Notes: generated by a model not told the origin, from the letters alone. A stretch of 64,000 nucleotides of DNA from an uncultured Gammaproteobacteria bacterium (GCA_963779055.1 CAVZWN010000004.1:610233-674232); one strand, 5' to 3'. Numbered from the stretch's first letter, positions 1-64,000 are shown. A program made the numbers and translations.

Positions 1-656
1 TCGTGACAACTGACGCATGACATCCCACCCTCTTTGACGGGGTGATGCGATCTCATGTTCTGCGCAGAGGCGACATCCTGATGGCACTTGACGCACATGG
101 CCGAATTCCTGTCCATCTTGCTGGCGCTCAGACTGAGGCTCCGGGACTGTGGCGAGGCATGCACCGTATGGCAATCCGTACAATTACCACCCGCCTTGCT
201 ATGCGAACTGAAGCTCCAGTTCATCAGCTTCTTGTCCTTATTGTGGCAGCTTGTGCATTCCTTGCTTTGCGGCATATCGATCGAGCCCTTGCCCGGCTCG
301 CCTTTGATCAGAGCCTGGCGGTGCGCCTTGCCGGTGGTATGGCAGGATTCGCATTTGCCATGATCATGCTCGGGACGGGCCTTGTCCCCGTTGATAATCA
401 CATGGCAGGCCGTACATTCCAGATCGAGAATGCCCTGTCTGGTTTTCTTGTAAGCCCTGAGCTTCTCGACCGGCGTTCTTGCCTCGTCAACGCTCATCTC
501 TGGCTCAGCAACCGGCGTTACCGGCTTGGCCTCCCGGAACGCTTCCGCCTTCTGGGCCGGCGCCTGTGGCCGCTCTACAGCCAAAGCCGGCTGGACACAG
601 AAAAACAGCGCAGCCGCCGTCAATGACGACGAAAGCCACTTGTGGAGTAATGTCAT
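1..656 (-). CDS. Multihaem c-type cytochrome, MtrA/DmsE/MtoA-like, N-terminal ~218 aa (gene continues past the left window edge)
   Basis: Absent from the ORF track because it is open at the edge. Hand translation of the minus strand from ATG 656-654 gives MTLLHKWLSSSLTAAALFFCVQPALAVERPQ... (Sec signal peptide). Six CXXCH haem motifs follow (CTACH, CESCH, CTSCH, CTDCH, CVKCH, CVSCH) with short spacers, as in periplasmic decahaem MtrA-family proteins. Confidence 0.8.
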   Translation of the reverse strand, partial: MTLLHKWLSSSLTAAALFFCVQPALAVERPQAPAQKAEAFREAKPVTPVAEPEMSVDEARTPVEKLRAYKKTRQGILDLECTACHVIINGDKARPEHDHGKCESCHTTGKAHRQALIKGEPGKGSIDMPQSKECTSCHNKDKKLMNWSFSSHSKAGGNCTDCHTVHASPQSRSLSLSASKMDRNSAMCVKCHQDVASAQNMRSHHPVKEGGMSCVSCH

Positions 657-794
657 TTTTGACTCTCAATCACGATTGAATATTGAATGTGGATATTTGT
701 ATTATTTTTATGTTATCGGCAGGAACTATCTAACGGGAACCGACCCTAAAGCTTCTTACTCTTTGCAGGATAACATTTGGCATAAATAAAGGCA

Positions 795-808
795 TTGACG
801 GTTATCAA
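795..808. promoter_or_regulatory. Candidate FNR/CRP-family binding site (TTGAC-N4-ATCAA) in the divergent cytochrome / Crp-Fnr intergenic region
   Basis: TTGACggttATCAA matches the TTGAT-N4-ATCAA consensus at 9 of 10 positions. It is nested in the 9-bp inverted repeat GGCATTGAC (791-799) / GTCAATGCC (811-819). It lies ~110 nt upstream of the regulator ATG (918) and ~140 nt upstream of the cytochrome ATG (656, opposite strand). Confidence 0.4.
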
Positions 809-917
809 TCGTCAATGCCTGCTTGACATCAACAACCGTCTCACAGCAACATGTCTGCGCCCCATAAGTATGGCATTTGTCATGTTTGTAAAGAATAGTC
901 ATTACAAAGGCCCGTTA

Positions 918-1640
918 ATGTCAAGCCGCAAAAAAAAGCCCTATTGCACCGATATCACCTGGGAAGGCCGCGCAGACTGCGAGCATTGCGCCATTCGTCA
1001 AAGAGTGCTGTTCTCCGAAGTGTCCAATGAAGATCTGGATGAAATACTGCACACCATTGACCACCTGTATTACCCGGCACATTCTGTTCTTTACCAGGCG
1101 AATGAAGAAAGCCAGTCGCTCTACACTATCCGCAGCGGGCTGGTTAAACTGGTCCGGTACCTGCCGAATGGCAACCAGCGCATCGTGCGCCTGCTCAAAC
1201 CGGGTTCGGTTGCCGGACTGGAACTGGTGGTCGGAAAGAATTACCGCCACACGGCAATTGCACTGCAAGACACCAAAGTCTGCCGCATCCCGATACCGGC
1301 TATCGAGCACCTGAGCGCCAACCATCCTCATCTATGCCGCCAGATGGCGCTGCGCTGGCAACAAGGACTGGACGAGGCGGACCGGTTCATTACCGAACTT
1401 TCCTCCGGAACGGCGGAGTCGCGCATCGCGCACCTGCTGCTTTTGCTTCAGTCCGAGTTATCCGATGGCAGTTGTATGGAATTCAGCCGCGAAGACATGG
1501 GCGCCATGCTCGGGATCACCACCGAAACGGCGAGCAGGATCATGGCAGATTTCAAACGGCGCGGCATCGTGAAGGAAACTGCTGAGCGCCATCATCATTG
1601 CGACACGGCTCTATTGCGTAAAATCGCCGATGAGCAATAG
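918..1640 (+). CDS. Crp/Fnr-family transcriptional regulator
   Basis: ORF 795..1640; the likely true start is ATG 918 (MSSRKKKPYC...). It has an N-terminal Cys cluster (C..CEHC), a cNMP-binding-like core (LYTIRSGLVKLVRYLPNGNQRIV) and a C-terminal HTH (REDMGAMLGITTETASRIMADFKRRGIV). Confidence 0.85.
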   Translation: MSSRKKKPYCTDITWEGRADCEHCAIRQRVLFSEVSNEDLDEILHTIDHLYYPAHSVLYQANEESQSLYTIRSGLVKLVRYLPNGNQRIVRLLKPGSVAGLELVVGKNYRHTAIALQDTKVCRIPIPAIEHLSANHPHLCRQMALRWQQGLDEADRFITELSSGTAESRIAHLLLLLQSELSDGSCMEFSREDMGAMLGITTETASRIMADFKRRGIVKETAERHHHCDTALLRKIADEQ

Positions 1641-1695
1641 GACGCTCATGCAAATGTCGGTTCGCCCCACAAGGCGCGGCGCCCCCCAATAAAGA

Positions 1696-1720
1696 AACGG
1701 GCACCTGAACCGTGCCCGTT
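1696..1720 (-). terminator. Rho-independent terminator for the Gly-rich protein gene
   Basis: 9-bp stem AACGGGCAC / GTGCCCGTT with a 7-nt loop. On the minus strand it is followed by TTCTTTATT. It lies between two convergent genes. Confidence 0.6.
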
Positions 1721-1749
1721 GGCTGCAGCAACGAAAGATCGCCGCGAAT

Positions 1750-2218
1750 TTATTTCTGTTGCTGCGTCTGCTCCTGGATTTGCTCACGTGTCCGCACCTG
1801 TGCCTTGGCGCCATCGCCCGTTCCAGAACCATCCTTCAGCTGAGTTTGCTGTTGGGTTGCTGTGGGTCTGCTGTTTTGCCTTGCTTTGACTGCCATCCTT
1901 GGCACGGCTCTTTGCCCGTGCATCTTGCCGGGTCTGCACTTTGACCCGCTCACGAACCTGCACCTTGGCCTTGGCGCCAGCGCCAGCCCCTGAACCATCT
2001 TTCAAACGATCACGATCACGATCCTGGGCCTGATCCTGTGCCTTATCCTGGCTCTGAGTCTGGGTTGCCGTTCCCTGACCAAAACCATTTCCTCCCATAC
2101 CGCTGCCCCCTCCACCGCCACCGCCTCCACCGCCCCCCCCGCCGCCTGAGGCATAGGCCATGCCTCCGCTTGCCAGTGAGGCCGTAATCAAAGCAGTTAT
2201 CAGACTGGATTTACGCAT
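1750..2218 (-). CDS. Secreted low-complexity protein (signal peptide, 14-residue Gly run, charged K/Q/R/D repeats); apparent frameshift near 1875
   Basis: Starts MRKSSLITALITASLASGGMAYA then G14. The in-frame ORF ends at 1784, but a second copy of the internal repeat LKDGSG(A/T)G(A/D)GAKA..VR continues in the +1 frame to the stop at 1750 (track ORF 1750..1998). The switch is plausibly at the T4 run 1874-1877. Confidence 0.55.
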
Positions 2219-2397
2219 GATGCACTCCTTCCGGTTATTGCAACAAAACAGGGGGTTCAGATTTTCTATGCTGATACTAATCAATTGATTTGTAAATGAG
2301 ATATGTCAATCGAATGTGGCTGCCAGAGTAACCCGGAAGCGAGTATTTCTTGTTTATCTCCCGAGTGAGTATAATTCGTGCTTTTGTTTGACCGATT

Positions 2398-3321
2398 ATG
2401 CTGATTTTCCGAGGAATTCCCGCCAGCGATGGACCGGTTGCGCTGACTATCGGCAACTTTGACGGCGTCCATCTGGGCCACCAGGCCATGCTGCAACGCA
2501 TGGAAGACGCCGCAAAAAAGCGCGGCCTGCCGGCCTGCGTGATGACTTTCGAACCGCATCCGCGCGAGCTCTTCACGCCCGACCAGGCCCCCACCCGCCT
2601 CACCAACCTGCGCGAGAAGCTGGAACTGTTTGAAGCCTATGGCGTGGAGCAGGTATTCATCTGCCGCTTCAACAAGCGTTTTGCCGGTATCCCTGCGGAT
2701 GAATTCGTGAGCGGAATGCTGCACCAGCGCCTCAAGGCGAAATGGATGCTGATCGGCGACGATTTCCGCTTCGGCGCCAAACGCGCGGGCGACCTGGCGA
2801 TGCTGAGCGAAGCCGCTCCAAGACTGGGTTTCGAGGTCGAAGCCATGCACAGCGTGGTGGCAGCCGGACTGCGCGTTTCCAGCACGGCGGTGCGCGATGC
2901 GCTGGCGGGGGGCGATCTCAAACTGGCCCACACGCTGCTCGGCCGTCCCTACAGCATCAGTGGGCGCGTCGAGCACGGGGATAACCTGGGTCACAAGATC
3001 GGTTTCCCGACCGCCAACGTCCAGCTCAAGCACAACCGTCCGCCGGTGTGGGGCATCTTTGCCGTCGAAGTCCACGGCATCGGCGATACGCCGCTGCAAG
3101 GCGCGGCCAGCCTGGGCGTGCGCCCGACCGTCAAGAACAACGGCCGCCCGACCCTGGAAGTGCATCTCTTCAACTTCGACCGCCAGATCTACAACCAGCA
3201 CGTGCGCGTGGATTTCCTGCACAAGCTGCGCGACGAAATGAAATTTCCCGATCTGGAAACACTGACTGCGCAAATCGCAGCCGATGTGGAAAATGCAAAA
3301 CAGTTTTTTGAGAAACGATAA
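2398..3321 (+). CDS. ribF: Bifunctional riboflavin kinase / FMN adenylyltransferase
   Basis: 307 aa with GNFDGVHLGHQ and the riboflavin-kinase C-terminal domain (GFPTANV...LEVHLF.F). It is immediately upstream of ileS, as in the conserved ribF-ileS-lspA operon. Confidence 0.95.
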   Translation: MLIFRGIPASDGPVALTIGNFDGVHLGHQAMLQRMEDAAKKRGLPACVMTFEPHPRELFTPDQAPTRLTNLREKLELFEAYGVEQVFICRFNKRFAGIPADEFVSGMLHQRLKAKWMLIGDDFRFGAKRAGDLAMLSEAAPRLGFEVEAMHSVVAAGLRVSSTAVRDALAGGDLKLAHTLLGRPYSISGRVEHGDNLGHKIGFPTANVQLKHNRPPVWGIFAVEVHGIGDTPLQGAASLGVRPTVKNNGRPTLEVHLFNFDRQIYNQHVRVDFLHKLRDEMKFPDLETLTAQIAADVENAKQFFEKR

Positions 3322-6092
3322 ATGGCTGATTACAAAGATACGCTTAACCTCCCCGACACCCCCTTCCCGATGCGCGGCGACCTCGCCAAGCGCGAACCGG
3401 CCTGGGTCAGGCAGTGGCAGGAGAAGAAACTCTACCAGCGCATCCGCGAGGCCAGCACAGGCCGTCCCAAGTTCATCCTGCACGACGGCCCGCCCTATGC
3501 CAACGGCGACATTCACATCGGCCATGCGGTCAACAAGATTCTCAAGGACATCATCGTCCGTCCAAAACCCTGTCCGGATTCGACGCGCCCTACGTGCCGG
3601 GCTGGGACTGCCACGGCCTGCCGATCGAGTTGCAGGTAGAAAAACAGCACGGCAAGGAGATTCCTGCGGCCAGATTCCGCGAACTGTGCCGCGAATATGC
3701 AGCCAGCCAGGTCGAGCGCCAGAAGGCCGATTTCATCCGCCTCGGCGTGCTGGGCGAGTGGGACAATCCCTATCGCACCATGGATTTCAGATTCGAGGCC
3801 GATATCATGCGCACTCTCGGGCGCATCCACGCCAACGGCTACCTCTATCAGGGCCAGAAGCCGGTGCACTGGTGCGTAGATTGCGGCTCCGCCCTGGCCG
3901 AGGCCGAGGTGGAATACGAGGACAAGACCTCGCCCGCCATCGACGTGGCCTTTGCGGTCAAGGATGTCGCCGCCCTTGCCAGCGCCATGGGCATGAAAGC
4001 GCCTTCCCAGCCGGTATATGCGGTGATCTGGACCACCACGCCGTGGACCCTGCCCGCCAACCAGGCAGTGTCCGTACACCCTGAATTTATTTACGACCTG
4101 ATCCAGACGCCCAAGGGCATCCTGATCCTGGCCCACGATCTGGCCGAAGCCTGCATCCTGCGCTATGGCTTCGAGGCGGTGGAAGTCATTGCCAAGGTCA
4201 AGGGCGCCGCACTGGAGCATGTGCAATTGCAGCACCCGTTCTACGAACGCATCGTGCCCATCATCTGCGGCGAGCATGTCACGCTCGATGCCGGCACTGG
4301 CCTGGTGCATACCGCACCGGCCCACGGTCAGGACGACTATGTGATCGGCAGCAAGTACAAGCTGGCGGTGGATTGCCCGGTGGGCGACGACGGCAAGTTC
4401 TTTGAACGCACCCCGCTGGTCGGCGGCCAGTCGATCTGGGCCGCCAACAAGACCGTGCTGGAAATCCTCAGCACCAACGGCCTGCTGCTCAAGGACGAGA
4501 AACTGCTGCACAGCTACCCCCACTGCTGGCGCCACAAGACCCCGATCATTTTCCGCGCCACGCACCAGTGGTTTATCGGCATGGAAGCCAGCGGCGAACA
4601 CGCCAGCCTGCGCGAAGCCGCGCTGAAAGCGGTCGAGAACACCGCGTTCTTCCCCTCGTGGGGACGCGCCCGCCTGGAAGCCATGATCAGGAACCGCCCC
4701 GACTGGTGCGTCTCGCGCCAGCGCAACTGGGGCGTGCCGATGCCGCTGTTCGTGCACAAGGAAAGCGGCGAGCTGCACCCGCGCACCCAGGAGTTGCTGG
4801 AGCAGGTGGCGCAACGCGTGGAACAGCAGGGCATCGAAGCCTGGTTCAGCCTGGACGCTGCCGAGCTGCTGGGCGGTGACGCCGCCAGCTACAAGAAAGT
4901 CAGCGACACCCTCGACGTGTGGTTCGACTCCGGCTCCAGCCATGCCTGCGTGCTGAAGGAGCGCGACACCCTGGCCCACCCCGCCGACCTGTACCTGGAA
5001 GGCTCGGACCAGCACCGCGGCTGGTTCCAGTCCTCGCTTGCTCACCGGCTGCACGACGGATGGCCACGCCCCTTACAAGGCGCTGCTGACCCACGGCTTC
5101 GTGGTCGATGCCAAGGGCCACAAGATGAGCAAATCCAAGGGCAACGTGGTCGCCCCGCAGAAGGTGATGGACACGCTGGGCGCCGACATCCTGCGCCTGT
5201 GGGTGGCCTCCACCGACTATTCCGGCGAGCTGACCATTTCCGACGAGATCCTGAAGCGCGTGACCGAAGGCTACCGCCGCATCCGCAACACCCTGCGCTT
5301 CCTGCTCGCCAACCTGGCCGATTTCGACCCGGCACAGCATCAGTTGCCGGTAGAACAATGGCTGGAGATCGACCGCTATGCGCTGGCGCTGGCAGCCCGT
5401 TTTCAGGATGAAGTCGCTGCCGATTACGGGCACTATGAATTCCACCTGGTAGCACAGAAGCTCACTTCCTTCTGCTCGGAAGACCTGGGCGGGTTCTACC
5501 TCGACATTCTAAAGGACCGGCTCTACACCGCCGGGGCAAACTCCCCTGCCCGCCGTTCGGCACAGAATGCGCTGTATCACCTCACCCATTCCCTGCTGCG
5601 ACTGATGGCACCAATCCTCAGCTTCACCGCGGAAGAGGCATGGAAAGCCCTGACCGGCAATGACGAGGACAGCATCTTCCTGCATACCTGGCACACTTTC
5701 CCGGCGGTGGAACAGACTGCCGGAACTGCTGGCGAAGTGGCAGCAACATTCGCGAATTCCGAGCCCGCGTCACCAAGGAACTGGAAACCGTGCGCGTCTC
5801 CGGTGCCATCGGCTCCTCGCTGCAGGCGGAAGTGGAAGTGCAGGTCAACACCGAACTGTTCGGCCTGCTGACAAACCTGGGTGACGACCTGCGCTTCGTG
5901 CTGATCACCTCGCAGGCCAGCATCGCGGAAGGCCCGGAGGAAAAAATCACGGTCAGCGCCAGCACACAGCAGAAATGCGAACGCTGCTGGCACTACCGCG
6001 CCGAGGTCGGAACGCACGCCGAACACCCGACCCTGTGCGGACGCTGCGTCTCCAACCTGTTCGGCGCCGGGGAAGCGCGCTCCCATGCGTGA
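3322..6092 (+). CDS. ileS: Isoleucine--tRNA ligase, reading frame broken by four single-nt indels (about 3560, 5040, 5718, 5747)
   Basis: Track ORFs 3322.., 3414.., 5038.., 5660.. and 5790..6092 join into one continuous IleRS. Landmarks are HIGH ([11 protein letters not shown]), KMSKS (5038 frame) and the C-terminal Zn finger (CERCWHY...CGRC). The sequence on each side of every junction reads straight on. Confidence 0.9.
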
Positions 6093-6561
6093 CTGGCGCC
6101 TGTGGCTGCTGTATAGCACGGCCGTGATCGCGCTTGATCTGCTGACCAAACAGTGGGTAGTACAGGCCTTCAGCTATGGCGACAGCCTGCCGCTGACGTC
6201 ATTTTTCAATCTGGTGCGGGCGCATAATAGCGGCGCGGCATTCAGTTTTCTTGCCGGCGCAGGCGGCTGGCAGCGGCTGTTTTTTATTGCTGTGGCCAGT
6301 GTTGCTTCAACGGTCATTATCTACCTGCTCAGGAAACACCATCGGGAAACTCTGTTCAGCCTGGCGCTCAGCCTGGTGCTGGGCGGCGCGCTGGGCAACC
6401 TGATCGACCGCATCCGCTGGGGTTACGTGGTGGATTTCCTGGATTTCTTTTACGGCACTTACCACTGGCCGGCATTCAACGTGGCGGACATGGCCATTAC
6501 CGGCGGCGTGATGCTGCTGATCCTGGATAGCCTGCGTAAGCCCGGAGGCAAGAAATCATGA
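6085..6561 (+). CDS. lspA: Lipoprotein signal peptidase II
   Basis: 158 aa with NSGAAFSFL and GNLIDR...VVDF...FNVAD motifs. It overlaps the ileS stop. Confidence 0.95.
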
Positions 6562-6995
6562 CTCAAACCGCACTTTGGGGCGACAGGATCGCCCTGCATT
6601 ACCGCCTGTTTTCAGATGATGGCGCCGAAGCCATCAACACCTTCGACGACGAAGAACCCGTCCTCCTGACGCTGGGCAACGGCGAAATCGATCCCAACAT
6701 GGAATCCTGCCTGATCGATCTTGAAGTCGGCAGGAGCTACACCTTCAGGCTGGAAGCGGAGCAAGCGTTTGGCCCCCACGATCCGGAACAGGTGATGGAA
6801 CTGCCGCTGGACGCCTTTCCCGACGAAGAATTCGAGACCGGCAGCCTGATCGAATTCACCCTGCCCGATGGAGATACCCTGCCGGGGCAGATCATCAGCA
6901 AAACCAAGACCCACGCCACGGTGGATTTCAACCATCCCCTGAGCGGTTGCACGGTCAATTTCGAAGTCAGGATCATCGAGATACTGGGATCATGA
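6558..6995 (+). CDS. fkpB: FKBP-type peptidyl-prolyl cis-trans isomerase (SlpA/FkpB type)
   Basis: 145 aa, ...HYRLF.DDG......FTLPDG..LPG.I.......VDFNHPL.G. It occupies the conserved position between lspA and ispH. Confidence 0.85.
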   Translation: MTQTALWGDRIALHYRLFSDDGAEAINTFDDEEPVLLTLGNGEIDPNMESCLIDLEVGRSYTFRLEAEQAFGPHDPEQVMELPLDAFPDEEFETGSLIEFTLPDGDTLPGQIISKTKTHATVDFNHPLSGCTVNFEVRIIEILGS

Positions 6996-7013
6996 TCCTG
7001 AAAAAAGAATTTG

Positions 7014-7140
7014 AACCGCAAAGGCGCAATGACGCAGAGAAAGAACAATGTGTTATCAGGAATAATCTGCTCTCCCGGCGCGTGAATCACCAACCATTTT
7101 TATGATCTTGATTTCTTTGCGCCTTCGCGCCTTTGCGGTT
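7014..7140. repeat. REP/MITE-like imperfect palindrome in the fkpB-ispH spacer
   Basis: AACCGCAAAGGCGC (7014-7027) is the exact reverse complement of GCGCCTTTGCGGTT (7127-7140). Degenerate GCGCAAAG/GCAGAGAAAG sub-repeats extend each arm inward. Confidence 0.5.
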
Positions 7141-7162
7141 AATGAACTGAGGTATTAAGGAT

Positions 7163-8089
7163 ATGGAAATCCTGCTCGCCAATCCAAGAGGCTTTTGTGC
7201 CGGCGTGGACCGCGCCATCGCCATCGTCGAGCGCGCCCTGGAGCGCTTCGGCGCCCCAATTTACGTGCGCCACGAAGTCGTTCACAACAAGTTCGTAGTG
7301 GACAATCTGCGTGCCAAGGGCGCCATTTTCATCGAGGATCTCAATGAGGTTCCGTCCGGCAGCACCCTGATTTTCAGCGCCCACGGTGTTTCACAGGCGG
7401 TTCGCCGGGAAGCCGAAGCGCGCGGCCTGCAGATCTTTGATGCCACTTGCCCCCTGGTGACCAAGGTGCATGTGGAAGTCGGCAAGATGCGGCGCCTGGA
7501 AAATGAAATTATCATGATCGGCCACAAGGGCCACCCCGAGGTAGAGGGCACCATGGGCCAGACAGAGGGGGGCATGTATCTGGTGGAAACTCCGAATGAT
7601 GTGGCCTCGCTGGTAGTTCAGGACGAGAATAACCTGTCCTATGTCACCCAGACGACGCTCTCGGTGGACGACGCCAGCGCGATCATCAACGCCCTGAAGC
7701 AGCGTTTTCCCGCTATCACCGGGCCGAAGAAGGACGACATCTGCTATGCCACGCAGAACCGGCAGGACGCGGTAAAAGCCCTGGCTGACCAGTGCGATGT
7801 CGTAATCGTAGTGGGCTCGCCCAACAGTTCCAACTCCAATCGCCTGCGCGAGGTGGCGAAAAACCATGGCGCAGCAGCCTACATGGTGGACAACGCAGGC
7901 GAGCTGCAAGCGGAATGGCTGCAGGGAAAATCCAGCGTTGGCGTTACTGCAGGCGCTTCAGCCCCGGAAGTGCTGGTGCGCGAGGTGCTTGAACGGCTGG
8001 AAGAACTCGGTGGCGTAAAAGTAAGGAACCTGGAAGGGAAAGCGGAAAACGTATCGTTTCCGCTCCCAAAAGCGCTTCAGGATTCGTAA
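7163..8089 (+). CDS. ispH: 4-hydroxy-3-methylbut-2-enyl diphosphate reductase
   Basis: 308 aa, starts [19 protein letters not shown], contains [10 protein letters not shown] and SSNSNRL. Confidence 0.95.
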
Positions 8090-8115
8090 ACTCGACTAAC
8101 AAACAACACTTACAT

Positions 8116-8195
8116 AACCACGGAGTACACGGAGCAACCGGAGATTCAACCCCTGAAAGCGGGTTATCTCTGTGTTCTCCGTGCCCTCCGTGGTT
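8116..8195. repeat. REP-like long hairpin built from CAC(G/A)GAG 9-mers, between convergent ispH and yeeE (possible bidirectional terminator)
   Basis: Left arm AACCACGGAGTACACGGAGCAACCGGAGAT pairs with right arm ATCTCTGTGTTCTCCGTGCCCTCCGTGGTT. The inner AACCC..GGGTT extends the stem. The string TTATCTCTGTGTTCTCCGTG recurs at 61998-62017. Confidence 0.6.
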
Positions 8196-8201
8196 AAATA
8201 T

Positions 8202-9386
8202 TTACGCTTCGCGCATCATCTTCCAATACTGGTACTTCATGGTGCCGGCACTGCCGATCACAATGGCGATGAAGGCGATGAAGGAACCGATCGCCAGCGT
8301 TGAAATTCCAGTGACTGCCTGCCCGATGGTGCAGCCCATGGCCAGCACGCCGCCGAAGCCCATCAGGATGGCGCCGATGAAGTGGTTGAGAAAATCCTGG
8401 AACGAGGCAAACCACTCGATGCGGAAGCTGCGGCTCACCACGGCCCACAGCATGGAACCGAGGATCACGCCCGCCACTGCCATCAGCCCGAAGGTCATGG
8501 CAGTCGCCTTGAATCCGCTCAGCGCATAACCGAAAGTCTGGCCCATGGGATTGATGAATGTGAAGGATTGCGGCGACAGTGGGCGGCTATCGGCTGGTTT
8601 GACGTCTTCCGCCGCCGCGAACATGTCCCACTGCTCGGCTACGAAATTCTGCAGCGAGTAGCTCTGCCCGTCTGCGCTCACCATGACATTGCTGGTGACA
8701 TACCAGGCCGCCAGAACTGCCAGGCCAACCACCAGGCCGCCCAGAATATTGTCGAGACTGGTGCGAAAATCCTGTGATTTGAAAGCGAAAGCAATCAGCA
8801 CTGCTGCCAGGATGCCGCCGATGATCAGGCGCGTGGACGCCGCCTGCTCTGCACCGGACAGCACCGAGCCAAGATCCTGTTTGGTCTGCAAGGTCATGGC
8901 CAGCGGACGAATCCAGTCATAGAACAGCACGGTGAACAGGGTTTTGTCCGAATCGGGGAAAGGGTTGGTCATGTAGTAGGCAATCACTGCGATGATGGCA
9001 AACACCATGACAGACTTCAGGTTGCCACCGCCGATGCGGATCAGCGCCTTGTTGCCACACCCGGAAGCCAGCGTCATGCCGATACCGAACATCAGGCCAC
9101 CGAGCAGGTTTTCAGCCCACACCAGCTGATTGGCGCGATACGGCGGGAATGCTGCGTCTGCGTTGACCAGTCCGTTGGACTCCAGCACAACCACGCCCAG
9201 GACTGCCACAGCGATGGCAAACAGCCAGGCGCGTAAACGGCCCGTGTCGCCCATGTTGACCCAGTCCGAGATGGCACCCATGGTACAGAAATTGGTTTTG
9301 TTGACCACGGCTCCCAGGACCAGGGATATCGCGAAAATTGCCCAGAGAAAAAAAGACTGGGCCGGCGCAAAACTCTCATAAATCAT
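8202..9386 (-). CDS. YeeE/YedE-family inner-membrane (thio)sulfate/sulfur transporter-like protein
   Basis: 394 aa and polytopic, with two conserved Cys-containing half-repeats (NKTNFCTMGAISD; ASGCGNKALIR; AMGCTIGQA). Confidence 0.85.
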   Translation of the reverse strand: MIYESFAPAQSFFLWAIFAISLVLGAVVNKTNFCTMGAISDWVNMGDTGRLRAWLFAIAVAVLGVVVLESNGLVNADAAFPPYRANQLVWAENLLGGLMFGIGMTLASGCGNKALIRIGGGNLKSVMVFAIIAVIAYYMTNPFPDSDKTLFTVLFYDWIRPLAMTLQTKQDLGSVLSGAEQAASTRLIIGGILAAVLIAFAFKSQDFRTSLDNILGGLVVGLAVLAAWYVTSNVMVSADGQSYSLQNFVAEQWDMFAAAEDVKPADSRPLSPQSFTFINPMGQTFGYALSGFKATAMTFGLMAVAGVILGSMLWAVVSRSFRIEWFASFQDFLNHFIGAILMGFGGVLAMGCTIGQAVTGISTLAIGSFIAFIAIVIGSAGTMKYQYWKMMREA

Positions 9387-9528
9387 TATTTATCCCCTCT
9401 CAGATGCTGGAGTGCAACGCTCCGGACTAAGCCCAGATTGTAATCGAATTGCCATAAAGAACAATCCGGTTTTCTGGAAAAAGTGTAATTTAATTCGATA
9501 GTTAGTACATTAGTACTAAGCGAGGGGA

Positions 9529-10239
9529 TCAAAAATAATGGGTTGGATCGGGCATTCCCGCCTGTTCGAAACCAAGCCTTCTCAGGCGGCAGGAATCGCA
9601 GCGGCCGCAGGCGTGGCCCTGCCCGTCAGCCTGATAGCAGGAAACCGTCAGCGCGTAATCCACACCCAGGGCAACACCCTGGCGAATGATCGCGGCTTTG
9701 GTCAGATCGATCAGGGGCGCATGAATCGTGGTGGGCTCACCTTCGATAGCGGCCCGGGTGGCCAGGTTGGCCATATCCTGAAAGGCGCGGATATATTCCG
9801 GGCGGCAATCGGGGTAACCGGAATAATCCACGGCATTGGCGCCGATAAAAATATCCCGTGCTTCCAGCACTTCCGCCCAGGCCATGGCCAGCGAGAGCAT
9901 GATGGTGTTGCGCGCCGGCACATAGGTGATGGGGATGCCAGCGGATGCCGAATCAGGTACGTCAATCGACATATCCGTCAGTGCAGAGCCGCCGAACAGC
10001 GTCAGGTCCAGCTTGACGGTGCGCTGCGCTGCGGCCCCCAGGCTCTGGGCCACACGCTCGGCCGCTTGCAGCTCGGAACGATGGCGCTGGCCATAATCCA
10101 GGCTCAGGCAATAGGATTCGAAACCGTGGCTACGGGCAATGGCCAGGGTGGTTGCGGAATCCAGCCCGCCGGAAAGCAGGACGACGGCTTTTTTACGCGA
10201 CGGGCTGTGAGTCGCCCAGCCCCCTGCACCCGTCATCAT
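9529..10239 (-). CDS. queC: 7-cyano-7-deazaguanine synthase
   Basis: [15 protein letters not shown]-loop and C-terminal CGRCDSC Zn motif. Start ATG 10239 overlaps the queE stop as ATGA; the track ORF extends to 10260. Confidence 0.9.
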
Positions 10240-10871
10240 CGCCCCCGGTCCTCCCGCCACAGCAGCTTGTGCAACTGGATCTGGAAACGCACGTCGAGGC
10301 GGTCGCGCAAGATCCAGTCAGCCAGTTGGGCCGGATCGAGACTGCCAGCGACCGGAGAAAACAGCACCGGGCATTTGGCGCTGAGCCGGTGTTCCTGCAC
10401 CTGCTGGCAGGCCCACTCGTAATCTTCGGCATCGCAGATTACAAATTTGAGTTCGTCATGGGACGTCAGCAAGGCCAGATTGGCCCAGCGGTTCTTTTCC
10501 ACTTCACCGGAACCCGGCGTTTTGATATCCACGATGCGCGAAACGCGCGGGTCCACTTTTGAAATATCCAGGGCACCACTGGTTTCAAGCGAAACCGAAT
10601 AGCCAGCGTCACACAAAGCACTGAGCAATGCCAGGCATTCCTTCTGCGCCAGCGGTTCGCCGCCGGTCACGGTGACATAGCGAGGGCCGTAAGTTGCCAC
10701 CTGTTCGAGAATGGCGGGGATCTCCATGGCCACGCCTTCGCTGAAGGCATAAGCCGTGTCGCAATACCCGCAGCGCAGGGGGCAGCCGGTCAGGCGCACA
10801 AACACCGTGGGCAGCCCGGCACGGCTGGTTTCCCCCTGCAGGGAATAGAAAATCTCGTTGATACGCAGCAT
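10236..10871 (-). CDS. queE: 7-carboxy-7-deazaguanine synthase (radical SAM)
   Basis: 211 aa, EIFYSLQGE......[17 protein letters not shown]. Confidence 0.9.
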
Positions 10872-11738
10872 TTACTTCATGGTTTCGAGGCGGTATTTTG
10901 CCTTTTCTGCTGCGTTGCTAACCGGGAACCTGGCCAGCAGATCTTCCAGTGTTTTTCTTGCCGAACCCATGTCGCCCATACCCTGCTGGCTGCTTGAGAT
11001 ATTCAGCAGCGCATCCGGCACCTTGGGGCTCTTGGGATAAAGGCTGATCAGCTCCTGCTGGCTGGTAATCGCCGACCTGAAATCCTTCAGGTTATAGTAG
11101 GAATTACCGATCCAGTATTGAGCGCTAGGGGCCAGCGGGCTTTTCGGATAGGCCTGACTGAACGTCTGAAAAGCCGCCAGAGCGCCCTGATAGTTGCCGT
11201 TCCGGAACTGGTTGAAAGCCGCATCGTAGGTTTTCACCTCCAGCGCCGGGTCTGCCTCGGCTGTCTGGACTGGCGCGGTAGCGGGTGCAACAGCTGGCGC
11301 AGGCGCTGCCTTGGCAGTGGATTTTTTATCCTTGCCCGCCCTGGACTGACCTTCCGCCCCCGGAGATGCGGCCGGAGGCACTGCCGCAGCGGCTGCCGCT
11401 GTTGCTGCACTCTCCAGCTGGCGCAAACGGGTATCCACGTCGACATACAGATCACGCTGCCGTTTCTGTATGTTTTCAATATCATGCGCTTGCACTTCCA
11501 GCTGACCGCGCATTTTACCCAACTCGGTTTTTAGCGCTTCCAGCTGTGACAGCATCTCCATGCCCTGAGCGCGCTGCGTGCCCTCGAGGCTGGAAAAACG
11601 CGTCTCCAGCTTGCTCTGCTGCTGGACATTCTGCTGCTGCAGTTCGTTGATTTTTTTGTGCGCCTCGTCGTCCGTAAACAGACCGGCGTGGCACACGCCT
11701 GACAGCAGCAAAGCCGGAAGAAGTGCAAGCCTACGCAC
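10872..11738 (-). CDS. cpoB: Tol-Pal system protein YbgF/CpoB
   Basis: 288 aa with a signal peptide, a coiled-coil N-terminal half, an Ala/Pro linker and a C-terminal TPR region (YQGALAAFQTF...YWIGNSYY). It lies downstream of pal. Confidence 0.85.
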   Translation of the reverse strand: MRRLALLPALLLSGVCHAGLFTDDEAHKKINELQQQNVQQQSKLETRFSSLEGTQRAQGMEMLSQLEALKTELGKMRGQLEVQAHDIENIQKRQRDLYVDVDTRLRQLESAATAAAAAAVPPAASPGAEGQSRAGKDKKSTAKAAPAPAVAPATAPVQTAEADPALEVKTYDAAFNQFRNGNYQGALAAFQTFSQAYPKSPLAPSAQYWIGNSYYNLKDFRSAITSQQELISLYPKSPKVPDALLNISSSQQGMGDMGSARKTLEDLLARFPVSNAAEKAKYRLETMK

Positions 11739-11740
11739 TT

Positions 11741-12262
11741 TTATTCGCCCTGATATACGATATCAGCACGGCGGTTCTGCGCCCAGGAAGCCTCGTCACG
11801 ACCCTCAGCCTTGGGTTTTTCTTCGCCGAAACTGACAGTCTCGATCTGGTTGTCGGACACACCCAGAACGGTCATGACTTTCCTGACGCTCTCGGCGCGC
11901 TTCTGCCCCAGGGCCAGGTTGTATTCACGGCTACCGCGATCATCGGCATTGCCCTGCACGAAGGCTTTGGCTTTGGCATTCTGCTTCAGGTATTGGGCAT
12001 GCGCCTCGACCATGGGCTTGTATTCGTTTTTGACGCTGTAGCTGTCATAGTCAAAATACACGCTGCGCTTGGAAAGAATGTTGTTGGGATCCTTGAGCGG
12101 GTCCATTGCCACACCCTGCTGCTGAGCACCTTGGGTTGAAGCGCCGGCTTGCTGGCCCAGGCTCTTGTCTTCAACCGATGCGGCACCCTGACCCTTGTCA
12201 CTCGTGCTGGCACAGGCAGACAACAGACCCAACAGAATTGCGCTCAATAACAGTTTGTTCAT
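11741..12262 (-). CDS. pal: Peptidoglycan-associated lipoprotein Pal
   Basis: Lipobox LLSAC and an OmpA-like C-terminal domain (VYFDYDSY.....GNADDRGSREYNLALGQKRA). ATG 12262 is preferred (GGAGA lies 6 nt upstream); the track ORF begins at 12274. Confidence 0.9.
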   Translation of the reverse strand: MNKLLLSAILLGLLSACASTSDKGQGAASVEDKSLGQQAGASTQGAQQQGVAMDPLKDPNNILSKRSVYFDYDSYSVKNEYKPMVEAHAQYLKQNAKAKAFVQGNADDRGSREYNLALGQKRAESVRKVMTVLGVSDNQIETVSFGEEKPKAEGRDEASWAQNRRADIVYQGE

Positions 12263-12285
12263 TTGATTCTCCATTTTAAGTTAAC

Positions 12286-13569
12286 TTACTGATTTTTCAA
12301 CAAAGGTCCCCAAGCCGGCTCACGCACATCACCGGCCTGAACCGACAAACGCTGCTTGACCCGGCCATCACTGGAAACGGCAGCCAGAACGCCACGACGG
12401 TTAACTTCCGTGGCATAGATGATCATTTTACCATTCGGAGCGTAACTGGGCGCCTCATCCATCGAGGTATCGGTCAGCACCTGCACCTGCCCGGTCGTAA
12501 AATCCTGTACCGCGACACGGAACCGCCCTTCACTGCGCTGAATAAAGACAAAATTCTTGCCGTCCGGGCTGAATTCCGGCGAAACATTATAACTGCCCTC
12601 GAAAGTGATGCGCTGTCCGACGCCACCCACTGCCGGCATACGGTAAACCTGCGGGCTGCCGCCGCGGTCGGAAGTAAAGATGATCCACTTGCCATCCGGC
12701 GAGAAATCCGGCTCGGTATCAATGCCCGAGCTGTCGCTCCAGCGCTGCAGATTGCCGCCATCGGCGTTGATAAAGTATAGCTGCGAACGTCCGTCGCGCG
12801 TCAGGACAATGGCAAGTTTCTTGCCGTCCGGCGACCAGGCTGGCGCGCTGTTACTGCCCTTGAACGAGGCCAATACCTGACGGGCTCCGGTTTTGAGCGT
12901 CTGCACGTAAATAATCGGTTTTTTCTTCTCGAATGATACATAGGCCAGCTTTTCGCCATCCGGCGACCAGGCCGGAGACATGATCGGCTCCTGAGACGCC
13001 ACCACGGTCTGTGCGCCATAACCGTCCGCATCCGCCACCTGCAGTTCGAAACGCTTGCCCTGTTTGACGATGTAGGCAATCTGGGTGCTGAACACGCCGA
13101 CATCGCCGGTGAGCTTCTCGTAAATCACATCAGCAATCTTGTGTGCGGTGGCGCGCAACTGGGCAGGCGCGATGGTGTAGCTGAAACCCGCCAGCTGGTT
13201 CTGCTTGACCACGTCCATAAGACGAAAGCGCACGTCGATCTTGCCATCCGGCCGCGGTGTCATGCCGCCGATCACCAGCGCTTCGGCGTTGCGGCTTTGC
13301 CAATCCGGGTATCGCACTTCGGCGGGCTCGTGCGGCTGCGGCTGGACACCCGCTGTTTCAACCATCCGGAACAAGCCGCTGCGGGTCAGATCAGCAGCAA
13401 TGATGCCGCTGATACTCTGGGATTGCGTGTTCTCGGCCGCAAACGGCACGATCGCCACAGGGATCTGGTTACCCGCCCCCCCGGTGATCTCGATGGTCAG
13501 CGCAGCATGCACCGGCGCAGCCAGCACCATCACCCACGCCATCAGCATCCATTTCAAATAACGTTTCAT
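12286..13569 (-). CDS. tolB: Tol-Pal system beta-propeller protein TolB
   Basis: 427 aa with a signal peptide and repeated SPAWSPDG / PDFSPDG / PEFSPDG propeller blades. Confidence 0.95.
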   Translation of the reverse strand: MKRYLKWMLMAWVMVLAAPVHAALTIEITGGAGNQIPVAIVPFAAENTQSQSISGIIAADLTRSGLFRMVETAGVQPQPHEPAEVRYPDWQSRNAEALVIGGMTPRPDGKIDVRFRLMDVVKQNQLAGFSYTIAPAQLRATAHKIADVIYEKLTGDVGVFSTQIAYIVKQGKRFELQVADADGYGAQTVVASQEPIMSPAWSPDGEKLAYVSFEKKKPIIYVQTLKTGARQVLASFKGSNSAPAWSPDGKKLAIVLTRDGRSQLYFINADGGNLQRWSDSSGIDTEPDFSPDGKWIIFTSDRGGSPQVYRMPAVGGVGQRITFEGSYNVSPEFSPDGKNFVFIQRSEGRFRVAVQDFTTGQVQVLTDTSMDEAPSYAPNGKMIIYATEVNRRGVLAAVSSDGRVKQRLSVQAGDVREPAWGPLLKNQ

Positions 13570-13578
13570 ACCTTTACC

Positions 13579-14367
13579 TTATTCCTCTCTTGGCTTGAAC
13601 TTCAGGTGCAGTTCACGGAATTTGCTGAACTGTCCCGGATCTGGCGGCAGCGGCAACGGCTGCGCCTTGTAAATAGCGCGCTCCACAGCGCTGTCATAGG
13701 CGCTGGAACCGCTGCTGCGGGTCAGCTTCAAATGCAGCACATCGCCGGTCGGCATCAGCGTGACATCAAACTCCGCCTGCGGGTTACCTGCCAGATCCGG
13801 CGGCAGAATAATGAAACGCTTGATTTTCGCCTGGATGCGCCCGCGGTAATCATCCAGCAATTTCTGACCCGCCGCTGCCGCCTGAGCCTTGAGCGCATTT
13901 TCTGCTTCAAGCTGCATCTGCTGCTGGCGCTGGACTTCCTGCCGCTCCTGCTGCAGCTTCTTTTCCAGTTCCTTTTTGCGCTTTTCTTCTTCCTGCTTCT
14001 GTTTCTCTTTCTGCTGCTTTAATTCTTCTTCGCGGCGCTTTTTCTTCTCTTCTTCCTTCGCCTTGAGTTCAATCTCTGCCTTTAATTGTTTAGGTTCTGG
14101 CTTCGGCTCAGGCTTGGGTTCGGGCGTCACCGGCTTTGGTTTTGGCTCGGGCTTCGGTTCCGGTTTTGGCGCAGGCTCGGGCTTTTTTTGCTGCGGCACC
14201 GCTTTCGACGGCGCCGGCACTTCGCTCCATAACTCCACCTGGACCCCGGATGGCACCTGATTCTGCCAGCTCACGCTAAAAATCATCAGCCCCAGAAATA
14301 ATACATGCACCAGCAGCGCCAATGCGCCCGCTTTCCACTGGCCCGGTTGTTGACGCTCAAAAACCAC
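13579..14367 (-). CDS. tolA: Cell-envelope integrity protein TolA
   Basis: 262 aa with an N-terminal TM helix, a PEPKPEPK and K/E-rich helical domain II, and a C-terminal TolA domain III. Its position between tolR and tolB fits. Confidence 0.8.
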   Translation of the reverse strand: MVFERQQPGQWKAGALALLVHVLFLGLMIFSVSWQNQVPSGVQVELWSEVPAPSKAVPQQKKPEPAPKPEPKPEPKPKPVTPEPKPEPKPEPKQLKAEIELKAKEEEKKKRREEELKQQKEKQKQEEEKRKKELEKKLQQERQEVQRQQQMQLEAENALKAQAAAAGQKLLDDYRGRIQAKIKRFIILPPDLAGNPQAEFDVTLMPTGDVLHLKLTRSSGSSAYDSAVERAIYKAQPLPLPPDPGQFSKFRELHLKFKPREE

Positions 14368-14787
14368 TCACTGGTCCTTTGGTTTGGCCAGCAAGCCGAT
14401 TTTCCGGACCTGATTCTGCTGCAGGATATCCATCACATTCAGGACTTCTTCATAGCGCACGTTCTTGTCCGCCGCAATCACCACCGCCTGCTCGGGATTT
14501 TTCTCCTGTTTTTCCTTTACTGCCTGCACCAGATCATCGCGCGAAATCTCCCTCGGCTGCCTGGAGGTTTCACGGTCATGCAGCATCAGCCGCTTGTCTT
14601 CCTTGATCGAAATCTCCAGCGGCGCCACCGGCGGTTTCAATGCCTGGCCCACCTGAGGCAACTCAATCTGGCCGGGATTGATAAGCGGCGCGGTGATCAT
14701 GAAAATGATCAGCAGCACCAGCATTACGTCGATATACGGCACGACGTTGATCTGGTTCATCAGCTTGCGCTGGCGTCGCAGGCTCAT
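14368..14787 (-). CDS. tolR: Tol-Pal system protein TolR (ExbD family)
   Basis: True start MSLRRQRKLMNQINVVPYIDVMLVLLIIFM at 14787, overlapping the tolQ stop (TAATG). The track ORF 14368..15018 is an upstream extension. Confidence 0.9.
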   Translation of the reverse strand: MSLRRQRKLMNQINVVPYIDVMLVLLIIFMITAPLINPGQIELPQVGQALKPPVAPLEISIKEDKRLMLHDRETSRQPREISRDDLVQAVKEKQEKNPEQAVVIAADKNVRYEEVLNVMDILQQNQVRKIGLLAKPKDQ

Positions 14788-15458
14788 TATTTTGCCTGCC
14801 TTTGCAGAATATTGGAGAACTCTTCCATGAAGCTGTCGAAGCGAGTGGCCAGACGGTCGATCTCCGAACTGTAGCGGTTGTAGGCAATGACTGCCGGAAT
14901 CGCCGCGAACAGGCCCATGGCCGTCGCAATCAGCGCTTCGGCGATGCCCGGCGCAACGTGAGCCAGCGTCGCCTGTCCCACGCTGGACAAGCTGCGGAAC
15001 GCGTTCATGATGCCCCACACGGTGCCAAACAGGCCGACATAAGGACTGACCGAGCCCACCGTGGCAAGAAATGGCAAATGCGCTTCGAGCAGATCAAGCT
15101 CGCGGTGATAGGCCGCACGCATGGCACGGCGCGTACTCTCCATGATCTGAGTAATGTCCGCACCGCTCTGGCGGCGCATTTTGGAAAATTCCTGAAATCC
15201 GCCTTCGAAAATGCTTTCCATCCCGCCCGAATCACGGCTATTCACTTTCTGGAACAGGGTTTGCAAATCCATGCCGCTCCAGAAATCGCGCTCGAACTTG
15301 TCGGTGGTCTGCTTTGCCACGTTGATGGCGAACATCTTCTGGAAGATATACCACCACGAAATCATCGAGGCGATCAGCAGCCCCAGCATCACCAGCTGCA
15401 CCACCACGCTGGCATTACTGATCAGCGACAGAAAAGAAAGATCTTGATTTACGTTCAC
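14787..15458 (-). CDS. tolQ: Tol-Pal system protein TolQ (MotA/ExbB family)
   Basis: 223 aa with three TM segments, ...LATVGSVSPYVGLFGTVWGIM. Confidence 0.95.
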   Translation of the reverse strand: MNVNQDLSFLSLISNASVVVQLVMLGLLIASMISWWYIFQKMFAINVAKQTTDKFERDFWSGMDLQTLFQKVNSRDSGGMESIFEGGFQEFSKMRRQSGADITQIMESTRRAMRAAYHRELDLLEAHLPFLATVGSVSPYVGLFGTVWGIMNAFRSLSSVGQATLAHVAPGIAEALIATAMGLFAAIPAVIAYNRYSSEIDRLATRFDSFMEEFSNILQRQAK

Positions 15459-15848
15459 GATGACAGTTCCATTTTATTCCTGATGATCTCAGGAATCTCG
15501 ACAGGTTTGAATGACAGATGGTTCACACATACGATTTTAACCTGCGCACGTGACAATACTTCATCCCGCATCACGGTCTGGGCAAATTCAATCCAGCTGC
15601 GTCCGGTCGCATGCACGCTCACTGTGACATTCAGCAGATCGTTGAAAACAGCGGGCCTGAGATAACTGATATGCACGTCCCGTACCACAAAAATCACGCC
15701 ATGATCGCGCACCAGATCCGTCTGCTCGAAGCCATGAGCACGCAGAAATTCGGTACGGGCGCGTTCCATGAACTTGAGGTAATTGGCGTAGTACACCACG
15801 CCGCCGGAATCGGTATCCTCGTAATACACCCGTACCGGCCAGACAAAC

Positions 15849-15856
<8 letters not shown>
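15455..15856 (-). CDS. ybgC: Tol-Pal-associated acyl-CoA thioesterase YbgC
   Basis: Hot-dog fold start [29 protein letters not shown]. Its position upstream of tolQ fits. Confidence 0.85.
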
Positions 15857-16904
<1,048 letters not shown>

Positions 16905-16964
16905 GCGGGATTACCAGCCGCAGCCGGAATAAAATCACGATGATGTCCTTCAGACATTGCCCTG

Positions 16965-17270
16965 CTAGGCGACAAGCAGTTCACGTGGTTTGACCTTTTC
17001 TTCAATTTCCTGACCCACGTCTTCACGTGCTTTCTTTACATCGTAGCTGCTTTGCAGGCTCATCCAGAAATCGGGAGTAGTGCCAAAAAACCGGGCAAAG
17101 CGCAGAGCAGTATCCGCAGTAATGCCGCGCTGCTCATTGAGGATTGCTGTAATCCGGCTGGCCGGCACATCCAGCGCCTTGGCAAAGGCATTTGCCGAAA
17201 GATTAAGTTCTTCCAGTTCTCCCTTGAGAATTTCGCCGGGGTGTATGGCGCGCATGCTGTTCATGTTCAT
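16965..17270 (-). CDS. HigA/VapI-type XRE-family antitoxin, with no cognate HigB next to it
   Basis: MNMNSMRAIHPGEILKGELEELNLSANAFAKALDVPASRITAILNEQRGITADTALRFARFFGTTPDFWMSLQ is the classic HigA HTH signature. The gene upstream on the same strand is mazF, not higB. Confidence 0.8.
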   Translation of the reverse strand: MNMNSMRAIHPGEILKGELEELNLSANAFAKALDVPASRITAILNEQRGITADTALRFARFFGTTPDFWMSLQSSYDVKKAREDVGQEIEEKVKPRELLVA

Positions 17271-17332
17271 TCTCCTAACGGGCATGGCAACCGTGTCGCC
17301 CCAGATGATGAATTTCGCCATGCGACACTCGG

Positions 17333-17713
17333 CTAGTCATCCTCGAATACAGCAACAAGGCAATCCAGTACTTCCTGCAATATTATATCCGGCACCTTTT
17401 CAACAAAATCGGCTCGGCGTATTGCCCAATCCAACGATTTGAGTTGGTGCGCATGAACCGAGCCATCCGTGCGCAGCCCCAATCCCATCAACGGGATAAG
17501 AAAGCCGCTATTACGCGCAACTTCGGCGCTACCACCTGAAACAGGACAAACCATCGCCAGCCGGAAACGAGCATTGAAAGATCTCGGAGACACCACAAGG
17601 CAGAAATGTTCCCCCTTCATCTCCCGCCCAGATGCGGGATCGAACTGGAGGTGAAGAATATCGCCACGTTCCGGAATCAAAGCTCTCCCCCAACGGGGGG
17701 CATATCGTCCCAT
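17333..17713 (-). CDS. Type II toxin, MazF/PemK/ChpB family endoribonuclease
   Basis: ...IPERGDILHLQFDPASGREMKGEHFCLVVSPRSFN....MVCPVSGG........G.V.AHQLKSLDW. The start is ATG 17713 or 17728, and either overlaps the 3' end of the antitoxin gene. Confidence 0.8.
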   Translation of the reverse strand: MGRYAPRWGRALIPERGDILHLQFDPASGREMKGEHFCLVVSPRSFNARFRLAMVCPVSGGSAEVARNSGFLIPLMGLGLRTDGSVHAHQLKSLDWAIRRADFVEKVPDIILQEVLDCLVAVFEDD

Positions 17714-17919
17714 TCCTCGACTCGACACAAACCCTCGGGAGTGGCGGCCAGCAAGTCGGAAAGTTTGGCACGCTGCCGGCCAGGCCTTACTTTCAACTCG
17801 GCGCCATTGATCTCGACGAAAACACGAGACCCGGCATCCAGATGATTTTGTTCAACGTAGGACTGCGGAATGGTCAGGATAAGCGACCCACCGGATCGAC
17901 GAAGAGAAGCGTTAAGCAT
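17677..17919 (-). CDS. AbrB/MazE/PemI-type antitoxin
   Basis: 80 aa, MLNASLRRSGGSLILTIPQSYVEQNHLDAGSRVFVEINGAELKV (SpoVT/AbrB swapped-hairpin signature). It lies directly upstream of and overlaps mazF. Confidence 0.75.
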   Translation of the reverse strand: MLNASLRRSGGSLILTIPQSYVEQNHLDAGSRVFVEINGAELKVRPGRQRAKLSDLLAATPEGLCRVEEWDDMPPVGGEL

Positions 17920-18003
17920 ATCCAGCCCCTGTTTAAATTATATTTAAGTATAACATATCGACTCGCCGATACCTGACAGGCGCGTAAGATAAGGACGAAC
18001 TCA

Positions 18004-18594
18004 TCATGCCTTGGACAATAGTTTCAGTGCCTGGCGGATGCCATCGGTCACGCCGGTCTCGGCAGCCAGCTGTTTAACCGCCCAACTCGCTTCCTTGTCA
18101 TTATAGCCCAGCGCCAGCAGGGCATTGAGGATGTCGCTGCTGGCCGGCGCAGGTTTGACCACCGCGCCCAGCAATGCCGAACCAGCTTCTCCCGGGGCAA
18201 ATTTGTCTTTCAGTTCGAGCAGCAGGCGTTCGGCGGTCTTCTTGCCGATACCGGGAATCTTGATCAGGCGCCCGGCATCCTGGGTCATCACGGCATGCGA
18301 CAGCTCGTCCACGGACAAGCCGCTGAGGATGGTCAGTGCCAGCTTGGCGCCCACCCCGTTGACCTTCAGCAACTGGCGGAAAGCCTGGCGCTCGTGGTCG
18401 GTGGCAAAACCGTAGAGGAGGTGCGCATCTTCGCGCACAATCAGCTGAGTGTAGAGCGTCACGCTTTCGCCCAGTGCAGGCAGGTTGTAGAAGGTGCTCA
18501 TCGGCACGTCTACCTCGTAACCCACGCCCTGCACATCCAGCAGAATCTGGGGAGGATGTTTTTCCAGCAACTTGCCGCTCAGACGTCCGATCAC
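18004..18594 (-). CDS. ruvA: Holliday junction DNA helicase subunit RuvA
   Basis: 196 aa, [25 protein letters not shown], with HhH motifs ([12 protein letters not shown]). Confidence 0.95.
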
Positions 18595-19112
18595 ACCAGT
18601 CTCCCATTTTTCACGCGATAGCCTGCTGTCGCCAACGCACCCAGCCCCTGCCCGCCATGCGCATGGCAGATAGCGCAGGCCAGCGCATCGGCGGCATCGG
18701 CCTGCGGCGTGCCTTCCAGATGCAGCAGGCGACGCACCATTTCCTGCACCTGCTCCTTGTCTGCATGACCATTGCCCACCACCGCCTGCTTCACCTGCAG
18801 GGCGGTATATTCCGCCACCGGCAGATCGCGCGCCACCAAGGCGCAGATCGCAGCGCCGCGGGCCTGGCCCAGCAGCAAGGTGGATTGCGGGTTGACGTTG
18901 ACGAACACTTTTTCGATTGCCGCCTGCTCCGGCTGGTAAGTCGCGATCACCTCGCCAATCGAATCGAGGATGGTCTTGAGACGCTGCGGCAGCGCCCCGT
19001 CCCCGGTCTTGATGCAGCCGCTGGCGACATACTCCAGCTGGTTGCCGGTTCGGGTGATGACACCAAAACCGGTCACCCTCAGGCCTGGATCGATACCGAG
19101 GATACGGGTCAA
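18591..19112 (-). CDS. ruvC: Crossover junction endodeoxyribonuclease RuvC
   Basis: 173 aa, [16 protein letters not shown]......[11 protein letters not shown]. Confidence 0.95.
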
Positions 19113-19838
19113 CTAATCCTCGATCACGGCCGACGTGAAAACTTCCTGCACGTCGTCCAGCGCATCCAGCGCATCCAGCAGCTTCTGCATTTTCACCGCG
19201 TCGTCGCCGGCGAACACCGTCTCGTTGTCTGGCTTCATGGTCACTTCGGCCACTTCGGCCTTGAGACCCACTTTTTCCAGCGCCTCTTTCACGGCGGCAA
19301 AATCGCCCGGCGCGGTGATGACCTCCACACTGCCGTCGTCATTACTGAGCACGTCTTCGGCACCGGCTTCCAGCGCCGCCTCCATGACTTTATCTTCGTC
19401 AGTACCGGGAGCAAAAATGATCTGACCACAATGCTTGAACATGAAGGCGACAGAACCATCGGTGCCGAGATTGCCGCCATGCTTGGAGAAAGCATGGCGC
19501 ACATCGGCCACGGTGCGGGTGCGGTTGTCGGTCAGGCAATCGACGATAATGGCTGCGCCATTGATCCCGTAGCCTTCATAACGGATTTCCACATAATCCA
19601 CGCCTTCCAGTTCGCCCGTGCCCTTCTTGACTGCACGGTCGATGTTGTCCGCCGGCATGTTCACTTCCTTGGCCTTGTCGATGGCCACGCGCAGGCGCGG
19701 GTTGAAGTTGGCATCGCCGCCGCCCATCTTGGCAGCCACGGTGATTTCCTTGGACAGGCGCGAAAAAATCTTGCCGCGCTTCTCGTCCTGGCGCCCTTTA
19801 CGATGCTGGATATTTGCCCATTTGCTGTGACCGGCCAT
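19113..19838 (-). CDS. yebC: YebC/PmpR-family DNA-binding regulator
   Basis: 241 aa, starts [25 protein letters not shown]. Confidence 0.95.
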
Positions 19839-19914
19839 AAGGTATTCCGTTGTTCTGTTTCAAAAGGTGCAATGGTACCATTTCGGGCATTATTTGAAAA
19901 AGCCGGAGCACCTA

Positions 19915-21411
19915 ATGATCACCCCCTCCCTGATCGCCAAGAACGACACCCATGAACTGTATCTGCTGCCGCAACTGGCCAACCGCCACGGGCTCATCGC
20001 TGGCGCCACCGGCACCGGGAAAACCGTTTCGCTGCAGGTGATGGCGGAAAATTTCAGCCGCATCGGCGTGCCGGTGTTCATGGCCGACGTCAAGGGCGAT
20101 CTTTCCGGCATCAGCCAGCCCGGCACGGAAAAGCCCAAAATTGTCGAGCGCATCGCCAAACTGGGGCTCAGCGACTTCACCTTTACCGGCTGCCCGGTCA
20201 CCTTCTGGGATGTATTCGGCGAACAGGGCCATCCGGTACGCGCCACCATCTCCGAAATGGGCCCGCTGCTGCTGGCCCGTATGCTCAACCTCAACGACAC
20301 CCAGTCCGGCGTGCTGACGCTGGTGTTCAAGATTGCCGACGACAACGGCCTGCTGCTGCTCGACCTCAAGGATCTGCAGGCCATGCTGCGGCATGCGGGC
20401 GACAATGCCAAACAGTTCACCACCCAGTATGGCAACATCTCTGCGGCCAGCATCGGCGCCATCCAGCGCGGCCTGATCACGCTGGAATCCGAAGGCGGCG
20501 AGCAACTGTTCGGCGAACCGGCGCTGAATATCGACGACCTGATGCAGTGCGATGCCAAAGGGCTGGGCATGATCAACATCCTCGCCGCCGACAAGCTGAT
20601 GCAATCGCCCAAGATCTACGCCACCTTCCTGCTGTGGATGCTGTCGGAACTCTACGAAAGGCTGCCGGAAGTGGGCGACGTGGAAAAACCCAAACTGGTG
20701 TTTTTTTTCGACGAAGCCCATCTGCTCTTCAACGATGCGCCCCAGGCCCTGCAGGACAAGATCGAACAGGTGGTCCGCCTGATCCGCTCCAAGGGAGTGG
20801 GCGTTTATTTCGTCAGCCAGAACCCGATCGACATTCCGGACAAGGTCCTGGGCCAGCTCGGCAACCGCGTCCAGCATGCCCTGCGCGCCTTCACACCGCG
20901 CGACCAGAAAGCAGTCCGTGCTGCGGCGGAAACCTTCCGCGCCAACCCCGGCCTGGATGTGGAAGCCGCCATCACCGAGCTGGGCGTGGGTGAAGCCCTG
21001 GTTTCCCTGCTCGATGAAAAAGGCCGTCCACACCCGGTGGAGCGCGCCCTGATCGTTCCGCCGCGCAGCCAGCTTGGCCCCGTCACCCCGGAACAGCGCC
21101 AGGCCATCATCCGGCAATCAGTGTTGTACGGCCATTACGAAGCCGAAGTGGATCGCGAGTCTGCTTACGAAAAACTGAAGGCACGGGCTGAACAAGCCGC
21201 TGCCTCCACCCCACCCGCCGAGACTGCAGGCGAAAAACCGGCCAGCGGCGGCTGGCTTGACAGTATCGGCGACATGCTGGGCGGCGGCGGCCGCCGTCAG
21301 GGTGTCGCAGAAGCCGCCATCAAAAGCGCTGCCCGCGCCGTCGGTTCGCAGCTTGGACGTGAAATCATCCGCGGCGTGCTGGGCTCCATCCTCGGAGGAA
21401 AGAAACGTTAG
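19915..21411 (+). CDS. DUF853 / HerA-like P-loop ATPase (YjgR family)
   Basis: [18 protein letters not shown] Walker A and [11 protein letters not shown] Walker B. ATG 19915 is preferred over the track start 19867. Confidence 0.85.
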
Positions 21412-21488
21412 GGTCCGGCTTGCAACTACAGTAAAATCTCGCCCTTTGTCGCATTGCTGACATTTGGCAACTTATCGATAGAGTGACC

Positions 21489-21881
21489 ATGAAATTAATT
21501 ATCAGAACGTTCTTCAGAACCCTGCGTCTTGTATTGACCCCTTTCATGCTGGCGGGAGAAAAACTGAGCACCCCGAAAGGAATCGAACGTCCGCCTGAAG
21601 CGCAGCAGCAGGTGGACCGGGAGTGCGGCAAACTGGCGCTTTACCAGTTCAAGGCCTGCCCTTTCTGCATGAAGGTGCGCAAGGAAATAAGCCGTCTGTC
21701 CCTGAACATCGAACTGCGCGATGCGCAACATGATGCGCAACACCGCGAAGCCCTGTTGCAGGGTGGCGGCAAGGTTCAGACACCGTGCCTGAAAATTACC
21801 GACGATCAGGGCAACAGCCGCTGGATGTACGAGTCAGGCGATATTATCCAGTACCTGCAAGAACGTTTTTCACAGGCCTGA
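21489..21881 (+). CDS. Glutaredoxin-family protein with a hydrophobic N-terminal segment
   Basis: YQFKACPFCMKVRKEI (CPFC active site) ...GGGKVQTPCL.I. Confidence 0.75.
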   Translation: MKLIIRTFFRTLRLVLTPFMLAGEKLSTPKGIERPPEAQQQVDRECGKLALYQFKACPFCMKVRKEISRLSLNIELRDAQHDAQHREALLQGGGKVQTPCLKITDDQGNSRWMYESGDIIQYLQERFSQA

Positions 21882-21893
21882 TTTGCGGCGGAC

Positions 21894-22799
21894 CTAGAGA
21901 ACGCCCAGCCAGTCCTTACCGATGAGAAAGTCACTGTAAAGCCGGGCTTCCGCACTCCCCGCCTCGGGTTTCCAGTCATAGCGCCATTTCACGAGCGGGG
22001 GCAGGGACATCAGGATGGACTCTGTGCGGCCGCCCGACTGGAGGCCGAACAGGGTGCCACGGTCGAATACCAGATTGAATTCCACATAGCGCCCGCGCCG
22101 GTAAGCCTGAAAATCCCGCTCGCGTTCGCCATAGGGTAAGTCCTTGCGCCGCTCCAGGATGGGGATGTAGGCAGGCAGGAAATGATCGCCCACGCTTTTC
22201 ACCAGACCGAAGCTGGTGGCAAAGTCCTGCTGATTGAAATCATCGAAAAAAATTCCGCCAATGCCGCGCGGTTCCTGGCGATGTTTCAGATAGAAATATT
22301 CGTCGCACCATTTCTTGAAGCGCGGGTAATGCGCGCCTCCGAAGGGCTGCAGGGCATCGGCGCAGGTCTGGTGAAAGTGCACGGCATCCTCTGCGTAGCC
22401 GTAATAGGGCGTGAGATCCATGCCGCCGCCGAACCACCATACAGGAGCGGCGCCTTCCTTCTTGGCAACGAAGCAGCGCACATTCATGTGTACGGTCGGC
22501 GCATAGGGATTGCGCGGATGGAACACCAGCGATACCCCCATGGCCTCGAAGCTGCGCCCGGCCAGTTCGGGGCGGTGAGCGCTGGCCGAAGGTGGCAGGT
22601 CAGGGCCGAAGACATGGGAAAAATTGACCCCGCCGCGTTCCAGCACATGCCCTTCCTCGATTACGCAGCTGGTACCGCCCCCTCCTTCCGGGCGCACCCA
22701 GGAGTCGCGCTGAAATGATTTCCCGTCCACCTGTTCCAGACGTTCGACAATGCTGTTTTGCAGCCCGAGCAGATAATCCCTGACCTGTCTGGTATCCAA
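21894..22799 (-). CDS. hemF: Oxygen-dependent coproporphyrinogen-III oxidase
   Basis: 301 aa, ...[11 protein letters not shown]........[23 protein letters not shown].... [18 protein letters not shown]. Confidence 0.95.
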
Positions 22800-22836
22800 A
22801 TTCAGGCCCTATCCCGCTGGCAACTCAGCGCATCAC

Positions 22837-23454
22837 TCAAGGCTGGTACCCTCGGGCCTGAGCAGCGAAGAATGCTGCGACTTCACTCAGGGCACGATGC
22901 ACTGCGTGATTGGCAGCGACCACGCCCCCGTAGGGATCATCGCTGGCCGCATTCTCGGTCACGTCGAACTCTCGTGTGGCAAGAATACGCCGCCCTGCCA
23001 CATCGATCAGCTGAGCTCGCAGAGTGAAGCGAATCCGGCTCGGTGCGACGGTAAACTCCTGCTGCAGGCGCACGATTTCGCTATCCAGCCGCAGTTGCGC
23101 CGTGACCGCCCCGTTCGCCTGCGATACCGCACCGAATGCGCCGCTCGCCTCGAACGCCTGCACCAGCAGCGGTGCGAGCATTTTCTCCGGGGTGTCGACC
23201 CACTGGTTGCGGGAGAAATATTCCAGCTCATGCGCTTTTCTGACATAAGCCATGCGCGAAGTCTCAAAGCCGGGGTGCGCCCGCGGGCGTGTCACCATCA
23301 GCACCGGGGTACCACTGGCCGGCACCGTACGACTCTGGAATTGTGCCTGCAGGGCATAAGTGCTGACCACTTCATTCCTGACTGGTTGCAACGTGCTGCA
23401 GCCTGCCGTGAGAAGCAGTCCGGTCGCCAGGATTCCTGTTTGCATCCACTTCAT
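22837..23454 (-). CDS. ABC-transport auxiliary lipoprotein (PqiC/YmbA-like, DUF330-type)
   Basis: True start MKWMQTGILATGLLLTAGCS (lipobox) at 23454. It is the last gene of the Mla-like operon. Confidence 0.75.
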   Translation of the reverse strand: MKWMQTGILATGLLLTAGCSTLQPVRNEVVSTYALQAQFQSRTVPASGTPVLMVTRPRAHPGFETSRMAYVRKAHELEYFSRNQWVDTPEKMLAPLLVQAFEASGAFGAVSQANGAVTAQLRLDSEIVRLQQEFTVAPSRIRFTLRAQLIDVAGRRILATREFDVTENAASDDPYGGVVAANHAVHRALSEVAAFFAAQARGYQP

Positions 23455-23464
23455 ATTTTTTACC

Positions 23465-24397
23465 TCATTCTCCAGGGCCAGGCGCTGCCGGCTGTTTACC
23501 CAGCAACAACATGTTGGGGCTGCGCTCAACTTCTTCGCTGACACGCTTGAGCGTTGCGCTCAGCTCCCGCATTTCAGCAGCGGTGCGTGCCAGTTCCGGC
23601 ACCATGCCATCCGTGACCTGCGTCATGCCGCTGCTGAGATCCACAGCTGTCCTGTTTACCGCCACGCTGGCGCGGGAAGCGTCATTGGCCATCTTTTCCA
23701 GTGCAGCGGCGCTTTTGCTCATGCGCTCGATCAGCTGCGGTAATTCAGCGCTGATTTTTGCGGTGTTATCCATGGTGCGCGCGGCGCCCTGCATGGCGGC
23801 ATCAATCGCATCCCTGTTAGCGGCGAGCGTGGCTGAAATCGTTGCCATGTCTGCCATCATGCCGCGAAAAGCCCGGCGGTTATCTTCATCGATGATAGCG
23901 CTGACCCCTGCTGCAATCCGGTTAAGGCTGGAAAGCAGGTCAGAGCCCGCGGTATCCAGCCGGGTCAGCAGCGATGGAATCGTCCTGATGACGGGATGCT
24001 TTTCTCCTGGTTTTGCCTTCAGGTCCGGCGCCTCGCGGCTACCGCCGCTGAGTTCGACTTGGGCGATGCCGGTCAATCCCTGGACCCGCAATACGGCTAC
24101 GGTATTTTCCTTGATCGGCGTACCCTGCTCGATATCCAGTTCCAGGCGTACGCGCTCGCCGTGATCGAGCGAAATGCGCTTGACCCGCCCGACTTCAACA
24201 CCGCGATATTTGACCGGTGCATTGAGGTTGAGACCGGCGACCGATTCTTTCATGAAGGCGAGATAGGTGTCGTAATTCTTGCGATACTGCGCACCGCCGC
24301 TCAGCCACAGGATACCGGCCACCAGCGCGCCGAACAGCAAAGTCACAAACAGCCCGACGATCGTGTAGTTTACTTTTGTTTCCACGCTTGCTCCCAT
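23465..24397 (-). CDS. MlaD/MCE-domain substrate-binding protein
   Basis: 310 aa with an N-terminal TM helix, an MCE domain (GLNLNAPVKYRGVEVGRV) and a helical C-terminal extension. Confidence 0.85.
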   Translation of the reverse strand: MGASVETKVNYTIVGLFVTLLFGALVAGILWLSGGAQYRKNYDTYLAFMKESVAGLNLNAPVKYRGVEVGRVKRISLDHGERVRLELDIEQGTPIKENTVAVLRVQGLTGIAQVELSGGSREAPDLKAKPGEKHPVIRTIPSLLTRLDTAGSDLLSSLNRIAAGVSAIIDEDNRRAFRGMMADMATISATLAANRDAIDAAMQGAARTMDNTAKISAELPQLIERMSKSAAALEKMANDASRASVAVNRTAVDLSSGMTQVTDGMVPELARTAAEMRELSATLKRVSEEVERSPNMLLLGKQPAAPGPGE

Positions 24398-25152
24398 GCC
24401 GCCCGGCCACGCACCCCGTGAAAATACTCACGAATAATGGGATGCTCCGCCTGAGACAGCTCTTCCATGGTTCCAATTCCCAACACCCGGTTTTCGCCCA
24501 ATACAGCAACCCGGTCAGCCACACGCCACAGCAAATCCAGATCATGCGTCACCATCATGATGGTCAGGCCAAGTGATTCTTTCAAGTTTTTCACCAGCTC
24601 ATCGAAACCGCTGGCACTGAGCGGATCCAGTCCTGCCGTGGGCTCATCGAGAAATACCAGCTCCGGTTCGAGCGCCAGGGCCCTGGCCAGCGCTGCACGT
24701 TTGCGCATTCCACCCGAAAGTTCGTTGGGGAACTTGGCACCCGCACTGGCCGGCAAGCCAGCAAGGGCAATCTTCAATGCAGCAAGCTCATCAATCAGGC
24801 CATTATCCAGCTCAGTATGCTCTCGCAGAGGCAGGCCAACGTTCTCCAGCACGGTCAGCGAGCTGAACAAAGCGCCACGCTCGAACATCACGCCCCATCT
24901 GCGGCGCAGAGGTAATGCCGCTTCGTCATCCAGCCCCAGCACCTCCTGCCCGAACACCCGGATTGAGCCGGAAACTGGCTTTTGCAGCAGGATAATTTCA
25001 CGCAGCAGCGTCGACTTTCCACAGCCACTCCCACCGACCAGGGCGAATATCTCACCCTGACGCACGTTCAAACTCACATCTTCGTGCACGGTCAGGGAAC
25101 CAAAGCGCGTGCAAATACGATCGACTTCGACAACATTGGCATTTTCCGGCAT
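24370..25152 (-). CDS. ABC transporter ATP-binding protein (MlaF-like)
   Basis: True start MPENANVVEV at 25152. Walker A GGSGCGKST, signature LSGGMRKR, Walker B VFLDEPT. Confidence 0.9.
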   Translation of the reverse strand: MPENANVVEVDRICTRFGSLTVHEDVSLNVRQGEIFALVGGSGCGKSTLLREIILLQKPVSGSIRVFGQEVLGLDDEAALPLRRRWGVMFERGALFSSLTVLENVGLPLREHTELDNGLIDELAALKIALAGLPASAGAKFPNELSGGMRKRAALARALALEPELVFLDEPTAGLDPLSASGFDELVKNLKESLGLTIMMVTHDLDLLWRVADRVAVLGENRVLGIGTMEELSQAEHPIIREYFHGVRGRAAWEQAWKQK

Positions 25153-26276
25153 CAGATTTTCAGCCAGCTGAAGATCACGGAAAACACCGCGTCCATGACG
25201 ATAACCAGAAATATCGCCTGGACCACACTGATGGTTGTCTGACGGCCCACACTGTCTGCGCTTCCACCCACCTGGAATCCCTGAAAGCAACCCACAACAC
25301 CCACGATGACTGCGAATACCAGCGCTTTCCCCAGGCCAACGAGATAGGAGGAAAGCCTGACCGCTTCGTCCAGTCGATCCATGAAATCGGCATAATTAAT
25401 TCCGAGCTGGGTTTTTGCCATCACCATACCGCCCACAATACCCATAATATCTGCATATACAGTCAGCAAGGGGACGGCGATGATGAGCGCCAGGATCTTG
25501 GGCAACACCAGAAAATCCATGGGCGCGATCCCGATGGTACGCATGGCATCAATTTCTTCAGTTACTTTCATTGTCCCGATCTGGGCTGTAAAAGCCGAAC
25601 CGGAGCGCCCCGCCACGATAATCGCGGTCAGCAGGGGTGACATCTCGCGCAACATGGACAGCCCCACCAGATCGGCCACGAAAATACTCGCACCATAGCG
25701 GGCCAGCTGCTCGGCCCCCTGATAGGAAACCACTACGCCCATCAGGAATGAAAGCAGGCCTACGATGGGCAGGGCCTCGAAGCCCGCGCTCTGGATGTTA
25801 TGCAGCAGTGGCCGCAGCCGCATGCGGGATGGCTGCCTGATATGCCGCAACGCGGAGAACGCAACTTCACCGACAAAAGCCAGCGTCAAGCCCGCCTGCT
25901 CCATGTGCCCGACAAAGCGGCGCCCCAGACGTTCAAATATGCCATAGCGCACGGCCTGGATCGATTCTGTGTCCCCGGCACTTGTTTCGATCATGCCCAG
26001 CAAGGCGGCGAAGCCAGGCCGCAACCCCTGCACCGTCAGGTGAATCCCGGCGCGCTCCATATCACGCCGGACCCGGTACAGCAGCCACGCCCCGGCAGTA
26101 TCCATGGCCTCAAGCTGGCTGCAGTCGAGCACAACTTCCCCGTTCTCCGGCCAGCGCCACGCATCTATCTGTTGTTGCAAATGGCTGGCGTGCGGCAACA
26201 TCCAGGAACCCCGGCAACGGATAATCCCATCCGGCTCGGCTTCTGCGATTGCGCCCTGACTGGTCATTTTTGTCAT
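25152..26276 (-). CDS. MlaE-family ABC permease with an N-terminal STAS-like domain
   Basis: ATG 26276 (MTKMTSQG...). The first ~100 aa resemble anti-sigma-antagonist/STAS (LDCSQLEAMDTAGAWLL). The rest is an MlaE permease (GSAFTAQIGTMKVTEEIDAM). Confidence 0.85.
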   Translation of the reverse strand: MTKMTSQGAIAEAEPDGIIRCRGSWMLPHASHLQQQIDAWRWPENGEVVLDCSQLEAMDTAGAWLLYRVRRDMERAGIHLTVQGLRPGFAALLGMIETSAGDTESIQAVRYGIFERLGRRFVGHMEQAGLTLAFVGEVAFSALRHIRQPSRMRLRPLLHNIQSAGFEALPIVGLLSFLMGVVVSYQGAEQLARYGASIFVADLVGLSMLREMSPLLTAIIVAGRSGSAFTAQIGTMKVTEEIDAMRTIGIAPMDFLVLPKILALIIAVPLLTVYADIMGIVGGMVMAKTQLGINYADFMDRLDEAVRLSSYLVGLGKALVFAVIVGVVGCFQGFQVGGSADSVGRQTTISVVQAIFLVIVMDAVFSVIFSWLKI

Positions 26277-26319
26277 GGCCAGATTTTGCTTAGCTGAGCG
26301 CAAAAGATCAAGGTTTTGC

Positions 26320-26895
26320 TCACTCTGGATTTTGCGTTTCGGGTGGCAGCCAGCCACTGAGAATCTTCTCAGCCCAGAACAGCCCGATCACCGTTTTGAC
26401 ATCTGTAATTTTCCCGGTTCGCACCCATTCCATGGCCTCAGGCAGGGGTAAAGTAAATACCTCAAGAAACTCGTCGCCATCGCGCCGGTGTTCCCCATCG
26501 GTCAGATTCTGGGCCAAATACAGGCTGATGCGTTCATTCGAATAGCCGATGCAGGGATGAATCGTAGCCACATATCTCCAGCTCGCAGCGCGATACCCCG
26601 TCTCCTCTAGCAACTCACGCTGGCCACACGCCAGAACCGACTCACCGGCATCCAGTTTTCCAGCCGGCAATTCATAAAGATCCCGCTGCAGCGGGTAGCG
26701 GAACTGGCGCTCCATGACCACGCTTCCGTCTGCCAGAAGAGGAATAATGACAACCGCGCCAGGATGCAGAATATATTCGCGCCGGGCGGTCCGCCCATCC
26801 GGCAGTTGCACAAGGTCTTCTTTGACATGCAGCAAACCACCCTGATAGACGGTCAGGGTAGACAACTGTTTTTCCGTCAGATCCGGAGGTGACAT
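26320..26895 (-). CDS. NUDIX hydrolase (ADP-ribose pyrophosphatase-like)
   Basis: Nudix box GKLDAGESVLACGQRELLEETGY. ATG 26895 is preferred. Confidence 0.85.
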   Translation of the reverse strand: MSPPDLTEKQLSTLTVYQGGLLHVKEDLVQLPDGRTARREYILHPGAVVIIPLLADGSVVMERQFRYPLQRDLYELPAGKLDAGESVLACGQRELLEETGYRAASWRYVATIHPCIGYSNERISLYLAQNLTDGEHRRDGDEFLEVFTLPLPEAMEWVRTGKITDVKTVIGLFWAEKILSGWLPPETQNPE

Positions 26896-27029
26896 GATAA
26901 CTCCAAGGGCATTTGACAATACCATAGTGTTTTAGTATGGTAATTGCATGGGCATTACTTATGTGCCTTTTAATTTTCAGCCATGCATTGGCATGTGTCT
27001 ATATTCTTAATCCCATAAGGAGTAAATCT

Positions 27030-27485
27030 ATGTCCGGCCTGATTCAAGGATTCCCATCTGATGGCGTTGTTACCGTTAACCGCGTCATCCTCAAGCCCGA
27101 ATACACAGTTGAAGATCTCGAGGAGCGGGTTGCCACGCTGTGTGAAAATGTAAAAACATACCATTCAGAAACGGGTTTCGTCGGTGGGTTCGTCATGCTT
27201 AACAGCGGAGCTGTATCCAACGAAGGCAGTTCTATCGGCCAGCCAGTCGAAAGCCCGCTGAAAGACAAGGAAGCGCAGATTATAACGTTCTGGAAGAGCT
27301 TCGACGAACACGAGCAATCCCACCGTTCGGAGACATTTCAGCCACTGTTCCGCCATGTTCTGGAATTATGTGAAAACGGGAACGAGGAAATTGCCTATCG
27401 CATGCTGTGGTCAGGCAAAGCCTATTCTTCTGAACAGGCCGCGGAAGCTCGCGCAGCAAAGGAACGCTACCAGAAAGCCGCGTAA
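27030..27485 (+). CDS. Hypothetical protein (151 aa), possibly ABM/Dabb-fold
   Basis: ATG 27030 is preceded by AAGGAG. I recognise no motif and call it only from ORF length and the RBS. Confidence 0.5.
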   Translation: MSGLIQGFPSDGVVTVNRVILKPEYTVEDLEERVATLCENVKTYHSETGFVGGFVMLNSGAVSNEGSSIGQPVESPLKDKEAQIITFWKSFDEHEQSHRSETFQPLFRHVLELCENGNEEIAYRMLWSGKAYSSEQAAEARAAKERYQKAA

Positions 27486-27493
27486 TTCAAGGC

Positions 27494-27781
27494 TTACGCC
27501 TGCCGCTTCCGCCACAGGTAGCGGTAGGTGAAACCGGGAAATGCAAAAACCAGAAACAGACACACAGTGACCGCATAGAATTCCCAATTCTGGGAATGGG
27601 GTAGCGCGATCTGGTGCTCCAGCAGCATACTGGCCCCGCCCACAACGAAGTACAGCACCAGAAGTTCAAGAAGCCGCATGCTCAGGCCCTTTTCGCCTTT
27701 TAGCGGAATGACCCCCAGCAGGCGATCAGCAACAAATGGCAGATTGGCTGACACCAGTGCGAGTATCAGCAGCATCGCCAT
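27494..27781 (-). CDS. Small membrane protein of the type found downstream of nuoN in betaproteobacteria (DUF2818-like)
   Basis: Three hydrophobic helices. Its position immediately after nuoN fits. The family name is from memory. Confidence 0.55.
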   Translation of the reverse strand: MAMLLILALVSANLPFVADRLLGVIPLKGEKGLSMRLLELLVLYFVVGGASMLLEHQIALPHSQNWEFYAVTVCLFLVFAFPGFTYRYLWRKRQA

Positions 27782-27789
27782 GCCGGTTA

Positions 27790-29238
27790 TCACAACAGGG
27801 AACGCTGAATCGCATAAGCACATAGCGCCATCAAGGGCTGTGGCAAGATGCCCAGAGCCAGCACCGCGAGGCCGTTGGTACTCATCAGTACGGCGATATC
27901 TCCTTCTGGACGAATCGGCGTTTCATCCTGTGGCTTGTCGAAGTACATTAGCTTGATAATCCGCAGATAGTAGAACGCGCCAATGACGGAGAACAGCACG
28001 GCAGACACGACCAGCCATATGAAACCAGCCTGCAGTGCAGCCTGGAGTACTGACAGCTTGGCGTAGAACCCGACTGTCGGGGGAATCCCCGCCATGGAAA
28101 ACATGAGAAGCAACATCATGAAGGCATACCATGGGCTGCGCTGGTTGAGTCCCTTGAAATCGTCAAGATTCTCGGCCTCGAATCCCTTGCGGGACAGCAG
28201 CATCACCATGCCGAAGCCGCCCAGGCTCATCAGCACATATACCAGAACATAAAACATTGATGAGCTATAGCCATTCAGCGTGCCGGAGAGAAAGCCCAGC
28301 AACATGAAGCCCATGTGAGAAATGGTCGAGTAAGCCAGCATGCGCTTGATATTGGTTTGCGCGATCGCGGTAATATTGCCGATGGCCATGGAAAGGAATG
28401 CCATGATGACCAGCATGCCTTGCCAGTCCTGCACCAGTCCCTGCAGGCCCTCAACCAGCAGACGTGCAACGAAGGCAAAGGCGGCAATCTTGGGCACCGA
28501 ACCAATAAACAGGGTCACTGCGGTAGGCGCGCCCTGATACACATCGGGAATCCACATGTGGAATGGCACCACGCCCAGCTTGAACGCCAATCCCGCGACG
28601 ATGAACACCAGTCCGAAGGTCAGTATCACATGGTTGCCCGTAGTGTGCTGGATCACCGTCGCCACCTGGTTGATATTCAGGCTGCCGGTTGCGCCATACA
28701 GCATGGACATCCCGTACAAAAGCAAGCCGGAAGCCAGGGCGCCCAGCACGAAATACTTCATCGCCGCTTCGGAGGCCACCGCAGAATCACGCTGCAAGGC
28801 AACCATGGCATAGAGGCTCAGGGACAGCAGTTCCAGGCCCATGTAAAGCACCAGGAAATGATTGGCGGAGATCATGACCATCATTCCCAGCAACGCAAAC
28901 AGCACGAGCGTGAAAAATTCACCACGGAACAAGCCGCGCAGGCTGATGTAGGTACGGGAATAAACCAGCACCACGGACACGGCAAGATAGCTCATCAACT
29001 TGAGCACATCGCTCATGGCATCATCCACGAACATGTTGCTGAAGGTGTATTGCGGTGCGGCGCCATGGGTTGAAACCGTAATCCAGGCCGCCCCCAGCAG
29101 GGTGATCTGTGTCAGGGCATAGGTAATAAAACGGTTCTTGGCCGAAAGAAACAGGTCAATAATGAGAATCAACGAAACCATGACCAGAACAAAAATCTCT
29201 GGCAGTGCGGGGGTCAGGTTGGGCATGGGAAAAGTCAT
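27790..29238 (-). CDS. nuoN: NADH-quinone oxidoreductase subunit N
   Basis: 482 aa polytopic antiporter-like subunit, last gene of the nuo operon. Confidence 0.95.
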
Positions 29239-29249
29239 GAAACGGCCCT

Positions 29250-30734
29250 TTAAAGTTTACTTTGCGCCACGTGGGCAAGCAGATTATTGACCGAGGCGTG
29301 CATCACTTCGGTAAAGGGCAGGGGATAGAGACCCATTCCGAGTACTGCAATGGCCAGTACGCCCAGCACAAGGAATTCCCGGTTGTTGATGTCAGTCAAC
29401 TTATCAACCTTTGCATTTGCCACAGGTCCGAATACCACACGCTTGTACATCCACAATGTATAGGCAGCGCCAAAAATCAGTGTCGTTGCGGCCAGGAAGC
29501 CATACCAGAAGTTAACCTTGACCGCAGCCAGGATCACCATGAACTCGCCCACGAAACCGCTGGTACCCGGCAAGCCTGCATTCGCCATGGCAAAAAGCAT
29601 GAACAAAGCCGCAAACTTGGGCATCCTGTTCACCACGCCGCCATAATCAGCGATGTTGCGTGAATGCATGCGGTCATACATGACGCCCACGCAAAGAAAC
29701 ATCGCAGCGGATATGAAGCCATGGGAAATCATCTGCACCAGCGCGCCTTCCATACCCATATCGTTGAAAATGAAGAAGCCCAGCGTCACAAAACCCATAT
29801 GCGAAATGGAGGAGTAAGCGATCAGTTTTTTCATGTCGCTTTGCGCCAGCGCCACCAGGCCGATATAAACCACCGCTATCAGGGACAGCGTAATCATGAA
29901 CCCGGACATGGCATGGCTTGCGTCAGGCAGGATGGGCAACGAAAAACGCAGGAAACCGTAGGCGCCAAGCTTCAACATGATTGCGGCCAGCACCACAGAA
30001 CCGCCCGTCGGTGCTTCAACGTGAGCATCCGGCAGCCAGGTATGAACCGGGAACATTGGCACTTTGACCGCAAATGCGGTAAAGAAGGCGATAAACAGCA
30101 GAATCTGCACATTCAGATCAAGCGGCAGTCTGTGGAAATCAAGGATACTGAAACTGCCACCCGACCTGTGATACAAGTAAATGAAGGCAACCAGCATCAG
30201 CAACGAGCCCAGCAAGGTGTAGAGGAAGAACTTGACTGCTGCGTACACCCGGTTCGGTCCACCCCATACGCCGATGGCGATGAACATCGGGATCAGCATG
30301 GCTTCCCAGAAAACGTAGAACAATATTGCATCCAGGGCTGAGAAAACACCGATCATCAAGCCGGACATGATCAGGAAGGCCGCCATGTACTGCGACACTT
30401 TCTTTTCGATTACTTTCCAGCCGGCAATGACCACCAGCAGGGTGGTAAAGGTCGTCAGCAGGATAAACAGCACAGATATGCCATCCACACCAAGATGGTA
30501 GTGAATATTGAAGGTCTCAATCCACGGCGCCAGCTCGACAAACTGCATGTCACTGGTCAGGCGATTGAAGCCTGTAAAAAGCGGAATGCTGATCAGCACA
30601 TTGGCGGCAGCACCAATCAGGGCAATAATGCGGGCAATCGGTGCATTACGGTCACTACCTGTGGCGAGCACCAGCAGGCCTGCCACGATTGGCAACCAGA
30701 TCACCCAGCTTAACAATGTCGAACCTTCGCTCAT
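29250..30734 (-). CDS. nuoM: NADH-quinone oxidoreductase subunit M
   Basis: 494 aa antiporter-like subunit (..[22 protein letters not shown]). Confidence 0.95.
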
Positions 30735-30759
30735 AACTTCCCTAAATCACTCAGTCTCA

Positions 30760-32752
30760 TCATCTAACGAATAGCGAGATCATCAAAAACACACCAATGA
30801 TCATGGCAAAGGCGTAGTGGTAAATGTAACCGGACTGCGCGTGCCGGATCAGCGCGGAAAACCAGCCCACCAGGCGCGCTGTGCCATTTACAAGCAAACC
30901 GTCAATCAGCCAGACATCACCCACTTTCCAGAAGGAGCGTCCGAGCAGCCGCGCTCCGCCAGCAAAGAAAAAGTCGTTGAAGGTATCAAGACCGTATTTA
31001 TTCTCGAGAATGGAGGAAATCAGGCTGAATCTGGCTTTGATCACCCCCGGCAGATCCGGGCGAAGGATATACAGGTACCAGGCCGTCCCCGCGCCACTGA
31101 CAGCAAGCCAGAAAGGCAGCGTACCCAGGGCATGCACCATCATTGCCCCTACGCCATGGAATGCTTCTGCCAGGTGCGCCATGCCCTGATGGTCTGGGGA
31201 AATATAAATCGTGTCGCCAAAATAATTGCCGAAGAGCATCGGCCCGATCAGCCAGCCCGCTGCCACGGATGGAATCGCCAGCAGCAGCAAGGGCAAGGTC
31301 ACGACCCACGGAGATTCGTGTGGCTCGGCCGCGCCGTGGTGGCCGTGATCATCGTGATGGCCATGTCCAGCAGAAGGCGCATGACGGAAACGCTCTTCGC
31401 CATGAAATGTGAAGAACACCAGCCGGAAGGAATAGAAGCCACCGATAAATACACCCGCGAGAATCGCAATGTAGGCAAAGCCCGCCCCGGGGATATGCGA
31501 ATGCGCAACGGCCTCAATAATCGAATCTTTGGAGAAGAATCCGGCAAATGGCGGCAGCCCGGCATTGGCGATGGCACCGATCAGGACGGTCAGATAAGTG
31601 ATGGGCAGATATTTGCGCAGTCCACCCATATAGCGCATGTCCTGCTGGTGATGCATGGCGATGATCACCGAACCGGCACCCAGAAACAGCACCGCCTTGA
31701 AGAAGGCGTGAGTCATGAGATGGAACATGGCAGCAGAATAGGCTGACGCGCCCAGTGCCACAGTCATGTAGCCCAGTTGCGAGAGCGTGGAATAGGCAAC
31801 CACGCGTTTGATATCGGTCTGCACGATCGCCACCAGCGCCATGAACAGCGCGGTGATGGCACCAATCACGATAACAAAGGAGAGCGCCGTTTCAGACAGT
31901 TCGAACAGCGGCGACATGCGCGACACCATGAAAATACCGGCCGTGACCATGGTTGCAGCATGAATCAGGGCAGAAATCGGGGTCGGGCCTTCCATGGAGT
32001 CTGGCAGCCAGACATGCAGCGGAAACTGCGCCGATTTGCCCATGGCGCCAATGAACAGCAGGATGCATATGACCGTCAGCAGGCTCCAGGTTTCACCCGG
32101 CAGCAGGCTGATACTATGCCCGGCCATTTCCGGTGCCAGTGCAAAGACTGCGGCGTAATCCAGCGTACCGAAATACGCCAGTACCATGCCGATCCCCAGC
32201 AGGAAGCCAAAGTCGCCGACACGATTGACCAGAAAAGCTTTCAGATTGGCATAGATGGCCGTGGGTTTGGTATACCAGAAACCGATCAGCAGATAGGAAA
32301 CCAGGCCCACCGCTTCCCAGCCGAAGAACAAGCTGCAGGAAGTTGTTGCTCATCACCAGCATCAGCATGGAAAAGGTAAACAGCGAGATATAGCTGAAGA
32401 AACGCTGATAACCGGGATCTTCTGCCATGTAGCCGATGGTGTAGATATGGACCATAAGCGATACAAAGGTCACCACCACCATCATCAGGGCGGACAGCCT
32501 GTCGATCAGGAAGCCGACTTCAAACCGCATTTCGCCTGAAATCAGCCAGGTATAGACGCTGCCGTTAAAGGTATGCCCTGCCAGCACATCCTGAAAAATC
32601 ACAACGGACGCGATAAAGGAAACCGCGACGCCAGCAATCGTGACCCAATGTGACAGCGAGCGGCCAATCATCTTGCCAAACAGGCCGGCGATTACCGCCC
32701 CGACCAGGGGGGCCAGCGGCACGAGCAGATAAAGTTTTTGCATTTCAGTCAT
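30760..32752 (-). CDS. nuoL: NADH-quinone oxidoreductase subunit L, one apparent +1 nt frameshift near 32333
   Basis: Track ORF 32114..32791 reads ...MLMLVMSNNFLQL then goes out of frame. ORF 30760..32331 continues FFGWEAVGLVSYLLIGFWY in the adjacent frame. Confidence 0.9.
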
Positions 32753-32821
32753 AAATTTTGGTGAGGGGTTTAGATGTGAGGCGCAGGGCAAACATTGCTC
32801 CCACTCCCCGCCTCATCCCCA

Positions 32822-33128
32822 TTACCCTTTCAAATGATCCAGATCCTGCACGTTGATCGTACGCAGATTGCGGAACAGCACCACCAGAATCGCCAGGCCG
32901 ATGGCGGCTTCTGCGGCTGCCACAGTCAGAATGAAGAAGACAAAAACCTGGCCCGCCGTATCATTGAGATAATGAGAGAACGCGACAAAATTCATGTTCA
33001 CTGCCAGCAGCATCAGTTCGATGGCCATAAGCAGGACGATCACATTCTTGCGATTAAGGAAAATCCCCAGCACGCTGATGGTGAAACAGAATGGCACCCA
33101 GTACCAGATAGTGGGATAAAGTCAGCAC
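32822..33128 (-). CDS. nuoK: NADH-quinone oxidoreductase subunit K, one extra nt in a homopolymer near 33085
   Basis: GTG 33128 gives (M)[14 protein letters not shown], then the frame is lost at TTT. The track ORF 32822..33097 resumes [29 protein letters not shown]. The length of 307 nt is 3n+1. Confidence 0.9.
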
Positions 33129-33138
33129 GAGTGGTTCC

Positions 33139-33789
33139 TCAAGATGGTTGCTCCGTTTGCGGGGCAGCTTCCGGCTTCTTCATCAGCTTGGTGTCTGCAG
33201 GCACGGGAATGATGCGTAGGCGATCATTGCGGCGCACCGCGATCTGCTCGGCCTGATCCTGAAATTTCGTATCCTTGCGGCGACGCAGGGTAAGCGCAAT
33301 AGCCGCCACAATCGCCACCAGAAGAATGACAGCAGCGATTTCGAACGGGTATACATATTCGGTGTAGATCAGGCGACCCAGTTCCTTGGTGTTGCTGTAT
33401 TCAGGCCCATGAATGACAGGCGCATTTCCGCTGCCATTTGCCCAGAAATCACGACCGGCAAGCACCACGACCATTTCGACGGCCATCAGAATTGCCACCG
33501 TCAGCGCAAATGGCAGGTTTTTCCAGAATCCCTCGCGCAAGGTGTCGAAATTGATATCCAGCATCATCACCACGAACAGGAACAGCACCATTACGGCTCC
33601 CACGTAAACCAGCACCAGCACAATGGCGAGAAATTCTGCCTGCAGCATGAGCCACAGTGCTGCCGCGGTAAAAAAAGACAACACCAGATACAGTGCGGAG
33701 TGCACCGGATTGCGCGCAGTCACCACGCGTGCTGCAGCGAACAGCAGTATCGCGGCAAAAAAATAAAAAATTAGTGCTTGCGCATTCAT
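33139..33789 (-). CDS. nuoJ: NADH-quinone oxidoreductase subunit J
   Basis: 216 aa, VVTARNPVHSALYLVLSFF. Confidence 0.95.
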   Translation of the reverse strand: MNAQALIFYFFAAILLFAAARVVTARNPVHSALYLVLSFFTAAALWLMLQAEFLAIVLVLVYVGAVMVLFLFVVMMLDINFDTLREGFWKNLPFALTVAILMAVEMVVVLAGRDFWANGSGNAPVIHGPEYSNTKELGRLIYTEYVYPFEIAAVILLVAIVAAIALTLRRRKDTKFQDQAEQIAVRRNDRLRIIPVPADTKLMKKPEAAPQTEQPS

Positions 33790-33810
33790 TAACTGAATCC
33801 TGTCAAAAAA

Positions 33811-34302
33811 CTAGCGGTATTTCGCATCTGCGGCTCTGTCACTGGCGATTTGCGCTTCATGCTTGTCGCCCACTGCCAGCAGCATCTGTTTGGTGTAGTA
33901 AAGATCGCCACGTTTCTCGCCGTGGTAATCAAAAATCCGGGTCTCTACAATGGAATCCACCGGGCACGACTCTTCGCAGAATCCACAAAAGATGCACTTG
34001 GTCAGATCAATATCGTAGCGCGTGGTACGCCGGGTACCATCAGCACGCTCTTCCATGTCAATCTGGATCGCCATGGCCGGGCAAACCGCTTCGCACAGCT
34101 TGCATGCAATGCAGCGCTCCTCGCCATTGGGGTAGCGCCGCAGGGCGTGAAGGCCGCGGAAGCGTGGCGACATCGGCGTGCGCTCCTCTGGAAACTGCAC
34201 GGTAATCTTGCGCGCGAACAAATAACGTCCGGTCACAGCCATACCCTGAAGCAGCTCGATCAGGAGCAGACTCTTGAAGAATGCATTAAGGCTTTTCATC
34301 AT
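33811..34302 (-). CDS. nuoI: NADH-quinone oxidoreductase subunit I
   Basis: 163 aa with two 4Fe-4S motifs, [12 protein letters not shown] and [12 protein letters not shown]. Confidence 0.97.
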
Positions 34303-34321
34303 TTCTATTTAGTCTTGCTCT

Positions 34322-35351
34322 TCAGTGGAACAAATAACCCAGCGGGGTCTGCATCATGCCGCCAATCACCAGCATCCATATCAGCGTTACCGGGATGAAC
34401 ACCTTCCAGCCCAGGCGCATGATCTGGTCGTAACGGTAGCGGGGGAAAGTTGCCCGGAACCACAGGAACAGGAACAGCACGAAACAGATTTTCGCGATCA
34501 GCCAGAAGAAATCCGGGAATCCAGTTAAAGGGCGCAACATCGAATAGAGGCAACCAGCCGCCCAGGAACATCAGCGCCGACAGCGTAGCAACCAGGATCA
34601 TGTTTGCATATTCGGCAAGGAAAAAGACCGCAAATGCCATGCCCGAATACTCGGCATGAAAACCGACGATTTCGGATTCACCTTCAGCCACGTCGAATGG
34701 TGCGCGATTGATTTCAGCCACGGAGGAAATCAGGTACACCACAAACAGCGGAAACAAGGGCAGCCAGTACCAGCTGAAAAAGGTGGAACCCTTCTGCGCA
34801 TTGACGATTTCAACCAGATTGAGACTTTGCGCCGCCATCAGCACGCCTACCAGGGCAAAACCCATGGCAATTTCATAAGACACGATCTGTGCCGCGGAGC
34901 GCATGGCGCCGAGGAAAGGGTATTTCGAGTTGGATGCCCAGCCCGCCAGCACGATCCCGTAAACACCCATGGAAGTGATTGCCATGATGTAAAGCAGGCT
35001 GGCGTCGATATTCGCCAGCACCAGTTCCGGCGAAAATGGCACCACGGCCCAGGCAGCCAATGCAGGCGCCATCGCCAGGACCGGCCCGAGCAGGAACAGT
35101 TTTTTGTTGGCGCTGCTGGGGATGATGATTTCCTTCATCATCAGCTTCACACCGTCCGCAATCGGCTGCAGCAGACCCAGTGGACCAACGCGGTTGGGGC
35201 CGATACGCACCTGCATGTAGCCGATCACCTTGCGTTCCGCATACGTGACATAGGCCACTGCCAGAAGCAGGGGGCCGACGATGACGACGATTTTCACCAG
35301 CGTCCACACTACTGGCCATGCAGGGCCCAACAAGGATTGAAAGAATTCCAT
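34322..35351 (-). CDS. nuoH: NADH-quinone oxidoreductase subunit H, one extra nt in a homopolymer near 34510
   Basis: The main ORF reads ...FNWIPGF then nonsense. Track ORF 34322..34540 carries the conserved C-terminus [36 protein letters not shown]. Confidence 0.9.
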
Positions 35352-35355
35352 CGGA

Positions 35356-37716
35356 TCAGGCCTTCTCTACCACAATTTCACCAAACATCGCGCCAAGACC
35401 GGCCGTCAGTGGATGCGATGCCGGAACCCGGGCACAACCCGGCGGAAGTTTGTCATCGAGCCGGACACGCATGACTGCGCTTCCCGCACCCTGGCGCACA
35501 AGGGCCATTGCGCCATTTTCAAGATGCAGCTGGGCCATCAATGCGCCATTCATCGAGACTTCCGGCGCAGCCCCATCTGCTGTGCGCTGCAGAGAATCCG
35601 CCCGGCGAACCAGGGCATCCGCCTGATATATCGGCACTTCGGCAATACGCTGCACCCCGTTGCCAGCCGCAGCCAGACTGATCTCGTTCATGCCCTGCAA
35701 CTGATTGCCGCATGCGGCCTGCGCTGCTGCGTCACCAGTACCCAGAATCTCGGCGCGCACATCTTCGGAGCTGTTGAAATCAAAACCGTTCAGATTGAAC
35801 ATATTGCCCAGCACGCGCATCACCTTCCAGGCTGGACGGGTTTCTCCCTGCGGCTTGACGACTGCGTTAAAACCCTGGGCGCGCCCTTCAGTGTTCACGA
35901 ACGTTCCGGATGTCTCGGCAAACGGCGCAATTGGCAGCATCACGTCTGCATAATTAGCGGCCTGATGGCGATAGGCGCTCAGGGCAACGACCAGTTCGGC
36001 TTTTTCCATTGCTGCCGATGCAAGTTGCGGATCATGGCAGTCCAGCTCAATTTCGGTATTCAGCAGCAAGTAAGCCATGCGTGGTTCACGCAGCATTTCG
36101 GCGGCATTCATTCCCACTGTTGCGGGTTTTCCCATGGCACCGACAAAAGGCACCGCCCCGGCAAGACAGGCGCCAACACTGTTTGCGGCTTCACCCAGGA
36201 CACCCAGCGTGGCGCCCGACATGTTCGCAATTTCCTGCGCGAGCACATACAGGCCGGCGTAATGCGGGTGATGCTGCGCCAGATTTCCCAGCAATACGGC
36301 TTTTTTGTTACCTGCAGCCAGACTGGCAGCCATGGATTGCGCAGATGAAGAAACAGTTATGCCAGCGACGCTCTTCGGCACTGTGACCTGCTTGATTTCC
36401 GCAAGCGCCTTAAGCACCTGTGCCAAAGCATTCTGCATTTCCGCAGGTGCAACGATCAGCCTGTTTGCCACCTTGCACAGCAGGTCATCATCGACTGGAT
36501 TCAGCAGATTCAACTCTGCACCGGCCTTCACGCCCTGGCGCAGGCGATGCGCGAGCAATGGATGATCCTTGCGCAGGTTGCTGCCCACCACCAGCACGCG
36601 GTCCAGTTCCGACAACGAAGCAATGCTTTGTCCCAGCCACGACGCACCCTGCATGGCGCCATCGGCAGAGAAATCGGCCTGACGTGTACGGTGGTCAACG
36701 TTGCCGCTACCCAGGCCGCGTACCAGTTTCTGCATCAGATACAGCTCTTCCAGCGTGCTGTGCGGTGTCGCCAGCGCACCGATCTGGGCCGGGCCGTGGT
36801 CATCGCGAATGCGTTTCAGGCCATTGGCGACAAATTCCAGGGCCGTCTGCCAGTCGCATTCCTGCCACTCACCGTCACGCTTGATCATGGGCTGGGTGAG
36901 GCGCTGTCCGGAATTCAGGGCCTCATAGGAATAGCGATCCTTGTCGGACAGCCAGCATTCATTGATAGCCTCGTTGTCGCGTGGCGTAACGCGCATCACG
37001 CGATTGTTCTTTACATGTACTGCAAGATTGGAACCCAAACTGTCGTGCGGACTGATTGACGCCCGGCGGGTCAGTTCCCAGGCACGTGCGGTATAACGGA
37101 ACGGTTTGCTGGTCAGCGCGCCTACCGGGCACAGGTCAATCATATTGCCGGACAGTTCGGAATTCACCGTGCGCTCGACAAAAGGCATGATTTCGGAGTG
37201 CTCGCCGCGCCCTGCCTGACCCAGTTCCATGATGCCGGCGATTTCCTGGCCAAAGCGTACGCAACGCGTGCAATGAATGCACCGCGTCATGTCAGTGGAA
37301 ATCAGCGGGCCCAGTTCCTTGTTGCCGACCACCCGCTTTTCTTCCTGATAGCGGGAGGAGACGTCGCCATAACCCACGGCCAGATCCTGCAACTGGCACT
37401 CGCCACCCTGATCGCAGATCGGGCAATCGAGCGGATGGTTAATCAGCAGAAACTCCATCACACTCTTCTGGGCACGAATGGCATATTCTGAACGGGTCAG
37501 CACCTTCATGCCTTCAGTAACCGGCGTCGCACAGGCAGGAAGCGGCTTGGGCGCCTTTTCAACCTGCACCAGGCACATCCGGCAATTGGCCGCGATGGTA
37601 AGTTTATTGTGATAGCAGAAATGCGGAATATAAATCCCGGCCTGACGTGCTGCATCCATTACGGTGCTGCCGTCTTTTACTTCCAGTTGCCTGCCATCAA
37701 TTTCGATATGCGCCAT
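35356..37716 (-). CDS. nuoG: NADH-quinone oxidoreductase subunit G
   Basis: 786 aa with N-terminal 2Fe-2S/4Fe-4S Cys motifs ([15 protein letters not shown]; [10 protein letters not shown]; [10 protein letters not shown]). Confidence 0.97.
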
Positions 37717-37745
37717 TTTTAGTATCGTTTTAAAAGTTTAGCGGC

Positions 37746-39011
37746 TCACACCATGCACTTTTTGTGCTCGATGTGATATTCGAATTCATTGCGATAATGC
37801 TTCAGCATGCCCTGTACCGGCATTGCTGCTGCATCGCCCAGGGCGCAGATAGTGCGCCCGGAAATATTCTGGGTCACGCTGGCGAGCAGATCCAGATCTT
37901 CTGGTCGACCCTGCCCGTTTTCGATGCGATGAATAACGCGATACAGCCAGCCAGTCCCCTCGCGGCACGGCGTACACTGGCCGCAGGACTCTTCAAAATA
38001 GAAGTAGGACAGGCGTTCCAGCGCTTTCACCATGCATACTGTTTCGTCCATCACGATCACCGACCCCGCGCCCAGGAAGGACCCCGCCTTGGCGATGGAA
38101 TCGTAATCCATGGTCAGATCCATCATGATCTCACCCGGCACCACTGGTACCGATGAACCCCCGGGAATGACCGCTTTCAGCTTGTGGCCGTTACGTACGC
38201 CACCCGCCATTTCAAGCAGTTCGGAGAAAGGCGTACCCATACCGATTTCAAAATTACCCGGCTTGTTGACATGGCCCGACACGGAAAATATCTTGGTGCC
38301 GCCATTATTGGGCTTGCCCAGTTCGAGAAACTTCTGCCCGCCGTGCCGGATGATATAGGGGATGCTGGCGAAGGTTTCGGTGTTGTTGATGGTAGTGGGC
38401 TTGCCATAGAGGCCGAAGCTCGCAGGGAAAGGCGGCTTGAAGCGCGGCTGCCCTTTCTTGCCTTCGATGGATTCAAGCAGAGCGGTCTCTTCGCCGCATA
38501 CATAGGCGCCGTAGCCATGATGCGCATGAAGATTGAAACTGAAATCGGTGCCAAAAAGATTATCGCCAAGGAAGCCGGCAACGCGGGCTTCTTCCAGCGC
38601 CTCCTCGAAGCGTTCGTAGGCTTCCCATATCTCGCCGTGGATATAGTTGTAGCCCACCTTCACGCCCATGGTATAGGCAGCAATCGCCATACCCTCGATC
38701 AGTTGATGAGGGTTGAAGCGAATAATGTCGCGGTCCTTGAAAGTGCCTGGCTCACCCTCGTCCGTATTGCAGACGATATATTTGTCGCCCTCGAAATGGC
38801 GCGGCATGAAGCTCCACTTCAAGCCGGTAGGAAAGCCTGCGCCGCCGCGACCGCGCAGCGCCGAAGTTTTGACCTGGCTGATAATCTCTTCTGCCGAAAC
38901 CTTTTCGGTCACGACTTTCTTGAGCGTCTCGTACCCCCCCGTGGCGAGGTAACTGGACAGTTTCCACGACTCGGGCTGATGAATGGAGTGAAAGATGACT
39001 TCGTTTGCCAT
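37746..39011 (-). CDS. nuoF: NADH-quinone oxidoreductase subunit F
   Basis: 421 aa, [38 protein letters not shown]. Confidence 0.97.
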
Positions 39012-39484
39012 TATTCGAGCTCCGCCAGTATCTGATCCACTTTCTCGCCAGAAAGAGAACCATACATGCGTTTGTTATTGATCAGGAACAGCGGACCATC
39101 ACCGCAAGCGCCCATGCACTCGCCCTCTTTCAGGGTATAGCGCCCATCGCCGGTCGTTTCGCCAAACCCGATACCGAGCTTATTCTGCAAATGCTCTACC
39201 ACGCCGCCCGCACCCATCAGGGTGCAGGAAAGATTGCTGCAGACAGTGATCTTGTATTTTCCGACCGGCTTCAAGTCATACATGTTGTAGAAAGAAGCCA
39301 CCTCATAGACCGCAACGGTGGGCATACCGAGATAGACCGCCACGAAATCCATGGTTTCCGGAGACAACCAGCCGAGTTCGTCCTGGGCAATGCGCAACGC
39401 AGACATCACCGCCGACTGTTTCTGGTCAGCTGGATATTTGGCAATTTCGCGGTCTATTCTGGCAGTGGATTCTGGGCTTAACAT
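39011..39484 (-). CDS. nuoE: NADH-quinone oxidoreductase subunit E
   Basis: 157 aa with 2Fe-2S ligands (VCSNLSC...ECMGACG). Confidence 0.95.
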
Positions 39485-39492
39485 TTCAGCTC

Positions 39493-40752
39493 TTATCGAT
39501 CAATTTCACCGAAAACGATATCCATCGTTCCCATGATGGTCACCACGTCGGCAATCATGTGGCCGCGCGCCATTTCGTCCATGGCCTGCATATGGGCAAA
39601 TCCCGGAGCGCGGATTTTCAGGCGGTAGGGTTTGTTGGCGCCATCCGAAACCAGGTAAATTCCGAACTCGCCTTTGGGGTGTTCAACCGCACAGTAAGCC
39701 TCGCCTTCCGGAACATGCATCCCCTCGCTGAAAAGCTTGAAGTGATGAATCAGCTCTTCCATGTTCGACTTCATTGCTTCACGGCTGGGTGGCGCCACCT
39801 TGTGGTTTTCCGTGATTACCGGGCCAGGATTCTTGCGCAACCACTCCACGCACTGTTTCATGATACGGTTGGACTGACGCATTTCTTCCATGCGCACCAG
39901 ATAGCGGTCATAACTGTCACCGTTCACACCCACTGGAATATCGAAATCCAGCCGGTCGTAAACCTCGTAGGGTTGCTGCTTGCGGACATCCCAGGCCAGG
40001 CCGGAACCGCGCAACATCGGCCCGGTCAGGCCCTTGGCCAGCGCCCGTTCCGGACTTATCACGCCAATACCTACCGTGCGCTGCTTCCAGATCCGGTTGT
40101 CCGTCAGCAGGGTTTCATACTCATCTACATATGTCGGAAAGCGCTGACAGAAATCATCAATGAAATCCAGCATTGAACCCTGCCGGTTCGAATTCATGAA
40201 CTTGATGTCACTGGCGTTATGCTTGGGCATTTTCGCCAGATCGTATTGCGGCATGCTGTCAGGCAGGTCGCGATACACGCCGCCCGGACGATAGTAGGCT
40301 GCGTGCAGGCGCGCGCCAGACACCGCTTCGTAACAATCCATCAGGTCCTCGCGTTCACGGAACGCATAGAGAAACATGGTCATCGCACCGACGTCGAGTG
40401 CATGTGCGCCAATCCACAGCAAATGATTGAGGATGCGGGTCATTTCGTCGAACAGGACACGGATATACTGGGCCCGGATTGGCACTTCTAGCTGCAGCAG
40501 CTTCTCGATCGCCATCACATAAGCGTGTTCGTTGCTCATCATGGATACGTAATCGAGACGATCCATGTAGGGAACCGACTGCAGGAAAGTCTTGTGCTCA
40601 GCCAGCTTTTCCGTACCGCGGTGCAGCAGACCGATATGCGGGTCGGCCCGCATGACGACCTCACCATCCAGCTCAAGCACCATACGCAGCACACCATGCG
40701 CGGCGGGGTGCTGCGGGCCGAAGTTAAGCGTGTAATTTCTGATTTCAGGCAC
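39493..40752 (-). CDS. nuoD: NADH-quinone oxidoreductase subunit D
   Basis: GTG 40752 overlaps the nuoC stop and gives (M)[22 protein letters not shown], 419 aa. The track ORF extends spuriously to 40800. Confidence 0.95.
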
Positions 40753-41338
40753 TGTAACTGTCCTCACGGATGGTACGCGGCACCAGCACCCGCTCTTCAA
40801 CCGTCACAGGCTGGTAAATCACGCGGTGCTGATCAGGGTCATAACGCATTTCCACATTACCGGAAAGCGGGAAATCCTTTCTGAACGGATGCCCGACAAA
40901 GCCATAATCCGTCAGGATGCGGCGCATGTCGTTATGACCATTAAAAACGATGCCATACAGATCGAATGCTTCGCGCTCATACCAGTCAGCTGCCGACCAT
41001 AGATTCATGACCGAATCCAGCAACGGGAATTCATCATCCGAAGCAAATACACGCACTCGCACACGCTGGTTGAGACTGACTGACAACAGATGATAGACCG
41101 CCGCAAAACGCCGCCCTTCCCATTTCCCGTCTGCGTAGTCACGGTAATCCAACCCGCACACATCGACCAGTTGTTCGAAGCGCAATTCAGGGTGGTCACG
41201 CAAAATCTGCGCCGTGGAGAGCCAATCTGTGTCCTGGACCACCAGCGTCAATTCATCCAGACGCTCGGTAAGCGCAAATGTTTTTCCGGCAAGCGCTGTC
41301 TGCAGCGAACTGGCAAGGCCTTGTAGAAAAGCATTCAT
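40745..41338 (-). CDS. nuoC: NADH-quinone oxidoreductase subunit C
   Basis: 197 aa, ...[33 protein letters not shown]. Confidence 0.95.
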
Positions 41339-41360
41339 GAATTTGATCTCTTGTTTTTCT

Positions 41361-41837
41361 TTAACGTGCGATGGTATTGGTACGGCGAATCTTGCTTTGC
41401 AGCTGGATCAGTCCGTACAACAGGGCTTCTGCTGTGGGCGGGCAGCCCGGTACATACACATCGACCGGAACAATGCGGTCGCAACCACGCACCACCGAGT
41501 ACGAATAATGGTAGTAACCACCGCCGTTGGCGCAGGATCCCATCGACACCACCCAGCGTGGCTCCGCCATCTGGTCATATACCTTGCGCAAAGCGGGTGC
41601 CATCTTGTTGGTCAGGGTTCCCGCCACGATCATCACATCGGACTGGCGCGGGCTAGGGCGAAACACGATCCCGAAGCGGTCCAGATCGTAACGCGAAGCA
41701 CCCGCCTGCATCATTTCCACCGCGCAGCAGGCCAGACCGAACGTCATGGGCCACAGGGAACCGGTGCGCGTATAGTTGATGACCGTATCAAGGGTGGTCG
41801 TAACAAAACCCTTTTCGAAGACGCCGTCTATTCCCAC
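41361..41837 (-). CDS. nuoB: NADH-quinone oxidoreductase subunit B
   Basis: GTG 41837 overlaps the nuoA stop, 158 aa, [17 protein letters not shown]...GCPP. Confidence 0.95.
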
Positions 41838-42184
41838 TCGAGGGCTCCCTTCTTCCACTCGTAAATGAAGCCCACCACCAGGATGCCAAGAAAGATCACC
41901 ATGGCCACATAGCCGAACAAGCCAATTTCCTCGAGCACCACAGCCCATGGAAATAGAAAGGCAATTTCAAGATCGAAAAGAATGAACAGAATTGCGACGA
42001 GGTAATAACGCACATCGAACTTCATGCGCGCATCTTCGAAGGCTTCAAAGCCGCATTCGTAGGGAGAAAGTTTTTCGCTGTCAGGGCGATGAGGAGCAAG
42101 AACGAATCCCGCCACCATAGGGCCAACACCGACAAGAAGACCCACTGCAACAAACATCAGGATTGGAAAATAGTTTTCCAACAT
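41828..42184 (-). CDS. nuoA: NADH-quinone oxidoreductase subunit A
   Basis: ATG 42184 gives [19 protein letters not shown]..., 118 aa, YECGFE...[17 protein letters not shown]. Confidence 0.95.
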
Positions 42185-42344
42185 TCTGCAGCTCCGCGAA
42201 TAGTGCAACGATTCATAAGGGAGGCCCTAAAAAACTTGCGCACCCAAATCCAGCACTGCGCAAGGTTTCAAACCAAGTCAAAATACACCTTCATAAACCG
42301 CGCTTATTATACATCACAATTTATACATGTATAAATTAATTATA

Positions 42345-42429
42345 TGGTGCCGATGAGCAGACTCGAACTGCTACGGCTTTCGCCACTACCCCCTCAAGAT
42401 AGCGTGTCTACCAATTTCACCACATCGGC
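42345..42429 (-). tRNA. tRNA-Leu (anticodon GAG)
   Basis: The minus strand reads GCCGATGTGGTGAAATTGGTAGACACGCTATCTTGAGGGGGTAGTGGCGAAAGCCGTAGCAGTTCGAGTCTGCTCATCGGCACCA. The 7-bp acceptor stem GCCGATG/CATCGGC is intact, with a long variable arm, TTCGAGTC T-loop and encoded CCA. The anticodon loop is TTGAGGG. The secG-tRNA-Leu-nuoA position fits. Confidence 0.9.
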
Positions 42430-42475
42430 ATTACATTTAGAGCTGATGCCGCCAGATAGCGCATCAAAACATTTT

Positions 42476-42811
42476 TTAGTTCGGAATATCCTTGGCTTTC
42501 GAACCTGGGCCAACCGGGGCGGCAGGTTGACTGACCGGCAACACCTGCTTCTGGCTTTCCATCACCCCCGCCGGCTTGCTTTTAGCCCCGGAGAAATAAG
42601 TCAGGGTCAGGCTGGTCGCAAAAAAGACCGCGGCCAGAATCGCAGTAGCGCGACTAAGGAAATTTGCCGAACCCGTCGAGCCGAACAGGCTACCCGATGC
42701 GCCGCTACCAAAAGCGGCGCCCATGTCAGCACCTTTACCGTGCTGCATCAACACCAGGCCAACAACACCCAGTGCAGCCAGCACATGAACAACCCAAACG
42801 ACTGTTTCCAT
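42476..42811 (-). CDS. secG: Preprotein translocase subunit SecG
   Basis: 111 aa, ...[33 protein letters not shown]. Confidence 0.95.
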
Positions 42812-42838
42812 TTAAACAAGAACCTTCTTAAATCTAAA

Positions 42839-43597
42839 TTAGCCCTGCTGGGCAGCGCGGCAAATCGCAACAAACTCGTCCGCACTGAGCGCGGCGCCGC
42901 CGATCAAACCGCCATCAATATCAGGCATAGAGAACAATTGTGCCGCATTGGCAGCCTTTACGCTACCCCCATACTGGATCACCAACCCAGCGGCAACCTC
43001 GGCACTGGCGGCGGCAACCTTGCTGCGAATGAACGCATGCACCGCCTGCGCCTGCTCCGGCGAGGCGGTTTTTCCGGTGCCAATCGCCCAGACGGGCTCG
43101 TAAGCAAGGATAGAATCAGCCAGTGCAGCAACGCCCGCCACCGCCAGCACGGCGTCGATCTGACGTGCCACAACCTGCTCGGTGATATTGCCTTCGCGCT
43201 CGTCCAGCGTCTCGCCCACGCACAGGATAGGCGTCAGGCCTGCCTTCTGGGCGGCGACAAATTTGGCAGCCACCGTTGCATCATCCTCGCCGTACAGGGC
43301 GCGACGCTCGGAGTGGCCGACAAGGACGTATTTGCAACCAAAATCCAGCAGCATGGAAGCCGACACTTCACCAGTGTAGGCGCCTTTTTCCTGCTGACTC
43401 ATGTTCTGCGCGCCCCAGGCAATATTGCTATCCTGGAGGGCGGCCTGGGCCTGAAAAAGATAAGGAAAGGGAACACATACCGCACAGGAAGCGCGGCTCA
43501 AATCAGCCAGTTGAGGAATCATGGCATCCAGCAGCGCCTTGTTCTCGCTCAAGCTGCCGTGCATCTTCCAGTTACCTGCGACCAGTTTCTCGCGCAT
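42839..43597 (-). CDS. tpiA: Triose-phosphate isomerase
   Basis: ATG 43597 gives MREKLVAGNWKMHGS. Also VGHSERR and AYEPVWAIGTG. Confidence 0.95.
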   Translation of the reverse strand: MREKLVAGNWKMHGSLSENKALLDAMIPQLADLSRASCAVCVPFPYLFQAQAALQDSNIAWGAQNMSQQEKGAYTGEVSASMLLDFGCKYVLVGHSERRALYGEDDATVAAKFVAAQKAGLTPILCVGETLDEREGNITEQVVARQIDAVLAVAGVAALADSILAYEPVWAIGTGKTASPEQAQAVHAFIRSKVAAASAEVAAGLVIQYGGSVKAANAAQLFSMPDIDGGLIGGAALSADEFVAICRAAQQG

Positions 43598-43694
43598 CCC
43601 TTGCCCCTTGTTCACGAAAAGCGCGCATGGTACCGTTTAAGGCTTATGCGGTCAAATTCTCGATCCCGGCCAAAGCCACTCAGAGTTTATATTC

Positions 43695-43880
43695 ATGAAT
43701 CAAAACAAAGTTCAACATTGCGTAGAACAGGTTTGCCAGAAAGGATGTACGGATGTACTGGAGATGATCTGCGCACTGGAACAACGCCAGGCCGTTACGG
43801 AAACACTTGACCTGAGCAGCGACGAAGTTCGTGTCGTCCTGTCGGAGCTCAAAAGCATCATGGCCATTTATCAAAGATGA
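43695..43880 (+). CDS. Hypothetical small Cys-containing protein (61 aa)
   Basis: ATG-initiated ORF in an otherwise empty 290-nt gap, with four Cys in the first 26 residues. I recognise no family. Confidence 0.35.
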   Translation: MNQNKVQHCVEQVCQKGCTDVLEMICALEQRQAVTETLDLSSDEVRVVLSELKSIMAIYQR

Positions 43881-43902
43881 GCCACAAAAATCCGCCCGGA
43901 TT

Positions 43903-44343
43903 TTAACGCCTGCGTCGCCCCTCATAGGCAGCGATTTCCTTAACCACCTCCTGATAGGGCACTTCCTGCAAAGCCCCGAAGCGGTTCTGAATTTCACCTG
44001 TCAGCGCATGTATATTTGCGGCCAAAGCAGCTTCCTGATCAAACAAGCGCTGAATTCCCAGCAAGCCACCGCACTGAACCTTGATTTCCTTGGCATGCGG
44101 CAAGGGCGCATCCGGGTGAGTGGTTCTGAGCGCAAACGCGGCATTCTGATGCAGCAGACCATGCAGCGTCAGGCAATTCTCGCGCGCCGCCATTGCCCCG
44201 CAAGCGACCGCCTCGCGTTCAGCAATACTCAGTTTACGCGCCTGGTCACATTCGGCACATCGGCTCAGAATGGCCTTCTCGAACGGGCACGAGAGCCTCA
44301 CCTTCTCGTCATAGGTGGCTTTATATGCGCCTTCGTTCAGCAC
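43903..44343 (-). CDS. Hypothetical protein (146 aa, Cys-rich)
   Basis: ORF with a CPF...C..C cluster. It is tightly packed (3-nt gap) behind the 44347..44577 gene. No family recognised. Confidence 0.5.
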   Translation of the reverse strand: MLNEGAYKATYDEKVRLSCPFEKAILSRCAECDQARKLSIAEREAVACGAMAARENCLTLHGLLHQNAAFALRTTHPDAPLPHAKEIKVQCGGLLGIQRLFDQEAALAANIHALTGEIQNRFGALQEVPYQEVVKEIAAYEGRRRR

Positions 44344-44346
44344 TGC

Positions 44347-44577
44347 CTAATAATCCTCACCAGTCATGGGCTGAGGTTCGCGCTCCTGATTCAATACGTC
44401 CTCGGCCTGCAACTGGTTCTCGCCAAACATGACCTTGATCGATACTTTGGGATCTGCCGCAAGATCCTGACGCAGATTCTTGGCGTGAGCACTCGCTTCC
44501 TTGAAAGCATCGAACTGACCAGCAAACTCGAACTGCTTGAAGGGAAAAGTCGTCATTTTAAAAACATAATAGGGCAT
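44347..44577 (-). CDS. Hypothetical protein (76 aa)
   Basis: Preferred start MPYYVFKMTTFPFKQFEF at 44577; the track ORF extends to 44634. No family recognised. Confidence 0.45.
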   Translation of the reverse strand: MPYYVFKMTTFPFKQFEFAGQFDAFKEASAHAKNLRQDLAADPKVSIKVMFGENQLQAEDVLNQEREPQPMTGEDY

Positions 44578-44703
44578 GGGCTCTCCAGAAACTAATTCAT
44601 TATTTTGTTGCACATAAGGGCAAACTTGAGACAAATCAAGGTTAATTGTTACAGATAAGTAAAGAATTAGACATGGTCCAATCCTTTGGGTAGAATTTTC
44701 ACT

Positions 44704-45123
44704 ATGAGATCGACTGAATATACACGCGACAACATGGTTGAGCTACTGCGCCAGCATGGCATCAACCCCACCCACCAGCGGATAGAAATTGCATATGCGC
44801 TGTTTTCACACCATGAACACCTGTGTGCGGATCAGGTGATGTCCATCGCCAACGCCAAGCATAGCGAAACTTCCAAGGCCACGGTGTACAACACGCTCAA
44901 CCTGTTTCTGGACAAGAAAATGATCCGCGAAGTGATCGTGGATCCGAGCAAGGTTTTTTACGACCCCAATACCTGCCCTCATCACCATTTCTACAATACC
45001 GCTACCGGCGAACTGACCGATATCGATGTCGAGGACTTCGGCCTGACCGGCCTCCCTCAACTGCCTCCGGGGCTGGTGACAGAAGGCGTGGACATCATTG
45101 TTCGAGTCCGGCCCAGCGCCTGA
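44704..45123 (+). CDS. Fur-family transcriptional regulator, Irr-like subtype (HHH motif, no CxxC pairs)
   Basis: GINPTHQRIEIAYALF...HLCADQV...KATVYNTLNLF winged helix, then YDPNTCPHHHFYNTATGELTDID...VDIIVRVR. It lacks the structural-Zn CxxC pairs of canonical Fur. Confidence 0.8.
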   Translation: MRSTEYTRDNMVELLRQHGINPTHQRIEIAYALFSHHEHLCADQVMSIANAKHSETSKATVYNTLNLFLDKKMIREVIVDPSKVFYDPNTCPHHHFYNTATGELTDIDVEDFGLTGLPQLPPGLVTEGVDIIVRVRPSA

Positions 45124-45129
45124 AACGCT

Positions 45130-45771
45130 CTAGACCGCGCTTCCCGGGATCGCGCGCAGGAACTCCATGCGCAAGTGCTCACTCTCCCGAAAACATCCGG
45201 TGAAGGCTTGCGTATAGACGCGTTCGTCACCTCGCCGGTCCTCGCCCAGGAGCAGGCACAACTGCTCAGCCTCGATCACGCACGCAGCACCTTTCGCATG
45301 ACCGAAGCTCACCAGCGCTTCGGCAATATCACGCGTCATCCATTCCTGATAAGTAAAGCGATGGCCGATGGCATCCACCAGTCGGGCTATGCGTCCGAAG
45401 CCGTGCAGACGGCCGCCGGGGATATAGGCCACATGCGCCACGCCCCGGAAGGGCACCAGATGGTGAGGGCAGACCCCATGCACGGCAATGCCGCGTACCA
45501 CCACCATGTCTTCCCTGGTGTCTTCGAACCCCTCACCCAGCACGCCGGCCGGGTCAAGGTCATACCCCCCCAGCAGGCGCTTCTCCCACAATTCACGCAC
45601 CCGCTTCGCTGTCTTGCCGGTATGCGCAGCATCCGGTGAAACGCCACAGGCGCTGAGCATATCCGACACCGCCTGTTCGAATGCATCACCGTTGAATTGT
45701 CCCGTCCTGGGGATGCCGATTCCGCCCTGCGGAGGAAAACGGAAACTATCGTGATCGCAACATTGGGACAT
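45130..45771 (-). CDS. folE: GTP cyclohydrolase I (FolE type)
   Basis: ...GKTAKRV.ELW.....GY......VVVRGIAVHGVCPHHLVPFRGVAHVAYIPGGRL.GFGRIARLVD. ATG 45771 is preferred. Confidence 0.85.
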   Translation of the reverse strand: MSQCCDHDSFRFPPQGGIGIPRTGQFNGDAFEQAVSDMLSACGVSPDAAHTGKTAKRVRELWEKRLLGGYDLDPAGVLGEGFEDTREDMVVVRGIAVHGVCPHHLVPFRGVAHVAYIPGGRLHGFGRIARLVDAIGHRFTYQEWMTRDIAEALVSFGHAKGAACVIEAEQLCLLLGEDRRGDERVYTQAFTGCFRESEHLRMEFLRAIPGSAV

Positions 45772-46272
45772 GGAGCAGGTGCTCGCAAAATGGATGGAGC
45801 CACTTTTATCACGCACGCCAGCCGCATGTCAAAAGCAGCCGGTAATGATCACTTCACTCTCGGCACCTCCAGACCTTACACGCGAAGAAGGACACTTCAG
45901 ACACGGAAATCCATGACACCCTCACCCTTCCTGATGCGATCAGCCAGCCAAGGGAAAGCCACCGGCCAGAAGCCTTTGGATGGAGTAAACTGCCACACAG
46001 GAGATCAGCGCGCTCCCGGCCCGGCTTTTCATGGTACGGACATCAGATGACTGCGCAGCCGACTCGATGAAAATGCCTAAAATGATCCTGGATTGAAGAA
46101 TGGATAGCGCCCTTCTGGTTGCTGCTGCCGTCTTTGCCTGGCTGTTTCTCAGGTTCTACTTTGTAAATTTGTGACAGCGACTTGATGGCGCTTCCATCAC
46201 ATCTGGCAAGAAACCCGGAGTAAATAATTGAAAAAACGACTGATCGGAAAGACACAACCCGTGGATGCATCC

Positions 46273-46704
46273 ATGCAGAAAAACTGGCTGGACGTGACCG
46301 ATTTGGTGGAAGTGGAAATCACTTCTGAAGACGCCGCACACCCGATTGAGGCTGCATTGCTGCCCGATGGTACGGGGTGGCGTGCTGCAGAGCCGGGCAA
46401 GCAGACGATCCGGCTGATATTTGCTGCCGCGCAAGATATTGCGCAAATTTATCTCAGTTTCATTGAGCCGGAACTTCAACGCACCCAGGAATATGACTTG
46501 CGCTGGTCTCCCGATGGGGGCCGGTCATTTCAGCACATCGCCAGGCAGCAATGGAATTTCAGCCCTTCCGGAGCAACGTCGGAAACCGAGCATCACGACG
46601 TTCACCTGAGCGGCGTGACCGTTCTGGAGTTGAACATTACGCCCGACATCAGCGGAAATCATGCCCTGGCTTCTATCGCGCAGTTTCGGATAGCACAGGT
46701 TTAA
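46273..46704 (+). CDS. Conserved hypothetical protein (about 143 aa), possibly with a galactose-binding-domain-like fold
   Basis: MQKNWLDVTDLVEVEITSEDAAHPIEAALLP...GWRAAEPGKQTIRLIF...QEYDLRWSPDGGRSFQHIARQQWNFSP. GC-rich native-looking codon usage. The family assignment is from memory only. Confidence 0.6.
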   Translation: MQKNWLDVTDLVEVEITSEDAAHPIEAALLPDGTGWRAAEPGKQTIRLIFAAAQDIAQIYLSFIEPELQRTQEYDLRWSPDGGRSFQHIARQQWNFSPSGATSETEHHDVHLSGVTVLELNITPDISGNHALASIAQFRIAQV

Positions 46705-47129
46705 CTGACACAGCGCAGGGTAGGGCTGATTTTGCATGGGGTCACCTGGCAGAAGAGTCATTTTTAACGACGGCTTTTCTGCCAATAGCTGTCAGATGAC
46801 ACCATGACTCCTAATCGTCACTTTCGACACGAAGCCGTCTGATGTCAAATGGAAGTAATTTGGCTGCTTATTGAAAACAAAGCGGCCAATCTAGGAAATC
46901 CTTCGTAGGTCGGCAACTCGGCCTTTGCCGCCATTAGGCGCTGAAGTGCATTACGTCTGTTGAGTGCCAATAGCGGAACTTCGCAAAATACACAAAGCTT
47001 CCCTTCGCTATGGGTGGTACGGATTACTATGGCGATTTGCTCGGGCCATTGGTGTACTTATTCTAATCAACGAAATTTGATATTCTCAAAACGTTAAAAT
47101 CAGTCAATCACGTAGAAGAGATATGTGCA

Positions 47130-47921
47130 ATGTCAATATCGCTAACGCCATACACACTCGGAACGCTTTGCAGTGGTTTCAGCTGGACTGTTGCCGACGA
47201 AGACTTGCTGGCCGATCAAATTGCACGTATTGCTTTGGGGCACTCGCGACATGTTCAGAAAATCTTGGCTGGTGCAAATTTGGCGGAGCCATTAACAACT
47301 GCCAGTGCAGAAACAAGTGCCATCGCTATGCTTACAGTTACAAATGGAAGCGATCCATGGCATCGAGATGGCTGGCTTTTTCAAGCAATGTCATGGATAG
47401 CTGCAAACAAGGCATCACCAGGAGGATTGATCCGTTCTCCTCAGATGACTTTGGCCCAAAAGGGGTTTGATGGTTTACAACTTGAATTGGATACGAATGC
47501 CGGGACAGTTTCCGCAGCCATCATTTTTGAGGATAAGGCAACGGAGAATCCACGCAATACGATTCGAGATGATGTCTGGCCTGAATTCAAAGCGTTTGAA
47601 TCGGGTGACCGAGATAATGTTCTGACCGCCGAAATGATAGCAATTTTGCAGACACATCCGAATATTGATCCTGATCTTGCAATTCAGAATATCCTGTGGA
47701 ATGAGGTTCGTCGCTACCGCATAAGTATTACCGTCGGAGATACTCATTCTGATGATGCCGGTCGCAAACGGCTCTTTAATGATTACGATACATCCGTTGT
47801 AGGTGATATTCAGCGGCGCCGAGGTGAAACAATTCAGATCAACAATCTCAGACAGTGGATGAATAACTTGGCCCAGAAAGTAATTGCTGCAATTCAAGTG
47901 CGGGTGGCAGCAAATGTTTGA
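47130..47921 (+). CDS. PD-(D/E)xK-like nuclease candidate, HamA-like partner of the helicase (263 aa)
   Basis: The ATG-initiated ORF overlaps the helicase start by 8 nt (ATGTTTGA). It has GFDGLQLEL (D114) followed by AAIIFEDKA (E134-x-K136), i.e. a D...ExK signature. Size and gene order match the DUF1837/HamA component of Hachiman. Family membership has not been verified. Confidence 0.6.
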   Translation: MSISLTPYTLGTLCSGFSWTVADEDLLADQIARIALGHSRHVQKILAGANLAEPLTTASAETSAIAMLTVTNGSDPWHRDGWLFQAMSWIAANKASPGGLIRSPQMTLAQKGFDGLQLELDTNAGTVSAAIIFEDKATENPRNTIRDDVWPEFKAFESGDRDNVLTAEMIAILQTHPNIDPDLAIQNILWNEVRRYRISITVGDTHSDDAGRKRLFNDYDTSVVGDIQRRRGETIQINNLRQWMNNLAQKVIAAIQVRVAANV

Positions 47922-50496
47922 TACGGATACTGTTGCATTAATGTCACGTGCGCCTGCATTGAGCGGGCTGAATATGACCGAATTACCACAACGCCTTACA
48001 AACGCTTACGCATCAATTGTTGCTGCCAGAATACGTTTAAGGACGACAGAAGATGCTAGTGAGATACCGGAGGGCTTGGCTGAAATCGTACGCGAGATGA
48101 AACGGCTTGCGTTCACTCATGAAGCATTTGTGTCCGCTATCTCCAACCGGGAGAATCGAGCCTCTGCGGCTTTCGTTGCAGGGGCGGCGCATCATGTTAG
48201 CTTGCTTGCCGAGACGATACGAAACAGAGAGCCACGACCAAGCTATCTGGGATTCCAAGCCATTTCGCCTGAAGTTTCTGCAACCTTACTGTTTCTTATT
48301 GCAGAATCTAGCGCTGACTCCGCTGAGCTTGCAAAAGCTATCGTTGTTCCAACTGACTTCACAGTTGAATCCGCCCTGCTTGCTGCAATTAAACATTTGG
48401 CAAATGGTCAGTTGCGACAGCTTGTAAATGTGCAGTGCCCCACTTCAGAACAATTTCTGGCTACTGACTTAAGCAATCAAGCGGTACAAACCCTTTATCA
48501 CCTGCTATTTAAAGGTATTCGGGCCTTGGCATTTACCATGCTCGGCGAGGAGGATTTAATCGAAGAAACCCCTGACGCTTTATTCAGTCGAGTTAAAAGC
48601 CTATGCGTTGAGCCAATTGGAAATATTTTCAACAGTGAAGAAGTGCCATACTTCAGCTTGTACCCTGGGCCGCTACATCTAGCATCCTTGCTGGCCTCTG
48701 TTGCAAGGGATATCACTTCATCAGCCCTAATAAACATAACGCCTCCTAGCCTGACTGATGGTGACACGTGGTCAAGATTTATGCGTGGAATCGCAGAAAG
48801 ACGGCCCTATTTGTGGCGAAATCACCGGCAAGCCATTGAGGCTGGTTATTTGGAGCCCGGGACGTCTGCGGCTGTTAGCTTCCCGACCGGAGCTGGAAAA
48901 TCAACTCTAGCTGAGTTGAAAATTGCAGTCACTATTCTGCGCGGTTTTAAGGTTATTTTCCTTGCGCCAACTCTTGCCCTCGTAGACCAGACCGCAAATG
49001 CTATGGCGACTACGTTTCCAGGAAATCAAGTCCAAAAGGAGCTGGTAGAAGCACTTCCTTTTAATATTGATGAGGATGGACTATCGGCAATTACCGTCAT
49101 GACTCCTGAACGGTGCCTAGCGATGCTAAGTTTTGATGACGGCATCTTCAATCAAATTGGACTGATCGTGTTTGACGAATGTCATTTATTGCACCCTCGT
49201 GATACTGACAGAAGTCGTCGTGCTATTGATGCCATGCTTTGCATACTGAATCTGACTAGAGTGGCTCCCGGAGCGGATTTGCTCTTGCTTTCGGCAATGA
49301 TGAGAAATACCGCCGAGATTGCTGGTTGGATACAAAGCCTCACCAGCAGACCCTGTTTACCACTAGAGCTGACTTGGAAACCGACCCGCCAGGTGCGGGG
49401 GTGCGTAGTTTATGGGTCAACAGAAATTAACGCCCTTCAGAATCGACTTGATGAAGCAAGAGCGGAATATACAAACAAGAATGCACCCACCGCAGTAAAA
49501 CGCGAACTGGTTGCATTGCCATATGGTTTTTTCTGTCTAAGTCAGACTTGGCAATCACAGGAACGAAGTAACTATGCGCTGCTTCAGTTGCTTGATGACA
49601 ATGTGCAACTTGGTACTGGGACTGCAACTGATCCTGATCGTTGGTACTTAACTCCGAACGGGAACGAAGTTGCCTCCGCTATAGCGGAGGCCACGGCTCG
49701 ACAACATTTGAAGACGCTAGTTTTTACACAAACCATACCTTTAGCGAATAGTGCCACTAAAAATCTTAGTCGTCGCCTAGGTCGCCCAGGCTGTGTGCTA
49801 ACTGAAGCAGAAATACTTCTCTTTGAAGTGGCTGTGGATGAGGCTGGGGGACGTAATCATATTTATCTTGAAATCGATGCTGATAATGGCCTTGTTTCAT
49901 CATGCGCTTGTCATCACGGACTTTTGTTGGCGGTCGAGCGCCATTTGCATGAGTCCCTGTATAAAAGGCCAGATGGAATCAATGTCCTTGTGGCGACCTC
50001 CACACTTGCGCAAGGAATGAACCTGCCAAGCGAAGTTGTCATCATCGGCGGTGATCGTCGTTTCGATCCAGGTCAAAACAGAATGGAGCAACTTGAGGCT
50101 CATGAACTATTAAATGCAGCTGGTCGTGCGGGGCGTGCGGGGGAGGCTTCATATGGTTTCGTTCTCGTTGTGCCTAGCAAGGTAGTTCATTTCAATAATG
50201 AGACGAGCAGAATTCATCGGCATTGGGCAGATTTACAGGCCATCTTCGCGCAAAGTGATCAATGTCTCGTAATTGATGATCCATTGGAGGCTTTACTTGA
50301 TCATATAAATCTTTCTGCGACGGAATTGACTCCGATGGATAGCTATTTTATCGGAAGGCTTCCTATTGGTGAGCAGGCGAATGAAGGTGGAAATGACGCG
50401 CCCGCTCGTGCGCTTCTTGGCAGATCTTGGTGCGATCATGCTGCGATTCACGCTAAAGAAAGTTTGCGCTCATCAATTCCAATAATGAAAAAATGA
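47914..50496 (+). CDS. Superfamily-2 Ski2-like DExH helicase, HamB-like (about 860 aa)
   Basis: Motif I FPTGAGKST (48880-48906), Ia APTLALVDQ, TPER, II DECH (49174-49185), III SAM, V ATSTLAQGMNLP and VI AAGRAGRAG (within 50113-50142). These are preceded by ~320 aa with no recognisable motif. ATG 47914 is preferred over track start 47884. Confidence 0.8.
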   Translation: MFDTDTVALMSRAPALSGLNMTELPQRLTNAYASIVAARIRLRTTEDASEIPEGLAEIVREMKRLAFTHEAFVSAISNRENRASAAFVAGAAHHVSLLAETIRNREPRPSYLGFQAISPEVSATLLFLIAESSADSAELAKAIVVPTDFTVESALLAAIKHLANGQLRQLVNVQCPTSEQFLATDLSNQAVQTLYHLLFKGIRALAFTMLGEEDLIEETPDALFSRVKSLCVEPIGNIFNSEEVPYFSLYPGPLHLASLLASVARDITSSALINITPPSLTDGDTWSRFMRGIAERRPYLWRNHRQAIEAGYLEPGTSAAVSFPTGAGKSTLAELKIAVTILRGFKVIFLAPTLALVDQTANAMATTFPGNQVQKELVEALPFNIDEDGLSAITVMTPERCLAMLSFDDGIFNQIGLIVFDECHLLHPRDTDRSRRAIDAMLCILNLTRVAPGADLLLLSAMMRNTAEIAGWIQSLTSRPCLPLELTWKPTRQVRGCVVYGSTEINALQNRLDEARAEYTNKNAPTAVKRELVALPYGFFCLSQTWQSQERSNYALLQLLDDNVQLGTGTATDPDRWYLTPNGNEVASAIAEATARQHLKTLVFTQTIPLANSATKNLSRRLGRPGCVLTEAEILLFEVAVDEAGGRNHIYLEIDADNGLVSSCACHHGLLLAVERHLHESLYKRPDGINVLVATSTLAQGMNLPSEVVIIGGDRRFDPGQNRMEQLEAHELLNAAGRAGRAGEASYGFVLVVPSKVVHFNNETSRIHRHWADLQAIFAQSDQCLVIDDPLEALLDHINLSATELTPMDSYFIGRLPIGEQANEGGNDAPARALLGRSWCDHAAIHAKESLRSSIPIMKK

Positions 50497-50624
50497 ATCG
50501 CCGTGCAGTTCACCGAAAATTTGGATTGATTGAACCATATTTATCTCCTGCTATGCCTGAAGAGAATTTTGCTGACACGCTCGGCAGGGTCAAGAGTGCG
50601 GTGTTGGCTGCCTCGTTATTTTGA
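50493..50624 (+). CDS. 43-codon ORF ATGA-coupled to the helicase stop (separate small gene, or the helicase C-terminal tail displaced by a homopolymer miscount)
   Basis: MNRRAVHRKFGLIEPYLSPAMPEENFADTLGRVKSAVLAASLF. Its ATG (50493-50495) overlaps the helicase TGA (50494-50496) directly after an A6 run. It is below the 60-aa track cut-off. Confidence 0.25.
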   Translation: MNRRAVHRKFGLIEPYLSPAMPEENFADTLGRVKSAVLAASLF

Positions 50625-50897
50625 TGAATGCAATTAGCGCCAATGTCAGGAGTGGGGGCGGAAGCGGAAATGGATCAGATGAACTCCAGTGGCAGCTCAG
50701 GCCGAGTTGCTGTCCGAACGTTAACGGCGGCGAATGTCTGCTTCGGCAGGAGTTACCTGCCGTTCAACTTCGTAGATTTCTGATCCTCTGGATGACCGGA
50801 CCTGGCACTCAGCACCCATTCGCCACCCGAACAGAAGAGTCCTCTTGCGCTGCATTGCTGACGCCCAGCCAGACCAAGTCTGGGCCAGTCTACGTAA

Positions 50898-52049
50898 TCA
50901 CTGGTCCTGCTCGGGCAGGAAGCCTTGCAGCAACTCGTTCAAGAAGCGCCGCCCCAGTTCGGTCGGCCTGATCCGGGCCAGATCCCGTTCCACCAGTCCG
51001 CGTTTTTCTGCCGCATCGAGCGTGCCCAGTACACTCAGCAGCGGCAGGCCAGTGCGCTCCTCGAACAGGGCCAGCGAGAATCCTTCGGTCAGGCGCAGCG
51101 CGTTCATCATGAACTCGAATCCCAGGTCCTTCGCCGCCACGCGGTGCTCTTCATGCACCGGCGCGCCTTTCAGGGCGTGCTCCAGGTAGGCTTTGGGCTG
51201 CTTGTAGCGCATCTGGCGCAGCACGCCATCATGCAGTGTGAGCTTGCCGTGCGCGCCGGCGCCGATGCCCAGATAATCGCCGAACAGCCAGTAGTTGAGG
51301 TTGTGCCTGCAATGCTGCCCCTTTTGCGCGAAGCCGGAGGTTTCATAATGCTCGAAGCCGGCGCAGGCCAGCTCGGCTTCGACCGCCTCCTGCATTTCCG
51401 CTGCCAGGTCGTCGTCGGGCAGTTCGGGCGGGTCGAGAAAGAAACGGGTATTGGGTTCGAGTGTGAGGTGATAGGCGGAAAGGTGCTGCGGGCCGAAGGC
51501 GATGGCAGTGCGCAGATCTGCCAGCATTTCCTTCATGCCCTGCTCGGGCAGGGCGTACATGAGGTCAAGGTTGATGTTGTCGAAATGGCGCTGCGCCAGG
51601 TCCACCGCGCGGCGTGCCTCGTCGCCATCGTGGATGCGGCCCAGCAGTTGCAGATGTTTGGGGTTGAAGCTCTGGATGCCAAGCGAGAGGCGGTTCACCC
51701 CGGCGGCGCGGAAGTCGGCGAATTTCTGCGCCTCAGCCGTGCCGGGATTGGCTTCCAGGGTGATTTCAGCCAGCGGCTCCAGCGGCAGCAGGGTGCGCAC
51801 GGCGGTGAGGATGTCATCCACGGCGCGGGCTGAGAGCAGGCTGGGCGTGCCGCCGCCGAAGAACACCGACACCACCTTGCGCCCCCATACCTGTGGTAGC
51901 GCGGTTTCAAGATCCTTCACCAGGGCGGCGACATATTCCGCCTCCGGCACGCTGCCGCGCGCTTCGTGAGAATTGAAGTCGCAGTAGGGGCACTTGCGCA
52001 CGCACCAGGGGATGTGAATATACAGGCTGAGCGGAGGCGGCTCCATCAT
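50898..52049 (-). CDS. hemW: Radical-SAM haem chaperone HemW (HemN-like)
   Basis: MMEPPPLSLYIHIPWCVRKCPYCDFNSH. ATG 52049 is preferred over track start 52094. Confidence 0.9.
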   Translation of the reverse strand: MMEPPPLSLYIHIPWCVRKCPYCDFNSHEARGSVPEAEYVAALVKDLETALPQVWGRKVVSVFFGGGTPSLLSARAVDDILTAVRTLLPLEPLAEITLEANPGTAEAQKFADFRAAGVNRLSLGIQSFNPKHLQLLGRIHDGDEARRAVDLAQRHFDNINLDLMYALPEQGMKEMLADLRTAIAFGPQHLSAYHLTLEPNTRFFLDPPELPDDDLAAEMQEAVEAELACAGFEHYETSGFAQKGQHCRHNLNYWLFGDYLGIGAGAHGKLTLHDGVLRQMRYKQPKAYLEHALKGAPVHEEHRVAAKDLGFEFMMNALRLTEGFSLALFEERTGLPLLSVLGTLDAAEKRGLVERDLARIRPTELGRRFLNELLQGFLPEQDQ

Positions 52050-52110
52050 GCTCTCACCGGCGCGGGGGATAAAGCGGAGTGGCGCGGTCTGCACAGCCCT
52101 GCAGGCCGCC

Positions 52111-52678
52111 TCAGGCTGCGTCGGCGGCTGACATGACGGTTGCGCCCAGCCCGGTCAATTCAGCCAGCATCTGCTCGTCGCCCTGACCGGTGCGTACGGC
52201 ATCACGCAGCACCACCACCGGATAACCCAGCCGGAGCGCATCACGCACGATGGCAGCCACGCCATCGCCCAGGCCGCCGACCAATATGCGCTTCACCCCG
52301 TACATCATGAGCTGGAATTCCAGCTGGGTTCCGGCAAAGCCGGTCCCGCCTGCCTGATCCTGAACCTCTCTGGAAATTATCATGGCAAATGCAGGCAAAC
52401 CCAGATCGGGCGCAAACTCTGACCCAGCTGTTTCTGCCACGCAATGCGCCGGCAGCTTCCCGCCCTGCGGCTGAAAGGGTGCATGATCGGCAGGGTGCCA
52501 GAAGCGCACGGCATAAATTGGAAAACCCCGCGGATGGAAAATATCGATCATGCGGTTGAGCGGACGCGATCACTTCCTCACCCCCGGAAACGGCCATGCT
52601 GCCGCCGGGCAAAAAATCCTTTTGCACATCGGCGACGATCAGCGCATCGCCTTCTTTTATCACCAGAGGCTCGCTCAT
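52111..52678 (-). CDS. Isochorismatase-family hydrolase (nicotinamidase PncA-like), one apparent frameshift near 52561
   Basis: N-terminus MSEPLVIKEGDALIVADVQKDFLPGGSMAVSGGEEVI (ORF 52241..52678) joins LNRMIDIF..GFPIYAVRFWHPADHAPF...HCV (ORF 52111..52551) in the neighbouring frame. Confidence 0.75.
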
Positions 52679-53265
52679 GAATTGCTTTTCAACTTTGCCA
52701 CCAGTGAGGCCAAAGCCTTGCCGCGGTGGCTGATACGATTCTTCACATCCATGGGGATTTCAGCGCCGGTCTGGCCAAACTCCGGAATCAGGAAATACGG
52801 GTCATAACCAAAGCCGCCGTCACCGCGCGGCGTGTCGATGATCTCGCCATACATCGCGCCTTCGGCGATGATCGGCTGTGGATCTTCCGGCCAGCGCACC
52901 AGCACCATCACGCAGTAGTAATGCGCCTTGCGGTTGGCGTGCCCTTGCAGCAGTTCGATCAGCTTTTCATTATTGCGCTGATCCGATTTCGGCTCCCCGG
53001 CAAAACGCGCTGAATACACGCCCGGCGCGCCGTTCAGCGCGTCGACGCAGATCCCGGAATCATCTGCCAGTGCAGGCAGGCCGGAATGAGCCGAAGCGTG
53101 GCGGGCCTTGGTGAGGCAGTTTTCGATGAAGGTGCAATACGGCTCCTCGGCTTCGGGGATATTGAACGCAGACTGCGGCAGCACCTCGAATTCCATTGGC
53201 GCGAGGATGGCGCTGATTTCACGCAGCTTGCCCGCGTTATTTGATGCGATGACTATTTTTTTCAT
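52675..53265 (-). CDS. rdgB: dITP/XTP pyrophosphatase RdgB (HAM1 family)
   Basis: True start MKKIVIASNNAGKLRE at 53265. Also ...FGYDPYF and SHRG.A. Confidence 0.9.
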   Translation of the reverse strand: MKKIVIASNNAGKLREISAILAPMEFEVLPQSAFNIPEAEEPYCTFIENCLTKARHASAHSGLPALADDSGICVDALNGAPGVYSARFAGEPKSDQRNNEKLIELLQGHANRKAHYYCVMVLVRWPEDPQPIIAEGAMYGEIIDTPRGDGGFGYDPYFLIPEFGQTGAEIPMDVKNRISHRGKALASLVAKLKSNS

Positions 53266-53267
53266 TG

Positions 53268-53984
53268 CTACGCTCCCAGCGCTGCTTTTTGCTTCGCCAC
53301 CAGCTGGCCGATGCCGCTTTGCGCCAGATCGAGCAGCGCTTCCATTTCGCCACGGCTGAAGGGCACGCCCTCTGCCGTGCCCTGCACCTCGACGAAGCCG
53401 CCGTTGCCGGTCATCACCACGTTCATGTCGGTATCGCAACCGGAGTCCTCGGCATAATCAAGGTCGAGTACCGGAACACCCTGATACACGCCGACCGAAA
53501 TCGCCGCGACGAAATCCGTCAGGGGAGAAGCGGCAAGCGACTGCTTCTTGATCAGGAAGGAGATGGCATCATGCAACGCGACATAGGCGCCGGTGATGCT
53601 CGCGGTGCGCGTGCCGCCATCGGCCTGGATCACGTCGCAATCAACCTGGATAGTGCGTTCGCCCAGCGCTTTCAGGTCCACCACCGAGCGCAGCGAGCGC
53701 CCGATCAGTCGCTGGATTTCCTGCGTGCGCCCGGACTGCTTGCCGCGCGCCGCCTCCCGGTCCATGCGGCTGCCGGTGGAGCGCGGCAGCATGCCGTATT
53801 CCGCAGTGACCCAGCCCTGCCCCTTGCCGCGCAGAAAAGACGGTACTTTTTCGTCGATGCTGGCAGTGCAGATGACCTTGGTATCGCCGCATTCGATCAG
53901 CACCGAACCTTCGGCATGCTTGGTGTAATTTCGGGTAATGGTAATGGCGCGCAGCTGATCCGCGCCTCTCTGACTGGGTCGCAT
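53268..53984 (-). CDS. rph: Ribonuclease PH
   Basis: 238 aa, [12 protein letters not shown]...[14 protein letters not shown]...[16 protein letters not shown]. Confidence 0.97.
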
Positions 53985-53992
53985 GAATTTCC

Positions 53993-54910
53993 CTATTTGG
54001 AGTATTTCTGAATCGCGGACTGGATTTCGGCAATCGCTTTTTCGATGTCGTCATCGGTGACGGGCGCCTCACCGGCCGTTGGCCGGGGCGCGTGCAAAGC
54101 CTCAAGCTGGGTCGTAAAGCTGTCGAGCGGCATCATTTCGGTCGACACTCCGGCAGCGGACTGGGTTTTTCCCCGTCCGCCCCAGGTCATGGCGATGGCG
54201 GAAAGATTATCGCCATCCTGTCCACCGCGGAACTCGGCGTGATCCATCAGCTCCGGGATCGCCTGATCCAGCGGATAGGTATTCAGGATAGAGCCGATCT
54301 CATTGACGCTGAGCGAGCCCCACAACCCGTCCGAGCACAGCAGCAGGATGTCACCCGGTTCGACCGGTGTGCGCCTGGAAAGCTCCACTTCGGGGAGGAT
54401 CATGCCGCCAAGACAGTTGTAGATCTTGTTGCGCTCCGGATGCGTCGTCAACTGGGCCTCAGTGATCAACCCTTGTTCGAACAACTGCTGTACCCGCGAG
54501 TGATCCTGTGTGCGCGTCACCAGACGCCCCTGACGGAAAAAATACAGGCGCGAATCACCGACATGCGCCCAGTAGGCCATATCGCGCTGAATCACCACCG
54601 CGACACAGGTGGTGCGTGGACTTTCCAGCAGCTCATTTTCGGCAGAATAATCGCAGATCGCCTCATGCACGGCATGCAAGGCCTGATCGAGAAAAAACAA
54701 AGGGTCCCTGAGTGTCGGGCGGGCCTGTTTCTGGAACATTTCCGCCACCAGCTGCACTGTTATCTGCGCCGCGATTTCGCCGTGAAAATGGCCGCCCATG
54801 CCGTCTGCCACCACCATCAGCAGGGATTCCTTGCTGTAGGAATAAGCAACCCGGTCCTGATTGTATTTGCGCCCGCCTTGCCGGCTGGACTGATAAATGG
54901 AGAACTTCAT
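53993..54910 (-). CDS. PP2C-family Ser/Thr protein phosphatase
   Basis: 305 aa, RKYNQDRV......[12 protein letters not shown]...LLCSDGLW. Confidence 0.9.
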
Positions 54911-54917
54911 GGCAGGA

Positions 54918-55868
54918 TCAGAACAGACCCTTGTTCAGCGTGGCGCGGATACTGCCGATGAGCGTTTTCTTCGGCGGCAGCTCCTCCGGCAGAACATCCT
55001 TGACCAGTTCCTTCTGCAAGGCAAACACGCTTTGCGGGCGCTGCATGTAATCCAGCTGCAGGCACTGGTCGATCAGCTGCAGCAATTGCTCCGAATACTC
55101 CCCGGGCCACAGCTTGGTGGCGGACGTCATCTTGTCGTCTTCCATGCGCGCATCGGCGGCCTGCGGCGCGAAACCGGCCATGCAGGCGAACATGCTGGCG
55201 CCGACACTGTAAATATCCGACCATGGCCCAAGGCGTTCGCGGTTCTTGTACTGCTCCGGCGCGGCAAAACCCGGCGTGTACATGGGTGAAAGCTTGTTCT
55301 TTTCGTTGGAAAGCGTCTGCCGTGCCGCACCAAAATCCAGCAGCACCGGCGAACCGTCGAGACGCAGATAGATATTGGCCGGCTTGATATCCAGATGCAG
55401 CAGCTTATGCGTATGCACTTCGCGCAAGCCATTGAGCAACTGCGCAAAAACGCGGCGGATAAAGCTTTCCCGGATGTGCCCCTTGTGCTGCTGGATATGC
55501 TCCTGCATGGTCCGGCCGCGCTCGTACTGCATCACCATGTACACGGTTTCGTTGGCGCGGAAAAAATTGGTCACGCGCACCACGTTGGGATGGGCGATCT
55601 TGGCCAGCGCACGCCCTTCTTCGAAGAAACACTTCATGCCATAGCGGAAGGTATTGAGATTATCCACGGAAGTGGCCTGCACAATTTCACCCTCATCGCG
55701 CAAGGCCAGCCCGCTGGGGAGGTATTCCTTGATTGCCACTGGCGTGCCGGTTTCGTCATAGGCCAGATAAACAATACTGAAACCGCCACCCGAAAGCTGC
55801 TTGGTGATGCGGTAATTGAGTATTTGCGAACCCTCGGGCAGGGCCTGATTGATTTGTTGGGAGCTCAT
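54918..55868 (-). CDS. Ser/Thr protein kinase (Hanks type, kinase domain only)
   Basis: 316 aa with Gly loop GGGFSIVY, VAIKEY, catalytic loop HLDIKPANI, and DFGAAR. There is no TM or sensor domain. Confidence 0.9.
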   Translation of the reverse strand: MSSQQINQALPEGSQILNYRITKQLSGGGFSIVYLAYDETGTPVAIKEYLPSGLALRDEGEIVQATSVDNLNTFRYGMKCFFEEGRALAKIAHPNVVRVTNFFRANETVYMVMQYERGRTMQEHIQQHKGHIRESFIRRVFAQLLNGLREVHTHKLLHLDIKPANIYLRLDGSPVLLDFGAARQTLSNEKNKLSPMYTPGFAAPEQYKNRERLGPWSDIYSVGASMFACMAGFAPQAADARMEDDKMTSATKLWPGEYSEQLLQLIDQCLQLDYMQRPQSVFALQKELVKDVLPEELPPKKTLIGSIRATLNKGLF

Positions 55869-55940
55869 TACGCTTACTATGCTAATCTTTTCGGCATTTT
55901 ACAATTGTTTAGTCATAGTAATGCATTTTTTGGAGTGACC

Positions 55941-56808
55941 ATGATTTACAGCATGACCGGCTTTGCCGCAGTGAACCGCGAGACTCCCCCAGGGCGCCCT
56001 GCATCTCGAACTGCGCGCCGTCAACCACCGTTACCTTGAAGTAGCGTTTCGTATGGACGAAGTTTTCCGCCCGGCAGAAGCCGCCCTGCGTGAGGCCATT
56101 GCCGGCCGGCTCAAGCGCGGCAAGGCCGAATGCCGCATCAACTTTACACCCAGCGCTGGCAGCCACAAACCGCTGGCGATCAACGCAACGCTGGCACAGC
56201 AACTTGTCCAGCTCGGCCATACCGTGCAGGAACTCTCGCCAGACAGCGCAGCGCTCAGCGTGGCAGATATTCTGCGCTGGCCCGGAATCATGGAAGCGGA
56301 AGGCGTGCCTCAGGAGGCGCTGCAGGAAGCGGCTGTCTCGCTCATTCAGGAGGCGCTGGACGACTTTACTGCTTCGCGTGGGCGCGAAGGCGAAAAGCTC
56401 AAAGGCATGATTCTCGAACGCGCCGCACAAATGGAAGCGCTGGTAGCCGAAGCCGCGCCGCACCTGCCCCGCCTGCGCGCCGCCTATCAGGAAAAACTGA
56501 CAGCACGCTTCAGGGAGGCCGCCGCCAGTCTGGATGATGACCGCATCCGGCAGGAAATGGCGCTGTTTGCCCAGAAAATCGATATCGACGAGGAAATTTC
56601 CCGCCTCCAGGCCCATTTGCAGGAAGTGAAGCGAATACTGAATCAGGGTGGAGCCGCCGGCAAGCGCCTGGATTTCATGATGCAGGAACTCAACCGCGAG
56701 GCCAACACCCTGGGTTCGAAATCCGTCGCCACGGAAACATCACGGCTGTCGATGGAACTGAAAGTGCTGATCGAGCAGATGCGGGAGCAGATCCAGAATA
56801 TTGAATGA
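55941..56808 (+). CDS. yicC: YicC-family stress-induced protein, one extra C in the C5 run 55986-55990
   Basis: ATG 55941 gives MIYSMTGFAAVNRET, then the frame is lost. The neighbouring frame continues QGALHLELRAVNHRYLEVAFRMDE into track ORF 56053..56808 (...NREANTLGSKS). Confidence 0.85.
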
Positions 56809-57252
56809 CGCGCTGCCGCAGATCGAGCACGGCGAGTTCGCGGCCTTCAAAGAGCTCTCGGGCTGCATGGATGCTTTCTTTCCTGGCACCACCCTGCGGC
56901 TTCATGCCTGCGACAGGTGGCCGCTCGGGTTGCCGGGAACATCCTTTGTCATGCGGCTGATGAATGGTAGCCCACGCACGACAAAGCAGATATTTGACAA
57001 GCTTGCCCCCTTTCCGGGACAGGACAGGCAATAACAATTCTTTGCGAAAAGTTGATTATTGTCAGATATTCTCAACTTCGTTAAGATTTTGCCCTAAAAT
57101 GCCTCCTGGAAATAAACTTGGAGAACGGGCCCCTCTCCTAAGACAACAAAACCGGCAAAGGCAATCTCTACAAGCATTCAGGACTTTATCTTGCGCTAGC
57201 CACGATCCTTACAGCCGTTTTGCCGGGCTACATTAATTAAAGAACAAAATCC

Positions 57253-58846
57253 ATGAAAATCAACCTCCCTGTCACGCAAACTGAAAAATCCTACCCCAAA
57301 GGCAAATATCTCGTTTCAAAGACCGACCTGAAGGGTGTAATCACTTACGCCAACGAAGATTTCGTCGAGCTTTCCGGTTTCAGCAACGAAGAACTGATCG
57401 GCAAGAGCCACAATCTCGTGCGGCACCCTGACATGCCGCCCCAGGCTTTTGAGGATTTGTGGAAAACCGTCAAAGAGGGGCGTCCATGGCGCGGGATCGT
57501 CAAGAACCGGACCAAGAACGGAGATTATTACTGGGTTGACGCTTTCGTAGTTCCCGTGCGGAAAAACGACCAGACACTCGGCTACATGTCGGTACGCTCC
57601 GAACCCAGCCGGCAGCAGATTCAGGATGCCGAACAAGCGTATAAACAACTCAATTCAAGCAAGACAAAACTGGACACCCGGGGAAGCTGGTGGCAACGGC
57701 TTTCCGTCAAAGCGCGCATGGCCAGCATGATGGGCGGTGGCAAGCCAGTCTCTTCTTGGATTGACATGGACAGCCGCAGAAATCGGCGCATTTACTTTGA
57801 TGTGGCTTATGCTGACATTCGGCGCTTTTTTCCTGCTGCTTCATACGGTGATGAAGCGGGTAAATAGCGCCATTCACCATTTCGATCATATTGCCCAGGG
57901 CAACCTGACGGATGACATCGACATTTCCGGCCGCGATGAAACCGGCCAGTTGCTCAGCGGGCTGGCCACCATGCAGGTACACGTCAAGGTAATGCTGGAC
58001 GAAATCTCCGTGGCATCACGCGCTATCGAGGCCAGGTGCAGCCACCTCAATACAGAGATGTCGCAAGTCGTGAACCAGTCCGAGGAGCAGCAGAACCGGG
58101 TGCTGGCCGTAGCTGCGGCCACCGAAGAATTCAGCCAGTCAGTGGTGGAAGTGGCAGAAAGCGCGGAAGACGCGGCACGTTCTGCCACTGAGTCGCAAAG
58201 CCTGGTGGAAGAAAGCAATGTCAGCATGACCCACAGCATGGACGCCACCGGGCGTGTAGTGAAAGCGGTACAGACCTCCAGCACCACCATCACCGAGCTC
58301 AATCTGTCGATCGAAAAAATCGGCACGATCACCCAGTCCATCAAGGAAATTGCCGATCAGACCAACCTCCTGGCCCTGAATGCGGCTATCGAAGCAGCAC
58401 GAGCCGGTGAAACGGGGCGCGGCTTCGCTGTGGTGGCCGACGAGGTAAGAAAACTGGCGGAACGGACCACCAACAGCACCGCCGACATTTCCGCCATGGT
58501 GAGCGAGATTCAGAAGGCGACGCGTCAGGCCGTCGGCTCCATGGATCAGGCAGTCTATCAAGTAGATGAGAGCACCGGCATGATGCGGGAATCCCTGTCT
58601 TCACTTGGCAGAATCAGCGCTTCCAGCGGTGAAGTCACAAGCATGGCCCGGCATATTGCCGATGCCGCCAAGGAACAAGCCATCGCCAGCGAACTGGTGA
58701 CCAGCAACATGTCCCAGGTTACCTCTCTCATCGAGCAAAACACCAACTCAGCCCAGCATGCATGGAAAGCCACCAGAGAACTGGCTCAGACGGCAGTGAA
58801 TCTGAAGGAACTGGTCAGCCACTTCGAATTGATCAAAAACAAATAA
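57253..58846 (+). CDS. Aer-like PAS-domain methyl-accepting chemotaxis protein, one apparent frameshift near 57736
   Basis: PAS ([33 protein letters not shown]...[17 protein letters not shown]) in ORF 57253... The TM, HAMP and MCP signalling domains ([36 protein letters not shown]) are in ORF 57737..58846. Confidence 0.85.
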
Positions 58847-58882
58847 TTTTCCGTGCCTGAATCAAACATCCGGCCGGTTTAA

Positions 58883-59728
58883 TCACCGGTTTTCGCCCTC
58901 GCCTACCCGGCCCAGCACGCGGTCCAGCGTGCGGTCCGGCAGCAGGCGTTTAAGCACGGCGAACAGGTAAGCAGGAAAAGTCACCGGATAGCGGATTCGC
59001 GGGCGACTGCTTTCCAGGATATGAACCACTTTTTCCAGCACGGCTTCCGGCGGCAGGGTGAAAGGCGCGACCGGGCCGGGCTTGGTCAGACGGTTTTCCA
59101 TGGCGCGGTAGGTGTTGCGGAAATGGCTCGCTTCCGCATCCACGTGACGCCGGAACATCTCGTGCGCATTGGCCCGGAAGCGGCTGGTAATGGGGCCGGG
59201 CTCGATCAGGGCGACATGAATGCCGCTGCCGCGCAGTTCAAGGCGCAGCGTATCCGCGATCCCCTCCAGGGCATATTTGCTCGCGTTGTAAGCGCCGCGG
59301 AATGGCAGCGACACGTAACCCAGCAGGGAACTATTGATGATGATGCGCCCGCCCCCCTGGGCGCGCATCACCGGAATCAGCCAGTTGATCAGTTCCACCG
59401 TACCGAATACGTTGGTTTCGAACTGCTCGCGCAGCACCTCGCGCCGCAAATCCTCCACTGCTCCCGGCTGACCATATCCTGCGTTATTGAACAGGGCGTA
59501 GAGCGTGCCGCCGGTGCGAAGCAAAACCTCATCCACCGCACGGCGGATGGATGCCGGATCGGCAACATCCAGTTGCAGGCTTTCCAGCCCGCGTGCGGCA
59601 AGCATTTCCACATCCGCCGTCTTGCGCGCCGTGGCAAATACCCGGTAGCCGCGCTTCAGCAGGTCTTCCGCCACGCACAGGCCGATGCCGGTGGAGCAAC
59701 CGGTAATCAATATACTTTTCCTGTCCAT
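58883..59728 (-). CDS. SDR-family oxidoreductase
   Basis: 281 aa, ILITGCSTGIG, NNAG, YNASKYALE. Confidence 0.9.
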   Translation of the reverse strand: MDRKSILITGCSTGIGLCVAEDLLKRGYRVFATARKTADVEMLAARGLESLQLDVADPASIRRAVDEVLLRTGGTLYALFNNAGYGQPGAVEDLRREVLREQFETNVFGTVELINWLIPVMRAQGGGRIIINSSLLGYVSLPFRGAYNASKYALEGIADTLRLELRGSGIHVALIEPGPITSRFRANAHEMFRRHVDAEASHFRNTYRAMENRLTKPGPVAPFTLPPEAVLEKVVHILESSRPRIRYPVTFPAYLFAVLKRLLPDRTLDRVLGRVGEGENR

Positions 59729-59822
59729 CCCCGTCTCTCTAAAAAAATCAGCGCCTTACTGTAGCGAAAAAGTGCGGCAAGGTCGAATACGCGCACGTGC
59801 CGCTTTATGACATAATCCTGAA

Positions 59823-60689
59823 ATGACCAGACCGCACGATGAACTGGAGCTGGGCCAGTTCATCCCCCTCCACTACCATTACCACATGCTCAATGACAAC
59901 ACGCGCGTCGCCAGTTTCAAGGCCGCGATCGAGCATGTGGTTCAACCCGGCTCGCGAGTGCTGGATCTGGGGGGCGGCACCGGCGTGCTGTCGTTTTTCG
60001 CTGCCCGTCAGGGTGCATGCGTCTGGTGCGTGGAGCGCAACCCCCAACTGGTCCATGAAGCCAGAAAAATTCTGGCGCGCAACCATTTCTCCGGCGAACT
60101 GGAAGTTATCGAGGCAGACGCTTTCGACTACCTCCCGCCAGAACCGGTGGACGTGGTGATCTGCGAAATGATCCATGTCGCCATGCTGCGGGAAAAGCAG
60201 ATTCCTGTAATCCAGTCATTCAAGCAGCGCTATCTGGAGAAATTCGGCGGGCCGCTGCCGCTGTTCATACCTGAAGCCTTCATTCACGCGGTCCAGCCGG
60301 TGCATCAATCGTTCAATTTTGAGGGTTACTACGCCCCGGCACCCCTGTTTCAGGACCCCGGCACCATGCAGAACCGGACCTGGGAACTGGGCCAGCCGCT
60401 GGTCTATCAGACGGCGAGCTACGCAGACGATCTGCCAGCCCGCTGCAACTGGGAAGGCGAAATCACGACTGAGCGCGCCGGTACGCTCAACGCGCTGCGC
60501 TTCATCACCAAGAACATTCTGGCAATTCTTCCACAGGCGCACCGCAGCATCGACTGGCACAGCCAGTATCTGGTCGTGCCGCTGGAAGAAGCAGTCCAGG
60601 TCGAGGCAGGGCAGAAAATACGTGTCCGTTTCGACTGCGCACCGGGCGACCCGCTGGATGCGCTCAGGCCAGAAGTCTTTGTCTGCTAA
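59823..60689 (+). CDS. Class I SAM-dependent methyltransferase with a protein-arginine-methyltransferase-like N-terminal signature
   Basis: HYHYHMLNDNTRVASFKAAI....GSRVLDLGGGTGVLSFFAARQGA..V.CVE....V.EA.......F.G.LEVIEADAFDY..PE.VDVVICEMI. Confidence 0.7.
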   Translation: MTRPHDELELGQFIPLHYHYHMLNDNTRVASFKAAIEHVVQPGSRVLDLGGGTGVLSFFAARQGACVWCVERNPQLVHEARKILARNHFSGELEVIEADAFDYLPPEPVDVVICEMIHVAMLREKQIPVIQSFKQRYLEKFGGPLPLFIPEAFIHAVQPVHQSFNFEGYYAPAPLFQDPGTMQNRTWELGQPLVYQTASYADDLPARCNWEGEITTERAGTLNALRFITKNILAILPQAHRSIDWHSQYLVVPLEEAVQVEAGQKIRVRFDCAPGDPLDALRPEVFVC

Positions 60690-61682
60690 GCGGTTATTTC
60701 CAGGACCAGTTTTCCGCTCACATGGCCCTCTTCGATCAGCCGGTGCGCATCCGCCGCCTGTTGCAGCGGCAGAACCCGGCTTACCGTAACTTTCAGTTTT
60801 CCACGTCCGGCCAGGTCACTAGCCTCTTCCAGCATCTCCCGCTGCCTGATGCGGGCTTCGTGCATACCCAGTTGCAGCGGCGTCAGCATCAGCTCGTAGT
60901 GAATGCTCTGGTTGCGGGAACGGGCGGTTTTCAGGTCACCTGCCTCGCATGCCGTCTGGAGTAGCGTGACCACCCTGCCATAGACTCTGGCGGCGCCAAA
61001 AGAACGGCAGAAAGTCTCGCCTCCAACCGTATCGATCACCACATCCGCACCCTGTCCTCCCGTCCACTCCAGGATTGCCGCAACAAAATCTTCGGCCTTG
61101 TAATCGATAATCCTGTCCGCGCCCAGTTCCCTGGCGAAGGCCGCCTTGTCCGGCCCGCTCACCGTGACAGCGACCTGCGCGCCAAGGTGTTTCGCCAACT
61201 GCACCGCCACATGCCCGACACCGCCCGCTGCCGCATGAATCAGAACGCGCTCTCCGGCTTTCAGTTGCGCCCGGTCGATCAGGGATTCCCATGCCGTGAT
61301 CCACACCAGCGGCAAGGCTGCCGCCTCTATCATGGAAAGTCCCGTTCGGCCTGGCCGCGGCATAGTCTTCGTGGATCACGGCATATTCGGCGTAATTCCC
61401 CTGCTCCGTGCCGATACCGCCATTGAAGAAATACACTTCGTCTCCCGGTTTGAAGCGAGCGGCCGAGGCACCCACGCTTTCCACCACCCCGGCGCCATCG
61501 CAGCCCAGCACGGCAGGCAGGACAGGCACGCCGCCCTTGCGCAGCTTGGTGTCCACCGGATTGACCCCGGCAGCATGCAATTTCACCCGGATATAAAACG
61601 GACCGGGCAATTCCGGTACCGGAATATCCGCCATCTGCAGCACTTCTGGCCCGCCAGCGGCGGCCATCAAAATCGCTTTCAT
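60686..61682 (-). CDS. Zn-independent MDR-family NADPH:quinone oxidoreductase, one apparent frameshift near 61340
   Basis: MKAILMAAAGGPEVL...LGCDGAGVVESVG (ORF 60936..61781) joins LSMIEAAALPLVWITAWESL...VLIHAAAGGVGHVAVQLAK (ORF 60686..61363). Confidence 0.85.
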
Positions 61683-61846
61683 TCTTTGCCCCTGTTTTTG
61701 TCCCACACATAACGGTTGAAGCGCTGCCAGCGGCTCTGTTTGTTCGCCAGCTTGCTCACGGATTTTTCTGCCTGCTGCCATTGCAGCGCCTTCTGCTGCT
61801 TCTTTTGCAACAGTTCGAGCAGCAGATCGGAGGCTTTCTTGCTCAT
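61679..61846 (-). CDS. 55-codon K/Q-rich ORF ATGA-coupled to the quinone oxidoreductase start
   Basis: MSKKASDLLLELLQKKQQKALQWQQAEKSVSKLANKQSRWQRFNRYVWDKNRGKE. Its TGA overlaps ATG 61682. Below the track cut-off, and no family recognised. Confidence 0.25.
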   Translation of the reverse strand: MSKKASDLLLELLQKKQQKALQWQQAEKSVSKLANKQSRWQRFNRYVWDKNRGKE

Positions 61847-61875
61847 GGCTCGTTTACTCAGAGTAGAGGTACCTA

Positions 61876-62052
61876 TGTTAAACCTGGAAAAATCCGTTAG
61901 CCACAGAGAACACAGAGTTCACAGAGGAATATCAACTGGTAATGCGGTGTTGGTGACACACCCAATGGGTACACGGAGAACATTCATGAGTGCCGTGTTA
62001 TCTCTGTGTTCTCCGTGTGCTCTGTGGCTTGAACTGAGGTTTTTAGGTTAAA
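61876..62052. repeat. REP/MITE-like long imperfect palindrome of the CAC(A/G)GAG 9-mer family
   Basis: Arms AGCCACAGAGAACACAGAGTTCACAGAGG (61899-) and TTATCTCTGTGTTCTCCGTGTGCTCTGTGGCT (-62029). Outer arms contain GTTAAACCTG (61877-61886) and GTTAAACTTG (62047-62056). It shares a 20-nt string with the element at 8116-8195. Confidence 0.6.
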
Positions 62053-62082
62053 CTTGAGGACTGATTTTTTCGAGTCTGAATC

Positions 62083-63187
62083 ATGTCTGGCAACACTCTC
62101 GGCAAACTATTTTGCGTCACTTCCTTCGGTGAATCCCATGGCCCTGCCATTGGTTGCGTGGTGGATGGCTGCCCGCCGGGACTGGAAATTTCCGCCGAGG
62201 ACATCCAGCTCGATCTGGACCGGCGCAAGCCGGGCACTTCGCGCCATGTCACCCAGCGCCGCGAGTCGGATACGGTAGAAATCCTCTCCGGCGTATTCGA
62301 AGGCAAAACCACCGGCACCCCCATCGCCCTCCTGATCCGCAACGAGGACCAGCGCAGCAAGGATTACGGCAACATCGCCGAAACCTTCCGCCCCGGCCAT
62401 GCCGACTACACCTACACACAGAAATATGGCTTCCGCGACCATCGCGGTGGCGGCCGTTCCAGTGCGCGCGAAACGGCAGTGCGCGTGGCGGCTGGCGCAG
62501 TCGCCAAAAAATGGCTGCAGGAACGCTACGGCGTCGTGATCCGGGGGTATATGTCGCAACTGGGCCCGATCGAAGTGCCGTTCAGAAGCTGGGATGACGT
62601 GAGCCAGAATCCCTTTTTCGTCGCCGACAGCAGCTTCACGCAGCAACTTGAAGATTACATGGACAGCTCTACGCAAATCAGGCGACTCGATTGGCGCAAA
62701 ACTCACCGTGGTGGCCGAAAACGTCCCGGTGGGCTGGGGTGAGCCGGTGTATGACCGCCTTGACGCCGATATCGCCTACGCGCTGATGAGCATCAACGCG
62801 GCCAAAGGCGTGGAGATTGGCGCCGGTTTTGGCTGCGTGATACAGAAAGGCTCGGAGCACGGCGACGAACTGACGCCGCAGGGCTTCGCCAGCAACCACG
62901 CCGGCGGCATTCTGGGCGGCATTTCCAGCGGCCAGGACGTGGTCGCGCATATCGCCATCAAGCCCACTTCCAGCATCCGCATCCCGCGCCACTCGATCAA
63001 TCAGGCTGGGGAAGCCATCATGGTCGAAACCCATGGCCGCCATGACCCCTGTGTCGGCATCCGTGCCACGCCTATCGCCGAAGCCATGCTGGCTATTGTG
63101 CTAATGGACCATGCCTTGCGTCAGCGCGCACAGAACGCCGACGTGGTATGTGACACACCAAAAATTCCCGCTCACATTCAGAAATAG
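62083..63187 (+). CDS. aroC: Chorismate synthase, one apparent +1 nt frameshift near 62665
   Basis: [33 protein letters not shown]...QLEDYMD (ORF 62083..) joins [27 protein letters not shown]...GRHDPCVG (ORF 62648..63187). Confidence 0.92.
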
Positions 63188-63209
63188 ATTCAAAACCAAG
63201 GAGATTCAT

Positions 63210-63443
63210 ATGCTGGAATATCACGAACTGACCAAGGAATTTCCAGAATTAAAGGACAGGATTCACGACATGAAAGTCGGCAACGCGCATTTTGCAAAGC
63301 TGTTCGAAGAGTACCACCTGCTTGACCGCGACATCCTGCGCATCGAACAGGAACTCGAACCGGCTTCCGATGTGCGCGCGGAAGACCTGAAAAAGAAACG
63401 TCACGCACTCAAGGACACTCTCTACCAGATGCTGCAAGACTGA
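63210..63443 (+). CDS. DUF465-family small protein (YdcH-like)
   Basis: ATG 63210 follows AAGGAG. MLEYHELTKEFPELKDRIHDMKVGNAHFAKLFEEYHLLDRDILRIEQ. Confidence 0.8.
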   Translation: MLEYHELTKEFPELKDRIHDMKVGNAHFAKLFEEYHLLDRDILRIEQELEPASDVRAEDLKKKRHALKDTLYQMLQD

Positions 63444-63464
63444 TTTGAACTGAATCCAGTTCGT

Positions 63465-63498
63465 GCCGCCGTTTTACGCTGCAACGGCGGCGTTTTTC
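63465..63498 (+). terminator. Rho-independent terminator
   Basis: GCCGCCGTT-(9 nt)-AACGGCGGC followed by GTTTTTC, 20 nt after the DUF465 stop. Confidence 0.7.
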
Positions 63499-63501
63499 TG
63501 A

Positions 63502-64000
63502 ATGCCTCAAGCCCTCCCCTACTGGCGCCTGTCCGGTTTCTATTTCTTCTACTTCGCCTTTGTCGGCGCTATGACCCCATTCTGGGGGCTGTACCTGAAA
63601 TCACTCGATTTCACCGCTTTCCAGATCGGCATTCTGATGTCGCTGCTGCAGGTGATGCGCATTTTTGCACCCAATATCTGGGGCTGGGCAGCAGACCATA
63701 GCGGCAAGCGCGTGGCTATCGTGCAGGTTGCCGCAGTATTAAGCATGGTGTCCTATATCGGCGTGTTTTTCGGCACCAGCTTCCTGTGGCTATTTATCGT
63801 GATGTCGCTGATCAGTTTTTTCTGGAGCGCCTCGCTGCCGCTGGTCGAAGCCACCACGCTGAGTCACCTTGGCGAGCGCACCGACAAATACGGGCGCATC
63901 CGCCTGTGGGGGTCGGTCGGCTTCATCTTCGCCGTGGTCGCGCTGGGCTACATTCTGGATTTCGTTCCGATTCGTTTTCTGCTCTGGGCGATTCTCGGCA
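63502..64000 (+). CDS. MFS transporter (HcaT/PPP-like), N-terminal 166 aa; runs off the right edge
   Basis: Not in the track because it is open-ended. Hand translation from ATG 63502 gives MPQALPYWRLSGFYFFYFAFVGAMTPFWGLYLKSLDFTAFQIGILMSLLQVMRIFAPNIWGWAADHSGKR... Confidence 0.75.
   Translation, partial: MPQALPYWRLSGFYFFYFAFVGAMTPFWGLYLKSLDFTAFQIGILMSLLQVMRIFAPNIWGWAADHSGKRVAIVQVAAVLSMVSYIGVFFGTSFLWLFIVMSLISFFWSASLPLVEATTLSHLGERTDKYGRIRLWGSVGFIFAVVALGYILDFVPIRFLLWAILG

Follow-up and report, generated by a model that had tools for sequence, protein, structure and literature searches.

A probable sequence-divergent Hachiman-type cassette with a recently damaged helicase gene in an uncultured gammaproteobacterium

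Results

A two-gene island of atypical composition beside hemW

A 64,000-nucleotide stretch of the genome of an uncultured Gammaproteobacteria bacterium (hereafter the window) contains, next to hemW, what is probably a horizontally acquired, sequence-divergent Hachiman-type (HamAB) anti-phage cassette, the copy present here having been recently damaged and probably inactivated. The cassette comprises two co-directional genes on the + strand: an intact hamA-like gene encoding a 263-aa predicted PD-(D/E)xK nuclease (47130-47921), and a hamB-like helicase gene with a shortened open reading frame of 860 aa from its ATG (47914-50496). As recognized in a preliminary description of this DNA, the two frames overlap by 8 nt (ATGTTTGA, 47914-47921), where the stop of the hamA-like gene meets the start of the hamB-like gene.

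The compositional break reported in that description is real and strong. The GC3 values of the two genes are 0.398 and 0.403, versus 0.61-0.81 for fur, folE, hemW, rdgB, rph and pp2c, and the lowest-GC 3.5-kb stretch of the window falls in the cassette region (minimum 0.472, compared with a mean of 0.565 and a standard deviation of 0.029). The island is flanked by fur, GTP cyclohydrolase I and an orphan 143-aa ORF on one side, and by hemW, an isochorismatase-family gene, rdgB and rph on the other, and no integrase, transposase or methyltransferase ORF was found within it, as had been stated earlier. Comparison by blastn delimits a conserved block on the + strand (47098-50637; GC 0.473) that is common to the closest relatives and is broken by a deletion junction: window positions 47098-50428 correspond to 5808-9138 of locus L082 with 92.6% identity, and 50460-50637 to 9768-9948 with 85.6% identity. 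Homology begins at 47098 for L082 and L083 and at 47129 for L081, and stops at 50637. The AT-rich upstream spacer (46705-47097) is as low in GC as the cassette (0.459 for 46705-47129) and shows no homology to the DNA upstream of the cassette in the closest relatives; a search for a + strand promoter-like site upstream of the first gene found none. In the spacer that separates the cassette from the 3' end of hemW (50638-50897), GC climbs to host-like values of 0.53-0.56. An imperfect 26-nt inverted repeat (arms at 46908-46933 and 50690-50715, 81% complementary) brackets the cassette; its core 13-mer shows no enrichment across the window (4 matches versus 2.45 expected), and the significance of the repeat is uncertain.

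The small protein resembles HamA in fold and in its predicted active site

The 263-aa protein had no match at E<=1 in Pfam (including PF08878, HamA/DUF1837), PADLOC or PHROGs, and none of the 47 divergent members of its family matched PF08878 or the PADLOC HamA models, while three canonical HamAs used as positive controls scored above the PF08878 cutoff. It also lacked a match in NCBIfam, a null that is uninformative because the canonical HamA controls fail there too. The AF2 model of the protein (pLDDT 82.5, pTM 0.81) retrieved only HamA chains from the PDB at E<=0.001 with Foldseek, namely 8vx9_A and 8vxy_A. The match to 8vx9_A (E 7.7e-7, probability 1.0, TM 0.60, 283 columns of the 259-aa target) is a moderate fit, with an rmsd of 5.8 Å and 11% identity in the structural alignment; the next match had an E-value of 0.05, and CdiA-CT, Mus81 and Avs3 all scored E>=0.05. 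The suggestion that the protein might belong to DUF1837 was therefore not borne out by sequence, and HamA is nevertheless its only significant fold match in the PDB. Since the protein lies outside DUF1837/PF08878 by every sequence test, Hachiman membership holds at the fold level only.

Residues D80, D114, E134 and K136 are invariant among the 47 divergent family members, whose identity falls to 28%, and E134 and K136 lie in an IFEDKAT motif of the translation. Alignment of the family profile to two HamA profiles with hhalign gave probabilities of 18% (P 0.0013) and 7% (P 0.005), and both runs paired the catalytic core only (D114 with D119, E134 with E138 and K136 with K140); a search of the PDB with the same family profile returned no HamA match. 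HamA D119, E138 and K140 are the residues mutated in 8vxy (PMC12278908). Judging from the model, the small protein adopts a HamA fold, carries a conserved D-E(x)K site and is predicted to be a nuclease. An unrelated PD-(D/E)xK nuclease, recruited independently by a HamB-like helicase into a convergent and distinct system outside the Hachiman clade, could explain why similarity to HamA is not significant by sequence or profile and why structural-alignment identity is 11%, and HamB-like helicases do pair with varied partners, such as PADLOC PDC-M23B (1.5e-27) and the AbpA fusions. Such convergence is nonetheless unlikely: the fold match spans the entire length of the protein and singles out HamA, the two proteins are nearly alike in length (263 versus 259 aa) and in the distances between active-site residues, and the gene order and overlapping junction are those of canonical hamAB.

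The helicase belongs to a HamB-like family of about 1100 residues

The second gene reads as an SF2 Ski2-like helicase whose motifs are intact (GAGKST, TPER, DECH, SAM, ATSTLAQGMNLP and AAGRAGRAG); every helicase motif quoted in the preliminary description, like E134 and K136 of the small protein, was recovered in the translations. Pfam identified DEAD (6.6e-18) and Helicase_C (2.5e-5) domains. The family is a distant relative of HamB by sequence: the best PADLOC family was HamB1 (1e-36), the HamB HMMs covering only the RecA core; canonical HamBs score E=0 to 1e-35 on these HMMs. The PADLOC PDC-M23B models matched at 1.5e-27 to 3e-30. Identification as PDC-M23 was rejected, as its B models score below HamB1 and the small protein has no PADLOC match of any kind at E<=1. 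Sequence searches of the PDB retrieved SLH1, Brr2, Ski2 and HamB, and in the helicase core the eukaryotic SLH1, ASCC3 and Brr2 outscore HamB.

The helicase was given earlier as ~860 aa. The 860-aa ORF exists, but it is not the native form: helicase homologs have a median length of 1100 aa, and the window protein is 93% identical to an intact relative of 1102 aa (P0390). The AF2 model of P0390 (pLDDT 84) has HamB as its top three Foldseek matches (E 1.2e-26 to 3.8e-23, TMq 0.65-0.66, ~1200 aligned columns), compared with a TMq of ~0.45 over ~860 columns for Hel308 and PolQ. The N-terminal ~300-320 aa of the family, previously considered unassignable, are predicted to be all-helical and align with HamB in the full-length model; in HamB, the N-terminal alpha-helical bundle (NAH) binds HamA (PMC12278908). 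The C-terminus of the intact member is also predicted to be all-helical, without a beta-barrel, whereas an OB-like fold has been described at the C-terminus of E. coli HamB, in which the nucleic-acid cleft is built by a C-terminal helical region (CAH) that shifts position during ratcheting (PMC12278908). The C-terminal domain is retained in 75 of the 80 related loci with invariant residues that include W852, R856, W876, W912, W968, C991 and R995, which points to strong constraint.

A deletion has removed the C-terminal domain of the window helicase

At the deletion junction (50429-50459, + strand), 31 nt stand in place of 629 nt in the relatives, a net loss of 598 nt that is not a multiple of 3 and shifts the frame. 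Homology on the left stops at 50428 and is firm again on the right from ~50460, with no clear microhomology at the junction. The ORF is native to about residue 838, spanning the N-terminal helical domain, RecA1, RecA2 and a WH-like region, and ends in ~22 frameshifted residues; everything from about residue 839 of the ~1100-aa helicase is deleted or out of frame, and the C-terminal helical domain is gone. An out-of-frame 3' remnant (50430-50624, + strand) retains the last ~63 codons and the ancestral stop (50622-50624): by tblastn, the C-terminus of P0390 matches 50430-50621 with 70% identity (E 1.5e-22) in a frame that differs from that of the ORF, and the translated remnant has no internal stops. 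The ~400 nt downstream of the ORF, earlier taken as non-coding, are consequently in part the former 3' end of the helicase gene (50430-50621). The divergence of this tail is no greater than that between intact relatives (0.865 versus 0.824), which indicates that the deletion is recent.

With 598 bases of its helicase gene missing, the window copy is probably not a working system now, and most likely represents a defective remnant in which the nuclease gene is intact and the sensor helicase is crippled. The deletion and frameshift had been missed, and they undermine the functionality implied by the 'fixed stoichiometry' of the overlapping genes and by the proposed clone of 46.9-50.7 kb. Helicase disruption recurs in the family: the C-terminal domain is missing from loci L011, L028 and L058, and the reading frame shifts in L016, L022, L069 and L079.

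That the deletion arose in assembly or belongs to a minority allele, in a genome that actually carries an intact ~1100-aa helicase and a working cassette, is improbable. A Logan contig from another run (ERR12035938, 4456 nt) pairs a small protein 100% identical to that of the window with a helicase of 1102 aa, from which it follows that the deleted allele could have arisen in assembly or be a minority variant. Moreover, a frameshift near a C5 run also splits the neighbouring gene of the isochorismatase family, hinting at indel errors in the assembly, and the exact window helicase is missing from the protein collection, where the best match is 93% identical. However, homopolymer-type errors do not typically produce a clean loss of 598 nt that leaves 31 nt of junction sequence, the junction has no repeat that could explain an assembly collapse, and helicases are shortened or disrupted at the seven other family loci named above.

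Still less probable is that the 860-aa helicase works as a 'minimal' variant in which the nuclease-binding N-terminal domain and the two RecA domains are preserved. These domains and all motifs are undamaged, at 93% identity with the intact relative, the small gene is intact and retains every invariant residue, and the family has a few other short helicases (800 aa in L011/P0419, 871 aa in L026 and 853 aa in P0421). However, the C-terminal domain with its invariant residues is retained in 75 of 80 loci, the corresponding helical region of HamB supplies the nucleic-acid cleft and is mobile during ratcheting (PMC12278908), and the out-of-frame remnant marks a lesion rather than an evolved short helicase.

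The cassette is strictly linked, patchily distributed and accessory

In all 80 related loci the helicase gene lies directly downstream of the small-protein gene, and its alignment begins at residue 1, -4 to +31 nt from the last aligned residue of the small protein. The small-protein family comprises 475 clusters at 50% identity, spread patchily over Proteobacteria, Acidobacteriota, Verrucomicrobiota, Planctomycetota and Bdellovibrionota, and is found on 16 plasmids. Integrases and type I R-M-like genes adjoin the cassette in the closest relatives, and TIR proteins are encoded near it on pBIND01. A set of 100 nearest neighbours includes phage integrases (seven), pAgo (three), OloB and SIR2-APAZ (two each), and single occurrences of canonical HamB, QatC, DrmC, REase_III and PD-Lambda-3. 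The cassette is absent from all 80 related hemW loci, ~39 of which have at least 4 kb of sequence on the relevant side; at this position it is accessory and not core. The earlier proposal of an acquired nuclease and Ski2-like helicase island with Hachiman architecture is supported by the folds, the linkage, the accessory status and the genomic context. A DNA repair or recombination module composed of a Hel308-like helicase and a structure-specific nuclease, suggested by the relationship of the helicase to Hel308, PolQ and Hef-type repair helicases and by weak fold matches of the nuclease to Mus81, is highly improbable given the patchy occurrence across phyla and on plasmids, the atypical GC, the absence from orthologous loci, the neighbouring integrases and defence genes in place of repair operons, and the frequent disruption of cassette copies.

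Discussion

The Hachiman-type reading suggests how an intact cassette may operate. By analogy with E. coli HamAB (PMC12278908), the 263-aa PD-(D/E)xK nuclease would sit on the N-terminal helical domain of the ~1100-aa Ski2-like helicase, which would survey DNA. Engagement of a damaged DNA end or 3' end, with ATP hydrolysis, would activate or release the nuclease, and the latter, with D114, E134 and K136 as putative catalytic residues, would degrade DNA indiscriminately and cause abortive infection. The segment lost from the window copy corresponds to the part of HamB from which the nucleic-acid cleft is formed. The clade to which the cassette belongs escapes the sequence models tested here, and its nuclease is invisible to the tested Hachiman models.

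Among known systems, Hachiman HamAB of E. coli ECOR31 (PDB 8VX9, 8VXA and 8VXY; Tuck et al., Cell 2024, PMC12278908) is the best PDB fold match for both proteins. Both systems are overlapping, co-directional pairs in which a gene for a ~260-aa nuclease precedes that of a large Ski2-like helicase, and canonical hamAB loci share the gene order and the overlapping junction. The D...ExK triad occupies equivalent positions in proteins of 263 and 259 aa, with nearly the same residue spacing (D80/D114/E134/K136 in the cassette and D81/D119/E138/K140 in HamA). An all-helical N-terminal domain, predicted in the cassette, precedes RecA1 and RecA2, and both systems occur in accessory, mobile, defence-island settings. 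However, the cassette nuclease is missed by the PF08878/DUF1837 and PADLOC HamA models, shares 11% structural-alignment identity with HamA, and has the invariant motifs PWHRDGW, KGFDG and IFEDKAT in contrast to GDLGEI, GDDV and TEAKSR. Unlike that of HamB, the C-terminus of the cassette helicases is predicted to be all-helical without an OB-like barrel, and the window copy lacks the C-terminal domain entirely.

The remaining systems resemble the cassette in part. Hel308/Hjm and the Pol theta helicase domain, which are second-tier fold matches, share RecA1, RecA2, WH and a helical C-terminal domain, but they lack the N-terminal helical bundle and a dedicated nuclease partner, and are core genes whereas the cassette is accessory. 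The B subunit of the PADLOC candidate PDC-M23 is a HamB-like helicase, as in the cassette. In E. coli K-12, AbpAB (YfjL/YfjK), a proposed variant of Hachiman that responds to DNA damage (PMC12278908; PMC10732053), likewise combines a Ski2-like helicase with a partner containing a HamA-like domain. However, AbpA is a fusion of an N-terminal Cap4-like endonuclease and a catalytically dead HamA-like domain, whereas the partner in the cassette is a single-domain protein whose D/E/K triad is intact and invariant.

Gene content, composition and borders of the cassette

The cassette consists of a hamA-like gene (47130–47921), encoding a small protein of 263 aa, and a hamB-like helicase gene (47914–50496; 860 aa counted from the ATG). 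Both ORFs proposed in the preliminary description were recovered, together with the 8-nt gene overlap ATGTTTGA and every motif that it had quoted. The abrupt change in composition described there is also real: GC3 is 0.398 and 0.403 in the cassette genes, against 0.61–0.81 in fur, folE, hemW, rdgB, rph and pp2c. The block 47098–50637 has a GC content of 0.473, and no other 3.5-kb segment of the window is as poor in GC as that in the cassette region (minimum 0.472; window mean 0.565, sd 0.029). The GC dip at ~42 kb is explained by the sole tRNA gene of the window, a tRNA-Leu with anticodon GAG (42345–42429, minus strand) between nuoA and secG, which is unrelated to the island. The surroundings are of the housekeeping kind that had been claimed, and comprise genes for Fur, GTP cyclohydrolase I, an orphan 143-aa ORF, HemW, an isochorismatase-family protein, RdgB and Rph. 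The orphan ORF (46273–46704, plus strand), located between folE and the cassette, has a host-like GC3 of 0.61, shows no Pfam match and forms a singleton cluster among a collection of 15 billion proteins.

At the island borders, tRNA genes, Rfam families and mobility genes were all looked for and none was found, nor was there a convincing att-like direct repeat flanking the island. No promoter-like site was found on the plus strand upstream of the first cassette gene, and the only terminator-like site is weak. An imperfect 26-nt inverted repeat (46908–46933 and 50690–50715; 81% complementary) brackets the cassette. This pair is not a dispersed element in the window, and a further pair, of 12 nt, lacks collinearity with it; neither is interpreted as transposon ends.

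Comparison of orthologous loci confirmed that the cassette is accessory at hemW: it is absent from all 80 related hemW neighbourhoods, in which the synteny pp2c-rph-rdgB-hemW is kept and HemW is 53–70% identical, a comparison limited to distant relatives because the closest HemW relatives are only ~70% identical. In one of these loci (L137) folE abuts hemW directly, and, given this contact, the variable region may span about 45817–50897.

Truncation and predicted structure of the helicase

The median length in the helicase family is 1100 aa, and nearly all of the best 120 homologs have 1090–1114 aa. DNA comparison placed the loci L082 and L083 (92.6% identity) and L081 (88%) closest to the window. 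Homology to these relatives extends over 47098–50428 and resumes over 50460–50637, such that 31 nt in the window stand for 629 nt of the relatives, a net loss of 598 nt, which is no multiple of three. As a result of this loss and the frameshift, the window ORF is native to about residue 838 and continues with ~22 frameshifted residues to a stop at 50496. The ancestral 3' end (the last ~63 codons) is kept out of frame at 50430–50621 and has no internal stops. The lesion looks recent, because the remnant is no more diverged than intact relatives are from each other over the same stretch (0.865 vs 0.824). With its helicase truncated by the 598-nt loss and frameshift, the window allele was not upheld as the cloning candidate that the preliminary description had proposed. 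This copy is damaged and should therefore be neither counted as an active defence system nor cloned unchanged. Elsewhere in the family, the C-terminal domain is missing from the helicases of L011, L028 and L058, and the frame changes in those of L016, L022, L069 and L079, which suggests recurrent decay, possibly reflecting a fitness cost, or else sequencing errors in MAGs.

Less probably, the truncation may stem from an error of assembly or from polymorphism in the population, a possibility raised by two observations. On a contig of a different run, a small protein identical to that of the window precedes a helicase of 1102 aa, and the neighbouring isochorismatase/nicotinamidase-family gene next to hemW (52111–52678, minus strand) is frameshifted too. 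This gene is split between two frames, its N-terminal part (MSEPLVIKEGDALIVADVQKDFLPGG...) lying in ORF 52241–52678 and the rest in ORF 52111–52551 (Pfam Isochorismatase positions 34–175), with the frame switch close to a C5 run at 52581–52585. It is either a pseudogene or the product of an indel error, and as such bears on assembly quality. Another alternative is that the short helicase of the window is still functional; the reading preferred here is that of a damaged, probably inactive copy.

By sequence, the helicase belongs to the Ski2-like SF2 helicases, with Pfam DEAD and Helicase_C domains and PDB matches to SLH1, ASCC3, Brr2, Ski2 and HamB. HamB1 led its PADLOC matches (1e-36), with coverage of the RecA core only, whereas canonical HamBs match their own models with E=0 and other HamB subfamilies with 1e-134 to 1e-35. 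The structural model of P0390, an intact close homolog (1102 aa, 93% identical to the window helicase; pLDDT 84.1), predicts an all-helical N-terminal region (1–300), RecA1, RecA2, a WH-like region to ~835 and an all-helical C-terminal domain (839–1101). HamB chains were the three best PDB fold matches of this model (E 1.2e-26 to 3.8e-23, TMq 0.65–0.66, ~1200 columns), followed by Hel308 and PolQ (TMq ~0.45, ~860 columns). In the E. coli complex, HamA docks on the N-terminal helical bundle of HamB, whose C-terminal helical region makes up the cleft for DNA (PMC12278908).

Sequence and predicted fold of the small protein

With a threshold of E<=1, neither Pfam nor PADLOC nor PHROGs gave a match to the small protein, and a PDB sequence search was also empty. 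Searches of Pfam, PADLOC, NCBIfam, PHROGs and PDB with the single sequence and two profiles gave no meaningful match, the NCBIfam result being uninformative because canonical HamA and HamB controls also lacked a specific match there. More than 666 homologs were found in a 90%-clustered database, all of them 'hypothetical' and without a Pfam domain, and clustering at 50% identity divides the family into no fewer than 475 clusters (E<=1e-3). Residues D80, G81, W89, P104, G112, D114, E134, K136, R230 and R241 are invariant in 47 members (identity down to 28%) and form a putative D...ExK signature of the PD-(D/E)xK type. None of the 47 matched PF08878 (HamA/DUF1837) or any PADLOC HamA model; in the positive control, three of three canonical HamAs matched PF08878 above its cutoff. 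The DUF1837 membership suggested in the preliminary description was thus not borne out for the protein or these family members. PF08878 was carried by 120 of 120 among the matches listed in a HamA profile search. Alignment of the family profile to HamA profiles (built from 3 and 13 sequences) with hhalign gave probabilities of 18% and 7%, which are not significant, and both runs paired the catalytic core only (D114~D119, E134~E138, K136~K140). A viral-contig scan for further HamA sequences yielded just two loci.

The AF2 model of the small protein is confident (pLDDT 82.5, pTM 0.81). Its only significant fold matches in PDB were the HamA chains 8vx9_A and 8vxy_A of the E. coli Hachiman complex, the former aligning over the full length (E 7.7e-7, probability 1.0, TM 0.60, 11% identity); the match after these chains had an E of 0.05. 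As modelled, the small protein is predicted to be HamA-like in fold and active-site geometry, yet it is outside DUF1837 by sequence. The alternative to be weighed against these fold matches is that the small protein is a convergent nuclease.

Linkage, distribution and genomic context

The helicase gene lies directly 3' of the small gene in all 80 genome loci, and no third gene is conserved among them. The loci span Alpha-, Beta- and Gammaproteobacteria, Acidobacteriota, Verrucomicrobiota, Planctomycetota and Bdellovibrionota, and the module is present on 16 plasmids, mostly conjugative or mobilizable. Where RefSeq plasmid annotation is given, it reads 'hypothetical protein' and 'DEAD/DEAH box helicase'; canonical systems are labelled HamA/HamB. 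Next to the closest relatives are integrases of the phage type and genes resembling those of type I R-M. In one of these relatives, which is 88% identical (L081 1401–4575), a gene that faintly matches Methylase_S (type I specificity) and a 667-aa HATPase_c_3 protein directly precede the cassette, and a phage-type integrase follows it. The intact cassette of Beijerinckia indica plasmid pBIND01 (L087, 69777–84311) is adjoined by two TIR-domain proteins, a DUF4365 protein, and a pair of uracil-DNA glycosylase and NTP pyrophosphohydrolase, a region resembling a plasmid-borne defence island that includes other genes as well.

Phage integrase was the commonest Pfam family among the 100 longest flanking ORFs (7). 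Strong PADLOC matches in this census were to pAgo (3), OloB (2) and SIR2-APAZ (2), with single cases of canonical HamB, QatC, DrmC, type III REase, PD-Lambda-3 and SoFic. In one locus among L001–L064 (flanks, alignment A7), a canonical HamB (HamB1, 3e-299) is the nearest large neighbour of the divergent cassette, and two Hachiman-type systems are therefore adjacent there. That the cassette is a repair module was considered as well, and a core repair function was rejected on context and distribution.

Discussion

Hachiman is among the more common helicase-based immune systems. The best reading of the island is a horizontally acquired Hachiman-type cassette that belongs to a sequence-divergent clade unseen by the models tested, and of which the window holds a damaged, probably inactive copy. 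The earlier proposal of an acquired two-gene island of Hachiman type stands: gene architecture, the catalytic motif and the predicted folds of the two proteins agree with it. DUF1837 membership does not stand, and the ~860-aa helicase is a truncated form. The cassette is not regarded here as a plain member of Hachiman, because the usual defining Pfam domain is not matched. By analogy with HamAB, an intact cassette would employ a helicase that senses DNA damage or 3' ends and licenses an indiscriminate nuclease.

Judged from the models, a large and widely transferred clade would share its folds with HamA and HamB and keep the catalytic triad, yet lie outside DUF1837-based sequence models. Should it be a distinct Hachiman type, the prevalence of Hachiman is at present underestimated, and the clade would serve as a natural comparison for finding out which features of the HamA-HamB interface are indispensable. 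A profile for the small-protein family would improve the annotation of defence systems, and work on the control of a nuclease by a Ski2-like helicase would gain a second sequence family, one that is very distant.

Hachiman definitions and surveys rest on the DUF1837/IPR014976 domain of HamA (PMC13064477; bioRxiv 2025.07.28.667249 methods), and our literature search for a HamA-fold partner outside DUF1837 found no description. Among other known systems, PDC-M23 was rejected because the partner is not matched, and AbpAB because the small protein of the cassette has no Cap4 fusion and an intact active site. Relative to Hachiman itself, there is a little less than an even chance that the 263-aa family and its ~1100-aa helicase constitute a distinct, uncatalogued type, in which the helicase has a different, all-helical C-terminal module and the effector shares only the fold and catalytic triad with HamA, and therefore escapes surveys seeded with PF08878/IPR014976 as well as the tested PADLOC v2 models.
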